In this document: positions 1-64,000 of the stretch, in pieces | Layout of the letters: every line of letters begins with the position of its first letter | Position numbering within the stretch: the stretch's first letter is position 1 | DNA from: a virus | Length of the DNA: 64,000 nucleotides | Virus record (IMG/VR): IMGVR_UViG_3300031578_000009 | Span: 31,690 to 95,689 of that record | Direction: 5' to 3' (one strand) | The notes under the pieces: model-generated | Seen by the model: only the letters and a program-made list of their open reading frames with translations | Told to the model about the DNA's origin: nothing | The model's database searches: none | Program-made: the position numbers and the translations under genes

Positions 1-1
1 T

Positions 2-3000
2 ACAGAAGAACCTAAAATAGTCAAAGCTAAAACTAAATCTGGTAATGAAATCATTGGAGAATTATCTTATACCAAAACTGGTAAACCAATGATTAAGAAA
101 GAAGGTAATAAATCTTCTACTCTCGTAGATCCAGAAACTATTGAAGAATTAAGTAAACAATCTCAACCAGAAGATATTGAAGCCCAAAAAGCTAATATTG
201 AGAAAAGAAGAAATGCTGAAATAGCTAACCCTTATAAAATGTTACATGATTCTAATATAAAAAAGGGAACTGAATTATTTAGAAGAGCAACATCAGAAGA
301 AGAATATTTTGATCCAAATAGTAGATTTGTTTCATTAGGTAAAATAAAAGCGCTCAAAACAAATTCTAATGGAAACAATTTACAAGGCGTTTTAGTTGGT
401 GATAGATGGCTTAATAAAGGAGCTTGGTATGATATGTATATCAAAAATGATGTTGATGCAATCAATGCTAAATATGATTCTGAATTATCAGCATTAAATA
501 CACAGCCAAATGTATTAACCAATACAATACCTTTAACGACAGAAGAACAAACTATAACTGAAGAAACTCCTATAGTTGATAATCAGTCTATTATTACTCC
601 TGAATTAGAAGATGAATTAAATGATTTAGAAACAAGGAATGATGGTAGTGATAGAACTGGATTATTTGAAGTAGACCCCAGGGTTTTATTAACTACTAAA
701 GCTAAAGAATCTGTTGAGTATAGAGACAAGAATGGTAATTTAAGATTTAAAGATAAATATGATAGTCATGGTGATTTAATTAAAATGCCTTTGTATGATG
801 CTAAAATGGCTTCTGAAGATGTATTTAAAGAAAACTCACAAGTTATATTATCTGTAAATACAGAATTTATTAAAGTTAAAAATGGAGTAGAACATGTTGT
901 AATTGATGGTAAAGATAAAGGTAAATTAACAATTGAAAATTTACCAATCAATATATCTACAGTAGAAGATTTTGAAGCAAATAAAACTCCATATGTAGCA
1001 ATAAGGGATTTATCAGAAGGCAAATGGACTAACTTAGAATCATCTGCTAAAGAGAAAACTATAGCCTTACGTGAAAAAATGTTTAAGGCTTATAAAAAGA
1101 ATAAACAATCAATATCATATTCTACTGTAACAAGTAAAGATAATGGTTGGATTAATAAAACTGAAAGACCTAAATCATTATCTGATAATTTAAAGATTAG
1201 TGGTCATTCAATATATGGAGATAAAATATCATTTGGAGTATCTGGATTGTCAAATACAATTATGACTGCTAATGGTGAAGCTGTTAATATGGGTAGAATA
1301 CCACCTGGATTACCATATTTAATTATACCTAATGCTAATGGTCAAGAAGTTGGTACAAGATTAACTGTTAGTCCACTATCAGAACAAATAACTCCAAGTG
1401 GAGAACCTACTGGAGTTTATAATGATCATGTACAAAATGTATTTGCTATTCTTGAAGCATATGCAAATGATGATCCTAGATTTACTTATCAAAATGTATA
1501 TAAAGAAGTAGGTAAATATTTTAATCTTAGGGAATCTGCAAAAGGATTAGATGATAAAGTTAATCCTAATGGTGAAGATTTAAACAACAATGTATTTGCT
1601 GCTTATAAAGACAAATCTGGTAGAGTTGTTATATCATTACCTGCTAATAAAGGTTATAAACAAATAGTAATTAAGAAGACTAATGGTGGATTACAATACT
1701 ATACTACATTTAATGGAATTGACCAACAATCTTCTAAAGAATCTTTATTGAAAGAATTCAATAATAGATTAGATCAAATGTATCAAAATATTCAGGTTGT
1801 TAGTAATAGTGAGATATATAATTTCAAAAGATTTGAATATAAAGATGGTAAATTAGAACAAGTATCTGATAATTACATAGACTTTCTATCAAAATCTGGT
1901 ATTAAAACCAGAGTTATTCCAATGATTGGTTCTGATGGAAAACCATATTATGTATCTCAACCTAATATTACTATTGATGAAAATATCAAATCAGATGTCG
2001 AATTTAATCAAACTCAGGAATCTCCAAAGCAATCTAATGATAATAAAGTAGTAGAAGAACAATCAACTGAACTAATATCTGAGATTCCTACTGTAACTAC
2101 AAATGAAACTTTTAGTATAGAAGATTTTAATAATATTGATTTTAATTTAGATATTGATAATTTAAATGAAGCAAATGAACCTATTGATGGTATAGAATTT
2201 AATAATACTTCATTATCTTCATTCTCTAATTTAAATGATATTCAGAAAGAATCAGGATTGGTTCAATCAATGTTGAATATATTATTGCAAAGACTTGATT
2301 CTAAAAGAGAATTAAATACTCCAACAACAACCAAAGAAGCATTAGGTGAAGTAAAATCAATATTAATAAATACCAGAGACAAATTTAATAGATTTACAAC
2401 ACAAAATATTTCTACATCAGAAGCTAATACTAATGGCGTAACAATTGGTGCAACTAATAATGCTAAGATTGCTCAGAATCTTGATTTCTTTATTAATAAT
2501 TTTGAACAACAATTAAATAATGATGGTAGTGTTAAATTCATTGGATATGGCAATAAAGTTTTAATGGAATACAACAGATTATCTTTTAATTCTGCTTATT
2601 TACTAGATGAAGAAGCATTAGAAGATGTAGAAGATAAGCCTGAATCATTTATAGAAGGAAAAAACTATAAAACAGATCCAGAGAAATCTTTATCTGCACA
2701 AATCAAAAGAACATTATCTGATATTAAAAAAGTAAAACCTAATGGTAAATATATATCTAATGCATTTGGATTAACTGAGAGGGAAGATTTTGGTAAGGTT
2801 TTTAACTATTTAATGGAAAACTTATCAAATGTTGCTACAGATGATATTATGAGTGAACTTTCAGAATTAGCTAAAGTTAGTTATATAGCAAAAGAAGTTA
2901 ATTCAAAATTAGACTCATTAAGGGCTAAAAATCCAGAGATAATTACCAAGTTTATATCTACGTTCAAAAAACAAAAGATTAAGCTTTATTCTGTACTATA

Positions 3001-6000
3001 TGAAGTAAATAATGGTAAAATTATTACTAAGGTTACAGAGTCAAATAGAAATGGTGCTAAAGATGTAATATTTAATAATTGGAATACTGAGTTTGTAAGT
3101 ACTGGTCATAAAAATGGATTCTTAATCAACAAAGACAATAAAGATACAGTAGTCAAAACTAAAGCCTCTAAAATAAATAATGACTTTGTAAATCTAAGAA
3201 AATTATCTGGAGAAGAATATATTAATGAATTATATTCTTTATTTAATAACATTGGAATAAAAGTGTCAAAAGATGCTTTAAAAGCTATTAAAGAAGATTT
3301 TAAGAACAAGAATAATAAAAAATACTTTAAACAAGAGTTTAAAGGTAAAGCATTAAATCAAGAAACATTTGAAGGATTTATAAATGCTTATTTTGGACCA
3401 ATGTTTAATAAGTTCAACAATGGTGAAAACATATTTGAAACAAACAAAGGAACTATTAAATCATTAGCAGTCTATGAACAAAAGTTTGATGTAGATGCAT
3501 CTTCTCAGTCATTTAGAAGTGCAAATGGTAATATGTATTATGCCTATGTTAATACACATCATTTGAGCAATACAATTGATAAAATCAACTCAAATGATAC
3601 AGATTTTTTTAATGAGAAATTAAACAATCCATTCTCATCTAAATCAACTTGGATTAATAATTCAGACGCTGTTAAGTTAGCTTATATTGATGTATCAAAA
3701 AGTACTCAAAAAGGTAGCACTGCTAAATCATATGAAGACCAAAATAATTTTGAAAAAGAAGTTACAAAAGTAAGTTTCTTTTTAAATAATGGTAATGTAG
3801 ATAGAACAATGATGTTAACTGTTTCTCCATCTGATAAAACAACGTTTTCATTATTAGATTCACAAAGAACCAGAGTAAATAATGGTTCATATTTAAATGA
3901 GAAACTTACATTAGATAGCAATTTAGAGAAGCAATTGTTTGATTTATTTGTAACTTCTGAAATTAACAGGATTAATCAAACTGTTGATGATTTCAATAAA
4001 ACTGAAGACAAAAATAAACTAATAGAAGGTTATCATTATCAAGGTAATCGCGTGGGAGCAGGTGGATATTTCTTCTTTATACCAGAACTTAATGAAGTAT
4101 TAAAACGTAGTTCAGAAGGTAAAATAATAATGAATGAATCTAATTTATCTAAAGCTAAAGATATAATGCTTGGATTTTTAGAATCAGAAATTGGATCTAA
4201 AATTAAACAATGGGAGAATATTGGTTTACAAGATTTTGTAGATGATGAAGCATTTAAGCAATATGATAGCAAACTATCTGATTTGGCTACAAATTATGTA
4301 ATAAATAATGCATCATCTTATGCTAACCAGTTTATGATGGTTACTGGAGATCCAGCTTTATTTGCAAAAATAGATGGTAAATTTACAGGAGAATATTCAA
4401 ATTGGAAACCAGTAGTAGAAGCAAGTTTAGTAAATTTATTTAAACGTACATCTAAAGATATTGCTCCTGGAATAAAAGGTAAATTTGACAATCCTACATA
4501 TAAAACATTATTTATTGAAGAACCTAAAGAGAATTCATTATTAGGTAAAGAGATTAAAGCTTACAATAATATTAAACTTGCTGATGCTCAAGAATGGACA
4601 ACTCTTGAAGAGCATTTGAATGTTATGAAAGCTATTGGTAAGATAGATCAGAATGATTATGATAACATAATTTCTAATAAAGATAATCTAACTTATGAAC
4701 AAATATTGACTGTTATACAACCAATGAAACCTGTTCAGGTATTATCTCAAATGGATAATAATTTTAATGCAGAAACTCAATATTATATTAAAACATCATC
4801 ATTCCCGTTATTATCTCAATTAACTAAAGGATTTCCTGAATTAGATAAAATGAGGAAATTCATGGAAGATAATAAAATTGATAGAATTGCTCCAAAAACT
4901 GCTGTTAAATTAGGATTTCATAATGCAATAAATTTATTTAATGAAGATTCATTTAATGATAATAATGGTTTTAACGGTACTGTTCTTACTTTAAATAGAG
5001 AAGGATTTAGTATTCAACAGGATGTTCCATATGATGAAAATAAATCTGAGATATTAGAAGGTTCTCAAATGAGAAAAACTATATTTGCTGATTTAACTCC
5101 AGATATGGAATTTTCTATGGGTAATGCTGTTGAACTAAAGAAGTTATCAGATGCTATACACATAGAACAGTATCAGAGAAAGTTAGAAGAACTTAAAACA
5201 AAACTTAAAGTAGAATCTGATGGTATCATTCAAAATATGAATGAGCTTAAAGACATGATGATTAAAGAAGGTCTTGATAGAGGTTATTCTATTAATGATT
5301 TGTTAGCATTAACAACTAAAAAATTATCTAATGGAAGATCTGTATTTAATATACCATTATTTTTTCATCCTATGGTTCATAAGATTGAATCATTATTGAA
5401 TTCTATTGTAAAAAATAAGATACTTAAAAACAAACTACCAGGTAAATCATTCGTACAAGGTTCATCATTGGGATTTAAAGTGGCAACTGAAGATTTTCTA
5501 AAGAGAGTTGCTGGTGATAATAATGGAATTATTTTAACTAAAGATTATAAAGGAAGTTTAGATTATAGAGAAGAAAATGGTGAATTATATGCTGAAATAT
5601 TCTTACCATCTATATTTAAAGACATAGATTTAACTCAATATATTGGCAAGGATGGATTATTAGATACAAATAAAATAGATCCAGAATTATTAAATATGAT
5701 TGGATATAGGATTCCAACTCAGGGATTTAGTTCAATTATTAGATTAAAAGTAGTTGGAATATTGCCAAAAGTTTCAGGAGATTTAGTTATAGTTCCACCA
5801 GCAATGGTTACTCAAATGGGTAGTGACTTTGATGTTGACAAACTATATGTTCATAATTATAATTATTATAAAGATTCCAATACAGATAAGATTAAAAAGA
5901 TTAAGCATAAAAATACTGCTGAATCAAATCTACTCCAAAAAATGGGTAATTTAAGTGATTTATCCATGTATTCTGATGAAGAATTACAAAATCATTTATT

Positions 6001-8827
6001 AGATATATATCACTCAATACTTAAAAACAAACAAGTACAGGAATTAAGTAAAAATCCACTTGATAATACAGAAATTGATAAACTTGCAAATGGAGACTTA
6101 AAGCAAGAAAGAGATTCTAAGTCTTTATTATCTGACAATTTACATTCAGATATGGTTGATGTTCAGGCTGCTGGGAAATTGGGTATTGGCATAACTTCCT
6201 TGTGGGTAACTGGACATAGAGATAATCAATATTCTGGGCTATATATTGAACCTAAAGCTGTAGATGGTAAGTTAATTTATAATGCAGTAATGTTTGATAA
6301 TAAATCTGATCATGAAGATTTAAATGAATCAACTAATGAGAACAATAAAATATATAATCCAAAATCAAATACAGTTGATCCAAATATAACTTATGGAAAT
6401 CATGCATTTAAAGGTGCATTTAGGTTAGATAAAATTACTGGATTTGATGGTAGAAGAATTAGTTCGGTTCAAGTGAATATTCAAACAGAATCTGTTGATA
6501 ATGCCAATAAAGGTAATTTATACCCAATGAATCTTAATAAATATACATTCGATGTAGCCATGTTAATTGCAGATACTGGATTCAATGAAAAAACAATTGG
6601 ATATTTCCTTAATCAACCAATTATTAAAGAATACATTGATAAATTACAAAGTCTAAACAATTTTACAGATACAGAATTTATAGCAGATAAGAAGAATAAA
6701 CTTAAAGAAGAAGTATTAAATAAATTAGGAATTAAGATTTCACTTGATGAATTAACAACATCAAATATCAATACTGAAGAAATGAAGTCTGCTTTAAATA
6801 CTACTAAAACAAATACTGATTTACAAAAAAGAGTAATACAAAACTTTTTTGTATATGAAGAATTAGCAGATGATATTAGAAAAATTCGTAGTGCATTAAA
6901 CGTAGATACTAAATTTTTAGGTAGTAATTTTTCAGGAGTTATAAATAGAAGTGCAAATTTCTCACAAAAATTAGATTCTAAGTTAATTGGTAATACTCAA
7001 AATTTATATAATAATACAACATCTGGTGTTGCTCATGATATAGGAGTTGAAGAAACTATTAAGTTATTTGGAAGCAAGAATCTATTACCATATGATAGCA
7101 CAAGTTTAAAAACTATATTTAATAAAATATCTGATATTACAGATAGAGATTTATCAGATAAAGATATTGAAAATATTACTATTGGAATTAGGTCTGCTTT
7201 AGTTAGTGAAGAATTGAGGAAGATATTTAATATTAATGATATATATAAATATAGAAAAGCATTATTATTTGGTGATAATAATATAGCAAGGAGAGTTATT
7301 GAAGCTAAAGAATCAATGCCAAATAATTCATTCATACAAAGCTTAAATCCAAAAGACTCTTATGACTCAAAAGTTCCAGCAACTGTAGAACATTATTCTG
7401 CTAAAGATTCTAAAGCTGATTATGATTATAAAAAGCAGATGGATTGGCTGAAAATGCTACAATCTGATGATTTAAAAACAAGACAATTGGCTAAAGACTT
7501 AATATTGTACGCTACAACATTTGGAACAGAACGTAATGCAAGAGATTTTGGTAGATTTATACCATTTGATTTTTATATGAATTCTGGATTAGCAAAATCA
7601 TTGCAAGATATTGATTTTAATGATGAATCTAATGCAAGTGTTCAGAAACTATCAAGTAACTTTGTTCAACAATATTTCCAACATTATCCAAATAAACTTG
7701 AAACATTAAATGATAAAACTGATAGTTTATATGCAAGAAAATATAATAAAGATACAAAACAAATTGAAGTTTATAAGAATATAAATGGTAAATATGTAAT
7801 GTTGGATAGACTTGGCGATGATTTCTTAGATGAATATGATTTAGATTTGTCATATAATAAGACAATTATGCCAAACAATCCCATTGGCACAAGACTGGAA
7901 TCAATCAGAACTGTAAATCCAGATGCAGGTATAGTTAAAGATATTCATGCAGGAGAAGCAATATTAAAAGATTATGGATTTGATAATGGAATAAATTCTG
8001 TATTATTAAAGATTTCAGAATCAAATAGCAGGTTTGCTAACTTAGCCAAGCTGTTATATGATAATTCAGATAAGATTTCTGATTTTACATTAGAAAGAAT
8101 GAATCCTGATAATCCAGAACATAATGTATCTAACTATTATAATCTTCGTGGTAAAGTTATAGATAATGCAGGAACTAAGTTAATTTTGGTTAACCAAACT
8201 AACGTTGATTCTGATAGTCGATTTCAGCGTACTTTTATGCATGAAACAGTACATGCTTTTACATTAAGATTACTTAAAACAAATGATTCATTATTAACTA
8301 AAGAACAAATTGAAGCAAAAAACAATATTAATAAATTATATAATGATTTCTTAACTAAATCTAAACTAGATAAAAGATCATTTGGTAATGCAGAAAAAGA
8401 TGTATATGAATTTGTTTCAGAAGTAATGGTTAGTGATAACTTACAGAAATATCTTGAATCTAAATCTTATAATAACAAATCAATGATGCAGAAGTTTATT
8501 GATTTAGTTAAGGATTTGTTTGGAGTTAAAAACGATACTATGTTGGAAGCTTCTATTGCTAATATATTTCAATTAGCAGAATTACAAACTGAACCAATGC
8601 CTAAGAATATTATTTCAGATATAAAATTAGAAGCTAACGAAACCGTAGATGAAAATAATTTGCAATCTCAAAATAAAGATATAACTTTGTCAAAAACCTA
8701 TAAATCTGTTATTGACAGTTGGGATATTTACGGAAGTAAGTTTGAGAAAGCTGGATATACACAAGAAGCAATTGGTAAAATGAGTGAAGAAGAATTAGGT
8801 CAATTTATAAAAGATAATATTTGTTAA
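2..8827 (+). CDS. Giant virion (crAss-type, two-barrel) RNA polymerase polyprotein with C-terminal zincin-like domain; 5'-truncated by the window
   Basis: Frame is open from position 2, upstream of the tracked ATG at 89. Contains GYRIPTQ and the catalytic GSDFDVDKLY (DxDxD, ~5825-5839). HETVH (HExxH, 8240-8254) lies near the C-terminus. Matches the known crAss-like vRNAP architecture. Confidence 0.9.
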   Translation, partial: TEEPKIVKAKTKSGNEIIGELSYTKTGKPMIKKEGNKSSTLVDPETIEELSKQSQPEDIEAQKANIEKRRNAEIANPYKMLHDSNIKKGTELFRRATSEEEYFDPNSRFVSLGKIKALKTNSNGNNLQGVLVGDRWLNKGAWYDMYIKNDVDAINAKYDSELSALNTQPNVLTNTIPLTTEEQTITEETPIVDNQSIITPELEDELNDLETRNDGSDRTGLFEVDPRVLLTTKAKESVEYRDKNGNLRFKDKYDSHGDLIKMPLYDAKMASEDVFKENSQVILSVNTEFIKVKNGVEHVVIDGKDKGKLTIENLPINISTVEDFEANKTPYVAIRDLSEGKWTNLESSAKEKTIALREKMFKAYKKNKQSISYSTVTSKDNGWINKTERPKSLSDNLKISGHSIYGDKISFGVSGLSNTIMTANGEAVNMGRIPPGLPYLIIPNANGQEVGTRLTVSPLSEQITPSGEPTGVYNDHVQNVFAILEAYANDDPRFTYQNVYKEVGKYFNLRESAKGLDDKVNPNGEDLNNNVFAAYKDKSGRVVISLPANKGYKQIVIKKTNGGLQYYTTFNGIDQQSSKESLLKEFNNRLDQMYQNIQVVSNSEIYNFKRFEYKDGKLEQVSDNYIDFLSKSGIKTRVIPMIGSDGKPYYVSQPNITIDENIKSDVEFNQTQESPKQSNDNKVVEEQSTELISEIPTVTTNETFSIEDFNNIDFNLDIDNLNEANEPIDGIEFNNTSLSSFSNLNDIQKESGLVQSMLNILLQRLDSKRELNTPTTTKEALGEVKSILINTRDKFNRFTTQNISTSEANTNGVTIGATNNAKIAQNLDFFINNFEQQLNNDGSVKFIGYGNKVLMEYNRLSFNSAYLLDEEALEDVEDKPESFIEGKNYKTDPEKSLSAQIKRTLSDIKKVKPNGKYISNAFGLTEREDFGKVFNYLMENLSNVATDDIMSELSELAKVSYIAKEVNSKLDSLRAKNPEIITKFISTFKKQKIKLYSVLYEVNNGKIITKVTESNRNGAKDVIFNNWNTEFVSTGHKNGFLINKDNKDTVVKTKASKINNDFVNLRKLSGEEYINELYSLFNNIGIKVSKDALKAIKEDFKNKNNKKYFKQEFKGKALNQETFEGFINAYFGPMFNKFNNGENIFETNKGTIKSLAVYEQKFDVDASSQSFRSANGNMYYAYVNTHHLSNTIDKINSNDTDFFNEKLNNPFSSKSTWINNSDAVKLAYIDVSKSTQKGSTAKSYEDQNNFEKEVTKVSFFLNNGNVDRTMMLTVSPSDKTTFSLLDSQRTRVNNGSYLNEKLTLDSNLEKQLFDLFVTSEINRINQTVDDFNKTEDKNKLIEGYHYQGNRVGAGGYFFFIPELNEVLKRSSEGKIIMNESNLSKAKDIMLGFLESEIGSKIKQWENIGLQDFVDDEAFKQYDSKLSDLATNYVINNASSYANQFMMVTGDPALFAKIDGKFTGEYSNWKPVVEASLVNLFKRTSKDIAPGIKGKFDNPTYKTLFIEEPKENSLLGKEIKAYNNIKLADAQEWTTLEEHLNVMKAIGKIDQNDYDNIISNKDNLTYEQILTVIQPMKPVQVLSQMDNNFNAETQYYIKTSSFPLLSQLTKGFPELDKMRKFMEDNKIDRIAPKTAVKLGFHNAINLFNEDSFNDNNGFNGTVLTLNREGFSIQQDVPYDENKSEILEGSQMRKTIFADLTPDMEFSMGNAVELKKLSDAIHIEQYQRKLEELKTKLKVESDGIIQNMNELKDMMIKEGLDRGYSINDLLALTTKKLSNGRSVFNIPLFFHPMVHKIESLLNSIVKNKILKNKLPGKSFVQGSSLGFKVATEDFLKRVAGDNNGIILTKDYKGSLDYREENGELYAEIFLPSIFKDIDLTQYIGKDGLLDTNKIDPELLNMIGYRIPTQGFSSIIRLKVVGILPKVSGDLVIVPPAMVTQMGSDFDVDKLYVHNYNYYKDSNTDKIKKIKHKNTAESNLLQKMGNLSDLSMYSDEELQNHLLDIYHSILKNKQVQELSKNPLDNTEIDKLANGDLKQERDSKSLLSDNLHSDMVDVQAAGKLGIGITSLWVTGHRDNQYSGLYIEPKAVDGKLIYNAVMFDNKSDHEDLNESTNENNKIYNPKSNTVDPNITYGNHAFKGAFRLDKITGFDGRRISSVQVNIQTESVDNANKGNLYPMNLNKYTFDVAMLIADTGFNEKTIGYFLNQPIIKEYIDKLQSLNNFTDTEFIADKKNKLKEEVLNKLGIKISLDELTTSNINTEEMKSALNTTKTNTDLQKRVIQNFFVYEELADDIRKIRSALNVDTKFLGSNFSGVINRSANFSQKLDSKLIGNTQNLYNNTTSGVAHDIGVEETIKLFGSKNLLPYDSTSLKTIFNKISDITDRDLSDKDIENITIGIRSALVSEELRKIFNINDIYKYRKALLFGDNNIARRVIEAKESMPNNSFIQSLNPKDSYDSKVPATVEHYSAKDSKADYDYKKQMDWLKMLQSDDLKTRQLAKDLILYATTFGTERNARDFGRFIPFDFYMNSGLAKSLQDIDFNDESNASVQKLSSNFVQQYFQHYPNKLETLNDKTDSLYARKYNKDTKQIEVYKNINGKYVMLDRLGDDFLDEYDLDLSYNKTIMPNNPIGTRLESIRTVNPDAGIVKDIHAGEAILKDYGFDNGINSVLLKISESNSRFANLAKLLYDNSDKISDFTLERMNPDNPEHNVSNYYNLRGKVIDNAGTKLILVNQTNVDSDSRFQRTFMHETVHAFTLRLLKTNDSLLTKEQIEAKNNINKLYNDFLTKSKLDKRSFGNAEKDVYEFVSEVMVSDNLQKYLESKSYNNKSMMQKFIDLVKDLFGVKNDTMLEASIANIFQLAELQTEPMPKNIISDIKLEANETVDENNLQSQNKDITLSKTYKSVIDSWDIYGSKFEKAGYTQEAIGKMSEEELGQFIKDNIC

Positions 8828-8828
8828 T

Positions 8829-9320
8829 ATGAAAGAATTTTTAAGTCAAGAAGCAATTAAAGAGCTTAATTACAGGATAAATCAAGAAGAATTTTCTGCT
8901 CGTATCTATGAAGGTATGAACTTATGGTTTGACGATAGAGGATATAAGAATTTTGCAGCTTTATATACTAAATATGCAGAAGAAGAATGGAAACATTCTA
9001 AGCTAGCTAAAGAATTTCTATTGTCGTTCAAAATTAAACCAGAATTACAATCTATAGAAGCTCCACCAGCAAATTATGAAAGCTGTTATGAGATATTAGA
9101 ATCTACATTAGAACATGAAGCAGAAGTTTCAAGGCAATGTCAGGAATTAGCTATTAACTCCTTAAAACGTGGAGAAATAATGTTGCATACATTGGCTCTA
9201 CAATATTGCAAGGAACAAATAGAGGAGATGGATAAATCATATACAATCCTGGATATCAGTAAATTAACAACAGATATGTTGGTTTTGGATCAATATATAG
9301 GTGAAACATATTTAGATTAA
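8829..9320 (+). CDS. ftn: Ferritin (FtnA-like)
   Basis: 163 aa helical protein with ferroxidase-type motifs INQEEFS, EEEWKH, EHE and EQIEE. Confidence 0.8.
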   Translation: MKEFLSQEAIKELNYRINQEEFSARIYEGMNLWFDDRGYKNFAALYTKYAEEEWKHSKLAKEFLLSFKIKPELQSIEAPPANYESCYEILESTLEHEAEVSRQCQELAINSLKRGEIMLHTLALQYCKEQIEEMDKSYTILDISKLTTDMLVLDQYIGETYLD

Positions 9321-9321
9321 T

Positions 9322-12300
9322 ATGAGTATTATATGCCCCCATAAGGGATTAAAAAAATGGTCTGACTTAGTGGCTTTACATGGTGAAGCTAAGAGTTATT
9401 TTTTGTGGAATGAATTTGAAGGTAAGGTTCCTAAAGAATTTTACTCAGAAAATAGTAATGTTCAAGTCTCAGATAAAGACTTAGAGCCATACTACAAATA
9501 TTCTCCACAAGAACCTAAAGTTCCATTAATTCAAAAAGTTCCTAAAGTTAATTTCAATAGTAAGTTTGCTGCCGGAACAAAACTTGTTGAAAGACAAGCT
9601 GGTGAAATTAATGCTAAATATGATGAGATGTTACCACCTAATTCTATTAAAAGACAAGTGGCTAACAAATTCTTTAGATATGCTAAATATGATAAAGATG
9701 GCAATAATTCACCAGTATATTATCCATTTAAAGTATCTGATTCATGGGAGAAAAATAAACAATATAAAGATGCTATTAATAAACTATATAGTGAAGATGT
9801 AGTTGGTGTTGATAATGATGGAAGTATTGTATTCAGACCTAATATTGAAAATGCTATATATACTGGTGGAGATTTTGGATATGCAGTAGAACCTGTTGAT
9901 ACAGATGTAGGAACAATTGAATCACCAGATACTAAGGCAATAGATACTGCTATTGAACGTTTAAATGAGAGACTAGCATTATTAACAAGGAGAGCATCAA
10001 AAACTGGTGGATCTTCACAAATGAGAGCTAATATTGCTGATTTAAAGAGTCAGATTAAAAAGCTTGAAGAAAATAAGACTACTTTAGCATCTAATAATAT
10101 TTTAGAAAGGTTTGCTAAAAATGATGCTGTACAAATACAAGATAATCTTGATAATATCAGAGAAAATGTTGATACTATCTTAAAAGCAGATCTAAGAGAA
10201 GAAAAAACAAAGCAACAAATGTTAGCTCTCATGGATAGTTTAATGCTTAATTCTATTACTATTCAAGGATGGATAGACATTCAGGATTTTGTAGAGCATA
10301 GTGATCCAGAATTAATCAATGAATTAGAAAAAATATCTGGTCATTATTCAAGATTAAATAGAGAGTGGAATGATTTAGCTAAAACACTATTTACAGAGTA
10401 TGCAAACAGATATTCTTATAGAGATAATTTCTCTAAAGATGAGTTATTTGATGCAGTAAAAGATACTAGTATTTATAAGTCTAATGTACTAGGATTAAGT
10501 GAATCTCATATTGAATTATTAAAAGTTGTAGATGATATCATTAGAAAATCAGCAAGTGATATTAATGAAGAATCGTTTGATAAAAAATCAGAAGTAAGAG
10601 AGTGGAACAAAAAACTTAAAGAGGATGGATTTTCAGAATCAGAAGTTAATGATATATTTAAACAAAAACATAATGGAGATTGGACTGGTAATATCATTGG
10701 TGATATAGATCATTCATACTATGTAAAAAAACAAGAATTATTTGATGAAGCAAATAGAACTGGTAAGTATGCTAGAGTAAATAAATGGTTAAAAGATAAC
10801 TCTAAATCTTTAAACTTAAAACAACTAAGAGATATTAAAGAAGGAAATTTTGAATCCAGTAAAAATATAGGTTATTCTCAGGAAGAATTAGATATTCAAA
10901 AAGAATTATTAGAGAAATACCAAGAAGACCATGATACTTATCAGGAAATAACTGAGATGAAATATGGTAATTCAGAATTTGCTCAAAGAGAATTAGAAGA
11001 ATGGGAGTTGGCACATTCTCCATTTTTGTATGCACAAGGAGAAAAAAATTCTGGATATAAATATTTAATTAAAGAAAAACCTAGTATTAATAAATGGGGA
11101 GATAGAAGGTTTGATAAAATTAAGAATAATCCAACTCTATTTGGATTCTATAATTTTATGAAACAAAGATTTAATGAAAATAATAAAGCTTTAGGTTATT
11201 TTAATGCATTTGAGGAGTTTTATATGCCTGAGAAAGAATCTAATTTTGCAAAACAATTAATGCAGAATAAAGGTCTTTTAAAGAAAGTTGGATTTCTTGG
11301 TAATAGTATAAAGAATTCTATATCACAAAGTGCTAGTGAAACATTTCCAGCTATTCATATAAAAGGAAAACCAGTTAAGTCTGTGCCAATTAGAATGATG
11401 CAGAATAGAATTCCACCTCAGATAAAAGAAGATCATTTATTAAATATAATTAATTTACATACTGAAAATTCATTAGCACATAAATATAAGACAGAGATTG
11501 AACCAATGTGCAATGCTGCTACTGAATTATTAAATACTATTAAAGAATTAAAACCTGGTGACAAAGAGATTGAGAATCAGCTTGCAAATGCTAAAAAACA
11601 ATTAGAATATGCTAAAGATGCAGGATTATATGATGAAAGAAAATCCAGGATAGAAGGTAAAACAGGAGTTAAATTCTATACTGATGAAGAAAAACAAAAA
11701 TTAGCTGAACTAAAACAACAAAGATCTAATAAAAAGATAACTGAAGAAACATTTAACCAAGAAAAAGATAAACTTGGTAAAATGATTACAGGCAATAAAT
11801 TAGTTGATTCATTAATTAATTATACCTATATAAAAGCAATGTCATTTCCAAACGTTATTACTCCTGGGGTGAACGTACTTTTTGGTATTAATTCAAACTT
11901 AATTTATGCATCTGCTGGAGTTGATGTTGACTTAAAAACTATGAATAAAGCAATGATTCAAATGATGTCAGCTACAGCAAGAAGTTTTGGTGCCAAAAAT
12001 AATCCAGAGTTAGTTGAGAAAGTTTATGCTTTTATGGAAAAATTACATTTATTAGGAACTATCCATGACAATGAATATGGTAGTAGAAAGTCTTTTTCAG
12101 AAAAGTTAACTATATTACAAGAGAAAGCAGAACATTTTAATCAAGGATCATTGATGTTAGCTATTCTACAATATCAAAAACTTCTTGATAAAAATGGTAA
12201 AGAAGTATCTATTTTTGATGCATATAAAGTACAAGATGAAAAACTTGTATGGAATGAAGAATTAATGGGAAAACAAACAAATACTCCAAATTCAAGAGTT

Positions 12301-13071
12301 ATTTCTGAAGATAAACATGGAGTTAATCTGTTTGGATTAACTAAATATATTGATAGAATTAATGCAACTGTACATGGTGATTATAAGTCTCCAATGATGG
12401 CAAAAAAGAATGCTGCTTTAAGAATGTTAATGTTATTTAAGACATGGTTACCTAAAGCTATTGATCATAGATTTGGAACACAAAGATTAGATAAAGATTT
12501 AATCAATAAAGAAGGATTTTTTGGTAGAGACGTAAAAGGTAGATATTTATCGTTTTGGAATTCTACTACTATGGATGCACAGGAAGTTCTATTTAAAGAT
12601 ACATTAGGAATGATTTTAAAGAGCTTTGTTTCTAAAAAGGCATTTGATAAACTCTCTGATATAGATCGTGTAAATATGATGCGTAATATGCGTGAAATTA
12701 AACATTTGATCGCTATCTATGGTGGATTATTAATGATGAGAGGTTTGCTAATGGATGATGATGATGATAATAAGCCTATATTAAATATTACGCTCAATAT
12801 GCTATCTAAAACTGGTCAAGATATGAGCTTCTTTTTGTCTCCAAACTCAATGAGTCAAATGGTAGATAATATTATCCCAGTATATTCTACAGTTAGAGAT
12901 GGCCAAAGAGCAATAAATAATGCATTTGGATTATTAACTGGAGATGTATTTTATCAAAATGGTCCTTGGAAAGATTCTCCAAAATTAGCAGTTAATACAT
13001 TTAGAATGATACCAGGTTCTTCAGGAGCAATTAAGATGTGGAATATGGGTAATAAGTTTTATCAATATTAA
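9322..13071 (+). CDS. Large virion-associated/ejected cargo protein
   Basis: 1249 aa, largely helical, last gene of the vRNAP block as in other crAss-like phages. No catalytic motif recognised. Confidence 0.6.
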   Translation: MSIICPHKGLKKWSDLVALHGEAKSYFLWNEFEGKVPKEFYSENSNVQVSDKDLEPYYKYSPQEPKVPLIQKVPKVNFNSKFAAGTKLVERQAGEINAKYDEMLPPNSIKRQVANKFFRYAKYDKDGNNSPVYYPFKVSDSWEKNKQYKDAINKLYSEDVVGVDNDGSIVFRPNIENAIYTGGDFGYAVEPVDTDVGTIESPDTKAIDTAIERLNERLALLTRRASKTGGSSQMRANIADLKSQIKKLEENKTTLASNNILERFAKNDAVQIQDNLDNIRENVDTILKADLREEKTKQQMLALMDSLMLNSITIQGWIDIQDFVEHSDPELINELEKISGHYSRLNREWNDLAKTLFTEYANRYSYRDNFSKDELFDAVKDTSIYKSNVLGLSESHIELLKVVDDIIRKSASDINEESFDKKSEVREWNKKLKEDGFSESEVNDIFKQKHNGDWTGNIIGDIDHSYYVKKQELFDEANRTGKYARVNKWLKDNSKSLNLKQLRDIKEGNFESSKNIGYSQEELDIQKELLEKYQEDHDTYQEITEMKYGNSEFAQRELEEWELAHSPFLYAQGEKNSGYKYLIKEKPSINKWGDRRFDKIKNNPTLFGFYNFMKQRFNENNKALGYFNAFEEFYMPEKESNFAKQLMQNKGLLKKVGFLGNSIKNSISQSASETFPAIHIKGKPVKSVPIRMMQNRIPPQIKEDHLLNIINLHTENSLAHKYKTEIEPMCNAATELLNTIKELKPGDKEIENQLANAKKQLEYAKDAGLYDERKSRIEGKTGVKFYTDEEKQKLAELKQQRSNKKITEETFNQEKDKLGKMITGNKLVDSLINYTYIKAMSFPNVITPGVNVLFGINSNLIYASAGVDVDLKTMNKAMIQMMSATARSFGAKNNPELVEKVYAFMEKLHLLGTIHDNEYGSRKSFSEKLTILQEKAEHFNQGSLMLAILQYQKLLDKNGKEVSIFDAYKVQDEKLVWNEELMGKQTNTPNSRVISEDKHGVNLFGLTKYIDRINATVHGDYKSPMMAKKNAALRMLMLFKTWLPKAIDHRFGTQRLDKDLINKEGFFGRDVKGRYLSFWNSTTMDAQEVLFKDTLGMILKSFVSKKAFDKLSDIDRVNMMRNMREIKHLIAIYGGLLMMRGLLMDDDDDNKPILNITLNMLSKTGQDMSFFLSPNSMSQMVDNIIPVYSTVRDGQRAINNAFGLLTGDVFYQNGPWKDSPKLAVNTFRMIPGSSGAIKMWNMGNKFYQY

Positions 13072-13103
13072 TGCCTAACTAGAAAAATTTTTATTGGCAA
13101 TAT

Positions 13104-13135
13104 AAAAGAGGAGAATTAATTCTCCTCTTTTTTTT
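13104..13135. terminator. Bidirectional intrinsic terminator at the convergence of + and - blocks
   Basis: Perfect palindrome aaaagaggagaat-ta-attctcctctttt with T/A tails on both sides, between convergent genes. Confidence 0.85.
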
Positions 13136-13137
13136 GT

Positions 13138-14259
13138 TTAATCAAATTTTAATAGAAAATCTGGATTGATAGCTTTAAATGATGAAATCTTTTTTCCATC
13201 TTCTATACATCTAAAAACTATTCCTTCTCTCGGAATATTTGCTAATGTAGATTTTCCTTTAGTAAGATTAATAATTTTATCAACAGTATCTCCAAGATAT
13301 TCTAATCTATCCATGCCTAAAAATGGAACAATATTTAAATTATATTTTTTACAAAACATATTCATTTCATGATAATCATAATGATATCCCTTTTCATGAT
13401 CTATAATATTAAATACCCACATAGTAGGTTCTGTAACACCATATTTATTTCCTTGAACTTTAGTATCACCTTGTTCTCCTTGAATTGTTAAGGTAGGATT
13501 TTCTTTAAGTATTTGTTCTAAATTGTATTTCTTGGCAATTTTCCAATACAGAGAATTTTTATCATTTGTAGTTAAATTTCTACTACATACAACAAATTGA
13601 TATTTCTTAAATGGTAATTTACTTAGTATTCCATTAAATCTTGGAACCATTTTACCTGTCCATGTACCTGATTGATAGTCTATTTTTTCAGTTATATAGA
13701 ATATTTTATCTTTATATTGTTTTAATACTTGTGGAATATTTTGTATTCTTTCTTCATCTGTTTTAGAAACCCAATAAGGAAATCCAGATTTACCTTTCTT
13801 GCTTAAAAACAATCTTCTAAAGAGACTATATCTCAATAAGAATTTCTTTAACTTGGACTTCTCTAACTTAATTTTATTTTCTAATTGTTCAATTTCAGTT
13901 CTTTCAGAAGGAGATAGGTATTTAGTTATCCCCATCCACTCAGTTACGTCTTGATGTTCCCCAAATTTACCAGAATCTACTGAAAGGTAAGAGGTAGGTA
14001 GCACAAGACCCATTGAAATTTGCCCACGAAGTTTAATGGTTCTTATTCTAAATTTTCTTTCTCTAAGGAATTCAAATTCAGGTTTTTCTGGCATTACGGA
14101 ATCAACTTCGCAATAAACTACCTTATCTCCAACTTTAAAATTATCTTTTTTAGCAATTACACATTGCCAACCAAGTATTCCACATAATTCAATTTTATCT
14201 GCACCATCAATAGGCTTTATCCACTCTATTTTTTCTATATGAGCAAGTTTCCTGTCCAT
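13138..14259 (-). CDS. RNA ligase, DRB0094/Rnl2-like, with N-terminal OB (tRNA-binding-like) domain
   Basis: N-terminal RKLAHIEKI..PIDGADKIE. Motifs KTDEERIQN, TEKID (motif I), IQGE, REGIV and SFKAIN. Confidence 0.85.
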   Translation of the reverse strand: MDRKLAHIEKIEWIKPIDGADKIELCGILGWQCVIAKKDNFKVGDKVVYCEVDSVMPEKPEFEFLRERKFRIRTIKLRGQISMGLVLPTSYLSVDSGKFGEHQDVTEWMGITKYLSPSERTEIEQLENKIKLEKSKLKKFLLRYSLFRRLFLSKKGKSGFPYWVSKTDEERIQNIPQVLKQYKDKIFYITEKIDYQSGTWTGKMVPRFNGILSKLPFKKYQFVVCSRNLTTNDKNSLYWKIAKKYNLEQILKENPTLTIQGEQGDTKVQGNKYGVTEPTMWVFNIIDHEKGYHYDYHEMNMFCKKYNLNIVPFLGMDRLEYLGDTVDKIINLTKGKSTLANIPREGIVFRCIEDGKKISSFKAINPDFLLKFD

Positions 14260-14263
14260 TTAT

Positions 14264-14488
14264 TTACAATTTATAATTTTTATTAATGTATCCATAATAT
14301 GTTAAGTATCCAATTAACCAATAAATATTGTAATCATCACTAGAAATAAAATCTCCATCATTAGTAACAATATCATAACAATATCCGGTTAATGTAATAT
14401 TACAATGTTTGTTTATAAATGTATTTGAATCATGTGGATCTTTCTTAAATCCATTATTAATTAGAAAATTAACTACCGTTTCCATCAC
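14264..14488 (-). CDS. Hypothetical protein
   Basis: ORF tightly packed in the - strand operon. Confidence 0.6.
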   Translation of the reverse strand: MMETVVNFLINNGFKKDPHDSNTFINKHCNITLTGYCYDIVTNDGDFISSDDYNIYWLIGYLTYYGYINKNYKL

Positions 14489-14717
14489 TTAATTCTTCTA
14501 ATATAATAAATTCATCTAACCATTTATAAAATTCACCAGCCTTAACATCTACCCAATCTATAACTTCCATTAAATCTCCAGAAATTAAATCAATACTTTC
14601 TATCTTAACTACTGGTTCATTATCTGGTAAATCATAATTATTTGATGATGATTGTGGAGTATAAATATATGTAACTCCAATTACACTTTCTCCTAGATTT
14701 ATATTTCTGTATTTCAT
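14469..14717 (-). CDS. Hypothetical protein
   Basis: ORF tightly packed in the - strand operon. Confidence 0.6.
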   Translation of the reverse strand: MKYRNINLGESVIGVTYIYTPQSSSNNYDLPDNEPVVKIESIDLISGDLMEVIDWVDVKAGEFYKWLDEFIILEELSDGNGS

Positions 14718-14721
14718 AACA

Positions 14722-14973
14722 TTAATTATTAATTAATACACTTTTATTTGTAACCCATCCGCCAATAGCATTTGATGTGTCTCCGTCACCTATATGTTTT
14801 TCATATTCAAAGAAAGTATGTGTTTCATTTTCCCAATAAATACACTTGCATATAGGGCAAATTTCAACGTCAATTACTTCAAGTGGACTATCTATATCAA
14901 ACTGATATTGATAGTCCTTATTTGGCTCTAATATAACTTCATTTTGACAATTTTTACATTTCACTAGACTCAT
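14722..14973 (-). CDS. Zn-ribbon protein
   Basis: CKNC...CPIC motif. Confidence 0.6.
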   Translation of the reverse strand: MSLVKCKNCQNEVILEPNKDYQYQFDIDSPLEVIDVEICPICKCIYWENETHTFFEYEKHIGDGDTSNAIGGWVTNKSVLINN

Positions 14974-15297
14974 TTATTGTTCTAATTTAAATCTATCATC
15001 TAATTCTGGTCTTGTTTCTAACACAAATGCTGCTACCAACAAATTCCATGCAGCATGATATAAATGATTTATTTTACTTTCATCATCAAAATCAGATAAT
15101 CTTGGATCTTCAAATGCATCCATATGTCTATCATGTGAATCTAAATACTGGGTAATTGGTGCGCCTTTTAAAAAATTGTATGTTGCATATTTACCTTCTC
15201 CATAATGTGCAACTTTAGCAATCCCTCTAAATAAAAATTTAGGAAAATTATGCCATCTCAACTTACCTTCATTAAATCTTTCTGCTAATTCACTCAT
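14974..15297 (-). CDS. dATP/dGTP diphosphohydrolase-like (DUF5664) protein
   Basis: RFNEGKLRW, YGEGKY..NF.KG, D.ESK.NHL.HAAWN pattern. Confidence 0.8.
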   Translation of the reverse strand: MSELAERFNEGKLRWHNFPKFLFRGIAKVAHYGEGKYATYNFLKGAPITQYLDSHDRHMDAFEDPRLSDFDDESKINHLYHAAWNLLVAAFVLETRPELDDRFKLEQ

Positions 15298-15652
15298 AAT
15301 ATTTTAAATCATAATATTTTAAATACTTAACTGGTATATTATTTTCTTCTGCAATCCTTAATTCAGATTGACAACCTTTACTATTTTTAATTAGTTCCAT
15401 GCCACTTTCTCCAATAATTACTACAATAACCTCGTTACATCTTTTAAGTAATTCAGAATCTTGTTTCATCCAAAAATCATGATCTGTTTGTAATCTATCA
15501 TGCATATATTCAGATATTGGATGAGAATGACTTATTGGACTAAATACGATGTTTCCTTTTAACATTAATTCAGAAGCAACTCTATTAGCTATTTTAAATG
15601 AACGTTCTGGATGCCAACTATAAGGAATACATAAGTATATGATTTTACTCAT
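15290..15652 (-). CDS. DUF1937 / nucleoside-deoxyribosyltransferase-like protein
   Basis: IYLCIPYS, VFSPISHSHP, W..QD, SKGCQSE..A pattern. Confidence 0.75.
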   Translation of the reverse strand: MSKIIYLCIPYSWHPERSFKIANRVASELMLKGNIVFSPISHSHPISEYMHDRLQTDHDFWMKQDSELLKRCNEVIVVIIGESGMELIKNSKGCQSELRIAEENNIPVKYLKYYDLKYYE

Positions 15653-15718
15653 TATTTATTTGTTTTAAATAGTCTTCAAATGACTTAAATTTATATTCAG
15701 TTATTTATTACTTTTTTT

Positions 15719-16057
15719 TCATAACATTTTAATTATTAATAATTTATCTTCTTCACTTGTATCAATATCTTCTGATTGTAGTAGAGATATAAAAGATTCT
15801 TTTGTACTTCTAAAGGATAAATTATTGTTATTATAATTCTTAAAAACACATCTTAAATGTTCTCCTTTATTGTTAAAATCATTTCCAACTAATTCAATAA
15901 ATTCTACTAAATCTTCATCTGTTAATTCAGAGAGTTTTCCTAAGATTTTATAATCTTTGTCTTTATATCCAAATAATATTAATGCTCTTTTAGTAAAAGG
16001 TCCTGGATTTTCTATTATAATTAAATCATTAGATTGTGTTTTTATTTTAGTTGTCAT
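15719..16057 (-). CDS. Hypothetical protein
   Basis: ORF in the operon. Confidence 0.6.
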   Translation of the reverse strand: MTTKIKTQSNDLIIIENPGPFTKRALILFGYKDKDYKILGKLSELTDEDLVEFIELVGNDFNNKGEHLRCVFKNYNNNNLSFRSTKESFISLLQSEDIDTSEEDKLLIIKML

Positions 16058-16084
16058 AATATATTTTCAATATATAACATTGTT

Positions 16085-16570
16085 TCAGTTTTTTTCATAT
16101 ATCTGTATTATTATTTCTCTATTATCAAATTCTTCTATCGCTTCAAACTCATATTCAATATTATTTATATATTGAACTGAATCATCGGGAATAATTTTAG
16201 CTTTTACCAAACAATCCAATGAACCTTTAACCCATAATTGTAACATATTGTCAAGATCATAATTGGGAACATAGTTATCATCTGGATATTTCCAAATAAT
16301 AACTTCATTCCTACGCTGAATAGAGCCATGATTAATTACAGTCTTTATAATGAATTTAACTTTAATTGGAAAATTATATATTTTTAATCTCTTAGGAATT
16401 TTATTCATCACATATTTATGAATGTTGTCCATTAAAGTATTTCTTGCAAATCTATTTACATTTGAATTATATAATAGTTGTCCATTTAGTTTAACATACT
16501 TAGGCTTGGCTTTCTTAGGATTTGTTATTGGTAAGTGAGTTGGAAATTTTGTTAGTTTTATTTCTATCAT
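16085..16570 (-). CDS. RusA-like Holliday junction resolvase
   Basis: DLDN...LD.L....IPDDS acidic motif set. Confidence 0.7.
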   Translation of the reverse strand: MIEIKLTKFPTHLPITNPKKAKPKYVKLNGQLLYNSNVNRFARNTLMDNIHKYVMNKIPKRLKIYNFPIKVKFIIKTVINHGSIQRRNEVIIWKYPDDNYVPNYDLDNMLQLWVKGSLDCLVKAKIIPDDSVQYINNIEYEFEAIEEFDNREIIIQIYEKN

Positions 16571-17382
16571 TATACATATTCTAATTCCTTAACTATATCA
16601 AATGCTTTATCATTAAATCTTGCTTGATTACCAACGACAGCTCCAAATATATTCTTTGATTTATCTTTATTCAATAGATGCGTTGAGTAATAAGTCATTC
16701 CTTGCATAATTGACCATAAATTGTTTCCAAAATCATTAGTTGATTTTTGAATAGCATGTGTTAATATTTCAGCTTTATTAATCTTTCTTGTAGAGTTTTC
16801 TTCTATATCATCCCAATCAACCATTTTTTTAACAGCTATTTCTGCTGTATCTTTTGTTATTGAAATATCATTCCATAAATTAAATTGTCTAATTAAAGCA
16901 TCTTTTTCTCTAAAATAGTCTTCAATAGAAGTTACTAATTCTTCTAATTTAAACTGAGAAGATGTTGTATGTTTAAATTTAGTTCTCATTAACTTGCTAA
17001 ATTGATTTTGACAAAACAATACAGTTGTTGAATTTGATAGAAATATTTGACTACTACCATCAAATGAATTACCAAGTATCAAATATGTATCTAAATCAAA
17101 ATCACCAACCTTATTATATCCAGTATTGTTCTTTAAATAAGATAATACTATTTTACCACCTTTAAATTGTTGATATCCATGGGTATCAAATCCAGATATT
17201 TCTCCCAATCTATTAGTAATATTATGAAAATCTCTCATATAAAAAGGTTTATAGCTATTTTTCATGATACTTAATAATGAACCATCATTCTTCACTATAG
17301 CCTTATGTTCTAAACTTCGAGTATATAAATCACTAACAAAAACAGGCTGTTCTGTTATTTCAAAATCTAATTTTTCTTCCAT
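16570..17382 (-). CDS. DUF932 family protein
   Basis: L.NSFDGS, V.C.NQ, KHT and NLW..MQG.T.Y.TH motifs. Confidence 0.75.
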   Translation of the reverse strand: MEEKLDFEITEQPVFVSDLYTRSLEHKAIVKNDGSLLSIMKNSYKPFYMRDFHNITNRLGEISGFDTHGYQQFKGGKIVLSYLKNNTGYNKVGDFDLDTYLILGNSFDGSSQIFLSNSTTVLFCQNQFSKLMRTKFKHTTSSQFKLEELVTSIEDYFREKDALIRQFNLWNDISITKDTAEIAVKKMVDWDDIEENSTRKINKAEILTHAIQKSTNDFGNNLWSIMQGMTYYSTHLLNKDKSKNIFGAVVGNQARFNDKAFDIVKELEYV

Positions 17383-18020
17383 TATTTATTGTTTTTAAGT
17401 TTCCAATTGTTAAACATGTCAATATAAGATTCCCTAAAAGAATGTTTAGCATCTATTGCAAAATCTATCATTTGCATTTGAGAATACATAGGCTTGTTTA
17501 TTTCAATATATTTTTCAGCAGCTTTTTTAGTTGAGAATTGTACATAACCTAATGGTGGTTTATTTGGATTTCTCCAATCACATTGGTGTGATAGCGCAGT
17601 CCAACCTTTAAGATAAGGCGAATCGCTTTCTACTACATAATAGTAAACATCTCCTTTATAAATACCTACTCCATCTTTAGTTGCAAATAATGGAGTTTTT
17701 GCATGTTTAACATCTTCCATAATATTAATATGTTTAGATTGAGCTATTTGTTCATCGGTATAAGAAGTTAATTCTGAAGGTCTATGCCATCCATCTTCTT
17801 TCTTAGTATAAGTAGTTTTAGTCTGACTATTAAATACTTTAGTTCCAATTGGATATTCAATTATTTCTTCCCAAAATTCTGGATAAAATTCTACTTTTGT
17901 ATGTGGAATTGGCTGATGATATGGATCATCTGGTATATAATCACCATGATTATTTCTATATGTTGCAATTGTTCCAATTTTTGGAGAACCTGGATATTCA
18001 CGTATGAGTTTAAATTTCAT
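17382..18020 (-). CDS. Hypothetical modular phage protein
   Basis: KLIREYPGSP..G, YPEFWEE, PLF.T.DGV.IY.GD and FSTKKAAE segments. Confidence 0.65.
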   Translation of the reverse strand: MKFKLIREYPGSPKIGTIATYRNNHGDYIPDDPYHQPIPHTKVEFYPEFWEEIIEYPIGTKVFNSQTKTTYTKKEDGWHRPSELTSYTDEQIAQSKHINIMEDVKHAKTPLFATKDGVGIYKGDVYYYVVESDSPYLKGWTALSHQCDWRNPNKPPLGYVQFSTKKAAEKYIEINKPMYSQMQMIDFAIDAKHSFRESYIDMFNNWKLKNNK

Positions 18021-18700
18021 TTATTTCTATTTTTAAGTTGCCATTCTTCATTTAATTCATCAACTATCTCAAGTGAATCAATTAATCTATCATATTCTTT
18101 ATCTATATCTACATAAAGTATATTCTTCATATAAGTAACCGAAATACTTTCTTTAGAATAGTCTTTAGTAGGTAATTTGTAGTTTAGTTGAAATAAATAT
18201 ATACTATTAGTGAATACTTGAGATATATGAGTTAAATAAGCGTTTCCAGTAAGATAGATGTAATTATTATTTCCTAATTTTGATAAATGTAATTTGCAAT
18301 AATTGTTGCCTTTTTTAGAAATTCTATACTCTATTCCAGTAATTCTATCCATCACAACAATGTTTTCTGTATTCTCTGTTAATTCTAATAAATCAGTAAC
18401 TTGATGAGTGCAGAATATTTCATTACAAATATCATACTCCCATAATGGATCATATGTAATTGGAATACCAAGTAATTCAGTTTCCTTATTAACCCAATAC
18501 ATTATATCAACATCATATTCATATAAGTCAATAGTTGGATAAGTAACTGCTTTATCCATTCCCATATCAAATAAAGTTAATTGTCCATCATTGTAAGAGT
18601 GCTTTTGACTACTCTTATTTACTGCAATTATCTTATCCAAACTATTGACTAATGATTGTCTTCTTCTAAATATTTCTATTGCCTCTTTTTTGCTATACAT
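18017..18700 (-). CDS. Stand-alone DNA polymerase III alpha (DnaE) C-terminal-like protein with beta-clamp motif and OB fold
   Basis: QLTLF followed by KETELLGIPITYDPL (cf. EKE.LG.Y.S.HPL) and an OB-like segment (ITGIEYRISKKGNNYCKLHL). No PHP or polymerase core. Confidence 0.65.
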   Translation of the reverse strand: MYSKKEAIEIFRRRQSLVNSLDKIIAVNKSSQKHSYNDGQLTLFDMGMDKAVTYPTIDLYEYDVDIMYWVNKETELLGIPITYDPLWEYDICNEIFCTHQVTDLLELTENTENIVVMDRITGIEYRISKKGNNYCKLHLSKLGNNNYIYLTGNAYLTHISQVFTNSIYLFQLNYKLPTKDYSKESISVTYMKNILYVDIDKEYDRLIDSLEIVDELNEEWQLKNRNK

Positions 18701-18924
18701 TATAATTTAGGATGCGGTGTATTTATAATTGAATTTTTATCAACTATTACATTATTTGCTACTGAAGTAGTATCTGCAAATGATGCACATAGTTCTCTCT
18801 GTTCTAAGCATTTTTGTTTAGCATAAAAATAACACACGCTAACTATTTCATCCAATGAATTAAATACATTACCAGATTCATCATGTAATATTCTTTCTCT
18901 TAAATATTTCTCAGTCTCAGTCAT
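18700..18924 (-). CDS. Hypothetical protein
   Basis: ORF in the operon. Confidence 0.6.
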   Translation of the reverse strand: MTETEKYLRERILHDESGNVFNSLDEIVSVCYFYAKQKCLEQRELCASFADTTSVANNVIVDKNSIINTPHPKL

Positions 18925-19414
18925 TATATTTCATGTTTTTTACAAAATTATTAAATAATATCTTATTGTGTATGTCTGGTAAGGATTTTTTTATCTGTTT
19001 TAAAGCATCATCATTTTGAATATCAAAAGATTCATTTTTTATATCAAATTTAATTGCCCTTCTGCATTTTGATAATAGATGTTGATATCTTTTATTGAAT
19101 TTTTTATCTGTATCAATATAATTATTAATTCTCTTAAGACTATTATATACACAAGTTCTCTCCTTATATTCAAAATATTCTGATAATACTGTTGGATTAC
19201 AATTAACTAATTCCATTGATATAGATTGTGCAATTTGTTTAGGAAGCATAATATTTACATCTCTTGTTTTTATAACAAAATCTTTTGGCTTTAAATCATA
19301 ATCTTTACTTACAATATCACTAATAATTCCTAACTTCTTTTTACTTACTACTTTATTATATTTCTTAAATGTCCTTGGTTTATAATTAATATCATCTTTA
19401 TCAATACTGTCCAT
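18917..19414 (-). CDS. DnaA domain IV (C-terminal HTH)-like protein
   Basis: I...VS..Y.L...DF..KTR...I..PKQIA...F..KERT.VY.SLKRI aligns by eye with the DnaA DNA-binding domain. Confidence 0.7.
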   Translation of the reverse strand: MDSIDKDDINYKPRTFKKYNKVVSKKKLGIISDIVSKDYDLKPKDFVIKTRDVNIMLPKQIAQSISMELVNCNPTVLSEYFEYKERTCVYNSLKRINNYIDTDKKFNKRYQHLLSKCRRAIKFDIKNESFDIQNDDALKQIKKSLPDIHNKILFNNFVKNMKYND

Positions 19415-19595
19415 GTAATAAATTGTTTAATTCATGTATTAATAATGCTATTTCTGATTTTTCAACAAGTATTATGTCACCCATACTACTATGTTGTTTT
19501 TTGTCTTTGTCTTTAAAGTAGAATGGAGATATTGTAAAAACATCTCCAATTCTACTTAATTTTATCTTATGATTTTTAAAATTAAGTTCTGTCAT
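19401..19595 (-). CDS. Hypothetical protein
   Basis: ORF in the operon. Confidence 0.55.
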   Translation of the reverse strand: MTELNFKNHKIKLSRIGDVFTISPFYFKDKDKKQHSSMGDIILVEKSEIALLIHELNNLLHGQY

Positions 19596-19905
19596 CTTTT
19601 TGTTTTTTATTATCTATCTCAAAAGAAATTGCTGTAGCTCTATTTGCATCTTTTGTAGTATATGCCCATATGCCAAAGTCTCTTGATTTTGGATATGCTT
19701 CTTTGAATTCAGTTTCAGAATAAATTCTATTTTCAAAATCTAAGCATAATGGAACAACTTTAGTTTCAAACACTTCATACCATGAATCACCAAATTCATT
19801 AAATACTTTATAAATTTTTGAATATTCATTAGATTTTATTTGTATAAACTTAAACTCAGAAACTTCTCCAGTACCATTAAACTCTAATTCTAGTTTATTT
19901 ATCAT
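19582..19905 (-). CDS. Hypothetical protein (Bacteroidota phage family)
   Basis: GTGEV..F.F.Q, YEVFE and YP...DFG.WA motifs. Confidence 0.6.
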   Translation of the reverse strand: MINKLELEFNGTGEVSEFKFIQIKSNEYSKIYKVFNEFGDSWYEVFETKVVPLCLDFENRIYSETEFKEAYPKSRDFGIWAYTTKDANRATAISFEIDNKKQKDDRT

Positions 19906-20099
19906 TTTCTGTAAGTAATTTACACGTTATCATTTTACCACACTCTTTACATATAGTAACAGTATAATCATCTCCATTGGGATGAGTATCATACCTATTA
20001 CTAGTTATATGATTGTCTTGATTTAGACAACATATACTGTTACCATCTTCTGTTGGTTCTTTATTTTCTTCCATAAGATCCATTAAATAACTTAATACA

Positions 20100-20471
20100 C
20101 TAATCATTTTTATGTTTGTTGTACCATTTAATAAATTCAACTACTGCGCTCCAAGTTACTTCTATAAATTTTGTATTTATAAAAACTTCATTTTCAAATT
20201 GTCCAGAAGCATCTTTCCATTTATAATATTCATTACTTTGATATATTTTATTAATACAAGGTATTAACCAATCCCAAGATGAATGATATTTTAGTTCACT
20301 GAATTTCCAACAACTTCCATCATGGGGATTTTCTGGATAATCTTCTTCTTGAAAATTAATTTCTTCTTCAGATATATACCCTCGAATCCAAGGAGAACAT
20401 TTTTCCTTAGATTGTCCCCCCATAAATTCAGCAATTAGCTTATTTCCTTCTAATATTTCTTCTTGTGTCAT
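20100..20471 (-). CDS. Hypothetical phage protein
   Basis: NKLIAEFMG, YHSSWDWL.P and VVEFIKWYN motifs. Confidence 0.65.
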   Translation of the reverse strand: MTQEEILEGNKLIAEFMGGQSKEKCSPWIRGYISEEEINFQEEDYPENPHDGSCWKFSELKYHSSWDWLIPCINKIYQSNEYYKWKDASGQFENEVFINTKFIEVTWSAVVEFIKWYNKHKND

Positions 20472-21265
20472 AATATATCTTGTATTAAAATATCATTTTC
20501 ATCAAACTTACTATATAATTCTATTCTATCTGGATAATTCATATTAACATCTAATTCTTTCTCATAATGCTTAATTAATGATTCTTCTCTAATGAGAATC
20601 TTCTTTATTAAACCACCTTCTTGAGAATTATAATGGAATGTAATTATTCTTTCTTTAGCTTGTTTACTAATTAATGAATATTTACCATCTAATAATAATT
20701 TATAATCTTCTATGAAGTTATCTGGAATTATAAATTCATATAGTACATATCTATTATTGATATCTATTGTTCTTACAAAACATTCATGTTTGATTAAATA
20801 TTCCTCTTGAGCTTTAAATCTTGAAGACTTGGAAAATTTCAACAATATAAATATAGAATTTTCTGCTTTATGTTCTATAAAATTACAATCTAAATATCCA
20901 TTCATTAAATATCCAATATTTCCACTATTATATTCAATATAGGAAGCAAGCGTTTTATTTTTGAATATAAGTGGAATTATAAATAGTGAAGTTTTATTAT
21001 AAATAGATTCTAAAACATAAAATGTTTTTAAATCTTTTTTGCTTTCTATTATATGATTAGTTTTATACTGGATATCAAAGTTATTTACAGAACAATTATA
21101 CATATCTCCAAGCTGAAGAATAGAATCATTAAATTCTATTGAACTTATGATTCTATTGTCTTTGTTAATTATATAATTGCTATTTGGAAATGTAATCATC
21201 ATCTCACAAATATTTATTGGAGTAAAACTCACTCCATAGTTCTCTAACGCTTGCTTTTTATCCAT
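20468..21265 (-). CDS. Conserved crAss-like replication-module hypothetical protein
   Basis: 265 aa, GKYS.IS motif, coupled to the exonuclease gene. Confidence 0.55.
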   Translation of the reverse strand: MDKKQALENYGVSFTPINICEMMITFPNSNYIINKDNRIISSIEFNDSILQLGDMYNCSVNNFDIQYKTNHIIESKKDLKTFYVLESIYNKTSLFIIPLIFKNKTLASYIEYNSGNIGYLMNGYLDCNFIEHKAENSIFILLKFSKSSRFKAQEEYLIKHECFVRTIDINNRYVLYEFIIPDNFIEDYKLLLDGKYSLISKQAKERIITFHYNSQEGGLIKKILIREESLIKHYEKELDVNMNYPDRIELYSKFDENDILIQDIL

Positions 21266-22158
21266 TAAAAGTCTATTTTTATTTCTTCATTCAGTTTTTG
21301 TATTTCTGTTATTATTGGAAATTCTGGTAATCGGCCAATTTCTCGCATGAAATCATCATTGCAATCTAATAAATGTAAAAGTCGATAATTCTTTTGAAAT
21401 TCATAAACTCCTTTTGATCTACCAAGTCCATCAATTGTTTTCTTTTGTCCACTTGGTGTTTCATAGTACATTCCCCATATATATCCATGTAGTATTTCAT
21501 GTGAATCTAATTTATTATTGAATATTCCACAATTCTCAGGGAATGGAGTTATAACATTATCTCCAGCATCTCCAGATATTAATTGAAAACTTTGCCATTT
21601 TAAAGAATCTTCTATTGAAGTTTCAATCCACCAACCTTTAATTACATCTTCCTCTTGAATCTGATACATTACATCTTCTTTAACTAATGCTTTAATATCA
21701 TCTTTTAGCTTATAGGTATAATTAAAATTTTTGCCTGGAATACTTTGTAATAAATCTTTATCTGGAGAAACTAATATTTTATCAAAATATGTTATATCAT
21801 CATCTAAGATATTTTCTTTCAAATCATTATTTATCCAATATGCTATCAAATCATCGGATTCCATTAAATCCATCCATTGAGCATTCCAATTCTCTATTAA
21901 ATAAGATTTAAGTGTTTTAATCCATTTTAATTGAGTTGGATACTTACTTCGATTTGACTTATATAATGGATCAATGTTGTGACGAAAATATTTATCTTTA
22001 CTAATAAAAAATACATAATGAGTTGCTTCTGTTTTAATAAAAATATTCTGGATTTTTTCATCCAGAATATTTATACTTTCCTCTAATGTATTTTTACTAC
22101 TATGATAAACTAGTCCATCTGCATCAACTAATACTAACTTCTTCTGTTGGTCTTGCAT
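21265..22158 (-). CDS. 5'-3' exonuclease (FEN/PIN fold)
   Basis: VDAD, YK.NR, ESDD, DKDLLQ and GD.GDN motifs. Confidence 0.85.
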   Translation of the reverse strand: MQDQQKKLVLVDADGLVYHSSKNTLEESINILDEKIQNIFIKTEATHYVFFISKDKYFRHNIDPLYKSNRSKYPTQLKWIKTLKSYLIENWNAQWMDLMESDDLIAYWINNDLKENILDDDITYFDKILVSPDKDLLQSIPGKNFNYTYKLKDDIKALVKEDVMYQIQEEDVIKGWWIETSIEDSLKWQSFQLISGDAGDNVITPFPENCGIFNNKLDSHEILHGYIWGMYYETPSGQKKTIDGLGRSKGVYEFQKNYRLLHLLDCNDDFMREIGRLPEFPIITEIQKLNEEIKIDF

Positions 22159-22639
22159 ATTCTATAAATTCTTTACTAAGATTTAATTGTTTTTCTTTGT
22201 CATAATCTTCCATAGTAGACTTTAATAAATCAACTCCAAATATATCATTAAGATTTCTCATATTAATAACCTGCTTTCTACTGCTCCATCCAAATTTGTT
22301 AATTGCAGTAATGATTCTTCTATAATCACCACTAGATAAGTTTGATTTATCAATTAAAGCCATTGGAAGTTCTAGATTATTTCTATTATAACAAACAATT
22401 AGTCCCATTGCATCAAGGCTATTACGTATGATCCCATTACCAACATAATACTCTGCTGTTGAATTGTTTGTAATAAGGCTTCCATCTACAGATAATATTT
22501 CTTCAAAGTTGAATTTATCTTTTAAATCATGAACATATCTACGTTTAGTATTAGAATTAATCTGAAAATATTTTCTGGTTTTAAATCCCCTTTGATTAAA
22601 ACAATATGGAATATATTCTTTTGTCTTTTGTATAATCAT
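22124..22639 (-). CDS. Hypothetical protein downstream of E1
   Basis: ORF overlapping both neighbours. Confidence 0.6.
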   Translation of the reverse strand: MIIQKTKEYIPYCFNQRGFKTRKYFQINSNTKRRYVHDLKDKFNFEEILSVDGSLITNNSTAEYYVGNGIIRNSLDAMGLIVCYNRNNLELPMALIDKSNLSSGDYRRIITAINKFGWSSRKQVINMRNLNDIFGVDLLKSTMEDYDKEKQLNLSKEFIEYARPTEEVSIS

Positions 22640-23295
22640 AATACTTCAATTAAAAATGGTTCTCCAAATTCGCTTATTTTAAATGGAAGATTACATATTT
22701 CTTCATTTGCATATTTATTAATTAAATAATTAACCAATACATGAGTAATTCTAGCTCCTATTAGCATTCCAAAATAAGCAGTTTGTTTAAATGTACATGG
22801 TCCATCATCTACTTCTGAATCATCAAATAATGTAGCCTCATATTGTTCTTCCCTACCTTTAGTAACTACATATACTTCATATAGGTTCGCTCTTAATCTC
22901 CCGTCAATCAGCAATTCTCTATTATCCTGTTTACTCCATTTTTCAAATACTTGTTTTCTGGTAGCCATATTATCCAATCCAGTAATCATAATTGGAAAAT
23001 ACTCATTATTATATTTTGAATTGAATTGCCTTATTGAACAATTAGATTGTTCTTGACAATTTTGTAAAATAGAACTAACTTTATATTTACCAATTTGATT
23101 TTTTTTGAAATTTTGAGTTCCAATATTTATAGCTTCAACTTTATCTGGATCATATATCCAATAAGTTGCTGGAACTGTTTTGGTTAATGCAAATAATGCA
23201 TTTGATCCAATTCCACCAGTTCCAACTAATATTATATGCTCATTTGAACTTTTTTCATACCAAGGAGCATCTTTAAATCTATCATTGTATTCCAT
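22636..23295 (-). CDS. ThiF/E1-like adenylyltransferase
   Basis: VGTGGIGS, D.D.VE..N...Q, G.YK, DN..TR and DGR motifs. Candidate catalytic Cys in GPCTFKQT. Confidence 0.85.
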   Translation of the reverse strand: MEYNDRFKDAPWYEKSSNEHIILVGTGGIGSNALFALTKTVPATYWIYDPDKVEAINIGTQNFKKNQIGKYKVSSILQNCQEQSNCSIRQFNSKYNNEYFPIMITGLDNMATRKQVFEKWSKQDNRELLIDGRLRANLYEVYVVTKGREEQYEATLFDDSEVDDGPCTFKQTAYFGMLIGARITHVLVNYLINKYANEEICNLPFKISEFGEPFLIEVL

Positions 23296-24358
23296 AAAGT
23301 AAATTATTAATAGTTATATCAAATATTGGATTAGTTTCAAATTTATCTCTTAAATCTTCCATTTTAGAACATGCTTCAAGGCAATTTTTACGTAAATTAG
23401 AATCTGATCCAAATTCAAAATCATGAATAATTTCTAAATTAGTTTCCATAGCAACTTCGTATTCATCATAAGCAATTTCTTCATCTTTTGATAATTCATT
23501 ATTAATTTTCTCCATTGCATCTCCAATACTTGAATAATATTTACCAGAATTTAATGAAATTAACTTTTTAAGAAAATTATCAACAGTTCCTGTTTTCTTA
23601 TAAGTCTTTGTTAATGTTTGTAAATCACTATTCCCACCTTGATTTAGCCATCCTGCATTATAATCATCATTCCAATCTTCTTTGAAATTATATTGTTTTT
23701 GCCAAGATTGCTGACCAAATGTTTGTACTGGTTTAATTGCTGTTTTTTCTTTTTTAAGTTCATCAATTCTTTTATTCAACCAATTAATACTATTGAATTT
23801 TGTAGGCATATCAATATCTAAATCTCCAATAAGAATAATATCTTCTTCTGTAGATGATTTAATATTAATTAATTTACCATCCGTACCTTTAATGGATGAA
23901 TTATACAATACTTTAGTTTTAGATGGAAATGCAACTTTACATTTATATTTTCTATCAAAACTAACAATCAATGATAAATAATAATTAAAGTTTGTAGCAT
24001 TTGATAATAATTCATCAGAATCGGTGTTACTAAAAAACGCTTGCATATTATGATGCGTATGCACCATACCACTATTACTATTAATTAAATTTTCATTAAT
24101 ATCATAAGCATCCATTACTTTACCAGAATATTCGAATTCAGTATATGTATGACTACCAATATTCATTGGAAATATAAAATCAACTGTAAATTCCAAATCT
24201 TTCATTTGAAACAAGTTACCTTTTGTTAATTTGTAAAATAATATTCCAGACCATTCTGTACTACCAATAGCAGAATGAAGATTATCTATTACATTAATAA
24301 TTTCTTCATCTAATACTATTTTACCTATTGTTCCTAATTCTTGAGTTTTTTTATCCAC
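23282..24358 (-). CDS. JAB/MPN+ metallo-isopeptidase
   Basis: EWSG plus HTHHNMQAFFSNTD (HxH-x7-S-x2-D). Confidence 0.8.
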   Translation of the reverse strand: MDKKTQELGTIGKIVLDEEIINVIDNLHSAIGSTEWSGILFYKLTKGNLFQMKDLEFTVDFIFPMNIGSHTYTEFEYSGKVMDAYDINENLINSNSGMVHTHHNMQAFFSNTDSDELLSNATNFNYYLSLIVSFDRKYKCKVAFPSKTKVLYNSSIKGTDGKLINIKSSTEEDIILIGDLDIDMPTKFNSINWLNKRIDELKKEKTAIKPVQTFGQQSWQKQYNFKEDWNDDYNAGWLNQGGNSDLQTLTKTYKKTGTVDNFLKKLISLNSGKYYSSIGDAMEKINNELSKDEEIAYDEYEVAMETNLEIIHDFEFGSDSNLRKNCLEACSKMEDLRDKFETNPIFDITINNLLYGIQ

Positions 24359-25562
24359 GTTGTTTTAGTTTTTTATTAATTATATATTGTGAAAATTCTT
24401 CTTCTATCTTACTAATAACTTCATTTAATATATCAACATGTATTGATTTTTCTAAATTATTTTCTAAATCATCATCTGGAATTACTATGTTTTTGATATT
24501 TTCTTCCTTAAACATTACTTCAGAACCTGTATCATTATATCTTTTATAAAAATAATTCTGTTCAAAATTTTCAGTTACTGAAATTCCATTCCTATAAGAA
24601 TATAAATAATGTTCAGGAACAATCTCATTTAAAACTTTACGAATATGATCTTTAGAATCATCTGATAATTTAATATCATAATAATCAATATCATTTATAT
24701 TATAAATAAAACTAAAATCATTGATATGCGATAACAATAATAAATAAACTGTATTTGCATCATAAAAATATTCAATGTCTGCTTCTTTAAATCTATTTTC
24801 ATCACATAGTACATTATCAATCTTTCTATATGGAACTCCCTCAATACTTTCCCAAGAAATATATTCTTTTAATAAGTAATAGAATGGAACAATATTTAAA
24901 AAACAATGTTTTGTTGAATTTCTAGTTCTATCAAATACATTTTTTATTTGAGTATCTCCCATACATAAATCATTATCATATGTTCCAATGTGTGAGTGAG
25001 ATAGATGTGAAAATATATAACTATTTCTTAATTCTCTTTCCGACACTGTAGTTCTTGCAAACTGTAAATAATGTAATCTTTTATTACTAAATGTTAATTT
25101 CATATATAAATCTTTCATCTCAAGAGATTGTTCAAATGAATTTGAAATTATTACAGAAGGAATCCATATAATTATACTATATCTATAACCATCTTTGTAG
25201 CTATTATCATTTTGTAAATCTACATATTCTTCACCAAATACTTCTATTGCTTTATTCAAATAAAATGTTCTAAGTTTTTCATCAGACATTTTGTCTACAG
25301 AATCTATGATATTATTTAATTTTATATCATGAACTTCTTTTTTAGTTAATGGTTTAACTTGACTACTTAAATCTTTAATTGAAAATGCAATAGGTGACAC
25401 TTTATTATTTACATCCGAATAATACATTTTATTTGCTACTCTTCCTTCTTTCTTGAAAATATATTGTTTGTTATACATTACATATTTACTTTGATAAACA
25501 TTATTTGGTAATTTATCTAATTCTTTATCAGAAAGTCTTAATATTTCTTCTGGAAGTACCAT
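24351..25562 (-). CDS. Putative prokaryotic E2-like conjugating enzyme
   Basis: YIFSHL...LCMG (His...Cys-x-Gly) and WES.EG.PY, located between the Ubl and JAB genes. Confidence 0.5.
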   Translation of the reverse strand: MVLPEEILRLSDKELDKLPNNVYQSKYVMYNKQYIFKKEGRVANKMYYSDVNNKVSPIAFSIKDLSSQVKPLTKKEVHDIKLNNIIDSVDKMSDEKLRTFYLNKAIEVFGEEYVDLQNDNSYKDGYRYSIIIWIPSVIISNSFEQSLEMKDLYMKLTFSNKRLHYLQFARTTVSERELRNSYIFSHLSHSHIGTYDNDLCMGDTQIKNVFDRTRNSTKHCFLNIVPFYYLLKEYISWESIEGVPYRKIDNVLCDENRFKEADIEYFYDANTVYLLLLSHINDFSFIYNINDIDYYDIKLSDDSKDHIRKVLNEIVPEHYLYSYRNGISVTENFEQNYFYKRYNDTGSEVMFKEENIKNIVIPDDDLENNLEKSIHVDILNEVISKIEEEFSQYIINKKLKQRG

Positions 25563-25577
25563 ACATTAATATTTTTT

Positions 25578-25600
25578 AAAAGAGGGGATTTCTCCCCTCT
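25578..25600 (-). terminator. Stem-loop/terminator between the Ubl and E2 genes
   Basis: agagggga-gaaa-tcccctct followed by ttt on the - strand. Confidence 0.6.
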
Positions 25601-25606
25601 ATTTGG

Positions 25607-26143
25607 TTAAAACAAATTTAATAATTGTTGTGCTTCAAAATCTATGTCGTCTTCAGTCGTTTCATCCAATAATTTTACTTTATTAGTGGCTTTTGGTTCA
25701 GTTTCATTACTCATAACCTTTAAAATATAAGTTCCTGGATATAAATGAATTTCATCTACTTCTTCTGCTTGATTATTGTTTTTTTCAATCGTATCAAGAA
25801 ATTCATTCAGTTCTTGAGTAGTTTTATGAGTATAATTAAATGGAACATCACCACCATTATCTTTATATTCTTTAACTGCATCTCTTGCTTCCCAATAACC
25901 TAATGCTCCTGCTTTTGATTTAGTTGGCATTACAAACATTACTGAATCAATTTCTGGTAATACTGCTTGGTCTACTTCAAATGAAGCTTTAGAAGCTCTG
26001 TCAATTAGCTTTGATGAACTCCAATCAATACCTAATTCAGTAATTTCTTCTTTTAACTCACCTAATGTACGAGCTGATGTTTCTACTTTCACTAACTCAG
26101 TTTGAGTTAATAACTTTAATTTAATTGTTCTTTTTGTTGTCAT
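25607..26143 (-). CDS. Putative ubiquitin-like (beta-grasp) precursor with C-terminal extension
   Basis: ~78-aa N-terminal domain (ARTLGELK, LP, VMFVMP) ending in KSKAG, followed by a ~100-aa extension. Confidence 0.55.
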   Translation of the reverse strand: MTTKRTIKLKLLTQTELVKVETSARTLGELKEEITELGIDWSSSKLIDRASKASFEVDQAVLPEIDSVMFVMPTKSKAGALGYWEARDAVKEYKDNGGDVPFNYTHKTTQELNEFLDTIEKNNNQAEEVDEIHLYPGTYILKVMSNETEPKATNKVKLLDETTEDDIDFEAQQLLNLF

Positions 26144-27162
26144 AATTTGATTTTTAAATCTGTTAACTGATTTTGTAAATAAAAATTAAACTCACGTCCA
26201 CCATCTTTATACCACATGTCTGTGGGGTCTTTTGGTGCACGTAATGGATTATGTATGTATGGTATTTGATAAATTTGAGAAAACTTCTTTGCATATTTTA
26301 TTCCAGCTTCATCATTATCAAAATAAATTACAAGATTTGGATATCTTTTTTTAAGTTTATAGAATACTTTGTCTGGTATCCAAGATCCTTCATTATTTGG
26401 AGCTATTGCTATTGGTTTATTATATATTCTCCAAAATGGCCCTGTATCTTTAAAACTACTTGTTATAAAGCATATATCTCCACTTTTTGGCAATAAATCC
26501 CATCCCTGTACGATTGTATTATCAACATTTGACAACCACTTTCTATAAGATGGTTTTTGTGGAAAATACAACTTCCTTCTGAATATTCCATTATGCCAAT
26601 AATAATCCATACTATATGAATAATCATCACATACATATAATTTTTCATATATATTCTTTTTTTCAGAAGTTAATCTGAAATAAGAAATTGGATTTATATT
26701 AGCTTTAATAAGCATATTTTCAGCCCATGACTGACTACCCCACCATTCTAAATCATGCTGAAGAAGTTCTCTCTTTTTAATTGTTAATATTGTTTTGTAA
26801 TCCTCATATTCAACTGTATGAATTTGTTGTTCTGAATACTTAGTATAATTATTACTTCCTGAACCTCTTAAATACAGATTAAAATCAATATTTATTTTTT
26901 CTAATACTTCTTTAAAAGTTAATCCATATTTTCTACTAACAAATTGGAAACAATTTAAAGCCCCATCTTCACCAAAGTCTTTATATAAATAAGTGCCATT
27001 AAAATATGAGATAACAGCACTTGGATTTGGATCATTTCTAAATTCAGCTTTAAAATGTTTTCCTATCTTTTGAAAATACTTTGAATATTTCTTATATATA
27101 TCTAATGGACTAACTCTTTCAAGAATATTTTCTATTGTTAATAGTCCATTTGTTTTAAACAT
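26140..27162 (-). CDS. dnaG: DNA primase (TOPRIM)
   Basis: FR.DPNPS, KDFG, ITSSFKD, FDNDEAG and KDPTD motifs. Confidence 0.85.
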   Translation of the reverse strand: MFKTNGLLTIENILERVSPLDIYKKYSKYFQKIGKHFKAEFRNDPNPSAVISYFNGTYLYKDFGEDGALNCFQFVSRKYGLTFKEVLEKINIDFNLYLRGSGSNNYTKYSEQQIHTVEYEDYKTILTIKKRELLQHDLEWWGSQSWAENMLIKANINPISYFRLTSEKKNIYEKLYVCDDYSYSMDYYWHNGIFRRKLYFPQKPSYRKWLSNVDNTIVQGWDLLPKSGDICFITSSFKDTGPFWRIYNKPIAIAPNNEGSWIPDKVFYKLKKRYPNLVIYFDNDEAGIKYAKKFSQIYQIPYIHNPLRAPKDPTDMWYKDGGREFNFYLQNQLTDLKIKL

Positions 27163-27166
27163 TCAA

Positions 27167-27388
27167 TTAACTAATTAACTTCCATTCATATATAGAATTT
27201 AATGTTCTGAATTTGTTTTCAGATATTATTTCAGTAACTCTTGACGTTACCCAATTATATCCTACAAAAAATCCCTTGCCAATTTCTGGATTTTCTACAA
27301 ATTTTCCAATTTTTTCAAATCCAACTTCTATATTGTTTGGATGAAGTGGATTTTCTGCTTCTTCTAATTTTCTAATTAGGACGTTCAT
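27167..27388 (-). CDS. Hypothetical protein
   Basis: TS.V.EI..F.T.NSIY motif. Confidence 0.6.
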   Translation of the reverse strand: MNVLIRKLEEAENPLHPNNIEVGFEKIGKFVENPEIGKGFFVGYNWVTSRVTEIISENKFRTLNSIYEWKLIS

Positions 27389-27389
27389 A

Positions 27390-27557
27390 TTATTTATTGT
27401 TTTTACTAGTTAAATGCCAACCAAAACAATGTGGACAATAATATTTATAAAGAACTTTATTATCTTTTAAAGCTCTTTTTATGATATTATCTGCCCATGA
27501 TTCTTTTAGTTTTTTCTTATGTAAACATGTTTTTACCCATTCATCAATTTTCTTCAT
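27390..27557 (-). CDS. Small Zn-binding protein (55 aa, not in the ORF track)
   Basis: Manually translated MKKIDEWVKTC...YYCPHCFGWHLTSKNNK. Confidence 0.6.
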   Translation of the reverse strand: MKKIDEWVKTCLHKKKLKESWADNIIKRALKDNKVLYKYYCPHCFGWHLTSKNNK

Positions 27558-28193
27558 TTAAAATGGAAGATCGTCCTTAATAGATTGAGTATCAGTTGAT
27601 TGTTGGGGATCTTCATCCATCTTAACTAATGCTTTATAAAAATACTTATTAGTTTTATCAGGCCATGTATTATCCTTCTGTCTTGCTTGTAATTCTGCTT
27701 CTGTTGCTGCTACATAACCATATCTGGGTAAATTAATCAACATTTTAACTTTAGGACTTCCATCCTTATCCTTACCCATATATTCTACTGCTCCAATCAA
27801 AAACCAAGTATATTTGTTATTAAATACTCTTTTTACTTGATTAAGAAAATCTTCAATACTATCTGCTTTAATAGCATCTACTTGCTCTTTTACACCCATT
27901 GCTGTAGCAATAGTTGCAATAATATCTATAAAATCATTTGTAGCTTTATCATCTTGCTTACCTGTAATATAGATACCTAAATCTACTCTTCCAATTTGCC
28001 CCACTGCTCCTTCAAACCCTTCAAAATCTCCACCTAATGGTTTAGTTTCAAGATTGGCTTGCACTTTAAACTTTTCTCCGTTATTTGATTGTGTTATTTC
28101 AAATCCTGTAACCTTTAACTCATTAGGGCCAATGTTAATGAATTGTGGAGTTTTAAACCCTGAATCTACTTTTGCTTCTTTTGTACTAAACAT
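27558..28193 (-). CDS. Single-stranded DNA-binding protein
   Basis: Acidic C-terminal tail DDLPF and replication context. Confidence 0.65.
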   Translation of the reverse strand: MFSTKEAKVDSGFKTPQFINIGPNELKVTGFEITQSNNGEKFKVQANLETKPLGGDFEGFEGAVGQIGRVDLGIYITGKQDDKATNDFIDIIATIATAMGVKEQVDAIKADSIEDFLNQVKRVFNNKYTWFLIGAVEYMGKDKDGSPKVKMLINLPRYGYVAATEAELQARQKDNTWPDKTNKYFYKALVKMDEDPQQSTDTQSIKDDLPF

Positions 28194-28219
28194 ATATATT
28201 TGTTTTTAATTGTTTCTAA

Positions 28220-28729
28220 TTATAATTCGCCATATTCTACATAAACTTTTGGTTCATCTACTTCATCTTCTTTAGTGAACGCATTATCAGGAAATTCTGC
28301 AAAATCATCTCTTGTTAAGCTTCCTGGGTATGAATCATTAAGAATAATCAAATACGCATAGTCTGCTTTAACATCTGGTACTTTTAATAAGAATTCCCTA
28401 CCATTGTATAATTCAACTCCATATTCCTTAATTATTCTGTCTGCGAATTTAGAATTTGAGAAACTATTATCTAAGTTAATTTTTGCATCATTCTGAGTTT
28501 CTACACCAGTTGTATTAGCAATAAATAATAATTCATTTAATGGACCATAACTAATCATTTTACCAGTTATTTGAGAATTACTATAATTTAATAATTCAGC
28601 AGCTTTTTGATTAATTTGCCATTTTTTAGTTTTACCATCAGAACTACCAATATATGTTAATACTGGTAAATCTGGATATTTGTCTACTTTTTCTTCTTTT
28701 TGTTTCTTAAAACTGAAATTTAATTCCAT
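28220..28729 (-). CDS. Hypothetical protein
   Basis: ORF in the operon. Confidence 0.6.
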   Translation of the reverse strand: MELNFSFKKQKEEKVDKYPDLPVLTYIGSSDGKTKKWQINQKAAELLNYSNSQITGKMISYGPLNELLFIANTTGVETQNDAKINLDNSFSNSKFADRIIKEYGVELYNGREFLLKVPDVKADYAYLIILNDSYPGSLTRDDFAEFPDNAFTKEDEVDEPKVYVEYGEL

Positions 28730-28747
28730 ACTTTATTTTTTTAATTA

Positions 28748-28930
28748 TTATTCTTCAAAAATTACAAATTCATTCTCAATATCTACATCACTTATTTCTG
28801 GATATAATTCTCCACATTCTTCCATTCCTGGCCAATTGTCAACTCCAGCAGCTTCTAGTTCCATTAATGTAGTTTCACTGCTTAATAAATCCATTATCCT
28901 TTTTAAAGGAACTTTTACATATCTATTCAT
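28748..28930 (-). CDS. Hypothetical phage protein
   Basis: LEAAGVDNW.G motif. Confidence 0.65.
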   Translation of the reverse strand: MNRYVKVPLKRIMDLLSSETTLMELEAAGVDNWPGMEECGELYPEISDVDIENEFVIFEE

Positions 28931-28938
28931 ATTATTAT

Positions 28939-29730
28939 TTATTTTAAATATATTTTATCCCAATAAGTTTTAATAGATTTGTCTTCCATCTTTTCAGATA
29001 TTAAAATACTTCCATCTAAATGGGGGCATCTTCCGCCACATACGACTTTGTATTCATTGTTATAACTTAAATAACCCTTACCATCCTCTCTATAAAAATG
29101 TCCAACTGCATCAACTCTTGAGGAATAAATAGATTTAACTTTACCAGTTAAATTAATGTCAATTGATTCTACTGAATCTCCATTTCTTGATTCTACTAAT
29201 TTATCCTTAACATGAGCTAATAATATAACATAAGTTACTTTATCTAATGATATCAATTCAAGTAATTTATCGTACCAAGTAGTCATTGCTTCTCTTGAGT
29301 GTTTATATCCATATCCTTGACCTAAATCATGAACTGTTTCAAATTTTGGATCTGTATGATATATAACAGCACCAGTTTCAACTTCCCCAACTCTATTAAA
29401 CTTCTTACCTTGAGGTTTATTCATATAATTATATGTACCAACAATTTCTGACCATTCATCAAGTTTTGTTACAGTATCTATAATTAAGAATTCACATACT
29501 TTTGTTTCAGAATTCTTAATTAAATTCAATACTTCATTAAATTCTGAAGCTTTATATATTTCTTGAACTCTACCTTCAATATAATCAGCACCACCTGGTT
29601 CTAATTCTAATATAAGATGATTTTTTAATTGAGCAACAATATTTGTCTTTCCCGCCTTGGGTACAGAATATATCATATGCACTCTTGGATTAACAAACTT
29701 TTGCTTTCTTTCTTCTGTTACTAATTCCAT
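28939..29730 (-). CDS. AAA_24/Sak4-like ATPase
   Basis: Walker A variant PKAGKT, IIDT and LAH.K motifs. Confidence 0.8.
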   Translation of the reverse strand: MELVTEERKQKFVNPRVHMIYSVPKAGKTNIVAQLKNHLILELEPGGADYIEGRVQEIYKASEFNEVLNLIKNSETKVCEFLIIDTVTKLDEWSEIVGTYNYMNKPQGKKFNRVGEVETGAVIYHTDPKFETVHDLGQGYGYKHSREAMTTWYDKLLELISLDKVTYVILLAHVKDKLVESRNGDSVESIDINLTGKVKSIYSSRVDAVGHFYREDGKGYLSYNNEYKVVCGGRCPHLDGSILISEKMEDKSIKTYWDKIYLK

Positions 29731-29744
29731 ATTTTTATTTAAAA

Positions 29745-31051
29745 TTTATATGACGGAGCGTAAAACCAACTCATTACGAAGTGTGGGTTGGATGTAAGCG
29801 ACTCCTTTACACTCACATTTTGACATTTTGTTTGTTTTGTATAAATTGGCATAATTTTTGTAATATATAAACTATGTTTAAATCGTTCAAATACAGAATT
29901 TACCCAACCGAGCCACAAAAAGAGCTTATTGCCAAACATATTGGTAGTAGTCGTTTTGTGTTTAATCTTGCGTTGGAAACTAAAAACGCTGCATATATTG
30001 GTAACAAACATAACTACAGCCCTTTCGATTTAATTAAACAATTACCAGAACTTAAAAAAGAATGTCCTTGGCTAAAAGAAGTAAACTCACAAAGCTTACA
30101 ACAATCTATACAAAATATGGATATTGCTTTTAAGAAATTCTTTAAAGGAGCTGGTTTTCCAAAATTTAAGTCTAAAAGAGATAGACAATCTTTTTCAATA
30201 CCACAAAATGTAATAGTTGAAAATAATCTTTTGATAATACCAAAGTTTAAAGAGGGTATTAAAATATTTTTACATAAACCTACACAAGGTATTGTAAAAA
30301 GTGGAACTATCAGTGTAACACCTACAGGTAAATACTTCGTGTCAATACTTTGTGATACTAAAGAAGATATGCCAATTAAGGTTTCTATTAATGAAAACAC
30401 CACAATAGGTATTGACCTTGGAATAAAAGACTTTGCCATTACCTCAGATGGAGAGGTATTTGATAATCCTAAATTTCTTCGTAAAGCACAAAGTAAATTA
30501 AAATATGTACAACGTAAATACTCAAAACACAAAGGCAAGCGAACTAAAAAGAAACTTGCCAAATTACATGAAGATGTAGTAAACAAACGCAAAGATTTTT
30601 TACACAAAGTTTCAACTAAATTAATTCGTGAGAACCAAACGATAGCCCTTGAAACTTTAGCGGTTAAAAATATGGTTAAAAACCACAATTTAGCACAAGC
30701 AATTAATGATGTAAGTTGGTCAACTTTTGTTTCTATGTTGGAATATAAAGCTGGTTGGTATGGTAAAAATATCCTACGAATAGGACAATTTGCACCATCT
30801 TCAAAAACTTGTTCAAACTGTGGGGCTATCAACAATGAACTACAACTAAAAGACCGTGAATGGACTTGTGGCAGTTGTTCTACTGTTTTAGACCGAGATG
30901 TTAATGCTGCTTGTAACATAAAATCATTTGCTTTAAAAAATATTTTGTCTGGGGAACACAGACTTAAAAGTCAAGACGAACTGCCTACATTAGTAGGAGT
31001 AATGACTCTTGAAGCCAAACCCATCGCCTTTGGCGTGGGTGGGTAGTTCAC
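29745..31051 (+). mobile_element. IS200/IS605-family (IS1341-type, TnpB-only) element
   Basis: Left-end hairpin ccaactca...gtgggttgg (~29766-29791). Right-end hairpin acccatcgcc-ttt-ggcgtgggt ending GTAGTTCAC (31051). Inserted against the operon direction. Left boundary is approximate: TTTAT at 29734 or 29745. Confidence 0.8.
29874..31046 (+). CDS. tnpB: RNA-guided endonuclease TnpB
   Basis: KYRIYPT, RFVFN, RuvC D (GIDLG), E (ALETL), D (DRDVNAA) and Zn ribbon CSNC/CGSC, all intact. Confidence 0.95.
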   Translation: MFKSFKYRIYPTEPQKELIAKHIGSSRFVFNLALETKNAAYIGNKHNYSPFDLIKQLPELKKECPWLKEVNSQSLQQSIQNMDIAFKKFFKGAGFPKFKSKRDRQSFSIPQNVIVENNLLIIPKFKEGIKIFLHKPTQGIVKSGTISVTPTGKYFVSILCDTKEDMPIKVSINENTTIGIDLGIKDFAITSDGEVFDNPKFLRKAQSKLKYVQRKYSKHKGKRTKKKLAKLHEDVVNKRKDFLHKVSTKLIRENQTIALETLAVKNMVKNHNLAQAINDVSWSTFVSMLEYKAGWYGKNILRIGQFAPSSKTCSNCGAINNELQLKDREWTCGSCSTVLDRDVNAACNIKSFALKNILSGEHRLKSQDELPTLVGVMTLEAKPIAFGVGG

Positions 31052-31135
31052 TCTTCTATTATTAAATTAAAATTATATATACTTTCTTCTATTAATTTGA
31101 ACTGTTGTTCAACCCATAAGTCATAATCATCCCAA

Positions 31136-31477
31136 TCATTTGTCATATGCTTCTAAATATTCGTTAAAATGTTTTTTACAAAACCAAACTTTTTCTCCAT
31201 ATAATTCTCCACTATATTTAACTTTATTTCTACATGGTGAAAAATAGCATCTATGTTCTGGAACATTTAATCCTAATATTTTTGAATTATTATCAAATTT
31301 ATCTAATAATTCATCTTTTATATTTAAGATAGTAGCCCATTCTTCTGTTTCAAATTCTGTTAATGCATCAAAATTAATTGGTTTTTGTATTCCAGAAAGA
31401 ATATATTTAAAATAATTTCTGTTTTGAGCTAATTTTTGCTTATTTGTCATATCCATACTTTTTACGTAAACTTTCAA
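31136..31477 (-). CDS. Hypothetical protein with C-terminal Cys/His cluster
   Basis: CYFSPC...CKKH. Confidence 0.6.
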   Translation of the reverse strand: MKVYVKSMDMTNKQKLAQNRNYFKYILSGIQKPINFDALTEFETEEWATILNIKDELLDKFDNNSKILGLNVPEHRCYFSPCRNKVKYSGELYGEKVWFCKKHFNEYLEAYDK

Positions 31478-31673
31478 ATGCCTGATTTAACAATGCAAAA
31501 TCTTTTTCTTCATAAATAACCCTTAATCCACGTAAACTAATTCCATTAATATTCAAATCTATTATTGAATCTAAATAGTATTGAATAACTGGTAATCTAT
31601 GTTTGGCTAATTCTTCTGGATTATCAAACCAAGTATTATCTTTTAATTTTTTTACAAACTCTTGTCTATTCAT
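31440..31673 (-). CDS. Hypothetical protein
   Basis: ORF in the operon. Confidence 0.55.
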   Translation of the reverse strand: MNRQEFVKKLKDNTWFDNPEELAKHRLPVIQYYLDSIIDLNINGISLRGLRVIYEEKDFALLNQAFESLRKKYGYDK

Positions 31674-31983
31674 GTTTTACATATATATCAGAATCATCCT
31701 CTTTCTTAAATAATTTTACAAATTTATGTACATCTGAAGATCCAACATCTTGCAATTTTTCTGGGAATTCTTTTTTAAATGTATCTACCTATTTATTATG
31801 ACCAATTATTGATAATTCTTTAGTGTCATATAATTCCACTATAATCCAATTCCCATTATTATATTCTTTACTACATATTCCTGTTTCATATGGTTGATCG
31901 GAATCTGTTACTAATGCAGTATCAATTGTTACTCCATTAATTACATCATTTGCAACAACTCTATCTTTATAAGTTCCCATCAT
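31666..31983 (-). pseudogene. Hypothetical gene interrupted by an in-frame TAG at 31789-31791
   Basis: Frame continues 40 codons after the stop (GHNK*VDTFKKEFPEKLQDV...) and ends overlapping the next start codon. Confidence 0.55.
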
Positions 31984-32053
31984 TTCTAATTATGTCGTTG
32001 TAAATCATAGTAATAATGTTATTTATTACACATTAATGATGTTTATACAATAG

Positions 32054-32209
32054 TTATGTGGCATTAGGCTTCGGTGTATTTATTTCACGCACCATTTCCA
32101 TAATCTTTTCCATAACCTTTGGCACATACTTTTCACTACAAGTTGTTTCTAACCTAATTCCTGCACGTAATAATGGTGCTTCTACTGTAATTTTATATTT
32201 ATTGTTCAT
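32054..32209 (-). CDS. Cassette 1 ORF (51 aa, not in the ORF track)
   Basis: MNNKYKITVEAPLLRAGIRLETTCSEKYVPKVMEKIMEMVREINTPKPNAT. The stop codon is the complement of the GTTA core. Confidence 0.65.
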   Translation of the reverse strand: MNNKYKITVEAPLLRAGIRLETTCSEKYVPKVMEKIMEMVREINTPKPNAT

Positions 32210-32222
32210 AATTAATAACGCC

Positions 32223-32351
32223 ACATAACAATTTATAAAAAATAATAGCAGGTTATGTGGTACTTGTTAGCTGCTACCGCTGTATTTAAGTTTGTAATTA
32301 TTTCAAAGTGTCAGTTTCAAAGCTGCTACTATTCTTATAATAACGTTAGCG
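32223..32351 (+). other. attC1
   Basis: ACATAAC-aat-ttataaaaaataatagcag...ctgctactattcttataa-taac-GTTAGCG. Confidence 0.85.
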
Positions 32352-32561
32352 TTAATTGCTTTTAAACTTTGCGTACAATATTTCGTTGTAATGTCTATTA
32401 CATTCGTACTGATACACAAATTCACTATTATTTTTACACCACATAACGAAATCTATTGCTTCTTTTTGTAGCAACATATCGCTAACACCAGATAAAAACA
32501 ATTGCTTGTTGTATTCATCTATTGTGGTTTGTGCTTTTTTATAATCGTCTTCTGTTATCAT
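32352..32561 (-). CDS. Cassette 2 ORF
   Basis: 69 aa. Start codon lies inside the attC2 loop. Confidence 0.65.
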   Translation of the reverse strand: MITEDDYKKAQTTIDEYNKQLFLSGVSDMLLQKEAIDFVMWCKNNSEFVYQYECNRHYNEILYAKFKSN

Positions 32562-32609
32562 AATTTTGTTTATTAAATTCGCAACTGTGTTTATCTGTAA
32601 TCGTTATAC
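32480..32609 (+). other. attC2
   Basis: CGCTAAC-ac-cagataaaaacaattgc...gcaactgtgtttatctg-taatc-GTTATAC. Confidence 0.85.
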
Positions 32610-32846
32610 GCAAGCTAAAGAACCGAGCAACGTTTCAACCCATGCGTTTGAATCGGCACATCTTTTGAGTTCTTCTTTGTGCGTTTTTGCACAGTCGGTG
32701 CATACTGGTTGGTTTGTTCTCCAATGCCAAGTATTGGTAGGTTGCTTGCAAAAGTAGCAGCGTTCGTACACACCTGTATTTTCGTACATATCTTTAGTCT
32801 CTTTTACTGTTGGTATCATGATATCAAAATTAACGGGCGGTAACAA
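32604..32846 (-). CDS. Cassette 3 ORF, Zn-finger (CYFC...CTDC)
   Basis: Stop lies in the GTTA core. The true start is probably an internal Met. Confidence 0.6.
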   Translation of the reverse strand: MLPPVNFDIMIPTVKETKDMYENTGVYERCYFCKQPTNTWHWRTNQPVCTDCAKTHKEELKRCADSNAWVETLLGSLACV

Positions 32847-32965
32847 TGTATAAAAAACATAGCTGAGCCTGTGGTTAATATTAAGTTTCTATTTCAATTT
32901 TACATTTGTAAGTTATTGTTGTTCAGTATTTCAAAACGCTACGTTTCTTATACTCAACGTTATAG
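32838..32965 (+). other. attC3
   Basis: CGGTAAC-aat-gtataaaaaacatagc...gctacgtttcttatac-tcaac-GTTATAG. Confidence 0.85.
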
Positions 32966-33160
32966 GGCATTATTGCATTGGTCTAACGCATTTCTCATAT
33001 CCTCATCAGCAAGTTCTTTTAACTTATCAGCAATCATATATAAACCTTCTGGTCCATATTTATCTAACAATGCGTTAAAGTTAATTTCTTTATCAACGCA
33101 CTCTAACAAAGTATATAGTGCATTGCTGTCTTGTTTCAATTTATCATCTTCGTAAATCAT
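32960..33160 (-). CDS. Cassette 4 ORF
   Basis: Starts inside attC4 and stops in the GTTA core of attC3. Confidence 0.65.
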   Translation of the reverse strand: MIYEDDKLKQDSNALYTLLECVDKEINFNALLDKYGPEGLYMIADKLKELADEDMRNALDQCNNAL

Positions 33161-33220
33161 AATCTTTTGTATTTTAATTAATATTTGTGATGCAACGCAC
33201 CATATACTCAGCCGTTATGC
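33101..33220 (+). other. attC4
   Basis: CTCTAAC-aa-agtatatagtgcattgc...gcaacgcaccatatact-cagcc-GTTATGC. Confidence 0.85.
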
Positions 33221-33224
33221 GCAA

Positions 33225-33482
33225 TTATTCAGACGCTTCTTCCAAAAATGGATTGACATCTTCGCCAAGTTCTTTACTGCTATGCTTCATTAAAATTTTA
33301 ACAATATCCCCCTTGTTGATTCTTTTCAGGTTGTTAAATTCAGTGTATATTTCTTGGAGTATTACCTGAAATTCAGCATTGCAGTTGCGTATTCCAAATA
33401 AAATTCCATCATTATAACTGCCCATAACAGCACCTAAATCGCTATTGGCGGTTTCTTCTGTATTCAAATTTTCGTGTTCCAT
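33225..33482 (-). CDS. Cassette 5 ORF
   Basis: 85 aa. Starts inside attC5. Confidence 0.65.
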   Translation of the reverse strand: MEHENLNTEETANSDLGAVMGSYNDGILFGIRNCNAEFQVILQEIYTEFNNLKRINKGDIVKILMKHSSKELGEDVNPFLEEASE

Positions 33483-33553
33483 TGTTACTTTATTTTCATG
33501 TTGATAAATTGCGTTTCAAATCGCCAACAGCGTTTAGCTGCGGCACGTCATGG
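33422..33553 (+). other. attC5 (R' core mutated GTT>GTC)
   Basis: CCATAAC-agc-acctaaatcgctattggcg...cgccaacagcgtttagct-gcggcac-GTCATGG. Confidence 0.8.
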
Positions 33554-33588
33554 GCAAGTGTAAGAAATCCCACGCTCACCTGTTTAAA

Positions 33589-33759
33589 TTACTTGGTATC
33601 TGTGTATTTTACATCACCGTTTTCATCTATACTTCTTTCCACCCCATCCGAGTTCCTATCAACGATATTCCCCCACTCATCTTTTGATGTGTAAAAATCA
33701 GTATCTCTGCCGTAATATTCGGCTTCGGAAACAATGTTTCCCCATTCATCTTTTGGCAT
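33589..33759 (-). CDS. Cassette 6 ORF (56 aa, not in the ORF track) with duplicated KDEWGNIV motif
   Basis: MPKDEWGNIVSEAEYYGRDTDFYTSKDEWGNIVDRNSDGVERSIDENGDVKYTDTK. Confidence 0.65.
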   Translation of the reverse strand: MPKDEWGNIVSEAEYYGRDTDFYTSKDEWGNIVDRNSDGVERSIDENGDVKYTDTK

Positions 33760-33787
33760 ATTAAGCCCTCCTATTATAAACGCCAGC

Positions 33788-33915
33788 CCATAACACTAAA
33801 TATAAAATATACGGGTATTGTGCGTGTTTGAACGGTATTACCTTTAATCAAGTGTTGTGTATCGGGATAGGATACCGCTTTTAATCCCGTACATTTCATA
33901 TTTTTAACGTTATAC
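33788..33915 (+). other. attC6
   Basis: CCATAAC-act-aaatataaaatatacggg...cccgtacatttcatattt-ttaac-GTTATAC. Confidence 0.85.
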
Positions 33916-33921
33916 GCTATA

Positions 33922-34134
33922 CTAATTGACAATCGGATGTTCAATTACCTTATAACCCCAGTCAAGTAATATTTCTTTAACTACATACCATTCACCATTA
34001 AATTCCAGTGCATCAATCGTTGCTTGTGGTGCATCACTATGGAATATTACTTTTCTTTCGTTGATAGAATCATTGAAAGTACAGCGTATAACATCGTGTA
34101 TAGCACATTGCTTTTCGTTCTTCGCATTTTCCAT
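33922..34134 (-). CDS. Cassette 7 ORF
   Basis: 70 aa. Starts inside attC7. Confidence 0.65.
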   Translation of the reverse strand: MENAKNEKQCAIHDVIRCTFNDSINERKVIFHSDAPQATIDALEFNGEWYVVKEILLDWGYKVIEHPIVN

Positions 34135-34209
34135 TTTTAATATATTTTAAAGTTTGTAATTCTATTAAAGTTTTGTGTAAGCAATGTGCTATACACGTAT
34201 CCGTTAGGC
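34086..34209 (+). other. attC7
   Basis: GTATAAC-atc-gtgtatagcacattgctt...aagcaatgtgctatacac-gtatcc-GTTAGGC (perfect 18-bp arms). Confidence 0.9.
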
Positions 34210-34215
34210 GTAATG

Positions 34216-34428
34216 CTAAGAAAGCATCCACTTTAAAGCTTCTACTTTACCGTTGGCAATATTCATTCTATTTTGAACTTTGTCTCCATATTCAATACTT
34301 GCCATTTGGCTCATGTTACATAGTTCTTTGTTAAGTTTTTCAGCCAATAACTCTTGGTCTTTAATTTCAATCTTTATTTCTCTTTCTGTTTTCATAACAA
34401 TTTGAATTAAAGCACATACGCCTAACAA
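34216..34428 (-). CDS. Cassette 8 ORF
   Basis: Likely start at the internal MKTERE. C-terminal KVEALKWML. Confidence 0.6.
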   Translation of the reverse strand: MLGVCALIQIVMKTEREIKIEIKDQELLAEKLNKELCNMSQMASIEYGDKVQNRMNIANGKVEALKWMLS

Positions 34429-34549
34429 TATGTATAGTTAATGGCGGTTTTGTGCGTGGTTTAACATTTATTTTACCTTTTTATTTTTGTTTAGTTTGAT
34501 AGTTTTGTGGTCTTAAATCCGCCACGACACCTTACATTCAACGTTACCA
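34420..34549 (+). other. attC8
   Basis: GCCTAAC-aat-atgtatagttaatggcgg...ccgccacgacaccttacat-tcaac-GTTACCA. Confidence 0.85.
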
Positions 34550-34554
34550 CCCAT

Positions 34555-34884
34555 TTAAAGAGGGCGGTGCAAGTCTATGTTTATTGTAATGTAATGGAAA
34601 AAAGTTATCGTTATATAAGCATATCCTTTCATAAAGGAACGCCTGTAATTTATTAACGATACTTCTTTGTATTTACCACGTTTTTCTTCATCCTGTACAG
34701 GTGTCCTACGTTTTATCTTATAATACCATAAATACCAATCTACGCTGCTTTGTGTTTTCTCGAAATAGAATAAACGGGTGGTAACAATAGATAAAATCCA
34801 TTGCTTAAATTGTGTTAATTTATTGGTTTTCTGTTTCATATCAATATTATTTTTAGTTTGAAAATTTGTAATTCTAAATCGCAA
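34555..34884 (-). CDS. Cassette 9 ORF
   Basis: Probable start MKQKT at 34839, inside attC9. Confidence 0.6.
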   Translation of the reverse strand: MRFRITNFQTKNNIDMKQKTNKLTQFKQWILSIVTTRLFYFEKTQSSVDWYLWYYKIKRRTPVQDEEKRGKYKEVSLINYRRSFMKGYAYITITFFHYITINIDLHRPL

Positions 34885-34908
34885 CGTATCTTATCTGAGC
34901 CGTTAGCG
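34779..34908 (+). other. attC9
   Basis: TGGTAAC-aat-agataaaatccattgc...gcaacgtatcttatct-gagcc-GTTAGCG. Confidence 0.85.
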
Positions 34909-35094
34909 TTCATTTGCCAACGCACTCTTACGCACAATCGGAACTACTTTATACATAAAAGTTGCTCCACCTTGTTGCTGTATAAAATCATAACATTCTT
35001 GCTCTGTTCCTTCAAAGCATTCTTGTCCTTCGTCTGGTGTATAAACCAAATCTAATACTTGATGTGTTGCTTCCATTTTATTTAAGTTTTGCAC
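34903..35094 (-). CDS. Cassette 10 ORF
   Basis: Stop lies in the GTTA core. FEGTEQECYDF motif. Confidence 0.65.
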   Translation of the reverse strand: MQNLNKMEATHQVLDLVYTPDEGQECFEGTEQECYDFIQQQGGATFMYKVVPIVRKSALANER

Positions 35095-35114
35095 CGCCCA
35101 CGCTCAAAACGAAA

Positions 35115-35215
35115 CGCTAACAAGCGGTATAGTTAATAAAGGCTGAATTAAGTTTTATTCTTTGATTGGTCGGTAGTGGTCAGCCTTTACTAAACCATAC
35201 CGCCAGCCGTTATAA
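35115..35215 (+). other. attC10
   Basis: CGCTAAC-aag-cggtatagttaataaaggctga...tcagcctttactaaaccataccg-ccagcc-GTTATAA. Confidence 0.85.
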
Positions 35216-35428
35216 ACAAGGCGTAAGCAACGCCCATTTTGTACCGTCTATAAGGTCAGTATATCGCCCGTAAATCAACACTTCTTTCTTTGCAAGTTGT
35301 TCAGGTGGTGGATAAATTAATATTTCATCACCGTAGTTGGGTTTATCTTCTGGGAAAAACGCCCAGTTTATAACAAGCGGTAATACGGCATTGCCTTCCG
35401 CTTCATTGATACTTTTTTCTGTGTTCAT
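35210..35428 (-). CDS. Cassette 11 ORF
   Basis: Starts inside attC11 and stops in the GTTA core of attC10. Confidence 0.65.
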   Translation of the reverse strand: MNTEKSINEAEGNAVLPLVINWAFFPEDKPNYGDEILIYPPPEQLAKKEVLIYGRYTDLIDGTKWALLTPCL

Positions 35429-35501
35429 AGTTTTGTCCTCGTATTTAAGTTATTACTAATTTGATAAATCGGCAACGACCGCATACCGCCAGCCGTTAGC
35501 A
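35368..35501 (+). other. attC11
   Basis: TTATAAC-aag-cggtaatacggcattgcc...ggcaacgaccgcataccg-ccagcc-GTTAGCA. Confidence 0.85.
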
Positions 35502-35507
35502 CCAATA

Positions 35508-35744
35508 TTAAGGAAGTAACTCGCATTCATGAACTTCCCACCATTGATCATAATCAAATGGATATTCTTTTGCAGGAGGATATTCTTTGCATTCATTTTC
35601 CCACTCTTTTAGTTTTTCAGCCTTGTGAAATTCCATAGCCATTTCAGCACCTTTCTTTGTTTTGTGAATACTTATAGTAGTTGCTGCACTATCATGACAA
35701 TCTGAATTATAAAGAAACTCATATACAAATTCTAGTTTTTCCAT
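35508..35744 (-). CDS. Hypothetical protein (position of a 12th cassette lacking its own attC)
   Basis: Follows the R' of attC11. No matching GGTGCTAAC hairpin seen to its right. Confidence 0.65.
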   Translation of the reverse strand: MEKLEFVYEFLYNSDCHDSAATTISIHKTKKGAEMAMEFHKAEKLKEWENECKEYPPAKEYPFDYDQWWEVHECELLP

Positions 35745-35746
35745 AA

Positions 35747-35944
35747 TTAATTTTCTTTATCTAATTGATAATGCCAAAATAAATCACAAGATGTTCCTGT
35801 TAGCTTATTTATAAAAGGAGCTTCTATCCAAGATACAATAATAGATTTATTATTAACTCCTAATATAAATCTCTTACATATATCTCTTTTGGGACAGATT
35901 CCTCTATTCTTATGCTCTCCTGAACAAAGTGTAATATCTAACAT
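35747..35944 (-). CDS. Small Cys-rich phage protein
   Basis: DITLC.G..CP.R..C.RF motif. Confidence 0.65.
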   Translation of the reverse strand: MLDITLCSGEHKNRGICPKRDICKRFILGVNNKSIIVSWIEAPFINKLTGTSCDLFWHYQLDKEN

Positions 35945-36102
35945 AATTCACAATTTTAAAATTATATTCATACGTTTTTTCTTATTTAAGTTCCAATAAA
36001 ATATAAATATATTCCAATCATTAATCTCTATTCTAATCTGAAATATCTTAAAGATTGCAAATATAATTATTCCGAAGCTAATTAATAATAATTTTATTAA
36101 CA

Positions 36103-36453
36103 TTATTTATTCTTTTTAAGTAGTTTCCAATATTTATATAATTCTAAGAATGTTTTGCGTTTGATTTCATCTTCAATTTCAGATTTTGTTAATTCTGTTA
36201 CTTTTGAATTATTTTCTTCTATTTGTTTACTAATAACTTCTCCATGTAAATCTACAATATTTTGTATTTGATAGTGTAGTTTATGATGTAAGTCTAAACT
36301 AGAATTAATTTTTGAACTATATCTTATTTTCCCCATCCAATATTCATCTATTGTATAGCTTAAATTAATATAATCTGGTTTTTTTTCATTAGCTTGTTTA
36401 ATTAATTCAATATATTCTTTATTTTTTAATAAAATACAATTTTTATTTTCCAT
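36103..36453 (-). CDS. Hypothetical protein
   Basis: ORF coupled to the DnaB gene. Confidence 0.6.
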   Translation of the reverse strand: MENKNCILLKNKEYIELIKQANEKKPDYINLSYTIDEYWMGKIRYSSKINSSLDLHHKLHYQIQNIVDLHGEVISKQIEENNSKVTELTKSEIEDEIKRKTFLELYKYWKLLKKNK

Positions 36454-36454
36454 T

Positions 36455-37528
36455 TTAATTAATTTTTGTAAGTTTATTTATTGCTACATAATATTCAGGC
36501 TTCATATCATCAGCTTTAGGTAATTCTTTAATAATTCCAGATTCTCCTAAAAACATTGTACCTAATATTTTATCAGCAGCACCTTCTCTGTTTTTAAGTA
36601 TGCTAATAGCTCTAAATCTATCTCCAATTCCACCATCTCTCTTATTTATAAGATAGCCTCTAAAATTAGCAAGTTCATGTCTTTGTGGACTAAATATTGA
36701 TACTACATAATTAGCAGCATCAGTTGTATCACTTGTTTCTTTAAAATCATCAAGAGTTGGCGTAACTGCATCTAGTTTCATTCTATCTGTTGAACCTATT
36801 CCTCTATTTAATTGTTGAACATTTACAAATGAAACTCCAAACATATCTCTTAAATCAATCTGATAAGACATATATTTATCAATATTCTCTTTCTTAGAAA
36901 AACCTCTTTCTCTTTTGATAATTCCTAAATGGTCTGATGCAACTACTACTAATTGTTTTTTATGTGGTTTATAATAATCAAATACTTCTTTTTCTCCATC
37001 ATGAGCTTGTACTGTTTTAGTATAAGTCGTACCATTATCATTAATATACCTTAATACAGTATTCCTAATTCCAGTAGGATTTTCATTGCTAAATACTTCT
37101 ATATATTCTGACATTTGTTCAAAATATTTAGCTAGAGTTTTAGTTTTTTCATAAATTTCTTTAGAAACTCTATTTTTACCTCTTGATAATATATAATTAG
37201 TATCTGCAATAATACCATAATCTAAATAAAGTTTTCTTGCGATAGCTCTAACTCCAAGAGCAGGTTTACTCATCTCTGCACTATATATAAAGATTTTGAG
37301 ATTCATTGAGTCTTTATAATTCTTTATATAGTCTTCATAAGGAGTATATATGAAATTATTTATAACAAACATTGACTTTCCTGAACCCGTGCTACCACCA
37401 CATAAATAAATATTTCCTGGTTGTAGTCCTGGTATATATTCTTGTAATCTTTCTAGTCCTAAATTTAAGCCATTATTCTCACCCTTAATACCAGATTCTA
37501 TTTCTTGCAATCCTAGGTTAAATATCAT
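36455..37528 (-). CDS. dnaB: DnaB-like replicative helicase
   Basis: GGSTGSGKS, SAEM, DHLG, QQLNR and LKNREG motifs. Confidence 0.88.
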   Translation of the reverse strand: MIFNLGLQEIESGIKGENNGLNLGLERLQEYIPGLQPGNIYLCGGSTGSGKSMFVINNFIYTPYEDYIKNYKDSMNLKIFIYSAEMSKPALGVRAIARKLYLDYGIIADTNYILSRGKNRVSKEIYEKTKTLAKYFEQMSEYIEVFSNENPTGIRNTVLRYINDNGTTYTKTVQAHDGEKEVFDYYKPHKKQLVVVASDHLGIIKRERGFSKKENIDKYMSYQIDLRDMFGVSFVNVQQLNRGIGSTDRMKLDAVTPTLDDFKETSDTTDAANYVVSIFSPQRHELANFRGYLINKRDGGIGDRFRAISILKNREGAADKILGTMFLGESGIIKELPKADDMKPEYYVAINKLTKIN

Positions 37529-38051
37529 CTGAAAAATCTTTTATATCGTTAGTTTCTAGTTCTCCAATATATCCTTGGAATTTAGTTTCATTCATAAGCG
37601 TTTCTATTCTAAGGTATTGTCTCATTTTAGGGTCATTTACCCAATGAGAATATTTTAAATCAATAACATCTTTTAAGTCTTGAACAGAATATTCTTTTAA
37701 TCTTGCTGATATAAATTTTCTATTAGAAACCGATTTATTTGATACTCTTAACTTACCTGTTTTTTGTTTGAAGTAATTAATAACTTCAACAACATCATCA
37801 ACTGTATATTCTGTATCATTTAAATAATCAATAATAGATAATTTTCTAATCTCAAAAGAATTATAATCAATCTTATCATCTATTATCTTTAAAATCATAT
37901 TCCGTTCAAGAAACTTAGCCATTATAAATATATCTGATACTTTATTAAGTTCAGACAGATATTCATTATTTTTATTATGTATAGCTTTAAGTAAACAAAT
38001 TAGAGATGGAGATAGTTTTAATTCTTGTAGATCTTTAATTGCTATTTCCAT
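37518..38051 (-). CDS. Replication initiator/replisome organiser-like protein (phage conserved C-terminal domain)
   Basis: I.ARL.E.YS..DLK.VID.K...W..D..M..YLR.ETL...KF..Y, directly upstream of the helicase. Confidence 0.75.
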   Translation of the reverse strand: MEIAIKDLQELKLSPSLICLLKAIHNKNNEYLSELNKVSDIFIMAKFLERNMILKIIDDKIDYNSFEIRKLSIIDYLNDTEYTVDDVVEVINYFKQKTGKLRVSNKSVSNRKFISARLKEYSVQDLKDVIDLKYSHWVNDPKMRQYLRIETLMNETKFQGYIGELETNDIKDFSDDI

Positions 38052-38372
38052 GTTTTAAATAGATTTAAGAACCACTCTAAAATAGGCATACTACCTGTTT
38101 CTATAACGCCATTATCATACCAATCACAATCTACGCATTCTTTTAACATAGTCATTCCAGATGTATCAATATGCTTACAGTCTTTCTTGTATTTGTATGA
38201 ACATTTCATAATTGTCTTTTATAAATTAATATTCCAATCTCCAACAATAAAAACTTAAATTCTATTGCAAATCCTTCAAAGTTATTTATAACAATAGTTG
38301 GAAGTATATAAAAATCAATCCAACTCAATCTTGACCAACAACACCATGTTCTTATTTCCATATAATATAATT

Positions 38373-38750
38373 TTAATCCCACCAATAAACATAATACTTT
38401 TTAAGTATATCAAATAACCATTCTTTATTTCTATATTCACAATTATCTGCATTACAGTATTTAAATTTAGAATCTTCTGAATAGCTTCTTTTATCATAAT
38501 TAGAAGTCTTCCAATAAAATCTATTATGTTCTCTCTTGAGTAATTCTAAACATATTCTTAATGGTTTATTGGTATTTTTATCTTGATTTTCAAAGTATTC
38601 TTTAGTAGAATATCTTTTATATACCTTTTTAAGTTTAACTTCTAATATATCATTTACATATGCAAAATCCCAATCTCTATCTTTCCAAATAACAGGTAAA
38701 TAATAGATTAGATTTTTAATTCCAGTTATAAATATTTTAATTCTCCACAT
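38373..38750 (-). CDS. Hypothetical phage protein
   Basis: IWKDRDWD...WWD motifs. Confidence 0.65.
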   Translation of the reverse strand: MWRIKIFITGIKNLIYYLPVIWKDRDWDFAYVNDILEVKLKKVYKRYSTKEYFENQDKNTNKPLRICLELLKREHNRFYWKTSNYDKRSYSEDSKFKYCNADNCEYRNKEWLFDILKKYYVYWWD

Positions 38751-38925
38751 TTTCTTGAGCTAATAGTTTATCTGCTAATAAATAAGATTGTTCAACAATC
38801 CATTCATGTGGAAATTGTTCAATTTGAATTCCAGCATAACTTGCTAATATTCCTTGCATAACTGCACAAGCAGCATAGAATCTTTTGGACGTTTCTATGC
38901 TATTAATTATAACTTTATTCTTCAT
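38737..38925 (-). CDS. Hypothetical phage protein
   Basis: KRFYAA..MQG.L...AD.LL motif. Confidence 0.65.
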   Translation of the reverse strand: MKNKVIINSIETSKRFYAACAVMQGILASYAGIQIEQFPHEWIVEQSYLLADKLLAQENVEN

Positions 38926-39121
38926 ATTGATTATTTAAGTTTTGATTAATTTGTTTTTTATATTCAAAGAATTTTTCTTTTTCTACAGCATTCTCTAAAA
39001 ATGATTTAGGTCTTTTTCTATATCCACATTTAGGACATATTAACCATACAGAATACCTACCTAATTTCTTTCTATCTTTAACTAGAGGTTCTATACAATC
39101 TGGACAATATTCTTTTGACAT
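38915..39121 (-). CDS. Zn-ribbon protein
   Basis: CPDC...CPKCG. Confidence 0.6.
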   Translation of the reverse strand: MSKEYCPDCIEPLVKDRKKLGRYSVWLICPKCGYRKRPKSFLENAVEKEKFFEYKKQINQNLNNQYEE

Positions 39122-39304
39122 AACTTTATTTTTAGAATTATTTCAATAAGAGTAGTTAAACTCTCCTAATTGTATCATTTTTAACATATATTCATGTTTC
39201 CTATCTTCATCTTCAAAATTCTCAATTTTAGGAACCATTTTAACTGGTTTTTTCTTGATCATTTTGATAGATTGTTTTTTGAGATGTTTCATAATTATTT
39301 CTCT

Positions 39305-40489
39305 TTAATTTAACCATTTGATTTTATCTTTAAACAATCCATATTGACTATTTCTTAACCAATATACTTCTTGAGAATCTTTAATGTATAGATTGATAAA
39401 AATAACATTATTATCTCCAAATAGTCTTCCTATTCGACCCAGTTTTTGAATAGACTCTCTTTTACTTGATGTATAGGAAGCATTTATAGCTACTTTAAGC
39501 TGTGGAATATCTATTCCTTCATTAAATGCTTTTACAGTGCTTAAAATACGTTTCTTAGTATGTTTATCTTTAAATCTTTTTAATGCTAATTCCCTATCTT
39601 TATCTTTCATCCCAGAATGGATTACTTCTGTTTCTGATTTAAAGTTTTCATAGATATAATCAGCAAATTCCTGAGTTTGAGAAAATACAATAGTTTGTTC
39701 TTTATTAAGTTTAGAATCTTTCAAGAACCATAATGTTTTGTCTTTTTTAGCTTGAGCATTATATATTAGCTTCTTTCTATAACCTATTAATCTATTGTAA
39801 GATATTGCTAATAAGTATAATTCCTTATTATCTTTAGTCTTTTTATATTGACTTATATACTTTGAAGATAAATTAAACATATTCTTTTCTACATACTCTA
39901 AGTCTAATTTCTCAATTTCAGAAACATCTCTAAAGATTTTATTAAGATTATATTCAATATGATTATAGACTTCTCTTTCTTCTATTGTAAATTCTAAAGC
40001 TATATTGTAGATAGTATAATTGGAAATCCAATTATTTTCTAAAGCTTCTTCAAAAGTAACTGTCATTAATATAGGAGCAACTTCAAGTATAACTTTATGC
40101 TTATTATCATTCCTAATCATAGTTGCTGATAATGCTATAATCTTATTAAATTTAGCATTCTTCCAAGATAGACTAAACCAATCTGCTGAAGCTGTTGAAT
40201 GAGCTTCATCTATAATTAATAAATCACAATTTATCTCTTTATTTACAGCAGTATTAACTACATAAACTATATAATTCTTAACTTTCCATGATTTAAGAGA
40301 TAGCTGCCATTGCTTTTGAAGCTCTTTTGTGGGGACTATAACTATAATAGATTCTGCTCTACATTGTATAGCTGCTTTAATAGAACACGTGGTTTTCCCC
40401 CATGAGGTGATTGCAGTTAATGTTCCATAATAATTATTCTTAATCCACAAGTCTATAAACTTTTGTTGAGATTCATCTCTTGAAATCAT
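39305..40489 (-). CDS. Superfamily 2 (DEAH) helicase
   Basis: SWGKT, DEAH, LSAT, EGIDIP and QKLGRIGR motifs. Confidence 0.9.
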   Translation of the reverse strand: MISRDESQQKFIDLWIKNNYYGTLTAITSWGKTTCSIKAAIQCRAESIIVIVPTKELQKQWQLSLKSWKVKNYIVYVVNTAVNKEINCDLLIIDEAHSTASADWFSLSWKNAKFNKIIALSATMIRNDNKHKVILEVAPILMTVTFEEALENNWISNYTIYNIALEFTIEEREVYNHIEYNLNKIFRDVSEIEKLDLEYVEKNMFNLSSKYISQYKKTKDNKELYLLAISYNRLIGYRKKLIYNAQAKKDKTLWFLKDSKLNKEQTIVFSQTQEFADYIYENFKSETEVIHSGMKDKDRELALKRFKDKHTKKRILSTVKAFNEGIDIPQLKVAINASYTSSKRESIQKLGRIGRLFGDNNVIFINLYIKDSQEVYWLRNSQYGLFKDKIKWLN

Positions 40490-40574
40490 AATTTATTTTA
40501 TTTGTTTTACAACATAGTAATATAGGGCAAATCAATGCCCTATATCCAATCATCTAACCCCAAACCTCACTAAT

Positions 40575-40901
40575 CTATGAAAAAATCTTAAATAATTCTT
40601 TCAATTTATCCAAATTATCATTTGCAACTTGTAAATCTTCTGCTGCAATATCTCTAACTTCCCAAGCTTTCTTAACTCCACCCAAATAAGTATCTACATG
40701 TTTTGTTAAAGTAATTTGAGCTTTAACAACATCTTCTTCTGCTTGGTTTAATTCAATAGTTTTTTCAATAATTTGAGCTTCTTGGGCTTTAATTTGAGCT
40801 TCAACTTTAGATGCTAAAATAGCACCATATTGTTCAGCTTGTTTTTTAACATCACCTTCTTCTTTTGCGTTTTTTACGACCAATTCTACATACTTTGACA
40901 T
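40575..40901 (-). CDS. Coiled-coil protein
   Basis: Heptad-rich sequence followed by a hairpin at 40520-40545. Confidence 0.6.
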   Translation of the reverse strand: MSKYVELVVKNAKEEGDVKKQAEQYGAILASKVEAQIKAQEAQIIEKTIELNQAEEDVVKAQITLTKHVDTYLGGVKKAWEVRDIAAEDLQVANDNLDKLKELFKIFS

Positions 40902-40921
40902 AATTTTTGAATTTTAATTGT

Positions 40922-42940
40922 TTATATTAGATTTATTTTAGCAAATTCAATTGTTTTTTTAACAGATTTTTTGTTTATCATTTGAAATGGAACAACTTTA
41001 TGAACATTTAATTCTTTATTAATTATTGGTTGAGTTTGATTAACAAAGTTGAATATATTAATCTCTATTAAATCAGAATCAGATTCATTAAAATGTTCTT
41101 TCTGTTTATATTCATAATATTCTTCTTCAGCTTCATCACATCTACAGCCTTCACACAAAGAATGACCATGTTGAAAAATAAATTCATCAGAATGATTCTC
41201 TGTGCATAATTTACAAATTCCATTTTGTTCATCAATACTTGTTTGCATAATAAAATCTTCAAGTTGAGCATCATAAGCTTCTTTTGTTGATGGTTTAAAA
41301 TAAATTAAATAATCAGAAAATCCATTTTTTTGACTTCCAGCATCATCTAATTCTAAAGTAATATCTTTTCCTTCTAACTTTTTAACTTTATAAACTTTAC
41401 CTTTAGTAAATTGATTTGAATATCCTTTAATACATTCAACATATTTAGGATATTCATACTTAGATTTGTTTATTAAAGTTGTAGCAAATCCTTCAGCTTC
41501 TTGTTTAGTTGCAAACCATTTAATCTTTCCTATATTTTCCCATTTAATGTCATTTTCTGTTCCATTTTTATATCTTATTCCTCCATTATCAAATCTATTC
41601 TTTTTAAATTCAGATATTTCTTGATATTCGCCTTTTTTGTATTTATTAAATCCAACATTATCTTCTAAAAATACAACATAACTTCCAACGCTCCATTTTT
41701 CAATAGATTTAGTTGATATCTTATTAGAATGACTAAATGGTAAATATTGTTGAATTTCTTCCAATGAACATTCTATAGCTTCACTAAAATGATTTGTTAT
41801 TCTTCCTTCTAAAGTATCAAGTCTATATTTTCCATTATCAATATATCCTGTATTTGTACAAAAACATCCAGTATCATCTATGCCATTAAATCTAACAATA
41901 TATGAATTATCTGATCCAATATTTTTATACCATCTACCAACTTTAAACTTAGAATCATCTTTGACTTCTTCTTTCAAAACATATTCCTTAAATTGATTAA
42001 ATGTTATTTCTGTATATTTTTTATGACCATCTTGTTCAATGGCACAATGATATCCAATAGTTGTATTTGGCCCATTACAGCAATATCCATCATTTGTATT
42101 AATTGAAAGTTCCCCACCAGTTCTCCATTCACCTAAAGCTTTTTTACTTTCTTTAGTTACTCTTATTTTATAATATTCTGGCAATACAAACTCTTTCATA
42201 GAATCTGAAAATGCTTGAGCTTCTTTTAATGAAGTAAATGGTTTAGATTGTAAGTTATCACTTAATACATAGTGATAATCATTTTTATTAAGTTTAGACC
42301 ATTGACCGTTGCTTTTAGACTTAAATATGTCTCCTTTTTTAGAACCATCTATTCCTTGACAACCATCTACTAAAGCTACTCTCCAATATTTATCTTGATC
42401 ATTCATATTAAAATCTTTTAATGCTGTTTCTTTATCAATGAATTCATTTGCTTTTATACAAGCTTTAAGCCAATGTTTTTCTTCAGGAGTTGCTAATCTT
42501 AATTTCCATCCTCCCCAGTCAAATGACTTTGTTAAATCATCTTTATAATATAAGGAAGTTCTTTTTTGTATGCAAATATATTCATAATAACCACCTTTAT
42601 TATAATTTTTAAATACATAATCATTATCTGATTTATCTCCTCCAATTGCATAATAAACTTCTCCTTCAACTAAATCCTCAGCAGTTAATTGTTTATCAAT
42701 ATATTTAGCAATAAATTCTTCTTCTGTAATTGTTTTTAATTCTTTATATTTACCACTTTTACAATTAGAAAAATCTTCTAATATACCTAAATTGTTATCT
42801 CTAGGGCAATTGTTCATCAATGATGTATATTGAGTTAATCTTTCTCTATATCTACCATCATTACTTGTAGTCTCGTAATTATCATATAACCAATCTAATA
42901 TCCTAATTAGATTATCTTTTGTTTTAATTTCTACATTCAT
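40922..42940 (-). CDS. Large mosaic protein built from short repeated modules
   Basis: Successive ~60-80 aa modules (LVEGEVY..RLATPEE, EITFNQFKEYVL, FKVGRWY..CSLEEIQ, VECI..FTKGKVY..FKPSTKEAY). Confidence 0.65.
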   Translation of the reverse strand: MNVEIKTKDNLIRILDWLYDNYETTSNDGRYRERLTQYTSLMNNCPRDNNLGILEDFSNCKSGKYKELKTITEEEFIAKYIDKQLTAEDLVEGEVYYAIGGDKSDNDYVFKNYNKGGYYEYICIQKRTSLYYKDDLTKSFDWGGWKLRLATPEEKHWLKACIKANEFIDKETALKDFNMNDQDKYWRVALVDGCQGIDGSKKGDIFKSKSNGQWSKLNKNDYHYVLSDNLQSKPFTSLKEAQAFSDSMKEFVLPEYYKIRVTKESKKALGEWRTGGELSINTNDGYCCNGPNTTIGYHCAIEQDGHKKYTEITFNQFKEYVLKEEVKDDSKFKVGRWYKNIGSDNSYIVRFNGIDDTGCFCTNTGYIDNGKYRLDTLEGRITNHFSEAIECSLEEIQQYLPFSHSNKISTKSIEKWSVGSYVVFLEDNVGFNKYKKGEYQEISEFKKNRFDNGGIRYKNGTENDIKWENIGKIKWFATKQEAEGFATTLINKSKYEYPKYVECIKGYSNQFTKGKVYKVKKLEGKDITLELDDAGSQKNGFSDYLIYFKPSTKEAYDAQLEDFIMQTSIDEQNGICKLCTENHSDEFIFQHGHSLCEGCRCDEAEEEYYEYKQKEHFNESDSDLIEINIFNFVNQTQPIINKELNVHKVVPFQMINKKSVKKTIEFAKINLI

Positions 42941-43410
42941 AGTTTTAGTGTTTTATAAATTTGATTAGCTCTTTTTCTATAAGTCTTAGTATATTTCCAT
43001 CTTTTATGAATGTTATATACTCCTGCATTATGGCAATGTGCCACTGTATCTATATTATATGATGGATTATATCTATCATTTAATATAAAGAACATCTCAA
43101 TAGATTTATTTTCATCAAATCTATCTTTATAAGAGAATTTCTTATTGGAGATTCTATTTACTTCGTTTACATATATTTTACGCAATTGTAATATTCCTAC
43201 TGCATCTTCTTTAATATTAACTAGTTTAGAATCTCCTTCACCACTCTCTATTTTGATTATTGTTTGTAATACTTCATATTTATATGTATATGCATGACAT
43301 ATTATATTTAATGAAGATATTTCAAATACTATTCTCCATTGACTACTGATATCAGGAGCATATAACTTCACTGATAACATGATCAATAAAAATGTAATTA
43401 TTTTTTTCAT
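42937..43410 (-). CDS. Lysozyme-fold (lytic transglycosylase-like) protein with N-terminal signal peptide
   Basis: IESG, AVGILQ and HNAG motifs. Hydrophobic N-terminus. Confidence 0.7.
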   Translation of the reverse strand: MKKIITFLLIMLSVKLYAPDISSQWRIVFEISSLNIICHAYTYKYEVLQTIIKIESGEGDSKLVNIKEDAVGILQLRKIYVNEVNRISNKKFSYKDRFDENKSIEMFFILNDRYNPSYNIDTVAHCHNAGVYNIHKRWKYTKTYRKRANQIYKTLKL

Positions 43411-43513
43411 ATTTTGTTTTTAAAATTAATACTAAAAATAGACTGTCAATTTTATGACTTATTATTTGACAGCCTATTGTACTAAACTAACTACTAACTT
43501 AAACTACTACTAG

Positions 43514-43587
43514 TAAAGAATAATGGACTCGAACCATTGGCCTACAATTTAGAAAATTGTTGCTCTATCCAACTGAGCTAATTCTTC
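43514..43587 (-). tRNA. tRNA-Arg(TCT)
   Basis: gaagaat/attcttt acceptor, agctcagttggatagagc D arm, acaat-ttTCTaa-attgt anticodon arm, aatgg-ttcgagt-ccatt T arm. No encoded CCA. Confidence 0.75.
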
Positions 43588-43609
43588 TGCAAAAATAATA
43601 AAATATTTT

Positions 43610-43643
43610 AAAAGAGAGATAGTATAGCCTAACTATCTCTCTT
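43610..43643 (-). terminator. Stem-loop/terminator
   Basis: aagagagatagt/actatctctctt 12-bp stem with a short T run on the - strand. Confidence 0.55.
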
Positions 43644-43722
43644 AATTGTGAAATTTAAACTTGTAAACTGTGCTGGTTTATACTTTATTTATTTTTCACT
43701 CATTAGTCAATTGACTAATTTC

Positions 43723-44115
43723 TTATTTACCTGATTTTTCAAATTCAGATTCTGTATTAGCAAATACATTTTCTGTACTTGTTTCAGTAGTAACAGCTCC
43801 AGAAACATTAAGAACTTTTGCATCATTTGATTTAGATGCTTGCATGATATCCATTACAGATGCTTTTGCAATTACTTGAGTATTAAATTGACGACCATAC
43901 TCCTTACTTTCTTCGATTTCTGTGAACTTGAATACATAAGTACTTCCAATTTCAATGTTGTGATTAATGGCTACGCTGCCTGCTAATACCATACATTTGT
44001 TTGGAATTGTTCCACTTAATGGAGACAAGAATACATTTTGATTACCGTTTTTGTCAACTTCATGACCTGCTTTCCTAAACTCACTTACTGAGCATAATGC
44101 AACTGTTTGTAACAT
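43723..44115 (-). CDS. Hypothetical protein (possible OB-fold)
   Basis: DKNG.QNV.L and YGRQFN motifs. Confidence 0.6.
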   Translation of the reverse strand: MLQTVALCSVSEFRKAGHEVDKNGNQNVFLSPLSGTIPNKCMVLAGSVAINHNIEIGSTYVFKFTEIEESKEYGRQFNTQVIAKASVMDIMQASKSNDAKVLNVSGAVTTETSTENVFANTESEFEKSGK

Positions 44116-44433
44116 AACTTTAATTGTTTAATTGTTTAATTAATTAATTGTATTTGATATAACTATATCCATTTAAAAAAGAACCAGGATTTATCAGGTG
44201 AGATATATTGTTCTTTGACTTATTCCGATTTATGTAGTTAAAATATTAGAAACCCTGGCTCTTATGTTATTAAGTGTTTTGTAAAAAATATTCGATATCT
44301 TTTTCTATTGGTAATAAAAACTCATCTTCTTCTTCTTGAATATCAAGATAAGCACTAAATTTTGCAGCTTCTTCTGGATCATATGTATCAACATCAAAAG
44401 CTTGAGATAATACTGATATCATAGTTTTAAAGT

Positions 44434-44811
44434 TTAAATGATTTCAAATCCAATAAGTTCACAATTGATATCATGAGCATATTTATTTAATTGGAATTCA
44501 AGTTTATCATTATCTGATAATTTCTTCCAATTGTTATAAATATTCCACTCACTGTAAGCAGCACCATTTCTTGGTTTCTTTGGCCTGGTTAATGCCATCT
44601 CAATAAATGAATTATCCATTTGAACACTTCTTGTTGCTGATTTATATTCAGGAGCTTGAAATATTCTTGATGGAACAATTAATACGAATTCTTCATCATC
44701 TTTGAATGCATTTTTAACTTTAATTCCTGCTGTAGAATAGTTTCCTCTATTCTTGAGGTACTCACCAATTTCCTTGAAATTAGCTTGTAATTTTGAATCT
44801 TTATCTATCAT
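44434..44811 (-). CDS. Hypothetical protein
   Basis: ORF on the coding strand. Confidence 0.6.
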   Translation of the reverse strand: MIDKDSKLQANFKEIGEYLKNRGNYSTAGIKVKNAFKDDEEFVLIVPSRIFQAPEYKSATRSVQMDNSFIEMALTRPKKPRNGAAYSEWNIYNNWKKLSDNDKLEFQLNKYAHDINCELIGFEII

Positions 44812-44841
44812 TGTTTGTTAATTATAATAAATTAAATCAAT

Positions 44842-45183
44842 TTATAAATGTTTTTCAATCCATTTGTTTAATCCCATTTTATCTATATAAAAATAAGAAG
44901 TTTTAGATTCATTTATAGCTAATTTTATAATATTTTCAACTTCTCCTCTACTATACATTCTTTCTTCAGGAATAACAATATCGGGAAGTTCAATAACTTT
45001 AGAACCATGTGGTGAATAAAAATAATAATCAAATTTATTATTTACCAGTCCATAATAACCATCAATAGAATCTCCTTCAAAATTAAATGTATCAACTCCT
45101 TGATCTTTCCACCATTGAATGACTTTTTTGCCATGTTCGGCATTAAGAACTTTTATTACGGTATTATTTAAATTAGTAGTCAT
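44842..45183 (-). CDS. Hypothetical protein
   Basis: ORF on the coding strand. Confidence 0.6.
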   Translation of the reverse strand: MTTNLNNTVIKVLNAEHGKKVIQWWKDQGVDTFNFEGDSIDGYYGLVNNKFDYYFYSPHGSKVIELPDIVIPEERMYSRGEVENIIKLAINESKTSYFYIDKMGLNKWIEKHL

Positions 45184-46339
45184 AATTGCGAAATTAATTA
45201 AGTTAAAATTTGTTGTTAAATATACATGAATAATCCGTAGATGTTATAAAGGTATTTAAAAAATTGTTAATATCAATTTTTTAAATAAAAACTCTAGTGT
45301 TAGTTATTACTTCTTTGAAATTGAGATGGTCTTTAATTACTATCATTGGCAACAGCATTAACATCAATAATAATAAAAATAATAGCTAGGACTCTACCAG
45401 TTATTGTCGAATAAAACCATATGGGATTAAATGTAATAAAATAACCCACAGTCCAAATAATAAAAAGTCCAAAAATAAAAGTAATTAAACCAAAAATAAA
45501 ATCTTTATTCATAATTTCTAGGTGTTTTTTGTTAGTCTATTTGTCATTACATCTCAACAGTCTTCATCTGTTGGATCAGTCAATTCAGCAGGATGAACCC
45601 GACTAAACATACCATTAGGAGTCATTGAAACAACTCTTACTTTGGATGTATTTCTAAATTCTTTATCAAGCCAGACAATATCTCCGGGTATGATATTTTC
45701 TTTATTGTGGTTCATAATAATTGATTTTAACTGTTAATATTATGTTTAGTAAAAAATACATGTCCACTATCGACAGTTCCACTACCATATTTTAATAAAA
45801 GATATTTTCTTCTTTTACTTTTGTTTTTTGGCATGCCTTTATCTACTATTATTATCATCATAATTTTAATTGTTAATATTAAATAAGTGAAATTGGTAGC
45901 TGTTTTCTGTCAGTTTTATTTAAGCCAATCAGACATGAGGTTTAGCACTACCAATATTCACTTATTATTATCAAATAGTTTGTAATACTGTAGCCTCATA
46001 TTTCTATGGATTTCATCCCCATCTACAGATACCACCATCCCTACTATTACAAACTTTAATTACTGGTTTGATAATGTTTTTAAAAACAATTCTCCAACCA
46101 CAATGCTAAAGTGGTATATAAATTAAAGGAATACAATCTCCCTTGAGCAAAGACCATTACTGGTTTCTTCGTGTCCAACGAATTGGATTCACCACATGAT
46201 TATCCTTCTTATCTATACCTTACCCCAGACAACATCCCTTAGCGAAGGATTATAACTATAGTCCATTTTACTTTGTGAGTGCTGATACTATACTTCCCTG
46301 AATTTGTTACTGTCTGTCTTTCAGTAGAGAATTGCTATT

Positions 46340-46774
46340 TTAGTTCAATAATTCTTTTGCTTTATTTATATTACCTTTTGGTACAGGCAATACTTTATTA
46401 TTAGGAATAGTAATTTCACATTGATTTTTATCCATTATGCTAATTTCACTTAAACACCAATAAATAAAAGAAGTTTGATAATCATATATTGGGTATGTTT
46501 CATAGTTATTTCGCCATGTATTTGTATTAATGTAATACCCACATTTCCAGCATTGATCTGGAGAAGATTCATTAATAGCTTGAATAGCTTTATCTGAAGT
46601 TAAATAATTAATAGAGTTTAATCTATTTAATAGCATACTGAATACTTCAGATTTATGATTTATAATATAACCATCTGCTTGTAAACATTTACATAAGTCT
46701 TCAATTATATTATCACTTCTTTTATACCAATTTTTAGCATAAAGAGTTATATGTTTTAGGTCAAATTTGTTCAT
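46340..46774 (-). CDS. Hypothetical protein
   Basis: ORF on the coding strand. Confidence 0.6.
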   Translation of the reverse strand: MNKFDLKHITLYAKNWYKRSDNIIEDLCKCLQADGYIINHKSEVFSMLLNRLNSINYLTSDKAIQAINESSPDQCWKCGYYINTNTWRNNYETYPIYDYQTSFIYWCLSEISIMDKNQCEITIPNNKVLPVPKGNINKAKELLN

Positions 46775-46799
46775 ATTAATTAATTTTAGTTATTAATAG

Positions 46800-46856
46800 T
46801 GGCCAATGTGGAATCGAACCCTCACTCCTATTATTTCAGAGTTAACCGTTTTGGCC
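46800..46856 (-). pseudogene. Truncated tRNA-like remnant
   Basis: ggccaa/ttggcc-a acceptor-like stem and GGTTCGATTCC T-loop. No proper D or anticodon arm. Confidence 0.4.
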
Positions 46857-47105
46857 TTGAATGGTTTTGAAATAGGATAACCATAAACCTATATTGTAAA
46901 GCATGTTCATCTTATTGAATTAATATTGAAATAACAGCTAATGCTATAAATAACATTGTAGCCATTATACTAGGTAGATACTTTTTCATAGTTGTAGAAT
47001 TAAGTGTTAATTAGAATAAATTAATTAATACAAGATTTACTAATCTAATGTGTTCAAAGTTTCAAAACACTATTTCAAGTGTTCACTCGTATTAATTAAT
47101 AGATT

Positions 47106-47201
47106 AAACTTTTATAAGGTTGCGCCTTAAACTTATTGTATTTACTACTCCTGCTTTAACAGTTTAATAGTAGTAATGTTCCTGCAATTGGATAAAAGTT
47201 T
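47106..47201 (-). ncRNA. Repeated structured RNA motif A, copy 1
   Basis: - strand: aaact(c/t)t(c/t)atccaattgcagg-[variable]-aaggcgcaacctt..gttt with a terminal stem. Confidence 0.6.
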
Positions 47202-47431
47202 AATCAAAGAGTTTCTCAAATAGTTTAATGAATAAACGAACTATTAGTATTAAAATCATAATTGGTATTCCAACTGGCCACATTATTGACAATGCTGCAA
47301 ATAATGCGAAATCTTCATAGTCTATAAATTTATCTATCAAATATAACAATATAGTTGTTATAAAGCAATATCCAATAATGGATAATAAAGTGATTAATAA
47401 TGTCATAGTTTTTGTTGTCAAGTTTTTGTTG

Positions 47432-47641
47432 TCAAGTTTTCATTGCCAATCTTCTTATTGTCACTTCAGCTTCTGCATTTTCATCACATGAGCTTCCATT
47501 AAACAACATTTGTCCAGTTCTTTTGTTGATTAATCCCCTCCAAATGTATTTCTTGGATTTGAGTTTTTTACTCCACCAAACTTTTTTATAGACCGTAACA
47601 ATTACGTGATCATTTGCTATTATTTCTACTGTTGGTTCCAT
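47432..47641 (-). CDS. Hypothetical protein
   Basis: ORF on the coding strand. Confidence 0.5.
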   Translation of the reverse strand: MEPTVEIIANDHVIVTVYKKVWWSKKLKSKKYIWRGLINKRTGQMLFNGSSCDENAEAEVTIRRLAMKT

Positions 47642-47685
47642 AAGTTAGTTTTAATATTGTTTAGCGTTTTCTTTATATTTATATG

Positions 47686-47982
47686 TTATTCAAAATCATC
47701 GCCATAATAATATTCTGCATTTACTTCATATTTTTCATTAATTATTTTACCAAATTTAATTTTTTCTATTTTTATTATTGATATTTTATGTGCGTGTTTG
47801 AATAATGTTCCATTTGTTAAATCAAATTTTTTCTCAGCACTTCCTACCTAAGTTTTATCAAGCATATTTTTAATTTCAAAAATTTCTTTTTCTTCCTCTT
47901 CTTCTTCTTCTTCTTCTTCTATTTTTACTACTATTATCATTATTATAACAGTGCATATTATTGCTATAATTATTGTTTCCAT
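47686..47982 (-). pseudogene. Membrane-anchored protein gene with a poly-Glu (GAA)n tract and an in-frame TAG at 47848-47850
   Basis: METIIIAIICTVII...E10...DKT*VGSAEKKF...GDDFE. Confidence 0.5.
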
Positions 47983-48017
47983 AATTTTTAGTTTTTCCAT
48001 AGTTGTTGTAGTTTTAG

Positions 48018-48407
48018 TTATGTCAATATTACACCATAGGTAATCTTCCAGTCTTTACTATTATTTATTTTTATGGTTTTAACTGGAATTATTTTTCCAT
48101 CTCTTATTACAAAAGTTGGTTTATCTAATTGTAAAGAAAGTTTTGTTTCTTCAAATGCTCCTTTGCCAACATATCCTTTGAATTCATGAGTAATAACACC
48201 CTTACATTTTTTTACAATTTGTAAATAAGGATTCAATGAACCTAATTCACCAATATCTTTATTTGGGCATATCATTGGAAAATTAAATGATTTAATTGTT
48301 TCAGTTAATTCTTTTTCTAATTTAGTATTATATATTTGCATAGAATGAGCAAAATAATATTTATTCTTAAATTTATTTTTCATAACAAATATGATTAAGT
48401 TTAGCAA
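48018..48407 (-). CDS. Nucleoside 2-deoxyribosyltransferase-like protein
   Basis: YFAH, CPN and GKGAFEE...KP.FV pattern. Confidence 0.55.
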   Translation of the reverse strand: MLNLIIFVMKNKFKNKYYFAHSMQIYNTKLEKELTETIKSFNFPMICPNKDIGELGSLNPYLQIVKKCKGVITHEFKGYVGKGAFEETKLSLQLDKPTFVIRDGKIIPVKTIKINNSKDWKITYGVILT

Positions 48408-48791
48408 TTTATTTGCATTTTACACCTAAAACTTTAATATGAATGTTTTCCACGCCCATTAGGCGAAACATACAAGGATACTTAGTTCTCCATTGAACAA
48501 ATATTAAAGAAACTGGTGTTCTCAATGGCTTGAAAAGTTATTAAGTTTTTTAATTAAACTAAACAGTATATTAATGGATTAATGTACCTATTTTATCTAT
48601 AAGATACGCAATTACTCCAAGAATTCCTAAGAAAAGTAAATTATATGGTACCAATGTAGATTCAATCTTTTGATTAACAATGGTTTTCATGACTTTATTA
48701 AAATACATATCTATACTTATAGCAATAAGTACAAGACTAAGTCCAAATAGAATGTTTATCATAATAACAAATTTTAAGTTAATAAATCAAG

Positions 48792-48873
48792 AAACAGACT
48801 CCCATCAATAGCTAATTATTCCTGCCATAGTTTGACTAGCTTGCTGTTATTAACACGGTGGTGAGAGTCTGTT
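48792..48873 (-). ncRNA. Repeated structured RNA motif B, copy 1
   Basis: Closed by the acagactc/gagtctgt stem. Core agctaattattcctgccatagttt is identical to copy 2. Confidence 0.55.
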
Positions 48874-49574
48874 GTGTTTTAAGAGAGATCTATTTTTAAT
48901 TATAAATTTCTCTCCAAGTTTTTCGAATAATTGATCCATTGTATATTCAGGAATTGATTCTTTCTTAGTATCAATATCTTTGGCATATTGCCAACTTAGA
49001 GTAGATGTAGTCTTTTCTGCTTCTCCTGCACGTTTGTTTCTTTTAAAAACAGAAACACTTCGTTTATTTCCCTGTTCAACTTGTCTCTCAATCATTTTAT
49101 CAATAATTTCTTGAGGGAATCCTTTAATTTGATTTGTTGTTTCCATAGTATTTTATCGTTTGTTTAAATGTTTAGCTAAGAAAATAGTTTCCTCCCCGTT
49201 GATATTATCTCAGGTTTGGAAACTTACTCAAATAAGTTTTGGATTAATGAATTAAATGATAAACCAATATCCCCAGTACAATTAATAATGTTGTCATAGA
49301 TACATGTTTTTATTTATTAGGTTCTTTAAACAATTCAATATACTCCGCAATAATTATAGCTATTGTAAGTATTGCCCACATTATAGGCCAAAGTATAGCT
49401 GCAAAATTTGGGTGATCTAAATGCCCTTGGTTGTTTAATATTCTAAATGGTCTAACTGAAATAAAGGCTATTAATAGATATATTACAATTAAACTAATGA
49501 TTAAAGCTGTTTTCATAATTTTAAATTTTAGTTTATACTATATTTAATTGTTTTAATATTTGATTATTAATTAG

Positions 49575-49678
49575 TGGGGATAACAGGACTCGAACCTGCA
49601 AGACTTCAAACAATACCAACCTATCTAAGTCCACTAGTTTAGGTTAAACTATACTTTTCCAATTAAGCAAATATCCCC
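49575..49678 (-). ncRNA. tRNA-like RNA with aberrant anticodon arm and long variable region
   Basis: ggggata/tatcccc-a acceptor, D-like arm, gcagg-ttcgagt-cctgt T arm; 104 nt. Confidence 0.6.
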
Positions 49679-50129
49679 GTAAAGACACTTTCCTAAAATT
49701 TGATTGTGTGGCTCTATTGGTGTCTGCTATCCGTTACCATTGATTTAAACTATCAGGGGCAGATATGGTACCTCATGCATAACCAAATAAACTCTGAGTG
49801 TCATATCAATATTTAGTGTGTTTTTCAAGGTTACTTCACAATAGAGATTAACCCTTATCTTAATCTATTGTATAAAAGTTCTCCTTATATTGATAGAGTT
49901 AAAAATCAAGTTCCTATTTATAAATACTGTTGATATATTCACTTATGAAAGCACAATCTGATTTACTCAAAATACAGGAATACAGTTGATTTTTATTTTA
50001 AATAAATCCCAAAACTCTTAGTTAGTCGACTAATGATTTAGTTATGATTATTCAATAAGGTTGTAATTTAAATGGTTGAAATAATGGGGATAAGTAGGGA
50101 ATGATGATAAAACGTTGATAATCAGTTAA

Positions 50130-50366
50130 TTACCATGTTAAATTAGTTATATCTACAACTAATTTTGTTAATTCAATTGGTCCACTAATTTCAATGCATG
50201 TTGTTATACATCTTCCATTATTAAATAGCTCTAATGCTTCTTTATTATTTGATATTTTACACATATATAATGTAGTTCCTTTTATTTCTAATATTACAAA
50301 TAATCCCTTATCCCAATTAAATGATGGATGATTAGGATTATAATAAATGACATTGCCTGGTTTCAT
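50130..50366 (-). CDS. Hypothetical protein
   Basis: ORF on the coding strand. Confidence 0.55.
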   Translation of the reverse strand: MKPGNVIYYNPNHPSFNWDKGLFVILEIKGTTLYMCKISNNKEALELFNNGRCITTCIEISGPIELTKLVVDITNLTW

Positions 50367-50928
50367 AATTGTATGTTTAAGTTATATATTAATAATAGTT
50401 GTATATATAAGATTGAAGAATATTGATGATTAGTTAGGGAGTGGGATAGACTAACTCCATCAATCAATCAACTCCCCTAACCCACTAATATCAACACTTC
50501 AGCATTAACCAAATGGTTAAACTAAATGGTTAATTACTTATAAATTTAACCTCATTACCAGCTTTCTTAAGAGCTGAAATTAAATTACCCATACCCTCAT
50601 CACTCATAGTACAGTCATATTTATAACCATCTTCAGAGTATTGAATTAAGTGCCAATATAAATAAGCACCAATTGTAGAGCTACGTTGCTCTTTATATTT
50701 AGTAATAGTAATCATAATCAACTAATTAAAAATGACACAATAAAAGCCCCTACAAATACTATACTTGCAAGAATAAAAGGTAAATGTTTTTTCATACATA
50801 TATAATAATAGGTGTAATTAATAAAAGTAATTATAGTGCTTTATTAACCTCAACCAACAGAATGGGGATTTCTCCTTACACTGCATAGGATATGATATGG
50901 CTTTATTACACTATAATTACAAATAAAT

Positions 50929-51039
50929 AAACTTCTCACAAGGTTGCGCCTTGACAACAGGAACACCATTTGCCTGCTATTAGCTTTAGTGCCCAATCAT
51001 TAGCATTTTTTATAGTTACCTGCAATTGGATGAGAGTTT
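50929..51039 (-). ncRNA. Repeated structured RNA motif A, copy 2
   Basis: Same conserved ends as copy 1 with a different middle. Confidence 0.6.
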
Positions 51040-51215
51040 ATATCTTAAATGTCTTGTTGAATGGTTTTGCTTAGATGCATAGGATAAACATTAACCTATA
51101 TATAATTACTAACCTAGTTAGCATCATAATTCACCCTGTCTTCAATAGAGCCAAGTGAACCATCTTGTAGAAGATATAACATAAAATGATACCTATTATA
51201 TATAGGTGTAAAAAT

Positions 51216-51327
51216 AAACTCTCACAAGGTTGCGCCTTATTATATATTACTTCATCAGATGCTTTCAACTTAATTACTTACACGATTGTAATACCAAGTT
51301 ATGATACCTGCAATTGGATGAGAGTTT
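51216..51327 (-). ncRNA. Repeated structured RNA motif A, copy 3
   Basis: Same conserved ends with a different middle. Confidence 0.6.
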
Positions 51328-51339
51328 TAGGTTAATTAA

Positions 51340-51585
51340 TTAAGATTTACAAGGAGTACCAAATAATATTTTATTTGTCAGATCTTGTATTGGTAAAGGT
51401 TCAGTTACATCATGTAAGCAACATGTTGGTATCATTCTTTCAACATTGTCTGAACAAGTACATATTACTATACCTGGATCATTTGTCCATTCTTTAAATG
51501 TTGCTGTATAAGATTCAAATTGATTCCATCCTCCTTTTGGGGGACTTACAACAAAACCGTTATATCTAAATTTTTCTACTTTCAT
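51340..51585 (-). CDS. Hypothetical protein
   Basis: WTNDPG...CSD..ER.IPTC motif. Confidence 0.6.
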   Translation of the reverse strand: MKVEKFRYNGFVVSPPKGGWNQFESYTATFKEWTNDPGIVICTCSDNVERMIPTCCLHDVTEPLPIQDLTNKILFGTPCKS

Positions 51586-51640
51586 AATATATAGTTTTAG
51601 TTGGTTTTAATTAAAAATAAATAGCTAACAGTATTTTTAT

Positions 51641-51730
51641 ATTCTCATCTTTGTCTCCTTTATAAATAAGGTTAGATTGGCTCACTTGATATAGGGTTAT
51701 TTCTACTGTCCTGTAATTGGATGAGAGTTT
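51641..51730 (-). ncRNA. Motif A, divergent copy 4
   Basis: cctgtaattggatgagagttt end is conserved. The other end is diverged but the tctcatc/gatgaga stem is kept. Confidence 0.45.
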
Positions 51731-51742
51731 ATTAAGTGTAAA

Positions 51743-51825
51743 AAACAGACTCCTCTCAAGAGCTAATTATTCCTGCCATAGTTTAACTAGCTTGGTTATT
51801 ATCACCGGGGAGATAAGAGCCTGTT
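51743..51825 (-). ncRNA. Repeated structured RNA motif B, copy 2
   Basis: Same core and closing stem as 48792-48873. Confidence 0.55.
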
Positions 51826-51900
51826 AAGTCTTAAAACTAATCCAAGTATCATTCACTAACATGTAGTCTTGCTTGGATTATTGTATGCAAATAGTAGAGA

Positions 51901-52152
51901 CTATAAAGTCCCTACTACGTTTTCTTCAGATGGATTATGAAGACACCAAAGGATTTCTCCTGTATCTTCCAATATTAATTGGACGAATTCAGCAGGCTTT
52001 GATGAATCATAATTCTTACTTACTGCTGCAACTGTTGTCCCATTAGCAGTGACAAACAATTTATCATTCTTGGGGTTTTTAACAATTAGCAGTGAATCTG
52101 CGTTATGCTCTTGTTTAAAAGCATTAACTGAAAGTGATTTTCCGAATTTCAT
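51901..52152 (-). CDS. First gene of the leftward block (conserved-looking crAss early protein)
   Basis: SV..FK...IVKNPKN.KLF...AVS...LH pattern. Confidence 0.65.
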   Translation of the reverse strand: MKFGKSLSVNAFKQEHNADSLLIVKNPKNDKLFVTANGTTVAAVSKNYDSSKPAEFVQLILEDTGEILWCLHNPSEENVVGTL

Positions 52153-52359
52153 ATGTAGAAAGTTTAAAAGTTAGTTACTAGTTTACAAATACCAACCCGG
52201 TATCTGCCCAAATTTCTGAGGGGTGGGGAGGGTTATTGGTAGTAACCTAATAAACACATAGTTATAGATGAAAAAAATATTTTTATAAAAAATATTTAAA
52301 CACACTTAACAATAATAAAGTGTAACAATTGCAACACTCTAAAAAATATATAAAAAAAA

Positions 52360-52391
52360 TTTGGAAAATTAAAAACTATGATTTATATTTG
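52360..52391 (+). promoter_or_regulatory. Bacteroidota housekeeping-sigma promoter
   Basis: TTTG (52360-52363), 20-nt spacer, TATATTTG (52384-52391) match the -33/-7 consensus. Confidence 0.7.
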
Positions 52392-52696
52392 CATCGTCTT
52401 AGTACAAACTTCAATCCCCTATAAATAATGGAAGATTGTTGGATCAGGTACTTTAAGTGTGTCTAAGATATTTCTTACGCACACTCAAAAATCAAATGCT
52501 AAAACGGAGGTGACATTTGTTTTTGGTGGTGAAAACCATTTTTTGTTTGGGCTGACAAACAAGACTGGAAGGAGATAGTCTTTCATGATCTGTTTAATTA
52601 ATAAGTTAATTAACAACTGAACAGGATACTAAAAAAGCATTAAAGCAGTAATTTACTTAAATATCACGGAAGCTATGTGCATTCCAATTAATTATT

Positions 52697-53101
52697 ATGT
52701 ATAAACTAGAAATTAACAAAGATAATAGATATGTAGATTCATATTATTTTAAAGTAAAAAATGAGTTTAATCAATTCTTACACTTTTTTATATATAATGT
52801 AGATTGGTCTGAATTTAATATAGATGCAACTTACTCAGTCCAGTTTTATATAACAACAAAAAGAAAACAGGGTTATCAATATTTAAAACAAACTGGTAAG
52901 GATGGATTAAAGTCTTTACTGTGGGCAAAAGAATGTATTAAATATTTTATCAATAATAAACTTAAAGGTAAAGATAAAATTATTATTTATGCAGATAATA
53001 ATAAAAGATTAAAAGCATATCAATGGGGACTGAAAGATTTAGGATTTACTGAATCTTATATAAAGGGATCAAAATGTTTAATCTATTACAATAAAAAATA
53101 A
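52697..53101 (+). CDS. Hypothetical protein
   Basis: First ORF of the rightward block. Confidence 0.6.
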   Translation: MYKLEINKDNRYVDSYYFKVKNEFNQFLHFFIYNVDWSEFNIDATYSVQFYITTKRKQGYQYLKQTGKDGLKSLLWAKECIKYFINNKLKGKDKIIIYADNNKRLKAYQWGLKDLGFTESYIKGSKCLIYYNKK

Positions 53102-53145
53102 TTGTTTAAATATAACAAAAACCTTATTAAATAAATAAGTTACTT

Positions 53146-53217
53146 GCTTCTAAAGCATAAATGGTGATGCACTGGATTTGTACTCCAGAGAACAGAGTTC
53201 GATTCTTTGTAGAAGCT
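53146..53217 (+). tRNA. tRNA-Thr(TGT)
   Basis: gcttcta/tagaagc acceptor, ctgga-ttTGTac-tccag anticodon arm, cagag-ttcgatt-ctttg T arm. Confidence 0.75.
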
Positions 53218-53272
53218 CAAAATAAACTAGCAATTTTTGCTAACTATGTTTAATTGTTTCATTTAAAATTTT

Positions 53273-53306
53273 ACCATCTATTCTTAATTGAGTAGATGGT
53301 TTTTTT
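53273..53306 (+). terminator. Intrinsic terminator
   Basis: accatctattc...gagtagatggt followed by a T run. Confidence 0.75.
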
Positions 53307-53337
53307 ATTTTGTATAACATATAAAATAATTTGTTAT

Positions 53338-53372
53338 TTTGTATTATAATATATGAAAAATACCTATATTTG
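53338..53372 (+). promoter_or_regulatory. Bacteroidota-type promoter
   Basis: TATATTTG at 53365-53372. Shares tatatttgcatcg with the 52384 promoter. The -33 spacing is slightly long. Confidence 0.55.
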
Positions 53373-53999
53373 CATCGAATATAATACAATTGAATTATGG
53401 ATGAAGTAAAACTTAACTTTAATAAGGAAACAACTAATACCTGGATTGATTTTAAAGAATGGAATTTTCTGATGGCATTTAAACATTATAAAGAATGTAT
53501 GGCATGGACATTTGGTTTTGCAAGAAAAATAAGTAATGAAGATAAAATTATATTTAATGATTCGTATAGAAAACAATATAGTGAGAATGCTAAAATATTA
53601 GAAATTTAAATTATGAAGAAAAAATATCCACTTCAAGAAGAAAGTACATTAAAAAAACAAAAATTATTTTATGAAAATGAAATTAAAAAATATTTAAATT
53701 ACTTAAATAACTTAACTATTGAACAGTATTGTATTAAAAAAAAGAATATAGACTTATTTAATGAAATTTTAAAACAACAATTATGAAACTAGAAATTGAC
53801 GAAACAAACAAAACAATTAAAGTTAAAGAATTAACTAATCTTAAAGAACTGTATGATTATTTGAATGATCATAATTATAAGTTAAAAGAATGGAGTATTA
53901 CAAATAATGTAGAATGGTATTATTATCCATATTATCCAGTAGAAGCTCCTATTATTACTTATACAACTGCATCTTCATTAATTAGCTTATAGTATAAAA

Positions 54000-54167
54000 A
54001 TGAATAAACAAAGAGTAGATATAGAGTTTGATGTAGTAGATCTAGAGTGGGCTAAAAAACAAGCTGCTCTAAAAGGTATGAGCAGAAGAAAGTTCTTAGC
54101 TATGTGTGTAACTAAAGAAAGAATGTTTGAGAATTATCAAAACATAATAAAGAAAACAAAGTTATAA
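54000..54167 (+). CDS. Small ribbon-helix-helix-like regulator (55 aa, not in the ORF track)
   Basis: MNKQRVDIEFDVVDLEWAKKQAALKGMSRRKFLAMCV. Confidence 0.55.
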   Translation: MNKQRVDIEFDVVDLEWAKKQAALKGMSRRKFLAMCVTKERMFENYQNIIKKTKL

Positions 54168-54396
54168 TTTTGCTGAAAAATAATGAGTTATGGATATACC
54201 AGAAGGATTTATAAAGTTGATAGATTATGAAGAAAAATATGGTGACAAATTATTAATAATGTTTCCAGGTCAAAAATATAGGAAAAATAATATCATTTGG
54301 GATTCCAGAAGAGATAAATTTTTTGAAATAGAGTCAGTTCAAATTGATTCAATGACTGGATATAGAATTCCTAATTTAATAGAAAATTGATGAGTT

Positions 54397-54723
54397 ATGA
54401 TAGAAGATAAAAGATTAAGAAATTTCTTTGGGGAGTTATTAATATCCAGATCTAAAATCACTTCTGAATATTGTATTCAAAAGGATAATCCAGTTTTACA
54501 AGAAGATTATTTTGATGAGTTAATGAATAAAGAAATTAATGCTGGATTATTAAAGGAATTTAATAAACAAGCAGATAAACCAATTAAAGAAAATGATGGT
54601 GATTATTTTAGATTTAGAAAAGAATTATTTATTTTTAATCCAAAGTATTTTAAAGAAGTTGTTGAAACATGCATTAGACTAATGCCACAGGAAGTAATTA
54701 ATAAAATTAGAAGTGATGAATAA
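54397..54723 (+). CDS. Hypothetical protein
   Basis: ORF in the + operon. Confidence 0.6.
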   Translation: MIEDKRLRNFFGELLISRSKITSEYCIQKDNPVLQEDYFDELMNKEINAGLLKEFNKQADKPIKENDGDYFRFRKELFIFNPKYFKEVVETCIRLMPQEVINKIRSDE

Positions 54724-55111
54724 ATTCATATGCGATGGATGTTCTAAAGAATATCCAATAAAAGAAGCTGTAGATGTTAATACACCTAATTTAGCTGGGA
54801 TTGTTATGTGTAAGAGTTGCACAAAGAATACTGATGATGATACATTTACAGAATATGCTAAAAAATACTCAAACAATGTATTTAAATTATGTACTGAATG
54901 TGGAGAGTACTATAGTACTGACAGTATGCATATTAGAATAGCAAATTATAGTGGAGATGGACTTACTAAACTAATAGATTTAGATGAAGAAGACATTGCT
55001 TACTTTAAAAATAAGTACTTTCCACAATTACAAAATGAGATGAATGACAAAATTAATAAATTGAGAGAGACTTATACTGCCAAAATAACAGATAAACAAC
55101 TTGGTACTTAA
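54713..55111 (+). CDS. Zn-finger protein
   Basis: CDGC, CKSC and CTEC motifs. Confidence 0.6.
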   Translation: MMNKFICDGCSKEYPIKEAVDVNTPNLAGIVMCKSCTKNTDDDTFTEYAKKYSNNVFKLCTECGEYYSTDSMHIRIANYSGDGLTKLIDLDEEDIAYFKNKYFPQLQNEMNDKINKLRETYTAKITDKQLGT

Positions 55112-55153
55112 TTTGAATAGAAATAATATTGTTAAACTTTAAAAATTAGAAAT

Positions 55154-55471
55154 ATGGAAAATAAAAGTATTTACACATTGTTTGGTGGGCTTAGGTATTA
55201 TGACAATATAGTAGGAAATGGTTATATTTGGGATGGACATACTAGGGTTGTTAGTTTCTCAACAAACTTTCTACCAACCTACAATCCAGAAACTCATGAT
55301 TTAGTTGAGAAAAAAGATGCTAAGATTAATAGATTAAAGAGTGAGATTGAAGTATTGAGATTAGTAAATATTGAATATGAAGATAAGATTAAGTATTATA
55401 ACAAAGCATTAGCGGAACAGTTAAAAAAACTAGATGATAAAAAACAGGAACTAAAACAACTAGAAGAATAA
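55154..55471 (+). CDS. Coiled-coil hypothetical protein
   Basis: ORF followed by a terminator. Confidence 0.6.
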   Translation: MENKSIYTLFGGLRYYDNIVGNGYIWDGHTRVVSFSTNFLPTYNPETHDLVEKKDAKINRLKSEIEVLRLVNIEYEDKIKYYNKALAEQLKKLDDKKQELKQLEE

Positions 55472-55494
55472 TTAACTAAATAAGTTAAATTACT

Positions 55495-55529
55495 AAAGCC
55501 CCTTTGAACTTAATCATTGGGGCTTTTTT
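55495..55529 (+). terminator. Intrinsic terminator
   Basis: aaagcccc...ggggctttttt. Confidence 0.7.
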
Positions 55530-55626
55530 ATTAACAATTAAAAATGAAAGTATGACAATGCAAATATAGTTAATAGATTCTAATTTACAAAATGTTTTAC
55601 AACATATAAATAAATGTTAAGATTAA

Positions 55627-55659
55627 TTTGGATTGTATAACAATAATACCATATCTTTG
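55627..55659 (+). promoter_or_regulatory. Bacteroidota-type promoter
   Basis: TTTG, 21-nt spacer, TATCTTTG upstream of the 55688 operon. Confidence 0.65.
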
Positions 55660-56222
55660 TTGAATAAATATTTAAAACAATAAAAGCATGATTGGGAATA
55701 AAAAACTAAAACAACAGATTGCTTCATTGGAAGAAGAAAACAAAGCACTTAAAACTATAGTAAAGTATATTTCAGAAGATTCAATATATAAAAAAGAATT
55801 AGATGTTATGTTGAAAGAGATTTATGATAGAAAAAGATGGAGTAGTATGATAACTCAATCACATTTAGAATTTTTATTAAAAGATAAGCAAATAGTATCA
55901 ATTGTTAAAAATTTAATCAATAAAGCAAATATTTAAAATAACAAGTATGAATATTGAATTATCAAAAGAACTATTAAATAAGTTCAAAACAAAGATGTAC
56001 CAATTACTTGGTGAAAATAGTGAAGATTTAGTATTATGTAATGAAATAAATAAATTTATTAAAAACGTTGAATCAAATAATCTATCAATAGATGTACCAA
56101 AATCTCATTTATACATTGGTAATATTTCATATGCTGGAGAATTATTAACATTTAAATATGAAGATTTAGAAGAATTTTTAGGAAATAAATACAATAAAAA
56201 ACATAATTTAAAACAGTAGAAA

Positions 56223-56579
56223 ATGATTAAAAAAGTTAAAGATTTAAGTAAAGTAACATTAAACAAAGAAGATGTTCTCATTGAAGCAATGGTTAAGGTT
56301 AAGAAATCATCTGGACTTGACCTAAGTGCTATGGATGATAAATCTAAGAAAGAATATACTGAAAAAACTCAGGAAGTATTAGATATGACTATTCTAGCTA
56401 AAGGAGAAAACGTTGTATTCAATGTAGGACAACATGTAGTATTAAAACAAGGAGTTAGATTTAACTATGAAGTTCTTGATTCGGTTGCTGCTGGTATTGA
56501 AAGTTTAGAAAAAAGAATAGCTACTATTCACATGAATAACATCGAATTCGCAATTAATACAGATAATTATGAGCTATAA
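56223..56579 (+). CDS. GroES-like co-chaperonin
   Basis: DVLIE...SSGL.L...ILAKG....VGQHV pattern. Confidence 0.5.
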   Translation: MIKKVKDLSKVTLNKEDVLIEAMVKVKKSSGLDLSAMDDKSKKEYTEKTQEVLDMTILAKGENVVFNVGQHVVLKQGVRFNYEVLDSVAAGIESLEKRIATIHMNNIEFAINTDNYEL

Positions 56580-57027
56580 AGCAGTACAAAAACCAAGATC
56601 AACAGCTAAGTTTTTTTATCCTAATTTTCTTGAGGTAGATAAACATGCTAATGGACAACCAATCATCATTAAAACAGGACCATATAAAAAGGATTTAGCA
56701 GGAGAAACTATTGAAAGTGTATTTATGTATTTACAACATCTACAAGAGATTCATAATGAATCAAAGAATAAAAATAAGAAAATATGAAATACTATAAATA
56801 TAACTCAATACCATTAGAAGAAGAATTTCCTGGGATTGGAGAAACATCATTTGATCAATATGGAAATATGATTAAGATAGATATGTTCAATGAACCAATT
56901 ATTATTCATAAAACAGTATTAAATGATGATACAAGAGTAGATGATTATAATCCAGAGTCTTTCAATATTCATAATGAGATATTCTTAAAAGGATTCTGGG
57001 CATGGACAACTAAATCAATAGGAGGAT

Positions 57028-57411
57028 ATGGAGTATCTGATGCCGATTAAGAAGAAAGATTTTGTGTATAAGATAATAGATATATTCTCATGTATGCCAC
57101 CATTCTCTAATTTATCTATTAGAGAGAAGGAGATATTTGCTATATATGCAGAAGGATATCTTGCATTGAGACATAAATATGATAGAGAGAAAATATTTGA
57201 ACTATTATTTGAATATGATTTTACTAAAAGAATATCTGATGTATTAAGTAAAAAGACTGATACTCAAGTTACTATGAATAATGTTAGGAATTATACTACC
57301 AAACTTAGAAAAAAAGGATTACTTAAGAATAGAAAAATAGTTGATAAATTCTTAACACTATTTGATAATTTAGATAATAATATTACATTTGTACTTGAAA
57401 TTAAAGATTAA
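57028..57411 (+). CDS. HTH-type DNA-binding protein
   Basis: LS.RE.EI and N.RNY.TKLRKKG.L motifs. Confidence 0.5.
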   Translation: MEYLMPIKKKDFVYKIIDIFSCMPPFSNLSIREKEIFAIYAEGYLALRHKYDREKIFELLFEYDFTKRISDVLSKKTDTQVTMNNVRNYTTKLRKKGLLKNRKIVDKFLTLFDNLDNNITFVLEIKD

Positions 57412-57880
57412 TATGGAAGAAAGTAAATATTATGTACCAGAATTATCAGAATTTCATGTTGGATTTGAATGTGAAATGTTTTCATTAAGAAACGATTGGT
57501 ACACAAGAGAATTAGACGCTAGAGATGTTCAAGTTGCTATAGATATTTGTTTTGAAACTAACGATTTTGATAAAACATATAGAACTAAATACCTTGATAA
57601 ATCTGATATAGAAGAATGTGGGTTTGTTCAGGATGGCAATGAAAGTGGAGAAGAATCACCATCATTATTTGATGAACATGGATATTCATTAGTATATGTA
57701 TTAGATAAACAATTAGAACCAATAAATACAGCTTGGACAATATATCACTTCCCAGACAACTTTCTAATTATAGAGAGAATAGTTAATTGTGGAATTGGAT
57801 TTGAAGATATGTTATTTAGAGGACGCGTAAAGAATAAATCAGAATTAAAAATGTTACTAAAAATGCTAAATATTAAATAA
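57389..57880 (+). CDS. Hypothetical phage protein
   Basis: YY.P...EFHVGFE, KYLD.SDIE and F.G..KNKSELK motifs. Confidence 0.65.
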   Translation: MYLKLKINMEESKYYVPELSEFHVGFECEMFSLRNDWYTRELDARDVQVAIDICFETNDFDKTYRTKYLDKSDIEECGFVQDGNESGEESPSLFDEHGYSLVYVLDKQLEPINTAWTIYHFPDNFLIIERIVNCGIGFEDMLFRGRVKNKSELKMLLKMLNIK

Positions 57881-58995
57881 TGGATATACAACAAATAGTA
57901 GAAAAGTTTAAAAGTAAACCTTATCTTATGTCAATGGGAAAAGGTAGTTTAAGTAAAATATTTAAGTGTAGTGAAGATGATATTAAAACAGTTAAAAAAA
58001 TAATAAGAAGTGGAAAAAATCAATTTAATGAATATTGTGAAATAAATGGAGTTGATCCAAATAACGTAAATCACTATTGGCATAAGGGGACTCACTATAG
58101 TTTACATGTTGATAATCAACAATTGTCTCCAGAAATACAATTTAAGACATTATTGGATGAATGTAAATTAATTGCACCAAAATATAATAATTTTATTAAA
58201 GTTAAAAAATTAGACCAAACATGCGCAGTCATAAACATTTATGACATACACTTAGACAAGAGAGATATTAGGTCAGACAATAAAAATCAACTTGAAAAAA
58301 TATCTGAAGAAATAATAAATGGATTTTCTGATTTATTGTCTTCAATAAATACAAATAACCCAAGCACATATATAATGCCAGTTGGGAATGATATTTTTTG
58401 TACAAATGGTTTTGATAAGTCAACTAAAAAAGGAACTCCACAAGACCCAATAGTACCACATGAAATTGTATTTAGAGAAGGTTTATCGTTAATTAGAGCA
58501 ATGATTGATGAATTATCTAAGTATGGAGATGTTTATATACCAATTATATACGGAAATCATGATGCAGATGCAGTGTGGTATTTAGGTGTTGCACTTGAAG
58601 TATTATATGAAAATAATGATCATGTAATTATAAACAATGATAAATTATCAAGAAAATATCATAAGTTTGGAGATAATTTATTTGGATTTGGTCACGGTGA
58701 TTTAGAAAAGAGAAATATTGATAAACTTCCATTAATAATGGCAACTACAGAACCAAAGTTGTGGGCTGATACTAAATATAGAATATTTTATCTTGGAGAT
58801 ATACACCATAAACAAGAGTTTAAATTTTTTAGAACAAAAGATAATCCTGGATGTACAGTTCAGTTTTTAAGAAGTATAAGCGTTACAGATCAATGGCATG
58901 ATGACAATATGTTTGTTGGAATTCCGAGAACAATGGAAGCTACTGTATTTGATAAAAATAGAGGACAAATTGCTAATTATAGTTTAAATATATAG
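57880..58995 (+). CDS. Calcineurin-like metallophosphoesterase
   Basis: DIH, GND, GNHD, GHGD and GDIHH motifs. Confidence 0.85.
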   Translation: MDIQQIVEKFKSKPYLMSMGKGSLSKIFKCSEDDIKTVKKIIRSGKNQFNEYCEINGVDPNNVNHYWHKGTHYSLHVDNQQLSPEIQFKTLLDECKLIAPKYNNFIKVKKLDQTCAVINIYDIHLDKRDIRSDNKNQLEKISEEIINGFSDLLSSINTNNPSTYIMPVGNDIFCTNGFDKSTKKGTPQDPIVPHEIVFREGLSLIRAMIDELSKYGDVYIPIIYGNHDADAVWYLGVALEVLYENNDHVIINNDKLSRKYHKFGDNLFGFGHGDLEKRNIDKLPLIMATTEPKLWADTKYRIFYLGDIHHKQEFKFFRTKDNPGCTVQFLRSISVTDQWHDDNMFVGIPRTMEATVFDKNRGQIANYSLNI

Positions 58996-59079
58996 ACGTG
59001 GAAGATTTTGAAATAATAAATGAACTAGAAAAAAACTATATTTTGATAAAAACAAAATAGTTAATTAATAGATAAAAGA

Positions 59080-59226
59080 ATGGAAAAATATATAGGAGTA
59101 AAATTGATTGAAGAAAGTCCTATTTTTAAAACAGTTGCTATTGACGAGCAAATTAGACTTAAACAACAATTAATAGCAATGAAGTATTATTTTACTATTT
59201 TAGTTGAAAGGATTGAAAACTTTTAA
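59080..59226 (+). CDS. 48-aa ORF (not in the ORF track), possibly an internally deleted gene
   Basis: MEKYIGVKLIEESPIFKTVAIDEQIRLKQQLIAMKYYFTILVERIENF. Confidence 0.5.
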   Translation: MEKYIGVKLIEESPIFKTVAIDEQIRLKQQLIAMKYYFTILVERIENF

Positions 59227-59229
59227 TAT

Positions 59230-59505
59230 ATGCAACTATCTAAGGAGAGAATAAATGTAGAAATGTTTAATATTAGTCTTGAGAATGATCATGAAACTGG
59301 AGTTAATGAACTTGAGACTTTTGCAGAAGTAATTAAAAAATGTAATACTGAATCAAAGAAGTCTGGATTTAAGAAAGTATTTAATGGCACTGAAAGAAGT
59401 TTAATTGAAGGAATTTATAAAATACTATTTAAAGAAGATGGATCTCCTCAGATTTCAAAGATAGATGGTGGACTTACAAATATTGTAAACTATGAAGACG
59501 AATGA
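59230..59505 (+). CDS. Hypothetical protein
   Basis: ORF in the + operon. Confidence 0.6.
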   Translation: MQLSKERINVEMFNISLENDHETGVNELETFAEVIKKCNTESKKSGFKKVFNGTERSLIEGIYKILFKEDGSPQISKIDGGLTNIVNYEDE

Positions 59506-59663
59506 ACCTAAATACTGTATTGTATGTGAAACTGAAGTAGAAATTGGAAGTAGAAGTAAACCAAATAAAGCAGAATATTTTGAGAAGTTTAATGGTGATT
59601 TAATTCCAGTTTGTAGAATGCACAAGAAAGTATTAAGAAGTGAACATTTAGATGATATATTAG

Positions 59664-59888
59664 ATGAACAGCCAGACGAGTAAAGCTATACTTGGAGATT
59701 TATATCGTAGATATAACATAACAAACGATCAAGCATTAGAAATAGTTAAGAGTCAGTTTAGAGTATTGCTTAAAAAAATGGCTGAATATAGTCTGTCAGA
59801 TGAGAATTATCCAACAATAAGATTAATGAACTTTGGATTATTTTTTGTAAAACCAGGTAAGAAAGTTAATTATGGAAATAAAGAATAA
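59664..59888 (+). CDS. HU/IHF-like DNA-binding protein
   Basis: IRLMNFGLFFVKP (cf. V.L.GFG.F). Position upstream of the terminase is typical of crAss-like phages. Confidence 0.6.
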   Translation: MNSQTSKAILGDLYRRYNITNDQALEIVKSQFRVLLKKMAEYSLSDENYPTIRLMNFGLFFVKPGKKVNYGNKE

Positions 59889-60169
59889 ATATATACCAAC
59901 AAAAGATGATGCTGAATTGCTTAAAATAAAATATAAATATAATAATGAAGATTCAACATGGTTTTATACTGGAATAACATTAGAAAGAGGCAATGATGAA
60001 TTTGGTGAAGTTATGTTAATGTTTAGTAAACATAAACGTAAAAATAATTTAACAGTATTTACATCTTTTACTAAAGGCCCAAATATATGGAGTGATACTC
60101 CAGAATTTAAATGTAGTATTGAAAATAATTTACAATTGGAAAATTTAATACATAAATTAAAGAAGAATT

Positions 60170-60613
60170 ATGGAAAAGAAGAATAAAGAATATAAAAGTT
60201 ATAATTATAGATTTACTCCATTCCTTTTTGGAATAATTGATGGAGCTAGACAATATGCTATCAATAAAGAAAACGATAAAGTTGTAGTATTTGTTAGAGG
60301 AAAAAAGATATTGTTAGAAGAATTTTGTGATTTTGAAGTATCATCTCAAATTAGATTAACTAAAGAAGAAGCTTTAGACTTAATTAAAGGAACAAATGGA
60401 TTTATTTTATCTCAAGGAGATTTTGCAGACCTACCTATTTTATATACAACAAGTGATGAAGTTGAACTTAAGGAAGGTGATTTATTTTATTGGGTAAATC
60501 AGGGATTTATTGGAGTAGGTAGAACTTGTAATATGAACAGTATATTATTTGCTTCAAATTTTCCAATATTTGGTAAAGTGGAAAATGCAGTAGAATTTAT
60601 AATTGAAAATTAA
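60170..60613 (+). CDS. Hypothetical protein
   Basis: ORF in the + operon. Confidence 0.6.
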   Translation: MEKKNKEYKSYNYRFTPFLFGIIDGARQYAINKENDKVVVFVRGKKILLEEFCDFEVSSQIRLTKEEALDLIKGTNGFILSQGDFADLPILYTTSDEVELKEGDLFYWVNQGFIGVGRTCNMNSILFASNFPIFGKVENAVEFIIEN

Positions 60614-60631
60614 TAATAAACACTATAACAG

Positions 60632-60964
60632 ATGAAAGAAGATATTGATAATTTAATAGAACTACATAAAGATAATAAAGGAATTAAGAAGTACATTATG
60701 GTATTGTCTTTAAGAGAATTTAAAAACTTACAGAAATTACTTAGTGAAGAATATAGTATTAAAGAAAAACAGGTTCCAGCATCATTATGGAGACATGCTG
60801 ATGAAGATGGTAAAACTCCTTATAGAGAAGGTACTGTTAAGTTTAAAGGATTTGAACTAAATGTATATTGCCATACTAATATAGTTGGTGGATATGTGAT
60901 ATCTAAGATGAATGATTTACCATTGGTATATATGGATATATTTAAAAATAGTAGTAAGGATTAA
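60632..60964 (+). CDS. Hypothetical protein
   Basis: ORF in the + operon. Confidence 0.6.
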   Translation: MKEDIDNLIELHKDNKGIKKYIMVLSLREFKNLQKLLSEEYSIKEKQVPASLWRHADEDGKTPYREGTVKFKGFELNVYCHTNIVGGYVISKMNDLPLVYMDIFKNSSKD

Positions 60965-61261
60965 TAGTAATATGAATATTATAGATAAAATAACAAAATT
61001 AATGTGCAATTCATCAGTTGGAACTATTAAATCTGATGAGAGGGAATTTACATTATATTGTAATAAGGAATTTAAAGATACATTTGATAAAGTAGTTGCA
61101 GAACCAAAATTGGAATGGATAAATTCAGATTATAGTAAAGATGTATTTATTAGTGGGCTTATGATTACAATAGTAGAAGATGAAGAATTTGATATACCAA
61201 TGTTATCAACTAAGATTATTAGATATAAATTTCCAGAACCAAATTTAAAGTTCATTAAATA

Positions 61262-61810
61262 ATGGAAAGCCTACTAGCTAATTTTGATATAGATAATCCA
61301 AAGAACTTCTGGAAAATATATCCAACATGGAAAACTCCTAAAATATTTAAAGACTTATATGATTCTGATAAATCTAAAGATAAATCAAAATCAAGTCTTA
61401 TAATGTGGGGAATAGTTCATATGTTTGAGAAATCTCCAGAAAATCCTTGGAGAAATATGGATTCTAATGAAAGAGTAGAATTAATTAATGAAGATATAAT
61501 GGATGATTTTGACTTTGATTGGTCAAAATATAAGCCAGTAATTGATTATGCTCAGAAGATATTAATGACTGAAGATGAGAGGAATTTGTTTATACTTGAA
61601 CAATATATAGAAAAAAGACGTAGATTTCTTGAAGAACAACAGGAAGAATTAAGTTTTGAAACAATGAAAGCTCTTGACGAATCTATTAAACGTAATGCTG
61701 ATATAGCTAAAGAACTTGATAGATTAAGAGCAGCAGTATTGCTTACAGAAGATCAAGGACTCACAAAAGGTGGAAAAATTGAAAGTGCTGGAGAACAAGG
61801 GTTAATTTAA
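61262..61810 (+). CDS. Probable terminase small subunit
   Basis: Helical protein ending KGGKIESAGEQGLI, immediately upstream of TerL. Confidence 0.55.
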   Translation: MESLLANFDIDNPKNFWKIYPTWKTPKIFKDLYDSDKSKDKSKSSLIMWGIVHMFEKSPENPWRNMDSNERVELINEDIMDDFDFDWSKYKPVIDYAQKILMTEDERNLFILEQYIEKRRRFLEEQQEELSFETMKALDESIKRNADIAKELDRLRAAVLLTEDQGLTKGGKIESAGEQGLI

Positions 61811-61814
61811 AAAT

Positions 61815-64000
61815 ATGGAATTTATACGAATAAACAACAGAAAAAACTTTCTACTTAGAGAAATACCTACAATTAATCCAGCTTCTAAGAAATATATAAA
61901 ATGGTGGGGCGAACAGAAGAAGCGATCAATAAATGGTTTTTGGTCAATTGATGAAGCTGGAGTTGATGTAGATATTTTACCAGAACAACCAGATTTTCCA
62001 CAAAGCAACTCCTGGAGATATATGCCTCCAGGATGTTATTTTTATGTCAATTTTGGAACTATATTAGTTAATAAAGGTGGAGCATCATCTTCTGCTAAAG
62101 TACCATCAAGACCATCTTTAGATGATGTAGAATGGGAATTTGGATATAATTGGACAGAAGCAAGGGGATTCAGTGGTTTTGAATTTGATGAAGAATATTC
62201 ATGCAATATAAGGTTAATAAAAGATTATACAGACTTAGAATTAGAACAAACTTGTATAGACAAAGATGGAAATAGAGTAGATTTATTATATTATAATTAT
62301 TTTAACAAAAAAGGTCAGCGTAAAACATATGTTACAGTAAGACAATATATAAGACAATTATTTGATAAACCATTAGGAAGACCAATTTATGGAAACATAC
62401 CTGAAAACTTAGATTTGTTAGGTACAAGGGATGGTGGTAAATCGTATTTAACTGCTGGTGAAGTAGTTGTGCCTGAAATACTATTTGATGGACAGAGAGA
62501 TTATGAGAAAAATAAAGGCGATTTACCAGTAGCAGAAGTTGTAGTTGGTTCTGGTATGTCTGATAAATCAAGAGATTTATTAAAAAAGGTTGTATTTATT
62601 ATGGAAAATTTACCTGGTAAATACAATAAAGGTACTAAAAATGAAATACCATGTCCATTCTATAAAACAATGACTGGAAGTATTGGTGCAAATAAAGATT
62701 ATGAGCATAAATACAAGAAGAAGATTGGTGGAGAGATGAAGGATGTTGGCACTGGAGCTATAATTAAACATAGAGTATTTACATCTGAAAATCCAGAAGC
62801 CGCTGCCGGTGGAAGACCTGGAACTATTATAGTTGAAGAACAGGGATTAACGCCAAACTTAATAAGTATTCATGGTGGAAACGTTGCTGCACAAAATGAT
62901 AGTGGAATAAAATTTGGATCTTCATTATACATTGGAACTGCTGGTTCAGTTGAGAAAATACGTGAGGCTGAGATAATATTTAATAATCCAGAAGGATTTG
63001 ATATGTTAACTTTTGACAATATATGGGAACCAGAGCATAAAGATAAAATAGGATGGTTTATTCCAGCTCCATATATGGCAAGAAGATTTAAAGATGAAAA
63101 TGGTAATACAAAAATTAAAGAAGCATATGCTTTTTTTGAAAAACGTAGATTAAAAGCTGCAAAATCGCCATCAAAAAGATCTTATGAGATAGAGAAAATG
63201 AATTATCCATTAGTTCCATCTGAGATGTTTGTTAATGCTGAATCTAATATATTTCCAGTTAGCCAGATAAAGCATCATTATGCAAGAATAATGGGTAATA
63301 AAAAGATGCTTGATCAAAGTTATAAAGTTGAATTTTATGTCAGGGAAGACAATGGTAAGGTTGATTTTAGAAATACTCATGTAAGAAAACCAATAAGAGA
63401 GTTCCCATTAATATCTAAAAAAGAAGAAGGTTTGGATTTAAATGGATGTCCAGAGATATTCAGTATGCCAGCAAGGGCTGATGATGGAACTGTTCCAAGT
63501 GGAATTTATTTAGCTGGATTTGACCCCATTGATGATGATGATAATTCAGATATACAAAGATCATTACAATCTTTCTTTATAGGAAATAGATTAACTAAAG
63601 AGATTGTATTTGAATATACTGGTAGAACAGAATTAGCTTCTGAATTTTATGAACAATGTAGATTAGCCATGTTATATTACAATGCAAGATGTAATTATGA
63701 AAATAATAAAAAAGGGTTCTATGCTCATATGATGAATAGGGCATCATTGTATTTACTAATGGAAACTCCTGAAATATTATTACAGAAAGATATGCAGAAA
63801 TCCAGGGGAGTTGGCAATAAATCCTTGGGAACAAATGCAACAGCAGAAGTTGTATCATGGGGACTTGAGTTAGCTGTTCAATGGCTTCAGGAGAGAGTTG
63901 AAAATCAATCTGAAGGATCTCAATTAACAATTTTACAAACAATAAAATCTCCTGCATTATTAAAGGAATTTATGAGTTTCAAACCAGGTGGAAACTTTGA
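61815..64000 (+). CDS. terL: Terminase large subunit (3'-truncated, absent from the ORF track)
   Basis: ATG at 61815. In-frame YFYVNF, Walker A GTRDGGKSY (62421), Walker B IIVEE, GTAG, nuclease AGFDPIDDD and NYENN. Runs off the end of the window. Confidence 0.9.
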   Translation, partial: MEFIRINNRKNFLLREIPTINPASKKYIKWWGEQKKRSINGFWSIDEAGVDVDILPEQPDFPQSNSWRYMPPGCYFYVNFGTILVNKGGASSSAKVPSRPSLDDVEWEFGYNWTEARGFSGFEFDEEYSCNIRLIKDYTDLELEQTCIDKDGNRVDLLYYNYFNKKGQRKTYVTVRQYIRQLFDKPLGRPIYGNIPENLDLLGTRDGGKSYLTAGEVVVPEILFDGQRDYEKNKGDLPVAEVVVGSGMSDKSRDLLKKVVFIMENLPGKYNKGTKNEIPCPFYKTMTGSIGANKDYEHKYKKKIGGEMKDVGTGAIIKHRVFTSENPEAAAGGRPGTIIVEEQGLTPNLISIHGGNVAAQNDSGIKFGSSLYIGTAGSVEKIREAEIIFNNPEGFDMLTFDNIWEPEHKDKIGWFIPAPYMARRFKDENGNTKIKEAYAFFEKRRLKAAKSPSKRSYEIEKMNYPLVPSEMFVNAESNIFPVSQIKHHYARIMGNKKMLDQSYKVEFYVREDNGKVDFRNTHVRKPIREFPLISKKEEGLDLNGCPEIFSMPARADDGTVPSGIYLAGFDPIDDDDNSDIQRSLQSFFIGNRLTKEIVFEYTGRTELASEFYEQCRLAMLYYNARCNYENNKKGFYAHMMNRASLYLLMETPEILLQKDMQKSRGVGNKSLGTNATAEVVSWGLELAVQWLQERVENQSEGSQLTILQTIKSPALLKEFMSFKPGGNF

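Follow-up and report, generated by a model that had tools for sequence, protein, structure and literature searches.

A soil phage array of integron-type cassettes with reading frames that open inside their hairpin sites

The cassette array and its hairpin sites

The window analysed here, a 64 kb stretch of a complete 95.7 kb soil phage genome, contains eleven integron-style cassettes (Table 1), with a GC content of 32-35% in the array compared with around 26% in the flanks. The sites were called with a covariance model of our own, not with IntegronFinder; this model finds eleven sites in the whole window, every one of them within 32223-35501. They are plus-strand hairpins of 95-128 nt, with the form TAAC-NN-stem-loop-stem-NNNNN-GTTA, and each of them closes one cassette on the plus strand. 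The left end of the array is a bare G/TTA (32053; the slash marks the crossover point) with no hairpin ahead of it, and the right end is a complete hairpin site.

All eleven cassette ORFs lie on the minus strand, six of them starting in the hairpin loop and the other five outside the site. Searches of these ORFs against Pfam and PHROGs assigned no function, and Rfam gave no match. The comparison of 31000-37600 with GenBank phages by blastn returned a single 79-nt match, and the relatives of the DnaB-like neighbour of the array are only 33% identical, without usable synteny. In related phage arrays, the cargo includes DNA methylases.

Virulent phages are known to contain clusters of attC sites lacking an integrase (CALIN; Qi et al. 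2023, PMC9892861). Taking into account that no tyrosine recombinase or IntI (TIGR02249) was found in the complete 95.7 kb genome, the array meets the CALIN criterion of at least two attC sites without an integron integrase nearby, its eleven sites being those called by our own model.

Table 1. Coordinates of the array, its sites and its cassette ORFs in the window.
Feature	Position	Strand	Remarks
Array of 11 cassettes	32053..35498	.	
Site 1 (TAAC..GTTA)	32226..32348	+	loop without ORF start
Site 2	32483..32606	+	ATG 32561 in loop
Site 3	32842..32962	+	loop without ORF start
Site 4	33104..33217	+	ATG 33160 in loop; arms 33110-33126/33192-33208
Site 5	33425..33550	+	core variant GTCA at 33547; ATG 33482 in loop
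Site 6	33791..33912	+	loop without ORF start
Site 7	34089..34206	+	perfect 19-bp stem, arms 34095-34113/34179-34197; ATG 34134 in loop
Site 8	34423..34546	+	loop without ATG-started ORF
Site 9	34782..34905	+	ATG 34839 in loop
Site 10	35118..35212	+	short form, 95 nt; loop without ORF start
Site 11	35371..35498	+	ATG 35428 in loop; moves together with ORF 35210-35428 in another contig
Cassette 1 ORF	32054..32209	-	start just outside site 1; stop on core TAA
Cassette 2 ORF	32352..32561	-	69 aa, loop start; leader MITEDDYKKAQ..QL also present on six unrelated proteins
Cassette 3 ORF	32604..32819	-	CxxC..CxxC motifs; start outside site 3; stop on core TAA
Cassette 4 ORF	32960..33160	-	66 aa, loop start; stop on core TAA
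Cassette 5 ORF	33225..33482	-	85 aa, loop start
Cassette 6 ORF	33589..33759	-	start outside site 6
Cassette 7 ORF	33922..34134	-	70 aa, loop start
Cassette 8 ORF	34216..34395	-	ATG outside site 8
Cassette 9 ORF	34555..34839	-	94 aa counted from ATG, loop start
Cassette 10 ORF	34903..35076	-	start outside site 10; stop on core TAA
Cassette 11 ORF	35210..35428	-	72 aa, loop start; stop on core TAA; homologues conserved from VINW onward

Alignment of 81 sites showed TAAC and GTTA without variation (81/81) and compensatory changes in 15 of the 21 stem pairs. Two G.U pairs are nearly invariant (columns 27/142 in 75/81 and columns 8/158 in 78/81), and the conserved G.U positions pair on the ORF-sense strand only. 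This strand gives the better fold in 10 of 11 sites as DNA and in 6 of 6 as RNA, the z-scores of the sense-strand RNA ranging from -1.5 to -7.0. Stems are of 17-19 bp, the arm nearer the ORF stop being longer by 2-3 nt, and the loops of the six loop-start units are A-rich and 60-75 nt long. Conserved extrahelical bases, a criterion for attC sites, were looked for, with no consistent bulge in the consensus; in place of bulges, there are an asymmetric internal loop (2 nt versus 4-5 nt) and fixed G.T pairs. In all eleven window cassettes, the first 10 nt are complementary to the 10 nt before the cassette's own TAAC at 5-9 of the 10 positions, versus 1-7 when the next cassette is used for the comparison. 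Thus, when tested, the attC criterion of AAC/GTT outer boxes with covarying stems is met, and the complementarity of the ends is consistent with a circular intermediate. That of a top-strand ORF with the site 3' of its gene is not, although it is met by bacterial units of the same family (26/30).

Unit boundaries, reading frames and leaders

The assignment of hairpins to ORFs was decided by hairpin-anchored pairs; nucleotide and protein clustering of the cassette bodies gave too few close pairs. When near-identical hairpins were paired, conservation extended into the flank downstream in the ORF sense in 10 of 10 informative pairs, and the upstream flank was never the sole conserved one. Homology blocks found in independent contexts extend from the outer TAAC of the hairpin to the next TAAC. 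Cassette 11 recurs in different flanks on contig L258, with around 95-96% identity, and in contigs from other metagenomes the match to the window begins exactly at 33909, 34542 and 35209. Contig joints, which mostly represent cross-mapping between hairpins, were not used as evidence. The mobile unit is, then, a hairpin together with the ORF that starts inside it.

The first-pass annotation, made from sequence alone, had claimed that six ORFs start inside the loop of their own attC. The six ATGs do lie between the stem arms and, since cassette copies in other contexts consist of the hairpin plus the ORF starting in it, the assignment to their own site also holds. Equally confirmed were its five stops at the TAA complementary to the core, which are the TTA of G/TTA, and the leaders that it quoted (KQLFLSGVSD, NALYTLLEC, NSDLGAVMGS, KQCAIHDVIRC, KQWILSIVTT and NAVLPLVINW), all of which are true translations.

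The coupling of loop ATGs to the reading frame that follows them is far stronger than chance would give. Of 97 cassettes from viral contigs, 58 have a loop ATG that is open in the frame of the ORF downstream, versus 8 and 7 for the other frames. Similarly, 66 of the 97 ORFs share the phase of the core TAA, against around 32 expected, and 27 of these 66 terminate on it. Among 51 loop-start units, the phase of the box relative to the ORF is distributed 28/21/2; GTT itself is a codon in 28 of them, and the inner box reads as an in-frame NTG-TTA in around 40%. The initiation of ribosomes at the loop ATG is nevertheless inferred, in the absence of N-terminal or expression data, and among the sequencing runs that contain the array there was none of RNA.

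The leaders encoded by the sites are 15-26 residues long here, and two reading frames are represented among them (KQ.. and NA..), since a conserved arm motif, GCAAT, is read in two phases. Several observations support the conclusion that the leader derives from the site and not from the protein. Seven unrelated proteins, that of cassette 2 among them, begin with one and the same leader, MIT(E)..Y..AQ..QL. Conversely, conservation among homologues of the cassette 11 protein begins only at the R-box codons VINW, and their leaders differ; a viral scan for relatives of this cassette found none. Finally, a C5 methylase occurs both with and without a leader: in L040 it begins MKILNLYAGIGG with its own ATG, and in L114 an in-frame ATG-TTA box codon is a possible start. 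Against the reading preferred below, no hairpin is detectable in one homologue, L259, and yet its arm-encoded residues are kept and its N-terminus is longer. Within the MITE leader family, changes by codon position amount to 67/36/71, so that the second position varies half as often. Over unrelated loops the counts (28/25/19) are not significant, and most leader peptides may therefore face little selection at the protein level.

With respect to the remaining claims of the first-pass annotation, the origin of the N-terminal residues in attC is supported, with the length corrected from approximately 18-25 to 15-26. That attC supplies the translation start is supported by the frame coupling, the actual ribosome start being inferred. 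Neither the regulation of initiation by an mRNA hairpin nor the conversion of captured DNA into genes has been shown.

Phage and bacterial arrays, and readings of the site

The same site family is present in Bacteroidota chromosomes, beside Xer/IntI-like recombinases. Arrays next to a recombinase in bacteria set TAACA..CGTTA as the coding (top) strand, as in locus L183, where a recombinase is followed by ORF-site-ORF-site on one strand. The scans of IMG/VR and GTDB with model R1 each gave at least 120 loci, and the census counts are not totals. In these, phages and bacteria differ in both polarity and loop starts: bacterial ORFs are 26 top and 4 bottom, whereas in 143 viral units they are 18 top and 125 bottom, and loop-start ORFs are found at 183 of 276 viral sites (66%) versus 9 of 132 bacterial ones (7%).

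The array-adjacent bacterial recombinases score 193 bits against TIGR02249 (cut-off 265), leaving model positions of about 185-238 unmatched, and their best family is NF040815 (211, with a cut-off of 220). They do not meet the criterion for an integron integrase, that is, the TIGR02249 cut-off including the IntI-specific extra domain. One phage has a recombinase beside its array, and this copy, in L020, scores like the bacterial ones; no recombinase was found in three other complete phage records with arrays. As the window phage lacks a tyrosine recombinase, recombination here is inferred from relatives. It has been considered that movement would be catalysed by an Xer/IntI-like tyrosine recombinase from host or phage, cutting G/TT on the folded strand, for which the only support is indirect, namely that homology blocks end at the cores.

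The explanation that we consider likely is that the array consists of eleven integron-type cassettes of a Bacteroidota site family, in which the gene is opposite to the bacterial strand and the site acts as a start module. What is shown is the anatomy of the units, their boundaries, the coupling of frames and the contrast between phage and bacterium; the mechanism built on them is a proposal. In this view, the mobile unit in the direction of the gene would be C-hairpin-ORF-TAA, in which the hairpin occupies the 5' end of the gene it belongs to. The A-rich loop of six units would hold the start codon; from there, ribosomes would read across the 3' stem arm and then the inner GTTA box before entering the cargo, and they would stop either on the core TAA, with which the cassette ends, or at an in-phase codon shortly before it. 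The site would be a portable translation-start module that adds a leader of 15-26 residues, and the cassette a self-contained translation unit. It is due to the reversed gene orientation, relative to the bacterial versions, that the hairpin also holds the start and the first 15-26 codons in six cassettes, and the overlap of site and gene results in cassettes of 255-362 nt. Initiation in Bacteroidota is poor in Shine-Dalgarno sequences, and a single-stranded A-rich loop would suit it.

A bolder reading, which seems improbable, is that Bacteroidota phages and their hosts draw on one site family but keep opposite coding polarity, with silencing on exchange and a universal start module. A cassette exchanged between phage and host arrays would be antisense in the recipient and therefore silent. 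If this were true, silencing would shield phages against the defence cassettes of their hosts, and hosts against the anti-defence cassettes of phages, and the loop of a phage site could graft a start codon and a leader onto any captured reading frame.

Among the rival explanations, the one that survives best, though unlikely, is that loop ATGs are not used, the real starts being the inner-box NTG or codons within the cargo, and the long ORFs being upstream extensions made by ORF calling. In its favour are the starts available to the C5 methylase in L040 and L114, the box ATG/GTG/TTG that could be the real start in around 40% of loop-start units, the 5 of 11 window ORFs starting outside the site, the differing leaders of homologues and the weak general codon-position signal. 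Against it, the open loop ATG follows the ORF frame (58/97 versus 8 and 7); GTT is a codon in 28 of 51 units, so that a box NTG is out of frame in these; cassettes 4, 7, 9 and 11 have no ATG for many codons past the box; the trait separates phage from bacterial contigs within one site family; and in the MITE leader family the second codon position varies only half as often as the others.

Much less probable is the possibility that the phage hairpins are not recombinase sites but serve at the RNA level or in regulation, as mRNA stabilisers, terminators or start-presenting elements, and that homologous recombination shuffles them as it does the stem-loop regulatory cassettes of T4-type phages. 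The lack of a recombinase in the window phage and in the three other complete records would fit this reading, as would the conserved G.U pairs and the z-scores, which suit an RNA fold of the mRNA strand, and the presence of near-identical hairpins beside unrelated flanks on both sides. However, the blocks stop exactly at the invariant TAAC/GTTA cores, the unit ends are complementary, as expected of a circular intermediate, and the family also occurs in arrays beside Xer/IntI-like recombinases in Bacteroidota and one phage; moreover, an RNA role is compatible with a site role and is not an alternative to it.

Canonical polarity, in which each hairpin would belong to the ORF ending at its TAAC and six ORFs would begin in the site of the preceding cassette and span the crossover, is all but excluded: the stop in TAAC followed by a hairpin is reminiscent of the ordinary succession of ORF and attC, of the two arms the one nearer the stop is longer, like the R''-L'' arm of classical sites, and cassette 11 homologues are conserved exactly from the inner GTTA on, but none of the 10 informative pairs has the flank on that side co-conserved, shared blocks extend from the outer TAAC of a hairpin to the next TAAC, the bare G/TTA start and full hairpin end fit the opposite polarity only, the box phase (28/21/2) means that shuffling would break half of the ORFs, and recombinase-adjacent bacterial arrays take TAACA..CGTTA as their coding strand. 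Flank co-conservation, frame coupling and the other evidence given above led to the rejection of both canonical polarity and chance ORF extension.

Known systems and significance

Under the preferred reading of cassettes whose site doubles as a start module, the array resembles integron cassettes and phage CALIN in its one-gene units between imperfect palindromes, its AAC/GTT cores and its complementary ends, and it resembles those of virulent phages in lacking an integrase and in the methylase cargo of related arrays (PMC9892861). Unlike them, its genes are on the folding (bottom) strand, with the site at the 5' end and containing the start; its stems, of 17-19 bp, have no consistent extrahelical bases; and the associated recombinases fall under the integron-integrase cut-off. 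Polaribacter phage P12002L, from the same study, contains no site of the window's family.

In class 1 integrons, ORF-11 and ORF-18 are encoded by attI1, and short ORFs are present in attC (reviewed in PMC8876359). As in these, the site gives initiation signals and sometimes N-terminal residues, and the core site gives a stop codon. In class 1 integrons, however, the signal comes from the platform attI or the preceding attC, on the top strand and mainly through translational coupling, whereas phage cassettes carry their own start in their own site, on the opposite strand, with the site-encoded residues fused to the cargo. Inverted cassettes, for example of toxin-antitoxin systems, are known in the sedentary chromosomal integrons of Vibrio (PMC13108822, PMC11023631); in these too, the ORF runs antisense to the top strand of attC and is expressed without the platform promoter. 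They form a minority in Vibrio, have promoters of their own and are not known to show any overlap of start and site, while in phage contigs inversion is the rule (125/143) and the loop of the site contains the start. T4-type hyperplastic regions contain capsid-targeting leaders and stem-loop regulatory cassettes, and similarly combine unrelated small phage proteins having a common short N-terminal leader with stem-loop flanks and modular shuffling. They differ from the present array, for which there is no evidence of promoters or protease sites, and which has exact core-site boundaries and a family that extends to host chromosomes.

Almost no integrons were reported in Bacteroidetes with IntegronFinder 2.0 (PMC9024848). 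Standard integron tools rely on extrahelical bases and the IntI-specific domain, and so they probably under-detect this site family. With regard to annotation, genes in such phage arrays need start positions within hairpins. A recombination site that doubles as the 5' coding end of its cargo bears on the origin of cassettes and on the translation of promoterless ones. The phage cassette pool is large and had previously gone unremarked, and the contrast in polarity suggests that two cassette pools, one of phages and one of hosts, exist on one recombination system.

Hairpin sites and the extent of the mobile unit

The 32-36 kb region consists, on the + strand, of 11 units in a row, each closing with a hairpin site of the layout TAAC-NN-stem (~17-19 nt)-loop (~60-75 nt)-stem-NNNN(N)-GTTA. 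A covariance model built on the alignment of these 11 sites with 70 relatives (81 sites) recovers in the window exactly the 11 sites and none other. TAAC and GTTA are invariant across this alignment, and compensatory changes appear at 15 of the 21 stem pairs. Two stem positions are almost always G.U (75/81 and 78/81 sites) and are paired only on the ORF-sense strand, an A.C mismatch being present on the other; in accordance with this, DNA folding favours the ORF-sense strand in 10/11 window sites, and as RNA this strand gives the lower z-score in the six tested (6/6). Short and long forms of the site are mixed within arrays (window site 10, for instance, has 95 nt), and a 55-nt site with the same boxes and stem and a 5-nt loop, located in the viral locus L040 near 10900 (sense coordinates), precedes a methylase having its own start.

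The main ambiguity was site ownership, since the inverted repeats flanking each ORF body are compatible with either neighbouring hairpin. Four lines of evidence settle it. Near-identical hairpins on different contigs share the flank located downstream in the ORF sense in 10 pairs, the reverse being found in 0, and the homology spans from the outer TAAC of the hairpin to the next TAAC. A ~95-96% identical copy of cassette 11 (site 11 plus ORF 35210-35428) lies between unrelated flanks on JGI contig L258, its limits being TAAC..TAAC. Matching to contigs of other metagenomes begins exactly at 33909, 34542 and 35209 and continues into the ATG-bearing hairpin. Finally, the array opens with a bare G/TTA and closes with a full hairpin. 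Thus, the mobile unit is C-hairpin-ORF-TAA, and the proposal of the first-pass annotation that the six loop-start ORFs begin in their own attC held.

Starts, stops and leaders

The six ATGs that this annotation had placed in attC loops were confirmed there, between the two arms of the stem, at sites 2, 4, 5, 7, 9 and 11; the leaders it quoted are the actual translations, and its five core stops correspond to the TTA of G/TTA. The remaining five window ORFs start 17-45 nt outside their own site.

Among 143 inter-site bodies from viral contigs, 125 carry a long ORF on the ORF-sense strand (that of the window ORFs), and frames and stops were tested in the 97 with a clear ORF. A loop ATG whose frame remains open through the 3' arm and the inner box (the GTTA box between that arm and the cargo) is in frame with the ORF downstream in 58/97, versus 8 and 7 for the other two frames. 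Moreover, the core TAA is in phase with 66/97 ORFs (~32 expected); of the 97, 27 end on it and another 52 within 15 nt. Therefore, loop starts and core stops, both halves of the original observation, are selected features, as judged from sequence alone, translation from the loop ATGs being inferred. Among ORFs ending before the core (window 32053-35498 and viral loci L007-L126), 39/70 are still in phase with the core TAA versus 23 expected; the pattern resembles stop codons repeated in frame, or ORFs that became shorter recently.

The leader MIT(E)x(E/D)Y..A(Q/K)..(I/V)D.Y..QL is common to seven cassettes on seven contigs, with unrelated bodies behind it, and its codon positions vary 67/36/71, the second at half the rate of the first and third. 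Homologues of the cassette 11 protein are invariant from VINW on (codons GTT ATA AAC, the inner box), with leaders of ~18 to 70 residues that differ in sequence. On L259, one homologue lacks any detectable hairpin but has retained the 3'-arm codons (NNVVLPF-VINW), with an N-terminus of 47 residues; it might be a cassette fixed in place through loss of the 5' arm.

No function was assigned to the cargo ORFs of the window array. In the arrays of related phages, hairpin loops hold the starts of N6/N4, C5 and MT-A70 methylases; a C5 methylase is read in frame from the loop ATG in the viral locus L114, and from its own ATG behind the short hairpin in L040. Attachment-site clusters with methylase cargo have been described in virulent phages (PMC9892861), and a review reports initiation supplied by the attI1 site and short ORFs inside attC (PMC8876359). 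No description of inverted phage cassettes with a start codon in the site loop was found in the literature searched.

Genomic setting and candidate recombinases

The virus record is complete (95.7 kb, direct terminal repeats) and contains no tyrosine recombinase; a recombinase is also absent from three complete phage records that carry arrays. The window is AT-rich (GC ~26%), the 32-36 kb region reaching 32-35%, and its genes from 13 to 52 kb are all on the minus strand. A TnpB-type gene lies on the opposite strand amid this run, 1 kb from the array. The phage gene 35508-35744 has ~87% identity to a contig of another metagenome, the match (35495-35744) beginning exactly at 35495, the last G/TTA; this gene could mark a recurrent array landing site, or could itself be a decayed cassette.

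Coordinates of array-associated features
Feature	Location	Strand	Context
TnpB/IS605 OrfB-type gene	window 29874-31046	+	array flank
DnaB-like helicase	window 36455-37528		array flank
Bacteroidota recombinase	L183:55-1389		array-bearing contig
Bacteroidota recombinase	G003:C3:24089-24907		array-bearing contig
Bacteroidota recombinase	G004:C2:2024434-2025252		array-bearing contig
Bacteroidota recombinase	G005:C1:1401383-1402174		array-bearing contig
Last cassette and recombinase	L020:5470-7193		170 kb phage record
Cassette 11 homologue	L259:1150-1618		

An Xer/IntI-like recombinase is present in 5/5 bacterial genomes searched, and in 4/5 it shares a contig with hairpin sites, which are located 3' of it, its strand being that of TAACA..CGTTA. 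For two of the four, 50-120 kb separates the sites from the recombinase, and adjacency is therefore not established; location on the same strand hints at very large chromosomal arrays. The match of the bacterial recombinase to the integron-integrase model falls into two parts (model positions 1-184 and 239-315) and scores 193 bits (cut-off 265); the best family for this protein is NF040815 (211 versus a cut-off of 220). The four tabulated Bacteroidota recombinases, with open frames of 372-449 aa, all lack the middle of the model, and that of L183 has an N-terminal extension of ~170 aa. The unmatched stretch of the model is where IntI carries its specific domain for reading extrahelical bases; by inference, the lack of this domain would fit sites without such bases.

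In phage record G006/L020, a 36%-identical recombinase directly adjoins the array. The last cassette there is a methylase starting in the hairpin loop, followed on the same strand by the Xer/IntI-like gene, which may represent a complete phage-borne system. Which recombinase acts, and which strand it cuts, is only inferred.

Distribution and polarity in viruses and bacteria

IntegronFinder 2.0 reported almost no integrons for Bacteroidetes (PMC9024848). A degenerate pattern derived from four window sites matched at least 120 IMG/VR contigs, nearly all with true hairpins and many in arrays, and at least 120 genome contigs, almost all from Bacteroidota and allies (Winogradskyella, Psychroserpens, Polaribacter, Maribacter, Flavobacterium, Prolixibacteraceae, Ignavibacteriota, Chlorobiota); both counts are lower bounds.

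In the bacterial locus L183, ORF-site-ORF-site comes directly after the recombinase, on one strand and with the stops located in TAAC. Because this is the canonical layout, TAACA..CGTTA defines the top strand. ORFs lie on the top and bottom strands in 26 and 4 cases in bacterial contigs, a small sample of 30 bodies, and in 18 and 125 in viral ones. ORFs that have a loop ATG, reach 45 aa or more and leave via the box were found in 183/276 viral sites (66%) versus 9/132 bacterial sites (7%). Thus, for the sites sampled, loop starts characterize the pool of phage cassettes.
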